NCBI RefSeq assembly: GCF_003334305.1
Contig: NZ_QOWS01000053.1
From: Escherichia coli
Lineage (GTDB): Bacteria > Pseudomonadota > Gammaproteobacteria > Enterobacterales > Enterobacteriaceae
Length of the DNA stretch: 3,207 nucleotides
Strand: one strand, 5' to 3'
Part shown: in pieces, positions 1 to 3,207 of the stretch
How the letters are laid out: each line of letters opens with the position of its first letter
How positions within the stretch are numbered: position 1 is the first letter of the stretch
Translations under genes and position numbers: made by a program
The notes under the pieces: generated by a model
Told to the model about the DNA's origin: nothing
Database searches by the model: none
The model's input: only the letters and a program-made list of their open reading frames with translations

Positions 1-800
1 GGAGCGATCATGCGAAACTCTGGCTGATCTGTGTAAGCGTCCAGTTTGTCTGCAAAGAAGACTATTTCTGGATCATAAAATTCCGGTTGATTCAGCGTCG
101 ACAGAGAGGCTTCTCCCTGCATAATCCGTTGATTAAACGCCAGCCACTGGGCGGTGGGATTAACATGCGAAGGTACTGATTCACGCAACCTTAATATTTC
201 GTCCGGTATATTCTGGCTGAACGTAGCATTTGGTATATATGCATAATTCATGTGGCACATATATTGTAGTGGCATATCTACAGAAGCCAGATTGGTTACG
301 GCCATCTTAATATCGAACAATGTAGAGGATTTGTGAAGGACCACTGTTGGCTGAGCCAGATAATGATGCCCGAACCCCATTACATACTCGTAACGCCCGG
401 TAAGGCGTAACATATCTCCCTCTAATTCCATCCATGCTTCATCCATCGCGGCACAGGCCATTTCACCGTGTAGCAGATGAGTATCTTCCGCAGATGGGCA
501 GCCATTAGCCAGCAAACCTGAATGAAAGGCAAAACAGCCATAGGTCTCTATCACCTCTGTCGCCGGTTTAGGCTGGCGAAACATATTGCACATGGTGAGA
601 CTGTGTCCATCAAATTGCGCATCCCAAATCATCTGCCCCATCCAGGGAAGAATAATTAAATGTCCACGACTGTTTGCAATTTTAAGCCCCTCGACACCAC
701 TGTCATAGCGAAAAGACGTGACAGTAAAATCACTATTTTCCAGCAAGATACGAGGTTTTTCGCCAAAAAGCGCCCGCCACAAATTAATACGCGTACTCAT
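1..800 (-). CDS. deoX: Third operon gene, 5' portion only (266 codons in window, 3' end beyond the left edge); deoX-like protein of unassigned biochemical function, possibly a sugar mutarotase-like enzyme
   Basis: Seen in sequence: translating the minus strand by hand from ATG 800..798 gives an open frame with no stop down to position 3. N-terminus MSTRINLWRALFGEKPRILLENSDFTVTSFRYDSGVEGLKIANSRGHLIILPWMGQMIWDAQFDGH...; the last residues in the window are ...LDAYTDQPEFRMIA. A strong Shine-Dalgarno GAGGAG (813..808) lies 7 nt upstream and overlaps the permease stop codon. This ORF is absent from the supplied ORF track, presumably because it has no stop in the window. The deoX name is from operon position only. 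Confidence 0.7.
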   Translation of the reverse strand, partial: MSTRINLWRALFGEKPRILLENSDFTVTSFRYDSGVEGLKIANSRGHLIILPWMGQMIWDAQFDGHSLTMCNMFRQPKPATEVIETYGCFAFHSGLLANGCPSAEDTHLLHGEMACAAMDEAWMELEGDMLRLTGRYEYVMGFGHHYLAQPTVVLHKSSTLFDIKMAVTNLASVDMPLQYMCHMNYAYIPNATFSQNIPDEILRLRESVPSHVNPTAQWLAFNQRIMQGEASLSTLNQPEFYDPEIVFFADKLDAYTDQPEFRMIA

Positions 801-807
801 AACGGTT

Positions 808-813
808 CTCCTC
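808..813 (-). promoter_or_regulatory. Ribosome-binding site for the third gene (GAGGAG), overlapping the deoP stop codon
   Basis: Seen in sequence: minus-strand 5'-TGAGGAGAACCGTT-ATG-3', where TGA (814..812) is the permease stop. Confidence 0.7.
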
Positions 814-2128
814 AGGACGCTGTGACTTCAGCCAGTGCGGTACGTACTTTGCTTTCACGCCAGAAGTAGACTCCGACATAGACAAAGCAGAGCATAGAAA
901 CCAGGAATGAAAGCTGAAGTGAGTGGAACATATCTGCAATATATCCCTGAATTGCCGGAACCACAGCGGCGCCGACAATAGCCATAACAATGACTGCTCC
1001 TGCCATTTCTGTATGTTCGTTATCAACTGTATCCAGTGTTCCTGCATAGATCGTCGCCCAGCAAGGGCCAAACAAAACACTTACCAGGACGGCGACATAG
1101 ACCGCGCTGAAACTTGGAGCCAGTGCAACATATGCCAGGAACAGCGCCCCTATAACGGAATAGAGAATCAATACTTTTTCCGGATTAAAACGCGTCATAA
1201 GGATGTTGGCTATAAACTTGCCAATAAAGAAGCAGGCAAAGCTATAGACCATGAAGTTTGAAGCATCACGTTCGTTGATATCGCCCAACTCCAGCGCCAG
1301 ACGGATGGTAAATGACCATACTGCGACCTGCATACCCACATAAAGGAATTGAGCCACAATACCACGACGAAAGCGCGAATTTTTAGCCAGATAGCGCAGC
1401 GTATCCATTGCTGACGGGCGTTTATGGTGACTTGTCTGTGCCACTTTACAGGTTGGGAAGCGGGTTAAAAGGAACAACACCATGACCACAACCAGAATCA
1501 TAATCATATACTTATACGGTTCAAGGGTGTTCTCTAACATCAGCACCTTAAAGTTGTGAATTTGCTCGGCGTTCATTCCGGACATCTGCTTCTCAAGGCT
1601 TTCCCCCTCGGAGAAAACCAGATATTTGCCCAATAAAATACCAGACGCAGCACCAATCGGATAAAAGGTCTGGCTGATATTGAGCCGCAATGTGGCATAG
1701 GCTTTTGGACCGATCATTGAACTGTATGTGTTCGCTGCAGTTTCAAGGAAACTCAGGCCAATCGCAATCGCAAAAATAGCTGCAAGGAACATAGTGTAGG
1801 TTGCCATATGCGAGGCAGGGAAAAAAAGTGTACAACCACCAATATACAGCGTCAGGCCAATTAAAATTGCCACCTTATAACTGGTCTTTTTAATCACAAG
1901 GGATGCTGGTATTGCAATTAAAAAATAACCTCCATAAAATGCGCTCTGCACCAATGCTGAAGCAAAGTTACTTAGCGAAAATACACTTTTGAATTGAGTG
2001 ATTAATATGTCATTTAATGCAGCTGCGCATCCCCATAGCGGGAATAAACACGATAACAAAATAAACTGGAACAAGGGAGTCTTATTCAGATATCCATCAG
2101 GCATCTGAATGATGTTTTTATCGTTCAT
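812..2128 (-). CDS. deoP: MFS transporter of the L-fucose permease (FucP) family; putative deoxyribose:H+ permease (438 aa)
   Basis: Seen in sequence: intact 438-aa ORF, stop TGA at 814..812. The protein is hydrophobic throughout with many predicted membrane-spanning segments. Its N-terminal region (LFPLWGCAAALNDILITQFKSVFSLSNFASALVQSAFYGGYF) aligns by eye with my recollection of E. coli FucP (LFFLWAVANNLNDILLPQFQQAFTLTNFQAGLIQSAFYFGYF). Shine-Dalgarno AAGGT (2139..2135) lies 6 nt upstream of the ATG at 2128. It sits 27 bp downstream of the kinase stop on the same strand. Confidence 0.85.
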   Translation of the reverse strand: MNDKNIIQMPDGYLNKTPLFQFILLSCLFPLWGCAAALNDILITQFKSVFSLSNFASALVQSAFYGGYFLIAIPASLVIKKTSYKVAILIGLTLYIGGCTLFFPASHMATYTMFLAAIFAIAIGLSFLETAANTYSSMIGPKAYATLRLNISQTFYPIGAASGILLGKYLVFSEGESLEKQMSGMNAEQIHNFKVLMLENTLEPYKYMIMILVVVMVLFLLTRFPTCKVAQTSHHKRPSAMDTLRYLAKNSRFRRGIVAQFLYVGMQVAVWSFTIRLALELGDINERDASNFMVYSFACFFIGKFIANILMTRFNPEKVLILYSVIGALFLAYVALAPSFSAVYVAVLVSVLFGPCWATIYAGTLDTVDNEHTEMAGAVIVMAIVGAAVVPAIQGYIADMFHSLQLSFLVSMLCFVYVGVYFWRESKVRTALAEVTAS

Positions 2129-2134
2129 AGTGCT

Positions 2135-2139
2135 ACCTT
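2135..2139 (-). promoter_or_regulatory. Ribosome-binding site for the permease gene (AAGGT on the minus strand)
   Basis: Seen in sequence: minus-strand 5'-AAAGGTAGCACT-ATG-3'. Confidence 0.6.
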
Positions 2140-2155
2140 TAACTGTGCAGGATGA

Positions 2156-3076
2156 TTATTCGTTTAAGGTTAAAAATTCATTAAATTGTTCAATACTCGG
2201 ATAAGATGATTGCGTACCTTTCCCTGTGACGCTGAAAGCGGCAAAGAGAGCGGCTTTTTTCAAAGCGGCTTCAACATCACCGCTTTGAACATAATAATGG
2301 GAAAAGCAACCAATAAATGCATCACCAGCGCCACTAGTATCAACAGCATTTACTTTGAATGCAGGAACATGGACTTCCTGATCGCGGGTCATCCATAATG
2401 CGCCTTTTTCGCTCATGGTAACAATAATATTGTTCAGCCCTTTATCAACTAACGAACGCGCAGCCAAACGAATATGATCATAAGTATCAACCGACATACC
2501 TGTTAATATTTCCAGTTCTGTTTCATTCGGGATAAAGAAATCACATTTGCAGGCATAAGACATATCTAACTCACGCAATGCCGGAGCCGGATTTAATAAC
2601 ACTTCAATACCATTTTTCTTACCAAACTCAATCGCGTGGTAAACTGTTTCCAGTTGAACTTCCAGTTGTAAAACGATCAATTTGCATTTTTTCAGATCTT
2701 CTGCAGCTCGATCGATATCTTCCGGGGAAAGAAATTTATTCGCTCCCTTAATTATTAATATACTATTGCTCGAGTTGGCATTAACAAAGATCGGTGCAAC
2801 ACCACTGCTGGTACAGGGGACCTTCTCAACATAAGTGGTATTAATTCCCCATGATTCAAGATTACGAATAGTATTATCCGCAAAAATATCATCACCTACT
2901 TTAGTCAGCATCAGGACTTTTGAATTCAATTTAGCCGCCGCCACCGCTTGATTAGCACCTTTCCCACCACATCCGATTTTGAAGGCAGGTGCTTCCAGAG
3001 TTTCTCCTTCTTTAGGCATCTGATTAGTGTAAGTAATGAGATCCACCATATTGGAACCAATAACTGCAATGTCCAT
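2156..3076 (-). CDS. deoK: Ribokinase/PfkB-family sugar kinase, most likely deoxyribokinase (306 aa from ATG at 3076; the ORF track's 315-aa version starts at 3103)
   Basis: Seen in sequence: intact ORF with stop TAA at 2158..2156. Ribokinase-family motifs are present in the translation: N-terminal MDIAVIGSNMVD, GGKGANQAVAAAKL, NPAP, NETE and the C-terminal DTSGAGDAF signature. The ATG at 3076 has a Shine-Dalgarno AAGAGGT (3089..3083) 7 nt upstream; the ATG at 3103 has none. Substrate (deoxyribose rather than ribose) is inferred only from operon context with a FucP-like permease. Confidence 0.85.
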   Translation of the reverse strand: MDIAVIGSNMVDLITYTNQMPKEGETLEAPAFKIGCGGKGANQAVAAAKLNSKVLMLTKVGDDIFADNTIRNLESWGINTTYVEKVPCTSSGVAPIFVNANSSNSILIIKGANKFLSPEDIDRAAEDLKKCKLIVLQLEVQLETVYHAIEFGKKNGIEVLLNPAPALRELDMSYACKCDFFIPNETELEILTGMSVDTYDHIRLAARSLVDKGLNNIIVTMSEKGALWMTRDQEVHVPAFKVNAVDTSGAGDAFIGCFSHYYVQSGDVEAALKKAALFAAFSVTGKGTQSSYPSIEQFNEFLTLNE

Positions 3077-3082
3077 TTCACT

Positions 3083-3089
3083 ACCTCTT
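3083..3089 (-). promoter_or_regulatory. Ribosome-binding site for the kinase gene (AAGAGGT on the minus strand)
   Basis: Seen in sequence: minus-strand 5'-TAAGAGGTAGTGAA-ATG-3', with GAGG 7 nt before the ATG at 3076. Confidence 0.7.
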
Positions 3090-3207
3090 ATAAACTTTCG
3101 CATAACAATGGTATTTAAATAACATTAGCATGTTACTTTTGCATCATTTGTGACTGAGATCGCGATTAGCACATCAACCCGATGTTTATTTAATAGACTT
3201 CCAGTCT
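3090..3207 (-). promoter_or_regulatory. 5' leader and promoter/operator region of the operon (partial; continues beyond the right edge)
   Basis: Seen in sequence: AT-rich non-coding stretch upstream of the first gene. A candidate extended -10 (TGcTAATGT, minus strand 3130..3122) is present, but I found no convincing -35 hexamer. Exact promoter elements cannot be fixed by eye. Confidence 0.4.
3120..3135. repeat. Perfect 6-bp inverted repeat TAACAT-tagc-ATGTTA; candidate repressor operator
   Basis: Seen in sequence: 3120..3125 TAACAT and 3130..3135 ATGTTA are exact reverse complements separated by 4 bp. The repeat overlaps the candidate -10 element. Confidence 0.35.

Follow-up and report, generated by a model that had tools for sequence, protein, structure and literature searches.

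The window, by which we mean the whole 3,207-nt stretch of Escherichia coli DNA that was analyzed, carries three genes on its minus strand, in the order kinase, permease, third gene:

2156..3076, minus strand: deoK, PfkB ribokinase-family kinase (open reading frame; TIGR02152, 369 bits; RefSeq coding sequence)
812..2128, minus strand: deoP, FucP-type MFS permease of 438 aa (open reading frame; TIGR00885, 324.5 bits; labeled fucP in RefSeq)
801..814, minus strand: deoP-deoX junction (permease stop codon TGA at 814..812, Shine-Dalgarno sequence GAGGAG at 813..808, 11-nt spacer)
1..800, minus strand: deoX coding sequence, residues 1–266 of 337 (uninterrupted frame; Pfam DUF4432; 84% identical to Salmonella DeoX)

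The scores of deoK and deoP are above the cut-offs of their respective TIGRFAM models. The RefSeq start of deoK at position 3076, preceded by AGAGG, yields a 306-aa product; an alternative in-frame ATG at position 3103 would yield 315 aa. Translation of positions 800..1 (minus strand) showed that the deoX frame opens with ATG at 800..798 and runs through 266 codons until it exits the window at its left edge; the remaining two minus-strand frames across this region are rich in stop codons. The C-terminal 71 residues lie past the left edge, and the full-length gene, encoding 337 aa, was taken from an E. coli chromosome that matches at 99.8% identity, that of strain ATCC 43896 (L001:5787-6800, minus strand). 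The 266 residues encoded in the window are identical to the product of that gene.

The third gene had been described as tightly coupled to the two preceding ones, and the junctions bear this out. The intergenic gaps are 27 nt (deoK-deoP) and 11 nt (deoP-deoX), the deoX Shine-Dalgarno sequence overlaps the deoP stop codon and stands 7 nt ahead of the ATG, and no minus-strand terminator-like site was seen at the deoP-deoX junction. In the ATCC 43896 chromosome, a gene for a DeoR-family regulator is located upstream, divergent from the kinase gene, and the operon is surrounded by IS remnants and pseudogenes, which makes it a small IS-scarred island. Overall, the window is 99.8% identical to E. 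coli chromosomes, and the operon is carried by 1621 of the 5426 complete E. coli genomes (~30%).

Over 100% of its 337 aa, DeoX shares 84% identity with Salmonella proteins, including an AFDB entry that bears the UniProt name DeoX (84% identity, TM 0.94–0.99). The operon is therefore the deoK-deoP-deoX operon reportedly described for Salmonella in 2003, and the third gene is deoX, the last cistron of this operon, which in E. coli is accessory. The deoQKPX regulon of Salmonella enterica shares with it the order of kinase, permease and third gene, the divergent DeoR-family regulator and the length of 337 aa for DeoX. We see no material difference between the two third genes; the window simply carries the E. 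coli allele. Both the deoQKPX regulon of Salmonella enterica and the deoK operon of E. coli are said to be covered by Christensen et al., 2003 (J Bacteriol 185:6042). The 2003 Salmonella deo paper appears among the listed references of PMC10926698 and PMC2808357.

The original prediction stated that the third gene has no assigned function, which is outdated at the level of annotation: RefSeq and other records already name a mutarotase or epimerase. The RefSeq name is "aldose 1-epimerase family protein"; "deoxyribose mutarotase" is the record name of close relatives in Vibrio harveyi, Salmonella diarizonae, and Photobacterium, and "Deoxyribose specific mutarotase" that of an E. coli relative. 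A passage of the 2012 Azospirillum genome paper mentions "deoxyribose mutarotase (deoM)" beside deoK (PMC3899980), and a passage of a Lactobacillus parabuchneri paper places a deoxyribose mutarotase between deoC and a ribokinase (PMC5313534). On a plasmid of Azospirillum sp. B510, a DeoX homologue with 46.5% identity is encoded immediately upstream of a kinase; judging by the gene order, this is presumably the deoM of PMC3899980, the locus tags differing between the paper and RefSeq. In the part of the 2024 Klebsiella metabolic model paper that deals with this pathway, only deoK and deoP are represented and their gene-reaction rules are empty (PMC10926698). The literature searched contained annotation-level mentions only, and neither a biochemical characterization nor an enzyme assay of DeoX was found in it. 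The gene, the operon, the fold family, and the mutarotase hypothesis for DeoX are already on public record.

Family and fold of DeoX

Pfam DUF4432 (PF14486) matched DeoX in two collinear pieces that cover positions 2–170 and 182–303 of the 304-position model (E = 2.4e-6 and 1.9e-7, respectively). No NCBIfam family matched, even at E <= 10. When 1.84 billion cluster representatives were searched exhaustively, 480 related clusters were found, from which an alignment of 57 mostly full-length sequences, 23–84% identical to DeoX, was drawn. All 57 aligned homologues match DUF4432 (best E 3e-25); none (0/57) matches PF01263 (Aldose_epim) at E <= 0.001. When the partial and the full DeoX sequences were compared with the PDB by phmmer, there was no match even at E <= 10, GalM included. 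This empty single-sequence search fits the 2003 abstract, which is said to have reported DeoX as having no database match.

The profile built from the 57 sequences reached one solved structure, 3TY1 (E 3e-18). This protein, KPN_04629 of Klebsiella pneumoniae, is a structural-genomics "putative aldose 1-epimerase" and the sole solved relative detectable by sequence; it is 15% identical to DeoX. A phmmer search of the PDB with 3TY1 provided no bridge to canonical mutarotases. GalM and other aldose 1-epimerases of PF01263 (L. lactis 1L7J, E. coli GalM, human GALM) have no significant sequence or profile match to DeoX: in hhalign comparisons the probability never exceeded 1.5%, whether a single GalM sequence, a six-sequence canonical alignment rebuilt from PDB alignments, or local mode with or without 3TY1 was used.

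An AlphaFold2 model of DeoX computed on the 57-sequence alignment was of very high confidence, with a pLDDT of 96.8 and a pTM of 0.94, and in a Foldseek search the top 19 PDB matches were all mutarotase-family proteins. The close structural neighbors of known function are all metal-independent mutarotases. As modeled, DeoX is a galactose-mutarotase beta-sandwich, superposable on solved mutarotases, and represents a divergent DUF4432 branch of this fold. The checks proposed together with the original prediction, i.e., recovery of the full-length gene, profile searches, and structure prediction with fold comparison, have thus been run and lead to the mutarotase fold, with no unrelated enzyme family such as a hydrolase or dehydrogenase among the matches listed. 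The RbsD/FucU fold, which had been put forward for comparison as well, was not represented among the Foldseek matches listed. A likeness to galactose-mutarotase-like enzymes had been predicted, and it holds for the fold, as judged by AlphaFold2 and Foldseek, but not for membership in the canonical family: since DeoX belongs to DUF4432 rather than PF01263, and since Leu301/Pro302 appear to occupy the position of the canonical glutamate (see below), DeoX does not count among the canonical aldose 1-epimerases.

The highest 19-residue Kyte-Doolittle mean in DeoX is 0.86, and therefore no membrane segment is expected, in agreement with the earlier description of the protein as soluble-looking. A membrane or secreted role for DeoX was set aside for want of a hydrophobic segment.

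Conserved residues and a putative active site

Only nine columns are invariant in the 57 homologues: P52, W59, G88, H93, G95, H111, N170, H183, and P302. Residues D106, H108, G112, E113 (E or D), Y180, N185, P244, E245, R286, W287, and T304 are shared by 89% of them or more. The segments discussed below are encoded in the window as follows:

522..524, minus strand: H93 codon (His invariant in 57; Arg at the matching position of 3TY1)
432..485, minus strand: DTHLLHGEMACAAMDEAW, residues 106–123
462..473, minus strand: LHGE motif, residues 110–113 (H111 invariant; G112 in 98%; E113 position E or D in 55/57)
342..380, minus strand: MGFGHHYLAQPTV, residues 141–153, one of the two segments originally singled out (histidines not conserved)
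243..257, minus strand: CHMNY, residues 182–186 (H183 invariant; N185 in 98% of 57)
66..68, minus strand: E245 codon (P244-E245 kept in 98%; conserved acid shared with "DE" of 3TY1)

Both peptides quoted in the original prediction, DTHLLHGEMACAAMDEAW and MGFGHHYLAQPTV, are present in the protein, yet calling them His/Glu-rich was an overstatement, DeoX as a whole containing 3.0% His and 6.2% Glu. The two segments also differ in how they fare against the alignment. The LHGE segment, which had been likened to the motif around the catalytic histidine of mutarotases, contains invariant H111, and this residue can be paired, weakly, with GalM His104. In the GHHY segment, 19% of the 57 sequences share H145 and 32% share H146, and because of this poor conservation GHHY was set aside as a catalytic motif.

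The two active-site histidines of GalM are His96 and His170 in the L. lactis enzyme and His104 and His175 in the E. coli enzyme. A single weak local hhalign alignment (probability 1.5%) paired H111 of DeoX with H104 of GalM ("QLHGG") and H183 with H175 ("TNHVYFNL"); the pairing was not reproduced in the other alignment modes. The spacing between H111 and H183 is 72 residues, compared with 71 in E. coli GalM. From these sequence comparisons, H111 probably corresponds to the histidine in the "LHGG" motif of GalM, and H183 probably corresponds to the general-acid histidine of TNHxYFNL. The position of E245 suggests that it may be the counterpart of GalM Asp243.

The general base of GalM, Glu304 in L. 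lactis and Glu309 in E. coli, lies in a hydrophobic-E-[PTC] motif. When DeoX was aligned with 3TY1, "GIEPGT" of the latter fell over "ALPAT" of the former, placing the glutamate opposite Leu301 with high posterior probability; in the weak direct alignment with GalM, P302 was opposite Glu309. Column 301 of the 57 sequences contains Leu in 47, Met in 4, and Glu in 2 (the Leu301 codon itself is outside the window). The canonical catalytic glutamate position thus appears to be occupied by Leu301 in DeoX, the step from 3TY1 to GalM being one of motif resemblance only, and unlike GalM, DeoX would have no counterpart of Glu304. If a general base had simply migrated to E113, the two sequences with Glu301 might have lost this residue. 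No such loss was found. Both keep E113, and therefore there is no covariation in support of a simple relocation of the base.

These features bear on an alternative in which DeoX carries out a different chemistry at its His, Asp, and Glu residues, possibly at a metal-binding site, as an isomerase, an epimerase, or an enzyme dealing with a related compound or a toxic by-product. The absence of the canonical general-base glutamate speaks for it, as do H93, D106, H108, and E113 (the residues of 3TY1 that match H93, H108, and E113 are R, Y, and K) and the fact that the family is still a Pfam DUF; the four conserved histidines, clustered with three conserved acids, might accommodate a metal. Against this stand the close structural neighbors described above, all metal-independent mutarotases, and the completeness of the deoxyribose route, in which transport, DeoK, and DeoC leave no further step to be filled. 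The Agrobacterium operon (see below) likewise seems complete, aldehyde dehydrogenase included. We consider a different chemistry unlikely.

Genomic context and proposed role

Orthologues with 44–59% identity adjoin genes for a deoxyribokinase-like PfkB kinase and for DeoC in six genera of Alpha-, Beta-, and Gammaproteobacteria and Lactobacillales:

Vibrio harveyi: regulator-DeoC, divergent from kinase-MFS-DeoX
Pasteurella testudinis: regulator-DeoC, divergent from kinase-MFS-DeoX
Burkholderia pyrrocinia: kinase-MFS-DeoX, followed by deoR and deoC
Azospirillum sp. B510: deoC, ABC transporter, DeoX, kinase
Agrobacterium tumefaciens: DeoR-family regulator, ABC transporter, DeoX, kinase, deoC, aldehyde dehydrogenase
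Lentilactobacillus buchneri plasmid: deoC-DeoX-kinase, beside rbsK-rbsD-fucP

The transporter is of either the MFS or the ABC type while DeoX stays, and therefore DeoX is tied to the cytoplasmic handling of the free sugar and not to one permease; a transporter-specific accessory role was set aside for this reason. The same observation weakens the view that DeoX is a non-catalytic sugar binder, for example a permease partner or a factor that presents the inducer to DeoQ. A specific permease partner would hardly be retained when the transporter is switched, and the invariant histidines and asparagine together with the conserved glutamate, maintained down to 23% identity, point to catalysis. We regard a purely binding role as very unlikely.

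More distant relatives occur in other settings. A member with 39% identity is found with a fucose isomerase, an FGGY kinase, and an ABC transporter; in fucose clusters, a FucU-type mutarotase is expected among such genes. Distant members (30–39% identity) are also found with mannitol dehydrogenase and altronate dehydratase, and with an SDR and PEP mutase. One relative with 43% identity is on a short contig with uninformative neighbors. Overall, the DUF4432/DeoX family looks like a group of accessory sugar enzymes of varying specificity.

A further alternative, that DeoX is an anomerase (mutarotase) of 2-deoxyribose-5-phosphate serving DeoC, has precedents in YeaD and yeast Ymr099c, which are anomerases for hexose 6-phosphates. 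It sits poorly with the gene neighborhoods: the distant family members adjoin transporters and kinases of other free sugars, and in Alphaproteobacteria the DeoX gene lies between the ABC permease genes and the kinase gene. Moreover, 2-deoxyribose-5-phosphate can exist only in furanose and open-chain forms, and its anomerization would not be an obvious bottleneck. An anomerase acting on the phosphorylated sugar is, in our judgment, improbable.

We favor a role one step earlier. What the data show is a fold, a pattern of conserved residues, and a linkage to the operon; from these we infer a substrate and a reaction for DeoX and roles for its individual residues. DeoX would be a cytoplasmic ring-opening catalyst that supplies the furanose form of deoxyribose to DeoK; we assign this reading, which is drawn from sequence and context, a probability of about 0.6. 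In water, 2-deoxy-D-ribose is mostly a pyranose, and in the pyranose form O5, the atom that DeoK phosphorylates, serves as the ring oxygen. DeoK is therefore restricted to furanose or open-chain forms as its substrates. By acid/base opening of the ring of free 2-deoxy-D-ribose, DeoX would bring about a fast equilibration of pyranose and furanose anomers. DeoX would presumably act on a 2-deoxypentose and usefully yield a furanose, as opposed to GalM, whose product is the other pyranose anomer.

Christensen et al. are said to have found in 2003 that deoX is required only for optimal growth on, or utilization of, deoxyribose. A partial requirement of this kind fits an enzyme that accelerates a spontaneous reaction. 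Mutarotation of deoxyribose does occur spontaneously, a point against the proposed role as regards its physiological gain. E. coli K-12, which is without the operon, can evolve to grow on deoxyribose with no changes other than mutations in rbsK and rbsR (PMC6452873). The deoK operon as a whole is said in reviews to raise competitiveness in the host (PMC7545054).

In the proposed reaction, H183 would serve as general acid toward the ring oxygen, with H111 holding the sugar in position. Another conserved acid, either E113 of the HGE motif or E245, would be the general base on O1-H, in place of the glutamate whose position is apparently occupied by Leu301. A more detailed version of this mechanism, in which the DeoX clade is a distinct branch of the mutarotase fold that has lost the general-base glutamate, uses E113 or E245 as the base with the help of the clade-specific residues H93, D106, and H108, and functions as a pentose pyranase and not as an anomerase, is tentative, and we are inclined to doubt it as a whole. 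The angle is mildly new: a DeoX/DUF4432 clade seemingly without the canonical general base would, if confirmed, be a mechanistic variant of the mutarotase fold.

If DeoX were shown to be a mutarotase or pyranase, the one step still unassigned in a small, well-known pathway would be closed, Pfam DUF4432 would gain its first experimentally defined member, and metabolic models could assign deoX. As databases already carry the prediction and no more than a mild phenotype is expected, the value of such a result would be that of confirmation, not discovery. Were the pyranase with a relocated base to prove true, it would be the first DUF4432 enzyme to be characterized, and the problem solved by RbsD and FucU would have a third, structurally independent solution.

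With these two proteins, D-ribose pyranase (RbsD) and L-fucose mutarotase (FucU), DeoX would share the conversion of the imported ring form of a sugar into the form used by the kinase or isomerase: DeoX would feed DeoK in the way that RbsD feeds RbsK and FucU feeds the fucose pathway. Fold and family are unrelated, and the analogy is one of function only. It is displayed side by side on the Lentilactobacillus buchneri plasmid, where the rbsK-rbsD pair next to deoX and its kinase gene provides a visual analogue of the comparison with RbsD.

Naming of the kinase and permease

The operon's kinase and permease genes carry automatic names from the RefSeq/PGAP annotation; coordinates are also given on L001, the E. 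coli ATCC 43896 chromosome region 99.8% identical to the window.

Window 2156-3076 (L001 8156-9076), minus strand: kinase, DeoK; RefSeq/PGAP name 'rbsK ribokinase'
Window 812-2128 (L001 6812-8128), minus strand: permease, DeoP; RefSeq/PGAP name 'fucP L-fucose:H+ symporter'

Both proteins score above the cut-off of a broad TIGRFAM equivalog (kinase, 369 over 299.65 bits; permease, 324.5 over 280.4 bits). The E. coli-type equivalogs NF008353 and NF007524 are not reached by the kinase (251.9, below 341) and the permease (285.1, below 427), respectively. From operon context, the kinase is DeoK and the permease is DeoP, and the automatic names rbsK and fucP are therefore over-specific. An equivalent naming problem has been pointed out for metabolic models (PMC10926698).

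An in-frame upstream ATG at window position 3103 would lengthen the kinase ORF to 315 aa. The RefSeq start at 3076, which gives 306 aa (N terminus MDIAVIG...), is immediately preceded by a Shine-Dalgarno-like AGAGG; of the two, this 306-aa start looks right.

A decayed island around the operon

Of 5426 complete E. coli genomes, only 1621 have the operon; in E. coli ATCC 43896 it lies in a small decayed island (L001 3700-13800). Near the operon, within these bounds, lie:

IS200/IS605 tnpA, frameshifted
DUF3927 fragment
acetolactate-synthase small-subunit pseudogene
ISEc52, frameshifted
uxaA-family pseudogene

DeoX relatives: active site, gene neighborhoods, and possible fusions

The codon for DeoX L301 lies outside the window, at about L001 5898-5900. 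When 57 DeoX homologues were aligned (A1), Glu was found in this column, which appears to correspond to the catalytic glutamate of canonical mutarotases, in two proteins, P0137 and P0166, both of which also retain E113, the acid of the LHGE motif. These proteins may be intermediates between DeoX-like active sites and those resembling the Klebsiella pneumoniae structure 3TY1.

On the mobilizable Lentilactobacillus buchneri plasmid pLBUC01 (L012 210-6939), the pentose modules rbsK-rbsD-fucP and deoC-deoX-kinase adjoin in parallel, flanked by IS elements. The neighbors of P0132, a DUF4432 protein (39% identical) on a metagenomic contig (L010 1-8095), are an FGGY kinase, a ThuA-like protein, an L-fucose isomerase, and an ABC sugar transporter. 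Clusters of this kind would be expected to include a mutarotase of the FucU type, and the presence of P0132 in one suggests that the DUF4432 family provides mutarotase-like functions for further sugars as well.

The truffle Tuber aestivum has a 1266-aa protein (A0A292Q6T5; AFDB, rank 12), annotated there as 'deoxyribose-phosphate aldolase,' in which one domain resembles DeoX (47% identity, TMq 0.96). Two readings fit: a genuine Rosetta-stone fusion of DeoX with DeoC, or a eukaryotic gene model that merges a bacterial operon into a single gene. In Salmonella P0009 (524 aa) and AFDB A0A379VJI4 (559 aa), both annotated as 'transcriptional regulator UhpA,' response-regulator and LuxR-type HTH domains (PF00072, PF00196) are joined to a full DUF4432/DeoX domain; these fusions are probably gene-call or frameshift artefacts linking adjacent genes.

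Follow-up and report, generated by a model that had tools for sequence, protein, structure and literature searches.

The deoQKPX regulon for the utilisation of 2-deoxy-D-ribose was first described in Salmonella enterica. The substrates assigned to DeoP and DeoX go back to studies on Salmonella (Tourneux 2000; Christensen 2003; Assairi 2004). In Salmonella the regulon lies between intact chromosomal ilvN and uhpA, genes that also flank it in Citrobacter and Raoultella. The pathway formed by deoK together with deoC has been described (PMC6365646). Salmonella deoK mutants or strains without deoK do not grow on deoxyribose, and Salmonella DeoK also phosphorylates ribose (PMC13432705). In Azospirillum, deoM adjoins deoK (PMC3899980). 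A deoK operon is also known from E. coli pathogenicity islands (PAI II-AL862 and LAC PAI, both at pheV; PMC7545054, PMC6455142), from ROD 40 of NCTC 86, from Nissle 1917 and from CFT073, and it often adjoins the vpe PTS operon, as reported (PMC5382810, PMC6455142). EcN, which carries deoQKPX, grows on 2-deoxy-D-ribose, whereas K-12 without these genes does not (PMC7924626, PMC6452873).

The stretch of E. coli DNA analysed here in full (3,207 nt, hereafter the window) almost certainly holds the larger part of this operon, namely deoK-deoP-deoX, the structural genes of the regulon. It is the same element as the one in the islands named above, and the operon is already known and ordinary, except for the scraps of flanking genes carried by its module. 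All genes of the window are on the minus strand and, as the initial annotation had proposed, follow the order kinase, permease, third gene. DeoQ and the 3' end of deoX lie outside, the window being only part of the cassette. The three reading frames are intact, and the five sites that differ from the nearest genome are all synonymous, so that no protein is altered. No Rfam family and no tRNA were found within the window. The S. enterica regulon (Tourneux et al. 2000 and Christensen et al. 2003, cited in PMC6365646, PMC7924626 and PMC2808357) has the same four genes in the same order, with the same divergent regulator. DeoK, DeoP, DeoX and DeoQ are 96, 96, 84 and 84% identical between the two species, and the intergenic region of Salmonella displays palindromes and a CRP-like block as in E. 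coli. Best relatives were thus deoK, deoP and deoX and not a core ribose or fucose operon, in line with the earlier assignment. In contrast, the E. coli copy is cargo of tRNA-linked islands, where no more than scraps of ilvN and uhpA accompany it. Its DNA shares only about 80% identity with the Salmonella copy, it is far more AT-rich (GC3 of 0.34-0.47 against 0.53-0.65) and its deoQ-deoK intergenic region measures 305 nt instead of 313-324 nt.

DeoK (2156-3076, minus strand) encodes a 306-aa deoxyribokinase of the PfkB/ribokinase family, as indicated by the ORF and by the annotation in matching genomes. The start is the ATG at 3076 in all of the latter, and a longer ORF reaching 3103 is unused. 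The putative Shine-Dalgarno sequence AAGAGGTAG (3081-3089, minus strand) has an AGAGG core that is unchanged in 12 sequences from eight genera. The protein passed the generic ribokinase model TIGR02152, and did not reach the enterobacterial RbsK model NF008353 (251.6 bits versus a cut-off of 341). Its identity is 37% to K-12 RbsK. Orthology with DeoK is further indicated by the motifs GGKGAN (37-42), NETE (184-187, of the NXXE type) and GAGD (249-252), the last two being catalytic motifs of the PfkB fold, and by Met10, which aligns with RbsK Asn14. This Met is not exclusive to deoxyribokinases, since mammalian ribokinases share it.

Directly downstream, after a gap of 27 nt that contains the predicted Shine-Dalgarno sequence AAGGTAG (2133-2139, minus strand), lies deoP (812-2128, minus strand). 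It codes for a 438-aa MFS permease of the FucP family, presumably a deoxyribose:H+ symporter. The protein passed the generic fucP model TIGR00885 (324 > 280 bits), and with 285 bits stayed below the cut-off of 427 of NF007524, the model for E. coli FucP. Its identity with FucP of K-12 is 35%, and the nearest solved structure is that of FucP, 3o7q. The third gene, deoX (= deoM), follows after 11 nt, and its likely Shine-Dalgarno sequence GAGGAG (808-813, minus strand) overlaps the deoP stop codon (812-814). Only codons 1-266 of the 337 in deoX (1-800, minus strand) precede the left edge, which truncates the gene; translation is open through all 266 codons, and a full-length 337-aa deoX is annotated in matching genomes. 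DeoX matched only DUF4432 in Pfam; no NCBIfam match and no PDB relative were found by sequence. An AlphaFold2 model of the protein (pLDDT 83.8) displayed an aldose 1-epimerase / galactose mutarotase fold, its best structural match being 3ty1 (TM 0.73, E 1e-13), followed by GalM structures. DeoX is therefore a predicted deoxyribose mutarotase, and a homologue with 59% identity is named 'deoxyribose mutarotase' in one source.

The window also includes the deoK-proximal 131 nt (3077-3207) of the 305-nt divergent control region between deoQ and deoK. In all E. coli copies examined, the DeoR-family gene deoQ is divergent, 305 nt upstream of deoK, and starts at window-equivalent 3382, which is 175 nt past the right edge. 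The regulator was thus found nearby and, as had been noted, does not start in the window; its start, its promoter and a third operator lie beyond the right edge. The plus-strand ATG at 3182 stops after three codons (MFI*), as stated before, but it is not the only one near this edge: those at 3108 and 3130 also terminate quickly. The frame of a GTG at 3150 stays open as far as the window edge, but it differs from the frame in which the regulator actually begins. Two overlapping DeoR-type palindromes (3107-3135), AATGGTATTTAAATAACATT at 3107-3126 and TAACATTAGCATGTTA at 3120-3135, cover the presumed deoK promoter and leader, and are presumed operators for DeoQ (and DeoR). Their columns are almost all invariant among E. 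coli, Salmonella, Citrobacter, Raoultella, Klebsiella indica, Leclercia and Silvania. A third, near-identical palindrome, AATGTTATTTTTATAACATT, adjoins deoQ at window-equivalent 3344-3363. The three are conserved and, judged from their sequence, are predicted operators; binding of DeoQ to palindromes has been reported (PMC2222622). A CRP-like site, TGTGACTGAGATCGCG (3149-3164), is located 73-88 nt upstream of the deoK ATG. Only one of its half-sites is good, with one perfect TGTGA and the other matching in 3/5 positions; the block ATCGCGATC..AGTCACAAATG at this site is invariant in 12 sequences from eight genera, and a CRP function appears plausible. DeoQ is a close relative of E. coli DeoR, the regulator of deoCABD, scoring 230 bits, just under the DeoR model cut-off of 244. 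The cassette operators share with those of DeoR the TGTTA...TAACA arms and the multiple spaced sites, whereas the central bases differ. DeoQ and DeoR are distinct regulators, DeoQ having an operon of its own.

By homology and from the literature, substrate, enzyme activities, repression and catabolite control would be as follows. DeoP, acting as a FucP-type proton symporter of the MFS, would take up free deoxyribose, and DeoX/DeoM, with its mutarotase fold, may speed the interconversion of anomers towards the form used by the kinase. DeoK, a member of the PfkB ribokinase family, would then phosphorylate C5 with ATP to give deoxyribose 5-phosphate. The cassette itself encodes no aldolase, and the product would be split into glyceraldehyde 3-phosphate and acetaldehyde by the core deoC (deoCABD operon), a dependence on host deoC common to the Salmonella regulon and the E. 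coli cassette. Without deoxyribose, the DeoR-family repressor DeoQ is expected to occupy the palindromic operators overlapping the deoK promoter and leader, while the conserved CRP-like site may place the operon under catabolite control.

The base composition agreed with the AT-rich coding DNA noticed earlier. The GC content was 43.25% for the whole window, 46.1% for the deoX portion, 44.6% for deoP, 40.1% for deoK and 33.7% for the non-coding right end (3104-3207). The three previous counts by hand proved exact (1-60, 50.0%; 1861-1920, 33.3%; 2701-2760, 38.3%). A sample of 25 core genes, taken from retrieved E. coli loci, served as reference, with GC of 0.529±0.033 and GC3 of 0.589±0.055 (minimum 0.476). 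The GC and GC3 of the cassette are well under those of the core genes, the GC3 values being 0.339 for deoK, 0.472 for deoP, 0.447 for deoX and 0.433 for deoQ (z = -2.1 to -4.6). The codon-usage distance to the core set was 0.37-0.47 for the cassette genes versus 0.25±0.06, and CAI against ribosomal-protein genes was not unusual (0.32-0.41 versus 0.42±0.07).

The cassette was found in 1621 of 5426 complete E. coli genomes (~30%), with 98.3-99.8% identity across the carriers, and the K-12 strains MG1655, C600, J53 and ER1709 lack it, as had been anticipated. All copies examined lie inside islands at serX, leuX or selC that bear tRNA genes, tyrosine integrases, many IS elements, CbtA/CbeA modules and Ag43; compared with pheV in PAI II-AL862 and LAC PAI, these are additional insertion sites. 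The tRNA, integrase and IS features are all outside the window itself. Variable presence, tRNA adjacency, integrases, IS elements and low GC3 together identify the cassette as cargo of genomic or pathogenicity islands. It travels as a portable module of 4.76 kb made up of a uhpA scrap, a terminator, deoX, deoP, deoK, deoQ and an ilvN scrap, and the divergent deoQ <-> deoKPX arrangement is common to about 70 of the species examined. The whole window had been described as an accessory, probably horizontally acquired deoxyribose cassette. Its accessory nature, island location and deo orthology stand, with the window as a partial cassette. Horizontal acquisition is borne out for the spread among E. 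coli strains on islands, while the flank fossils considered below argue against a fresh import from another genus.

It is very improbable that the locus is a second ribose/fucose system, i.e. a ribokinase and an L-fucose permease acting on ribose or fucose. Such a function would agree with the RefSeq/PGAP names rbsK and fucP, with the generic models TIGR02152 and TIGR00885 that both proteins passed, and with the ribose phosphorylation by Salmonella DeoK mentioned above. However, the names can be attributed to family-level models: the equivalog models NF008353 and NF007524 were not reached, and neither rbsDACB/rbsR nor fucIKUR genes adjoin the cassette at the loci examined, which places it outside the ribose operon and the fucose regulon. 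K-12 rbsDACBK-rbsR and fucPIKUR share families with the cassette (PfkB ribokinase and the FucP subfamily of MFS), but with 37 and 35% identity their RbsK and FucP are paralogues of DeoK and DeoP and not orthologues, they have other partner genes and regulators, and they belong to the core genome, unlike the accessory cassette. Deoxyribose is a weak side substrate of RbsK, and this activity readily evolves (PMC6452873). The 96% identity and full synteny with the experimentally characterised Salmonella deoKP, and the failure of Salmonella without deoK to grow on deoxyribose (PMC13432705), speak for a deoxyribose operon. It is also hard to believe that this operon is a decaying, non-functional relic. 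Such a reading would fit the abundance of pseudogenes and IS fragments in the surrounding island DNA and the decay of the two scraps, ilvN and uhpA. Against decay, the reading frames are intact, the five differences from the closest genome change no protein, and conservation extends to the ribosome-binding sites, the operators and the CRP-like site. Moreover, the most divergent alleles within E. coli show a difference of 2.7% in the module and of ~10% in the ilvN scrap; purifying selection therefore acts on the cassette genes.

The ends of the module, fossil ilvN and uhpA, bear on where the cassette came from. According to the classical view, horizontal transfer brought it into E. coli from S. 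enterica or some other foreign genus, after which it settled in pathogenicity islands. This would be in agreement with scraps of the very genes that flank deoQKPX in Salmonella, with a GC and GC3 atypical for E. coli, and with the finding that none of the 5426 complete E. coli genomes carries the cassette at the native ilvN|uhpA site. We nevertheless consider such an import rather unlikely. The ilvN scrap, which abuts deoQ, is 90.6-92.3% identical to native E. coli ilvN, compared with 75% for S. enterica and 79% for Citrobacter, and it falls inside the E. coli alleles with 99.8% bootstrap. The uhpA-side flank bears the E. coli-specific motifs TATAGACGAT and ACCCGCCAGGACAAGAC. The DNA of the cassette shares just 80-82% identity with every copy from Salmonella and Citrobacter, and is as far or farther from these than they are from each other. 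The cassette tree mirrors the core-gene tree, and no DeoX with 85-98% identity to the E. coli type was found among 5.8 billion proteins. Since the fossils are E. coli-like and no copy is present at the native site, the last chromosomal home of the cassette looks like that of E. coli and not of Salmonella. On balance, we lean towards the E. coli deoQKPX module being an escaped native locus and not a Salmonella import. It would formerly have occupied the ilvN|uhpA junction of an E. coli-type chromosome, the orthologous site at which Salmonella, Citrobacter, Raoultella and others retain it. IS activity would probably have removed it from there along with some 235-280 nt of ilvN, which is E. coli-like, and some 60 nt of uhpA. 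It would now survive only as tRNA-island cargo, and across all 5426 complete genomes its former site would stand empty or hold other low-GC cargo instead.

The RefSeq labels rbsK and fucP, present in all listed matching genomes, would lead metabolic models of the ~1,600 carriers astray. DNA breakdown in the gut releases deoxyribose, giving carriers a colonisation advantage, and the deoxyribose genes are reported to be commoner in pathogenic isolates (PMC7545054, PMC6455142 and PMC7924626, which cite Bernier-Febreau 2004 and Martinez-Jehanne 2009). The deoK operon is in this respect a textbook metabolic fitness island. The E. coli-like fossils would alter the usual story of the origin of deoQKPX as island cargo, and they suggest that in E. 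coli the ilvN|uhpA junction is a hotspot of insertion. If the escape of a native locus is true, the low GC of the cassette would reflect the AT drift of a long-term accessory locus and not a foreign donor.

The long reading frames of the window were located on the minus strand without exception. The kinase gene deoK spans 2156-3076 (306 codons) and the permease gene deoP 812-2128 (438 codons), while the third gene, deoX, starts at 800 and is cut at the left edge after 266 codons. A good ribosome-binding site was found at each gene, namely AAGAGGTAG for deoK, AAGGTAG for deoP and GAGGAG for deoX. Since the intergenic gaps are 27 nt (deoK-deoP) and 11 nt (deoP-deoX), the three genes constitute one operon. 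A longer deoK reading frame, with its start at 3103, was dropped in favour of ATG 3076. This ATG has the strong AAGAGGTAG site, is annotated as the start in every E. coli match examined and is the position from which the orthologues align; moreover, the extension would cross an operator. The right-hand 131 nt are non-coding, with 34% GC. Comparison of the window with Rfam families and a tRNA scan gave zero matches. The promoter scan of the window returned 14 promoter-like sites (10.9±3.0 in shuffled sequence) and the terminator scan two terminator-like sites (4.3±2.2), neither above expectation; control elements were judged by cross-genus conservation in place of these scans.

The divergent regulator gene, deoQ, belongs to the DeoR family. 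In every E. coli copy examined its start lies on the opposite strand, 305 nt upstream of deoK and 175 nt past the right edge, in line with the initial annotation, which had placed its start outside the window. The same annotation had described ATG 3182 as the only plus-strand ATG near the right edge and as followed by a stop after three codons. The early stop was found, but two further ATGs, at 3108 and 3130, are present and are likewise quickly terminated. A GTG at 3150 is open through to the window edge, but its frame is not that of the true regulator. The deoQ product scored 230 bits against the DeoR model (cut-off 244). Two overlapping DeoR-type palindromes lie in the window, at 3107-3126 and 3120-3135, and a third lies outside it, at 3344-3363 when the window coordinates are carried beyond the edge. 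A CRP-like block at 3149-3164, TGTGACTGAGATCGCG, is conserved across genera. When 12 intergenic regions from eight genera were aligned, conserved islands stood out at the palindromes, at the ribosome-binding site, at the CRP-like block and, towards deoQ, at a TATAGT box; the sequence between them drifts freely. Christensen et al. reportedly described, in 2003, three DeoQ operators and a catabolite repression confined to deoKPX. The three putative operators and the candidate CRP site, as read from the sequence, agree with that work and with the reported binding of DeoQ to palindromes (PMC2222622).

The assignment to deoxyribose utilization made in the initial annotation was upheld by the proteins, which match their Salmonella enterica orthologues with identities of 96% (DeoK), 96% (DeoP) and 84% (DeoX); DeoQ also shows 84%. 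The identities to the K-12 paralogues are 37% for RbsK and 35% for FucP. The kinase passed the generic ribokinase model and failed the enterobacterial RbsK equivalog (252 vs 341 bits); similarly, the permease passed the generic fucP model and failed the E. coli FucP equivalog (285 vs 427 bits). Among the matches listed, all carry the RefSeq/PGAP names rbsK (ribokinase), fucP (L-fucose:H+ symporter) and "aldose 1-epimerase family". The rbsK and fucP labels are family-level names, a systematic over-annotation of window 812-3076 caused by generic TIGRFAM equivalog models. The kinase contains the motifs GGKGAN, NETE and GAGD, and has Met10 at the position of Asn14 of E. coli RbsK. This residue was reportedly picked out for deoxyribose preference by Tourneux et al. 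in 2000. It is not exclusive to DeoK, as mammalian ribokinases share a Met at that position. In a PDB sequence search, the ribokinases of mouse and human came out nearer to DeoK (E 7e-63) than E. coli RbsK did (E 8e-49).

For DeoX, no NCBIfam or PDB match was obtained by sequence, and Pfam returned only a weak hit to DUF4432; fold prediction was therefore needed. The AlphaFold2 model (35 homologues, pLDDT 83.8) matches aldose 1-epimerase/galactose mutarotase structures, with a TM score of 0.73 to 3ty1. Assairi is said to have described DeoM as a deoxyribose mutarotase in 2004, and the predicted fold of DeoX fits this description. The name DeoM is in use (PMC3899980), also in one source retrieved by the protein search.

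Megablast matched the window in 1621 of 5426 complete E. coli genomes (98.3-99.8% identity), in nearly all cases as one chromosomal copy. Some genomes have two or three matching places (e.g. H10-H12, H33, H53 and H56), and in NZ_CP104384.1 window 1-151 alone is retained, a deoX fragment annotated as aldose epimerase family protein. With a chimeric query composed of K-12 uhpBA, the cassette and K-12 ilvNB, the matches in MG1655, C600, J53 and ER1709 were confined to the ilvN/uhp locus, which indicates that the cassette is missing from K-12 and is accessory, as initially proposed.

In the carriers examined, the copies reside in tRNA-linked islands at serX, leuX or selC, as the search of the flanks for island boundaries revealed. 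In ATCC 43896, the island of ~74 kb extends from tRNA-Ser serX to a tyrosine integrase and contains fec, Ag43, CbtA/CbeA and many IS elements. Its integrase lies at the end distant from tRNA-Ser, beside two features annotated as RtT sRNA, and the pga-ycdT region is unannotated in this strain. On the K-12 map, pga-ycdT lies between phoH and serX. The ATCC 43896 serX region may have undergone rearrangement. The islands of the ST131 strains MB1159 and NDM2 are located at tRNA-Leu leuX, and that of L2_E1649 at tRNA-Sec selC; pheV islands also carry the cassette (PMC7545054, PMC6455142). The exact DeoK protein was seen in ten more contexts, every one island-like and eight with an adjoining vpe PTS operon. 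The DNA common to the contexts amounts to only 4.6-4.8 kb (14783-19541 of the ATCC 43896 locus L001, or window -217 to 4541). Plasmid carriage in E. coli was considered and rejected: the three PLSDB records with the cassette, CP054241.1 (0.83 Mb), NZ_OL790696.1 (4.8 Mb) and CP061233.1 (1.0 Mb), are chromosome pieces by size and look like misfiled chromosomes or chromosome fragments. All genuine plasmid-borne deoK-deoP-deoX genes found were distant relatives, from Vibrio casei, Peribacillus and Erwinia.

The AT-rich composition that had been suspected from three hand counts (50.0, 33.3 and 38.3% GC, all exact) was borne out by the full count, 43.25% GC for the whole window. Relative to a set of 25 E. 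coli core genes from the retrieved loci (GC 0.529±0.033, GC3 0.589±0.055), the cassette genes have a GC3 of 0.34-0.47 (z = -2.1 to -4.6) and a codon usage 2-3.8 sd off the core set. Their CAI relative to ribosomal-protein genes was unremarkable, and CAI was discarded as a marker of foreignness for lack of discrimination.

In S. enterica the order is ivbL-ilvB-ilvN / deoQ / deoK-deoP-deoX / uhpABCT. Citrobacter, Salmonella, Raoultella, Klebsiella indica, Leclercia and Silvania all have deoQKPX at this place, flanked by ilvBN and uhpABC. In K-12, ilvN and uhpA adjoin across a 75-nt spacer (7728-7802 of locus L087), which is the same terminator-containing sequence as that found after deoX in the other genera. 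At one end of the E. coli module, a decayed 3' piece of ilvN abuts deoQ (L001 19166-19400, window-equivalent 4166-4400); at the other, some islands retain the terminator and the first ~60 nt of uhpA past deoX (loci L084 and L085, 19553-19786, window-equivalent -447 to -214). These scraps point to a module that was cut from a chromosome with the cassette at the ilvN|uhpA site. Three loci labelled Enterobacteriaceae, from Klebsiella sp. BIGb0407 (L038), an uncultured Cedecea (L040) and an uncultured Enterobacteriaceae (L043), have the cassette away from ilvN/uhpA and an unusually low flank GC (0.40-0.42). In Bacillus methanolicus the order is deoP-deoX-deoK, with protein identities of 56-69%.

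Native E. coli ilvN shares 90.6-92.3% identity with the ilvN scrap, against 75% for S. enterica, 79% for Citrobacter and no more than 83% for any other sequence. The scraps and the native E. coli alleles formed one clade in 99.8% of 500 NJ bootstraps, with the scraps nested among those alleles. The uhpA-side flank has E. coli-specific motifs and identities of 88-90% with E. coli, 86% with S. diarizonae and 77% with S. enterica. In our reading of these sequences, the chromosome in which the module last resided would have been E. coli-like and not that of Salmonella; a differing statement, of a Salmonella donor, is relayed in a passage of PMC5382810. Alternatively, the scraps may owe their likeness to E. 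coli to gene conversion by the resident locus. Between the two most divergent island alleles, the difference is ~10% in the ilvN scrap and 2.7% over the whole module. The nearest foreign copies of the cassette DNA are 80-82% identical. The amino acid/nucleotide distances of the cassette were 0.097/0.194 for E. coli-Citrobacter (flanking core genes, 0.061/0.170), 0.098/0.208 for E. coli-Salmonella (0.066/0.173) and 0.069/0.164 for Citrobacter-Salmonella (0.078/0.165), and the trees of cassette and core genes mirror each other. No DeoX with 85-98% identity to the E. coli type was present among 5.8 billion proteins, and the named members of its cluster are E. coli without exception. The GTDB species scan, this protein search with its cluster members and the contigs encoding the exact protein yielded no donor or intermediate lineage: they showed neither a non-E. 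coli copy above 85% DeoX identity nor an Escherichia copy at the native site. None of the 5426 complete E. coli genomes has the cassette there.

The ilvN|uhpA junction itself is broken exactly at the ilvN stop codon in ~1,900 of 5,422 E. coli genomes. Seattle 1946 (B2) has an insert of 1465 nt (L102 4536-6000; 35% GC) with a DUF6708 gene, which ends in a second copy of the final 12 nt of ilvN. In O157:H7 the insert comprises 3418 nt (L103 2583-6000; 35.5% GC) with three hypothetical genes. No deo remnants were detected in these two inserts. The breaks and the differing inserts indicate that the junction is an insertion hotspot in E. coli.

Taken as a whole, the initial finding is real and was correctly interpreted. 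The operon is well described and thus already known, and only the flank fossils, the hotspot and the rbsK/fucP mislabelling are of some interest. K-12 is devoid of deoQKPX and uses deoxyribose only after mutation or amplification of rbsK (PMC7924626, PMC6452873). In carriers, deoxyribose would be imported by DeoP, its anomers would be equilibrated by DeoX and DeoK would form deoxyribose 5-phosphate, leaving the last step to the core DeoC aldolase (for the route through deoK and DeoC, see PMC6365646). As no deoC was found in the E. coli cassette loci examined, the cassette would plug into the core deo system.

Follow-up and report, generated by a model that had tools for sequence, protein, structure and literature searches.

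The rbsK-annotated kinase gene of an Escherichia coli deoQKPX locus is very probably the deoxyribokinase gene deoK

The stretch of Escherichia coli DNA analysed here (3,207 nucleotides; hereafter the window) holds three close-packed genes, all on the minus strand: a sugar kinase gene, a gene for a permease of the FucP type and most of a mutarotase-like gene (Table 1). The stop codon of the kinase gene and the start of the permease gene are 27 nt apart, and 11 nt separate the permease stop from the start of the third gene, which begins at 800 and runs off the window start; the full gene is found at 5787-6800 in the wider locus L001. Just outside the window, a divergent gene for a DeoR-family regulator adjoins the kinase gene in the E. 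coli locus. The FucP-type permease and the DeoX-like gene that a preliminary description of the window had read beside the kinase are thus confirmed, with the regulator beyond the window as a further neighbour. In E. coli ATCC 43896 the order is an aldose-1-epimerase-family gene (337 aa), 'fucP', 'rbsK' and the divergent DeoR-family regulator, and this arrangement is that of deoQKPX.

Table 1. Features of the window, with positions counted from its first nucleotide
Feature	Position	Strand	Description
deoX, mutarotase-like	1..800	minus	first 266 of 337 codons in the window; Pfam DUF4432, PGAP 'aldose 1-epimerase family'
deoP, FucP-type MFS permease	812..2128	minus	438 aa; TIGR00885 324.5 bits (cut-off 280.4); fucP in RefSeq
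deoK, predicted deoxyribokinase	2156..3076	minus	306 aa, PfkB/ribokinase family; stop 2156-2158, ATG 3074-3076; based on ORF, TIGR02152, DeoK identity and fold
DTSGAGDAFIGCF, PfkB signature 2	2303..2341	minus	residues 246-258; catalytic Asp252 = RbsK Asp255; Cys257 clade-specific
PNETE (NXXE) motif	2516..2530	minus	residues 183-187; Asn184 = RbsK Asn187, ATP/Mg site
CGGKGANQ, PfkB signature 1, sugar-binding GG-K-N loop	2948..2971	minus	residues 36-43; Cys36 clade-specific (RbsK Phe40)
Tyr16 codon	3029..3031	minus	= RbsK Asn20, site of N20Y in K-12 evolved on 2-deoxyribose
GSNMVD strand	3041..3058	minus	residues 7-12; Asp12 = RbsK Asp16 (sugar O2/O3), Met10 = RbsK Asn14
Shine-Dalgarno AAGAGG of deoK	3084..3089	minus	read from sequence; 7 nt upstream of ATG
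Inverted repeat TAACAT-N4-ATGTTA	3120..3135		44-59 nt upstream of deoK ATG; candidate DeoQ operator

Mechanically, the deoK open reading frame extends to an ATG at 3103 (315 aa); the RefSeq start is at 3076. The upstream in-frame ATG (3101-3103) would add nine residues, MRKFIRGSE. It is probably unused, as it lacks a Shine-Dalgarno sequence of its own and homologues stop short of the extension, the 18 aligned members of the DeoK clade (65-96% identical) matching the window kinase from residue 1. Further upstream, the inverted repeat is perfect (TAACAT-TAGC-ATGTTA), and of the 44 loci of Enterobacteriaceae type (L003-L045, L056), 36 have TAACAT-N4-ATGTTA at -59/-60; it was not found in more distant loci. 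Judged from the sequence, this repeat may be the operator bound by DeoQ. A related repeat, ATGTTA-N6-TAACAT, adjoins the deoQ start in L001 (about 9345-9362). A sigma-70 scan returned 11 promoter-like sites against 7.6 +/- 2.8 expected, and none of them lies in the region upstream of deoK (3077-3207).

The kinase carries both signatures of the PfkB/ribokinase superfamily (PF00294), the N-terminal GG and the C-terminal DTxGAGD with the catalytic Asp, and PF00294 matches are precomputed for homologues. Its predicted fold is that of the ribokinases: the AlphaFold2 model (pLDDT 85.2, pTM 0.86, the lid hairpins 20-33 and 96-105 being of low confidence) matches the human, E. coli, V. cholerae and Brucella ribokinase crystal structures with TM-scores of 0.84-0.87 (E. 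coli 0.85). The best-scoring solved relatives are ribokinases as well, with the bacterial DeoK scoring higher against the human enzyme (216 bits, 38% identity) than against E. coli RbsK (170 bits, 36%), and no deoxyribokinase was seen among the PDB sequence or fold matches listed. The ribokinase motifs are as unambiguous as they had been called at first sight, and they equally fail to split a deoxyribokinase from a ribokinase. The ribokinase equivalog model TIGR02152 gives DeoK 369.2 bits (cut-off 299.65) and E. coli RbsK 360.8, and it accepts every clade member tested. A model that scores DeoK above RbsK does not exclude deoxyribokinases, and a match to it is no proof that ribose is the sugar used physiologically; its acceptance of DeoK also explains the RefSeq name rbsK for deoK. 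On the model for enterobacterial RbsK (PRK11142 / NF008353), DeoK reaches 251.6 bits and stays under the cut-off of 341, compared to 553.1 bits for K-12 RbsK.

Full-length comparison separates the two enzymes far more clearly. The window kinase is identical to S. Typhi DeoK at 292 of 306 positions (~95%), both proteins being 306 aa long, and to K-12 RbsK at 109 of 306 (36%). The S. Typhi and E. coli DeoK reference sequences were machine-read from Appendix Fig S11 of PMC6452873 and contain OCR errors; to these belong, in all probability, the only two differences from the DeoK of E. coli AL862/55989/CFT073, as the Salmonella row is off at the position of M56N too, which marks this difference as a reading error, and T303I is probably another. 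Strains AL862, 55989 and CFT073 all grow on 2-deoxyribose (PMC6452873). A full-length protein of S. enterica subsp. salamae (P0124), a 'Deoxyribokinase' in UniRef, is identical to the window kinase at 293 of 306 positions. The S. Typhi DeoK itself was reportedly characterised by Tourneux et al. in 2000. The DeoK clade is monophyletic in a neighbour-joining (NJ) tree that carries no support values, and in a phmmer search of the full database the clade representative scores 459 bits, with the next cluster following at 391 bits.

With about 95% identity to a characterised DeoK, 36% to RbsK and a deo-type gene context, the window gene can be taken with high confidence to be deoK, the deoxyribokinase gene of a deoQKPX locus. 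The preliminary description had reached the same assignment but rested the substrate on context; this holds insofar as the motifs alone are insufficient, whereas the sequence does decide once a characterised DeoK serves as the reference. The ranking it had named as counter-evidence, a higher identity to RbsK than to characterised DeoK, is the reverse of the one found. As such, deoK is an already known and ordinary gene, of which the window holds another allele. It is highly improbable that the gene encodes instead a second true ribokinase, a paralogue of RbsK for ribose imported by the MFS permease. The TIGR02152 score over the cut-off and the RefSeq name rbsK/ribokinase would agree with such an enzyme, but the near-identity to a characterised deoxyribokinase and the low PRK11142 score do not, and rbsK is already present in nearly all E. 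coli genomes.

The gene neighbourhoods point in the same direction. At least 80 genome loci with kinases 65-97% identical to DeoK were compared, those listed spanning Enterobacterales, Aeromonas, Pasteurellaceae, Bacillaceae, Paenibacillus and Shimazuella; S. enterica LT2 is not among the 80 loci listed and is represented by subsp. diarizonae (L022) and the salamae protein as stand-ins. Homologues of DeoP and DeoX adjoin the kinase in 70 of the 80 loci listed, in the order K-P-X in Proteobacteria and P-X-K in Bacillota. In none of the 80 does rbsA, rbsB or rbsC lie beside the kinase, and rbsD appears in them only as one weak distal match. The window kinase, too, has deoP, deoX and deoQ as neighbours and not the rbsDACBK(R) operon with its ABC ribose transporter. 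A DeoC-like aldolase adjoins the kinase in Providencia, Proteus, Moellerella, Aeromonas, Pasteurellaceae and several Bacillota; that of Aeromonas is 76% identical to E. coli DeoC. This linkage to DeoP, DeoX and DeoC in the absence of rbsACB is strong independent support for a role in deoxyribose use, and it argues against a second ribokinase.

The neighbourhoods also vary between lineages. Between the Bacillota (L067-L082) and the Proteobacteria (L003-L066), the kinases share 65-70%, the permeases 59-73% and the DeoX proteins 53-62% identity; that the three genes travel together in a rearranged order suggests transfer of the cassette between phyla. In Providencia stuartii and Proteus spp. (L054, L058-L066), a DeoQ-like regulator and a DeoC-like aldolase lie beside the kinase, and no DeoP or DeoX homologue was found within 8 kb, so that another transporter must serve uptake where DeoP is missing. 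Fictibacillus fluitans (L075, about 14660-16900) has a second DeoP-like permease (62%) at a distance of 6 kb from its deoPXK cassette, with a weak RbsD-like match before this permease; the locus ends too early for this cluster to be read.

A permease of the FucP type is by itself not a sufficient marker of deoxyribose use, as DeoP homologues (57-64%) also occur beside kinases linked to the ribose pyranase RbsD. Two of these kinases are among the nearest outgroups of the clade in the NJ tree. At the P0140 locus (kinase 52% identical), the genes follow each other as RbsD, LacI-type regulator, kinase and DeoP homologue (64%), and at that of P0136 (61-63% identical, with Asn at position 10) as RbsD, kinase, DeoP homologue (57%) and DeoX homologue (57%). 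The context argument of the preliminary description therefore needs to be shifted from the permease, which is not diagnostic alone, to the linkage with DeoX and DeoC, which is the stronger signal. The same relatives are what a second ribokinase could still appeal to, because P0136, P0140 and P0141, the nearest outside the clade, all adjoin RbsD-type genes and two of them have DeoP-like permeases. A metagenomic hybrid locus (L088, 586-4042) combines ribose-type and deoxyribose-type accessory genes, which are arranged, in this order, as an rbsD-like pyranase gene, a kinase gene (62%, with Asn for Met10) and the genes for a DeoP and a DeoX homologue.

To compare the sugar sites, 83 proteins of the clade (identity of 60% or more), 8 of intermediate distance and 126 distant outgroup proteins were aligned with the E. 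coli, human and S. aureus ribokinases. In E. coli RbsK the hydrogen-bonding residues are Asn14, Asp16, Gly42, Lys43, Asn46, Glu143 and Asp255, and Asp27 of human ribokinase binds the 2- and 3-hydroxyls of the sugar. DeoK residues D12, G38, K39, N42, E139 and D252, as well as A94, I96 and I106 in the lid, do not vary among the 83 clade members, and the positions equivalent to RbsK Asp16, Gly42, Lys43, Asn46, Glu143, Asp255, Ala98, Ile100 and Ile110 vary little or not at all in the outgroup. This leaves a single altered first-shell residue, RbsK Asn14, which is Met10 in DeoK. The expectation of the preliminary description that a residue contacting the sugar 2-OH would discriminate the two enzymes is not cleanly borne out, as Asp12, the ligand of O2 and O3, is kept and the Met that replaces Asn14 is shared by human ribokinase and an RbsD-linked relative.

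No single residue can discriminate the clade. Met is present at position 10 in 81 of 83 clade members, in 17 of 126 outgroup proteins and in human ribokinase, and Tyr16 in 83 of 83 clade members and 43 of 126 outgroup proteins. Neither is diagnostic alone, since P0141 (51% identical) has both and is encoded directly downstream of an RbsD/FucU pyranase gene. A correspondence of Asn or Met at position 10 with RbsD or DeoX context is likewise ruled out by P0136 (Asn; RbsD and DeoX), P0076 and P0140 (Met; RbsD). P0076, which has Asn at this position, is flanked by aldehyde and alcohol dehydrogenase genes, an arrangement that fits the disposal of acetaldehyde.

The combination N9-M10-Y16-C36-S102-C257, by contrast, occurs in 81 of 83 clade members and in none of the 126 outgroup proteins; of the 118 close homologues that the first search gave, 108 carry it. 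Among the proteins sampled, this six-position signature is confined to the DeoK clade. Asn9, Cys36 and Cys257 are clade-specific in DeoK, as are E28, A29, P30, A66 and S102, which replace glycines or fall in the poorly modelled lid hairpins. Sugar contacts of the clade-specific positions are putative, given that the PDB matches listed hold no deoxyribokinase.

Two of the positions have been linked to deoxyribose by experimental evolution. K-12 evolved on 2-deoxyribose acquired the N20Y mutation in RbsK, and among reconstructed RbsK N20Y strains that grew, 15 of 16 colonies had an extra N14D or N14S (PMC6452873). That DeoK has Tyr at the position of RbsK N20 was already pointed out by the authors (PMC6452873, main text and Appendix Fig S11). 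On the basis of this correspondence, Met10 and Tyr16 may be residues that tune the active site. It seems rather unlikely that these two lid and first-shell residues are what mainly sets the deoxyribose preference of the clade. If they were, exchanging just these two residues would switch a ribokinase to the preference of a deoxyribokinase and vice versa, and Met10 and Tyr16 together with the other four signature positions would amount to a sequence-only rule for correcting the rbsK label on deoK.

In pathogenic and probiotic E. coli, competitiveness in the gut and the urinary tract has been linked to deoxyribose use. [quoted passage not shown] In S. Typhimurium, growth on deoxyribose is lost upon deletion of deoK. 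In these published genetics, which contradict a second ribokinase, carriage of the operon tracks deoxyribose growth in E. coli. According to a 2019 description, DeoK together with the aldolase DeoC had been the one non-oxidative route for deoxyribose known until then. A preference of DeoK for deoxyribose over ribose is reported by secondary citation. Both the catalysis and the growth phenotype ascribed to the window gene are taken from literature on the same or a 95%-identical protein.

In the proposed pathway, deoxyribose would be imported by DeoP, a FucP-type MFS symporter, and its ring or anomeric forms would probably be interconverted by the mutarotase-like DeoX. DeoK would then use ATP and the PfkB catalytic residue Asp252 to phosphorylate O5, yielding deoxyribose 5-phosphate, which the core aldolase DeoC would cleave to glyceraldehyde 3-phosphate and acetaldehyde. 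The operon would be under the control of DeoQ, the gene of which is divergent and lies just past the window. As the active site is nearly unchanged from that of ribokinase, activity on ribose is expected to be kept, as it is in Salmonella DeoK. The role in deoxyribose use would then come from modest tuning of the active site (Met10, Tyr16 and other clade-specific positions) in conjunction with dedicated transport and regulation.

An alternative is that DeoK is a generalist pentose kinase without meaningful preference in its active site, the specificity being provided only by induction through DeoQ and transport through DeoP; the name deoxyribokinase would then fit the operon and not the enzyme. 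This overlaps with the assignment as a deoxyribokinase and would be a refinement of it. The first-shell ligands shared with RbsK apart from Asn14 to Met10, with the O2/O3-binding Asp12 kept, are compatible with such an enzyme. The same is true of reports that Salmonella DeoK phosphorylates ribose and can sustain growth on it, that over-expressed RbsK can sustain growth on deoxyribose, and that ribose and deoxyribose are both good substrates of E. coli ribokinase. As DeoK takes ribose and over-expressed RbsK serves deoxyribose, specificity in this family is relative and not absolute. The absence of any preference is nevertheless doubtful: the six signature positions are fixed in the clade and as a set absent outside it, and selection on deoxyribose altered RbsK at Asn14 and Asn20, both of which differ in DeoK. 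In addition, the purified S. Typhimurium enzyme has a Km of 5.3 mM for ribose and a kcat/Km about 100-fold lower than that of RbsK, which suggests that ribose is not the substrate for which it is optimised. A deoxyribokinase that keeps ribose activity remains the preferred reading.

The locus belongs to the accessory genome of E. coli. Of 5426 complete E. coli genomes, 1621 (~30%) match the whole window at 95-100% identity, nearly always once per chromosome, and many of the matches are at 99.8%. rbsK is found in 5399 of the 5426 (99.5%), which shows that deoK supplements rbsK and does not replace it. In ATCC 43896 the deo locus is flanked by IS200/IS605 and ISEc52 pseudogenes and by truncated genes; in L001 the regions 3712-5308 and 10166-13781 hold frameshifted IS200/IS605 and ISEc52 transposase genes as well as truncated pseudogenes (ilvN-like, uxaA-like, DUF3927). 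Such insertion sequence pseudogenes and truncated genes around the locus are hallmarks of an accessory island. They are consistent with an old island insertion. The deoQKPX locus of E. coli was probably acquired by horizontal transfer.

Genetic and biochemical descriptions of deoK and deoQKPX already exist for Salmonella and for E. coli strains, pathogenic as well as probiotic; the scientific weight of these results is small and the practical point is one of annotation. RefSeq names the kinase rbsK and the permease fucP in all 15 matches listed, and these names reflect over-reach of the underlying models. The permease label, 'fucP: L-fucose:H+ symporter permease', follows from a TIGR00885 score over the cut-off; on the FucP-specific model PRK10133, DeoP reaches 285 bits against a cut-off of 427. 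The label is therefore probably an equivalog over-call like that of the kinase. For deoX, no NCBIfam model matched, and in Pfam only DUF4432 was found, in two weak stretches, Aldose_epim not being matched despite the PGAP name; from its sequence, DeoX may be a mutarotase or pyranase for deoxyribose. Deoxyribose catabolism would escape metabolic reconstructions built on the names rbsK and fucP, at a locus carried by about 30% of complete E. coli genomes. The DeoK clade appears cleanly separable, and a dedicated model should be easy to build given its monophyly in the unsupported NJ tree, the six-position signature and the drop in phmmer score. By-products of the analysis are a clade-wide check of the published observation on Tyr16 and the six-position signature, by which the clade stands apart among the proteins sampled here.

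Among known systems, the closest is DeoK of Salmonella enterica (Typhi/Typhimurium), which is of the same length and about 95% identical throughout, with the same K-P-X order and divergent deoQ. The S. Typhi protein differs by about a dozen substitutions, none of them at sugar- or ATP-binding positions, and in S. enterica subsp. diarizonae (L022) the kinase is 95%, DeoP 96%, DeoX 83% and DeoQ 83% identical to the E. coli locus. Unlike Salmonella deoK, the E. coli gene lies on an accessory island with IS remnants. There is no substantive difference from the DeoK of E. coli AL862, 55989, CFT073 and Nissle 1917 (PAI II-AL862 and related islands). With E. coli RbsK (PDB 1RKD), DeoK has in common the fold, the catalytic Asp, the GG-K-N loop, Glu143, the NXXE motif and the lid hydrophobics, and each enzyme phosphorylates both ribose and deoxyribose to some degree. 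DeoK differs from RbsK in the changes of Asn14 to Met10 and Asn20 to Tyr16 and in four more clade-specific positions, it stays under the PRK11142 cut-off, and its genomic partners are an MFS permease and the mutarotase-like DeoX, whereas those of RbsK are RbsDACB. Human ribokinase RBKS (PDB 2FV7, 6WK0) is the top solved relative of DeoK (38% identical in the structural alignment) and shares with it the Met at the position equivalent to Asn14. In contrast to DeoK, this eukaryotic housekeeping ribokinase has Leu at the equivalent of position 16 and is devoid of Cys36, Ser102 and Cys257.

Follow-up and report, generated by a model that had tools for sequence, protein, structure and literature searches.

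An inverted repeat in the Escherichia coli deoKPX promoter as the probable junction of two tandem DeoR-type operators

The window analyzed here, a stretch of 3,207 nucleotides from Escherichia coli, belongs to the deoQKPX 2-deoxyribose utilisation island and carries the deoK-deoP-deoX operon on its minus strand (Table 1). It matches E. coli chromosomes at 100% identity and occurs in 1601 of 5426 complete genomes. The wider arrangement is seen at the same locus of strain SK1144 (L001, whose coordinates are those of the window plus 1101), where deoX-deoP-deoK is followed by a 305-bp intergenic region and by a divergent gene of the DeoR family, deoQ. The gene order deoQ <> deoK-deoP-deoX, with orthologous proteins, is that of the Salmonella deoQKPX locus. 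The island is carried by strain Nissle 1917, is absent from K-12 and is a known fitness trait of E. coli (PMC7924626). At its flanks lie a transposase fragment and a pseudogene for the small subunit of acetolactate synthase (L001 212-466 and 5267-5493); about 68 E. coli genomes have two copies of the island, and one copy is located on a plasmid. Within E. coli, the intergenic region, with identity down to about 93%, is more variable than the 5' end of deoK.

Table 1. Coordinates of the genes and of the known or candidate control elements in the window.
Feature	Position	Strand	Remarks
deoX, 5' part, aldose 1-epimerase family	1-800	-	gene exits the window; L001 888-1901, start at window position 800
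deoP, FucP-family permease	812-2128	-	NCBIfam fucP TIGR00885, 324 bits
deoK, deoxyribokinase, ribokinase family (RefSeq rbsK)	2156-3076	-	NCBIfam ribokinase TIGR02152, 369 bits; 95% identical to Salmonella DeoK (L024)
deoK Shine-Dalgarno, GAGG	3084-3087	-	GAGAGG conserved in the promoter alignment
O2, candidate DeoR-type 16-mer, TGTTAtttaaaTACCA in E. coli	3109-3124	-	consensus TGTTA-N6-TATCA; predicted promoter position -9 to +7
Predicted transcription start, +/-2 nt	3115	-	7 nt downstream of TAATGT; leader about 39 nt
Palindrome, read as probable O1/O2 junction	3120-3135		right half-site of O1, 6-nt linker, left half-site of O2; 3134-3121 invariant in 56 promoters; TAACA-N6-TGTTA order conserved only here, about -59 from the ATG
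Candidate extended -10, TGcTAATGT	3122-3130	-	TG at -15/-14, hexamer TAATGT at -12 to -7
O1, candidate DeoR-type 16-mer, TGATGcaaaagTAACA in E. coli	3131-3146	-	consensus TGATA-N6-TAACA; predicted promoter position -31 to -16
CRP-like 22-mer, aatCGCGAtctcagTCACAaat	3146-3167	-	core 3164-3149; centre 3156.5, or -41.5 from the predicted start

The start of deoK is annotated in RefSeq at the ATG at 3076, while the list of open reading frames used a longer frame beginning at the in-frame ATG at 3103, which would add nine codons to DeoK (window 3103-3077, MRKFIRGSE). The downstream ATG is likely the true start, because it has a GAGG 8 nt upstream, while the ATG at 3103 has no Shine-Dalgarno sequence and most of the other genera in the alignment lack it. 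Distances to the ATG given below refer to position 3076.

The intergenic DNA within the window comprises 131 nt with 33.6% G+C and contains, at 3120-3135, a perfect inverted repeat that reads TAACATTAGCATGTTA on the plus strand and TAACATGCTAATGTTA, or TAACAT-GCTA-ATGTTA, on the strand of the operon. Its two 6-nt arms are separated by a 4-nt spacer, lie 44-59 nt upstream of the deoK ATG and can be extended to 9+9 with a single mismatch (3117-3125 and 3130-3138). The sequence-only reading had singled out this TAACAT-N4-ATGTTA element as an operator-like palindrome placed over a candidate extended -10 element, and both the repeat and its overlap with TGcTAATGT (3130-3122, minus strand) were confirmed. 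Its caution that such repeats are not rare by chance was well placed: when the 131-nt intergenic sequence was shuffled 5000 times with its dinucleotides preserved, 26.7% of the shuffles had a perfect inverted repeat of 6+6 nt with 0-10 nt between the arms. The pentamers TAACA and TGTTA at a distance of N6, in either order, appear in 0.09% of 20000 shuffles, a test that was picked after the sequence had been seen. Taken alone, the 6+6 repeat is weak evidence; it is its conservation across genera that speaks against a chance occurrence. A 7-nt direct repeat, ATTAGCA (TGCTAAT on the minus strand), is also present at 3124-3130 and 3165-3171 of the window. It is specific to E. coli and probably a chance occurrence, since its upstream copy is not kept outside this species in the other genera.

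DeoK was used to scan representative genomes, which yielded 80 loci from Citrobacter, Salmonella, Klebsiella/Raoultella, Enterobacter, Edwardsiella, Providencia, Proteus, Pasteurellaceae, one Aeromonas and one Bacillus, and the promoter alignment was made with 56 distinct sequences from Enterobacteriaceae, Edwardsiella, Providencia and Moellerella. The segment AACATG-n-TAATGTT (3134-3121) is invariant in 56/56 of these orthologous promoters, and the outermost arm base, at 3135, is a T in only 71% of them. Upstream of about 3168, beyond a CRP-like site, the sequences drift, with most positions below 0.9 bits. Downstream of this point, the conserved pattern consists of AATCGCGATC-nnnn-GTCACAAA, followed in turn by TGATA-N6-TAACA, TGnTAA, TGTTA-N6-TATCA and TTG. 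This is the pattern that the sequence-only reading had proposed to look for, a repeat kept across genera, with the drift lying upstream of the CRP-like site. A DeoQ-like gene is linked to deoK in nearly all loci. The two genes are directly divergent in Enterobacteriaceae and Edwardsiella, while Providencia, Proteus and Pasteurellaceae have between them a deoC-like gene for deoxyribose-phosphate aldolase (L046 1664-2398, L079 1670-2344). This gene is divergent from deoK, and the control region shared by the two serves deoC-deoQ in one direction and deoK in the other.

The overlap of the palindrome with a putative extended -10 element, TGnTAATGT, is well supported by this alignment. The TG, T-12, A-11 and T-7 are invariant in the 56 promoters, and the sole clearly variable base of the core, 3128 at -13 (A in 51, C in 2, G in 2 and T in 1, and either C or T within E. 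coli), is exactly the 'n' of TGnTAATGT, which supports the candidate. With a start near 3115, the CRP-like site would occupy the class II position, centred at -41.5. With the sequence CGCGA-N6-TCACA, which has two mismatches, this site is the only one in the window that matches TGTGA-N6-TCACA with at most two mismatches, a match that by itself is not significant; in the 56 promoters, TCGCGATC and GTCACAAA are nearly invariant and the middle is variable. A sigma-70 consensus scan of 2900-3207 gave no promoter and no -35/-10 pair, a type of scan that is uninformative for activator-dependent promoters with an extended -10, and the absence of a recognisable -35 fits activator dependence. As an alternative -10, we considered the AT-rich hexamer at 3118-3113, which is TTAAAT in E. 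coli and GATAAT or TATAAT in relatives. It was ranked lower because its A-11 is not conserved and because the CRP-like site would then fall at about -50.5. Two moderately conserved boxes are also found upstream of the CRP-like site, at 3190-3182 and 3176-3172 (minus strand, AAATAAACA and TGATG, about -75 to -57), with the consensus ATAAATAAACA-N6-8-ATGATC in many Enterobacteriaceae. The AAATAAACA and ATGAT boxes were rejected as a further pair of 16-bp operators, as the flanking frames do not fit; they could be an UP-like element, a site for a second factor or a distal half-site.

The half-sites of the palindrome were said to resemble those of the DeoR operator, in the opposite order, and both parts of this statement agree with the K-12 genome. 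The DeoR operators upstream of deoC were verified there as TGTTAGAATTCTAACA and TGTTAGAATACTAACA, 599 bp apart, and contain the same pentamers; they read TGTTA-N6-TAACA, while the element at 3120-3135 reads TAACA-N6-TGTTA and thus lacks the 16-bp DeoR dyad with TGTTA at its 5' end and TAACA at its 3' end. Such a dyad is found in the two frames on either side of it, 3146-3131 and 3124-3109, designated O1 and O2. Judging from the alignment, the palindrome is probably not a binding unit in its own right, and its arms are most likely the inner half-sites of two adjacent 16-bp DeoR-type operators. Two abutting operators of normal layout would explain the opposite order of the pentamers. The claim that the palindrome is an operator is thus upheld in part: it is conserved, lies over the extended -10 and has the DeoR pentamers, but it is probably not bound as a unit by itself, given that the outer half-sites are nearly invariant as well and that the normal layout stands alone elsewhere, namely at the deoQ promoter and in Pasteurellaceae.

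Relative to TGTTA-N6-TAACA, the E. coli sequence has two mismatches in O1 and one in O2. Of 46 enterobacterial loci, 41 have at most one mismatch in the O1 frame, located at -70/-71 from the ATG, and 43 in the O2 frame, located at -48/-49. The start-to-start spacing of O1 and O2 is exactly 22 bp, for a composite site of 38 bp, which would place the two operators on the same face of the DNA, as it corresponds to roughly two helical turns. Across the 46 loci, the density of TGTTA-N6-TAACA with at most one mismatch is 8.1 per kb over the 350 nt upstream of deoK, compared to 0.02 per kb elsewhere, an enrichment of about 400-fold, with fixed positions at -70, at -48 and beside deoQ. For E. coli, three of the nine matches with at most two mismatches in 8.3 kb fall within the 305-bp intergenic region. 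In the window alone, the 16-mer has two matches against 1.86 expected in 3.2 kb, which is not statistically significant.

The four half-sites are mirror-symmetric about a single dyad axis. Their mean information content in the 56 promoters is 1.79 and 1.79 bits per position for O1 and 1.91 and 1.97 for O2, compared to 0.98 and 1.12 for the respective N6 spacers and 1.88 for the linker between O1 and O2. The outer half-sites, TGATA (3146-3142) and TATCA (3113-3109), therefore match the inner ones in conservation, and the N6 segments are the most variable. This conservation of the outer half-sites favors tandem operators, because no element of sigma-70 promoters is invariant at their predicted positions, about -31 to -27 and +3 to +7.

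Outside the aligned promoters, Proteus retains the 22-bp spacing of O1 and O2. Conservation of the TAACA-N6-TGTTA order is limited to the junction at -59, with scattered matches at a similar junction on the deoQ side, and the order was not found in 11 of the 12 Pasteurellaceae, whose deoK promoters have one or two sites of normal layout. Neither layout is present in the two deoK loci, from Aeromonas and Bacillus, with no DeoQ-like gene in the fetched locus. In Providencia and Moellerella, a third 16-mer, TGTGATTTATTTAACA in Providencia, starts 19 bp downstream of the start of O2 (L045-L053 and L056, about -27 from the ATG). Its counterpart in Proteus (L057-L066, about -48) is either TGTCACTATTTTCACA, which is as CRP-like as it is DeoR-like, or TGTAACTATTCTAACA, and in Enterobacteriaceae only a vestige, TGTGATTG, is seen.

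On the other side of the intergenic region, E. coli has a perfect deoQ-proximal match to the operator, TGTTATTTTTATAACA, at L001 4447-4462, which forms an 8+8 palindrome in the normal order. In the stretch around it (L001 4420-4465, outside the window), this perfect site (AATGTTATAAAAATAACATT) lies downstream of a conserved TATAGT -10 of deoQ. It is followed by a weak second site, spaced by 20 bp from the first in Salmonella and Citrobacter; in E. coli, the spacing is 18 bp because of a 2-bp gap in the alignment.

The divergent deoQ gene encodes a regulator with a recognition helix like that of DeoR, in line with the DeoR-family repression that the sequence-only reading had proposed. Its best NCBIfam model is DeoR, at 230 bits and below the cut-off of 244. 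DeoQ and DeoR are 38% identical overall and share the motif HLKDAA..L.VS.MTIRRDL, and all DeoQ-like proteins of the set have in common an N-terminal helix-turn-helix close to that of DeoR. A common half-site and a common dimer geometry would be the economical assumption, because the helix-turn-helix motifs of the two proteins are nearly the same. Salmonella DeoQ recognises palindromic sequences (PMC2222622). In the PDB, no complex of a DeoR-family protein with DNA was found that would give the orientation of the half-sites, the sole solved relative being the effector domain of DeoR (7L6L). The DeoQ frame of a metagenome-assembled genome (L010) has an in-frame stop, LGG*IV, and the tblastn match of DeoQ in Leclercia adecarboxylata (L043) ends at residue 218; these two deoQ genes may be pseudogenes or assembly errors.

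Several other explanations of the palindrome have to be weighed against tandem operators. TAACAT-N4-ATGTTA could itself be the operator, with a single DeoQ or DeoR dimer bound to half-sites oriented opposite to those of the classical DeoR site. It is the most invariant block of the promoter, the N6 spacing of its pentamers equals that of the DeoR operator, its arms are intact in 5/5 E. coli alleles examined, and the inner arms are perfect in E. coli, where the outer half-sites have one or two mismatches. We nevertheless consider this unlikely, because the outer half-sites are equally conserved and symmetric about the same axis, the inverted order is never conserved without flanking frames of normal layout (11 of the 12 Pasteurellaceae lack it), and both the deoQ-proximal site and the K-12 DeoR sites are in the normal order. 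A single helix-turn-helix dimer would also be unlikely to read half-sites in both orientations, and the sixth pair of the arms, T3130/A3125, is not kept in Proteus. The operators O1 and O2 have points against them as well, in that the core's invariance cannot be fully separated from that of the extended -10 and that the tandem sites at the deoQ promoter are not 22 bp apart, but 20 bp (Salmonella and Citrobacter) or 18 bp (E. coli).

If the block were conserved solely as an extended -10 and a CRP site, its palindromy would be coincidental and there would be no repressor site. The TG, TA and T of TGnTAATGT do lie within the palindrome, the 'n' is the sole variable base of the core, and generic 6+6 inverted repeats turn up in 27% of shuffles. 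However, AACA (3134-3131), TGATA (3146-3142) and TATCATT (3113-3107) are invariant or nearly so and match no sigma-70 element, while further copies of the 16-mer are found at the deoQ promoter and, in distant lineages, beside DeoQ/DeoR-like genes, about 400-fold enriched over flanking DNA, which makes a promoter with no repressor site highly improbable. It is scarcely credible that the repeat acts as a hairpin in a transcript, as part of a leader or an attenuator. The 9-bp AU-rich stem has a predicted energy of -7.7 kcal/mol, but its z-score is only -1.43, with 19 of 200 shuffles folding at least as well, and no Rfam match was obtained at E-values up to 1. With a start near 3115, the repeat would not be transcribed in the deoK direction, and the variation among promoters is not compensatory, as the spacer alone varies.

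Taken together, conservation, symmetry and genomic context suggest that the palindrome is probably the centre of a 38-bp composite repressor-binding site, made up of the two DeoR-layout operators O1 and O2, in a deoKPX promoter that would be CRP-dependent. Two dimers of the divergently encoded DeoQ, probably in the form of a tetramer, would bind O1 and O2, and the chromosomal DeoR, with its nearly identical recognition helix, would probably bind the same sites. The bound repressor would cover the promoter from the spacer to +7, including the 6-nt linker between O1 and O2 that would carry the extended -10 (TGnTAA...), and would thereby exclude RNA polymerase. Release of the repressor by an inducer would then allow CRP-cAMP at -41.5 to activate the promoter.

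Compared to the 56 orthologous promoters, E. coli has substitutions at three nearly invariant positions: 3142 A to G (G in 3/56), 3128 A to C (C in 2/56) and 3111 T to C (C in 1/56). Its outer half-sites, TGATG and TACCA, thus deviate where 53/56 and 55/56 of the relatives agree, and the inner pair is the best-preserved element in E. coli because the outer half-sites are weakest there. All five of the E. coli alleles examined carry TACCA; in that of strain E1624, positions 3142, 3128 and 3144 are A, T and G, respectively. No co-variation of these operator substitutions with the helix-turn-helix of DeoQ was seen, the E. coli motif being identical to those of Citrobacter and Salmonella. It is conceivable, if rather doubtful, that the composite operator is weakened in E. 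coli and effectively reduced to the central inverted pair. Were this true, the control of deoxyribose catabolism would be leakier or rewired, with more dependence on DeoR or on the tetramer, in the roughly 30% of E. coli genomes with the island.

The closest known system is the deoQ-deoKPX locus of Salmonella, with the same gene order and with orthologous proteins (DeoK 95% and DeoQ 83.5% identical to those of S. enterica subsp. diarizonae). The Salmonella deoK promoter (L024) aligns base for base with that of E. coli from the CRP-like site to the ATG. By contrast, the E. coli allele departs from it at 3142, 3128 and 3111, and the spacing between the deoQ-proximal sites is shorter in E. coli. 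Christensen et al. in 2003 (J Bacteriol) reportedly found that Salmonella DeoQ binds 'tandem operator sites' in the promoter regions of both deoQ and deoK and has the higher affinity for those at deoK. The same study is reported to describe deoKPX as repressed by DeoQ and DeoR and subject to catabolite repression, with divergent promoters. These reported features (divergent promoters, repression, catabolite repression and tandem sites) fit the anatomy of the E. coli locus.

A second point of comparison is provided by the O1/O2 operators of the K-12 deoCABD system (TGTTAGAA.TTCTAACA), which have the same terminal pentamers at N6 within a 16-bp dyad, and by their repressor DeoR, of which DeoQ is the closest paralogue, with nearly the same helix-turn-helix. 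The K-12 operators overlap the -10 regions of deoP1 and deoP2, and the deoK-promoter site similarly overlaps the predicted -10 region. They differ in that the deoK sites have not kept their inner triplets, GAA/TTC (N6 at 0.6-1.6 bits), that one of the two half-sites is degenerate in each deoK operator (TGATA or TATCA), and that the deoK pair abuts at 22 bp, compared to 599 bp in K-12, with the pentamers of the reported palindrome in the inverse order. The promoter would also resemble class II CRP promoters with an extended -10 in the centre of the CRP-like site at -41.5 from the predicted start, the lack of a recognisable -35 and the TGn motif, and differs from them in its left half-site, which is CGCGA in E. 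coli deoK rather than TGTGA.

The palindrome is thus real and probably functional, and represents the central part of a type of control region that has been characterised before, not a new element. The orthologous Salmonella promoter was reportedly dissected in 2003. The finding in E. coli adds little to this, because of that earlier dissection and because the island is a known fitness trait; only the interpretation as a junction and the E. coli substitutions at three otherwise nearly invariant positions are mildly new. What results is a cleaner annotation, in which the palindrome would be the junction of two tandem DeoR-type operators over an extended -10, with a CRP-like site at -41.5, slightly degenerate in E. 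coli. The locus also serves as a cautionary example that the most eye-catching inverted repeat of a control region is not necessarily the unit to which a protein binds.
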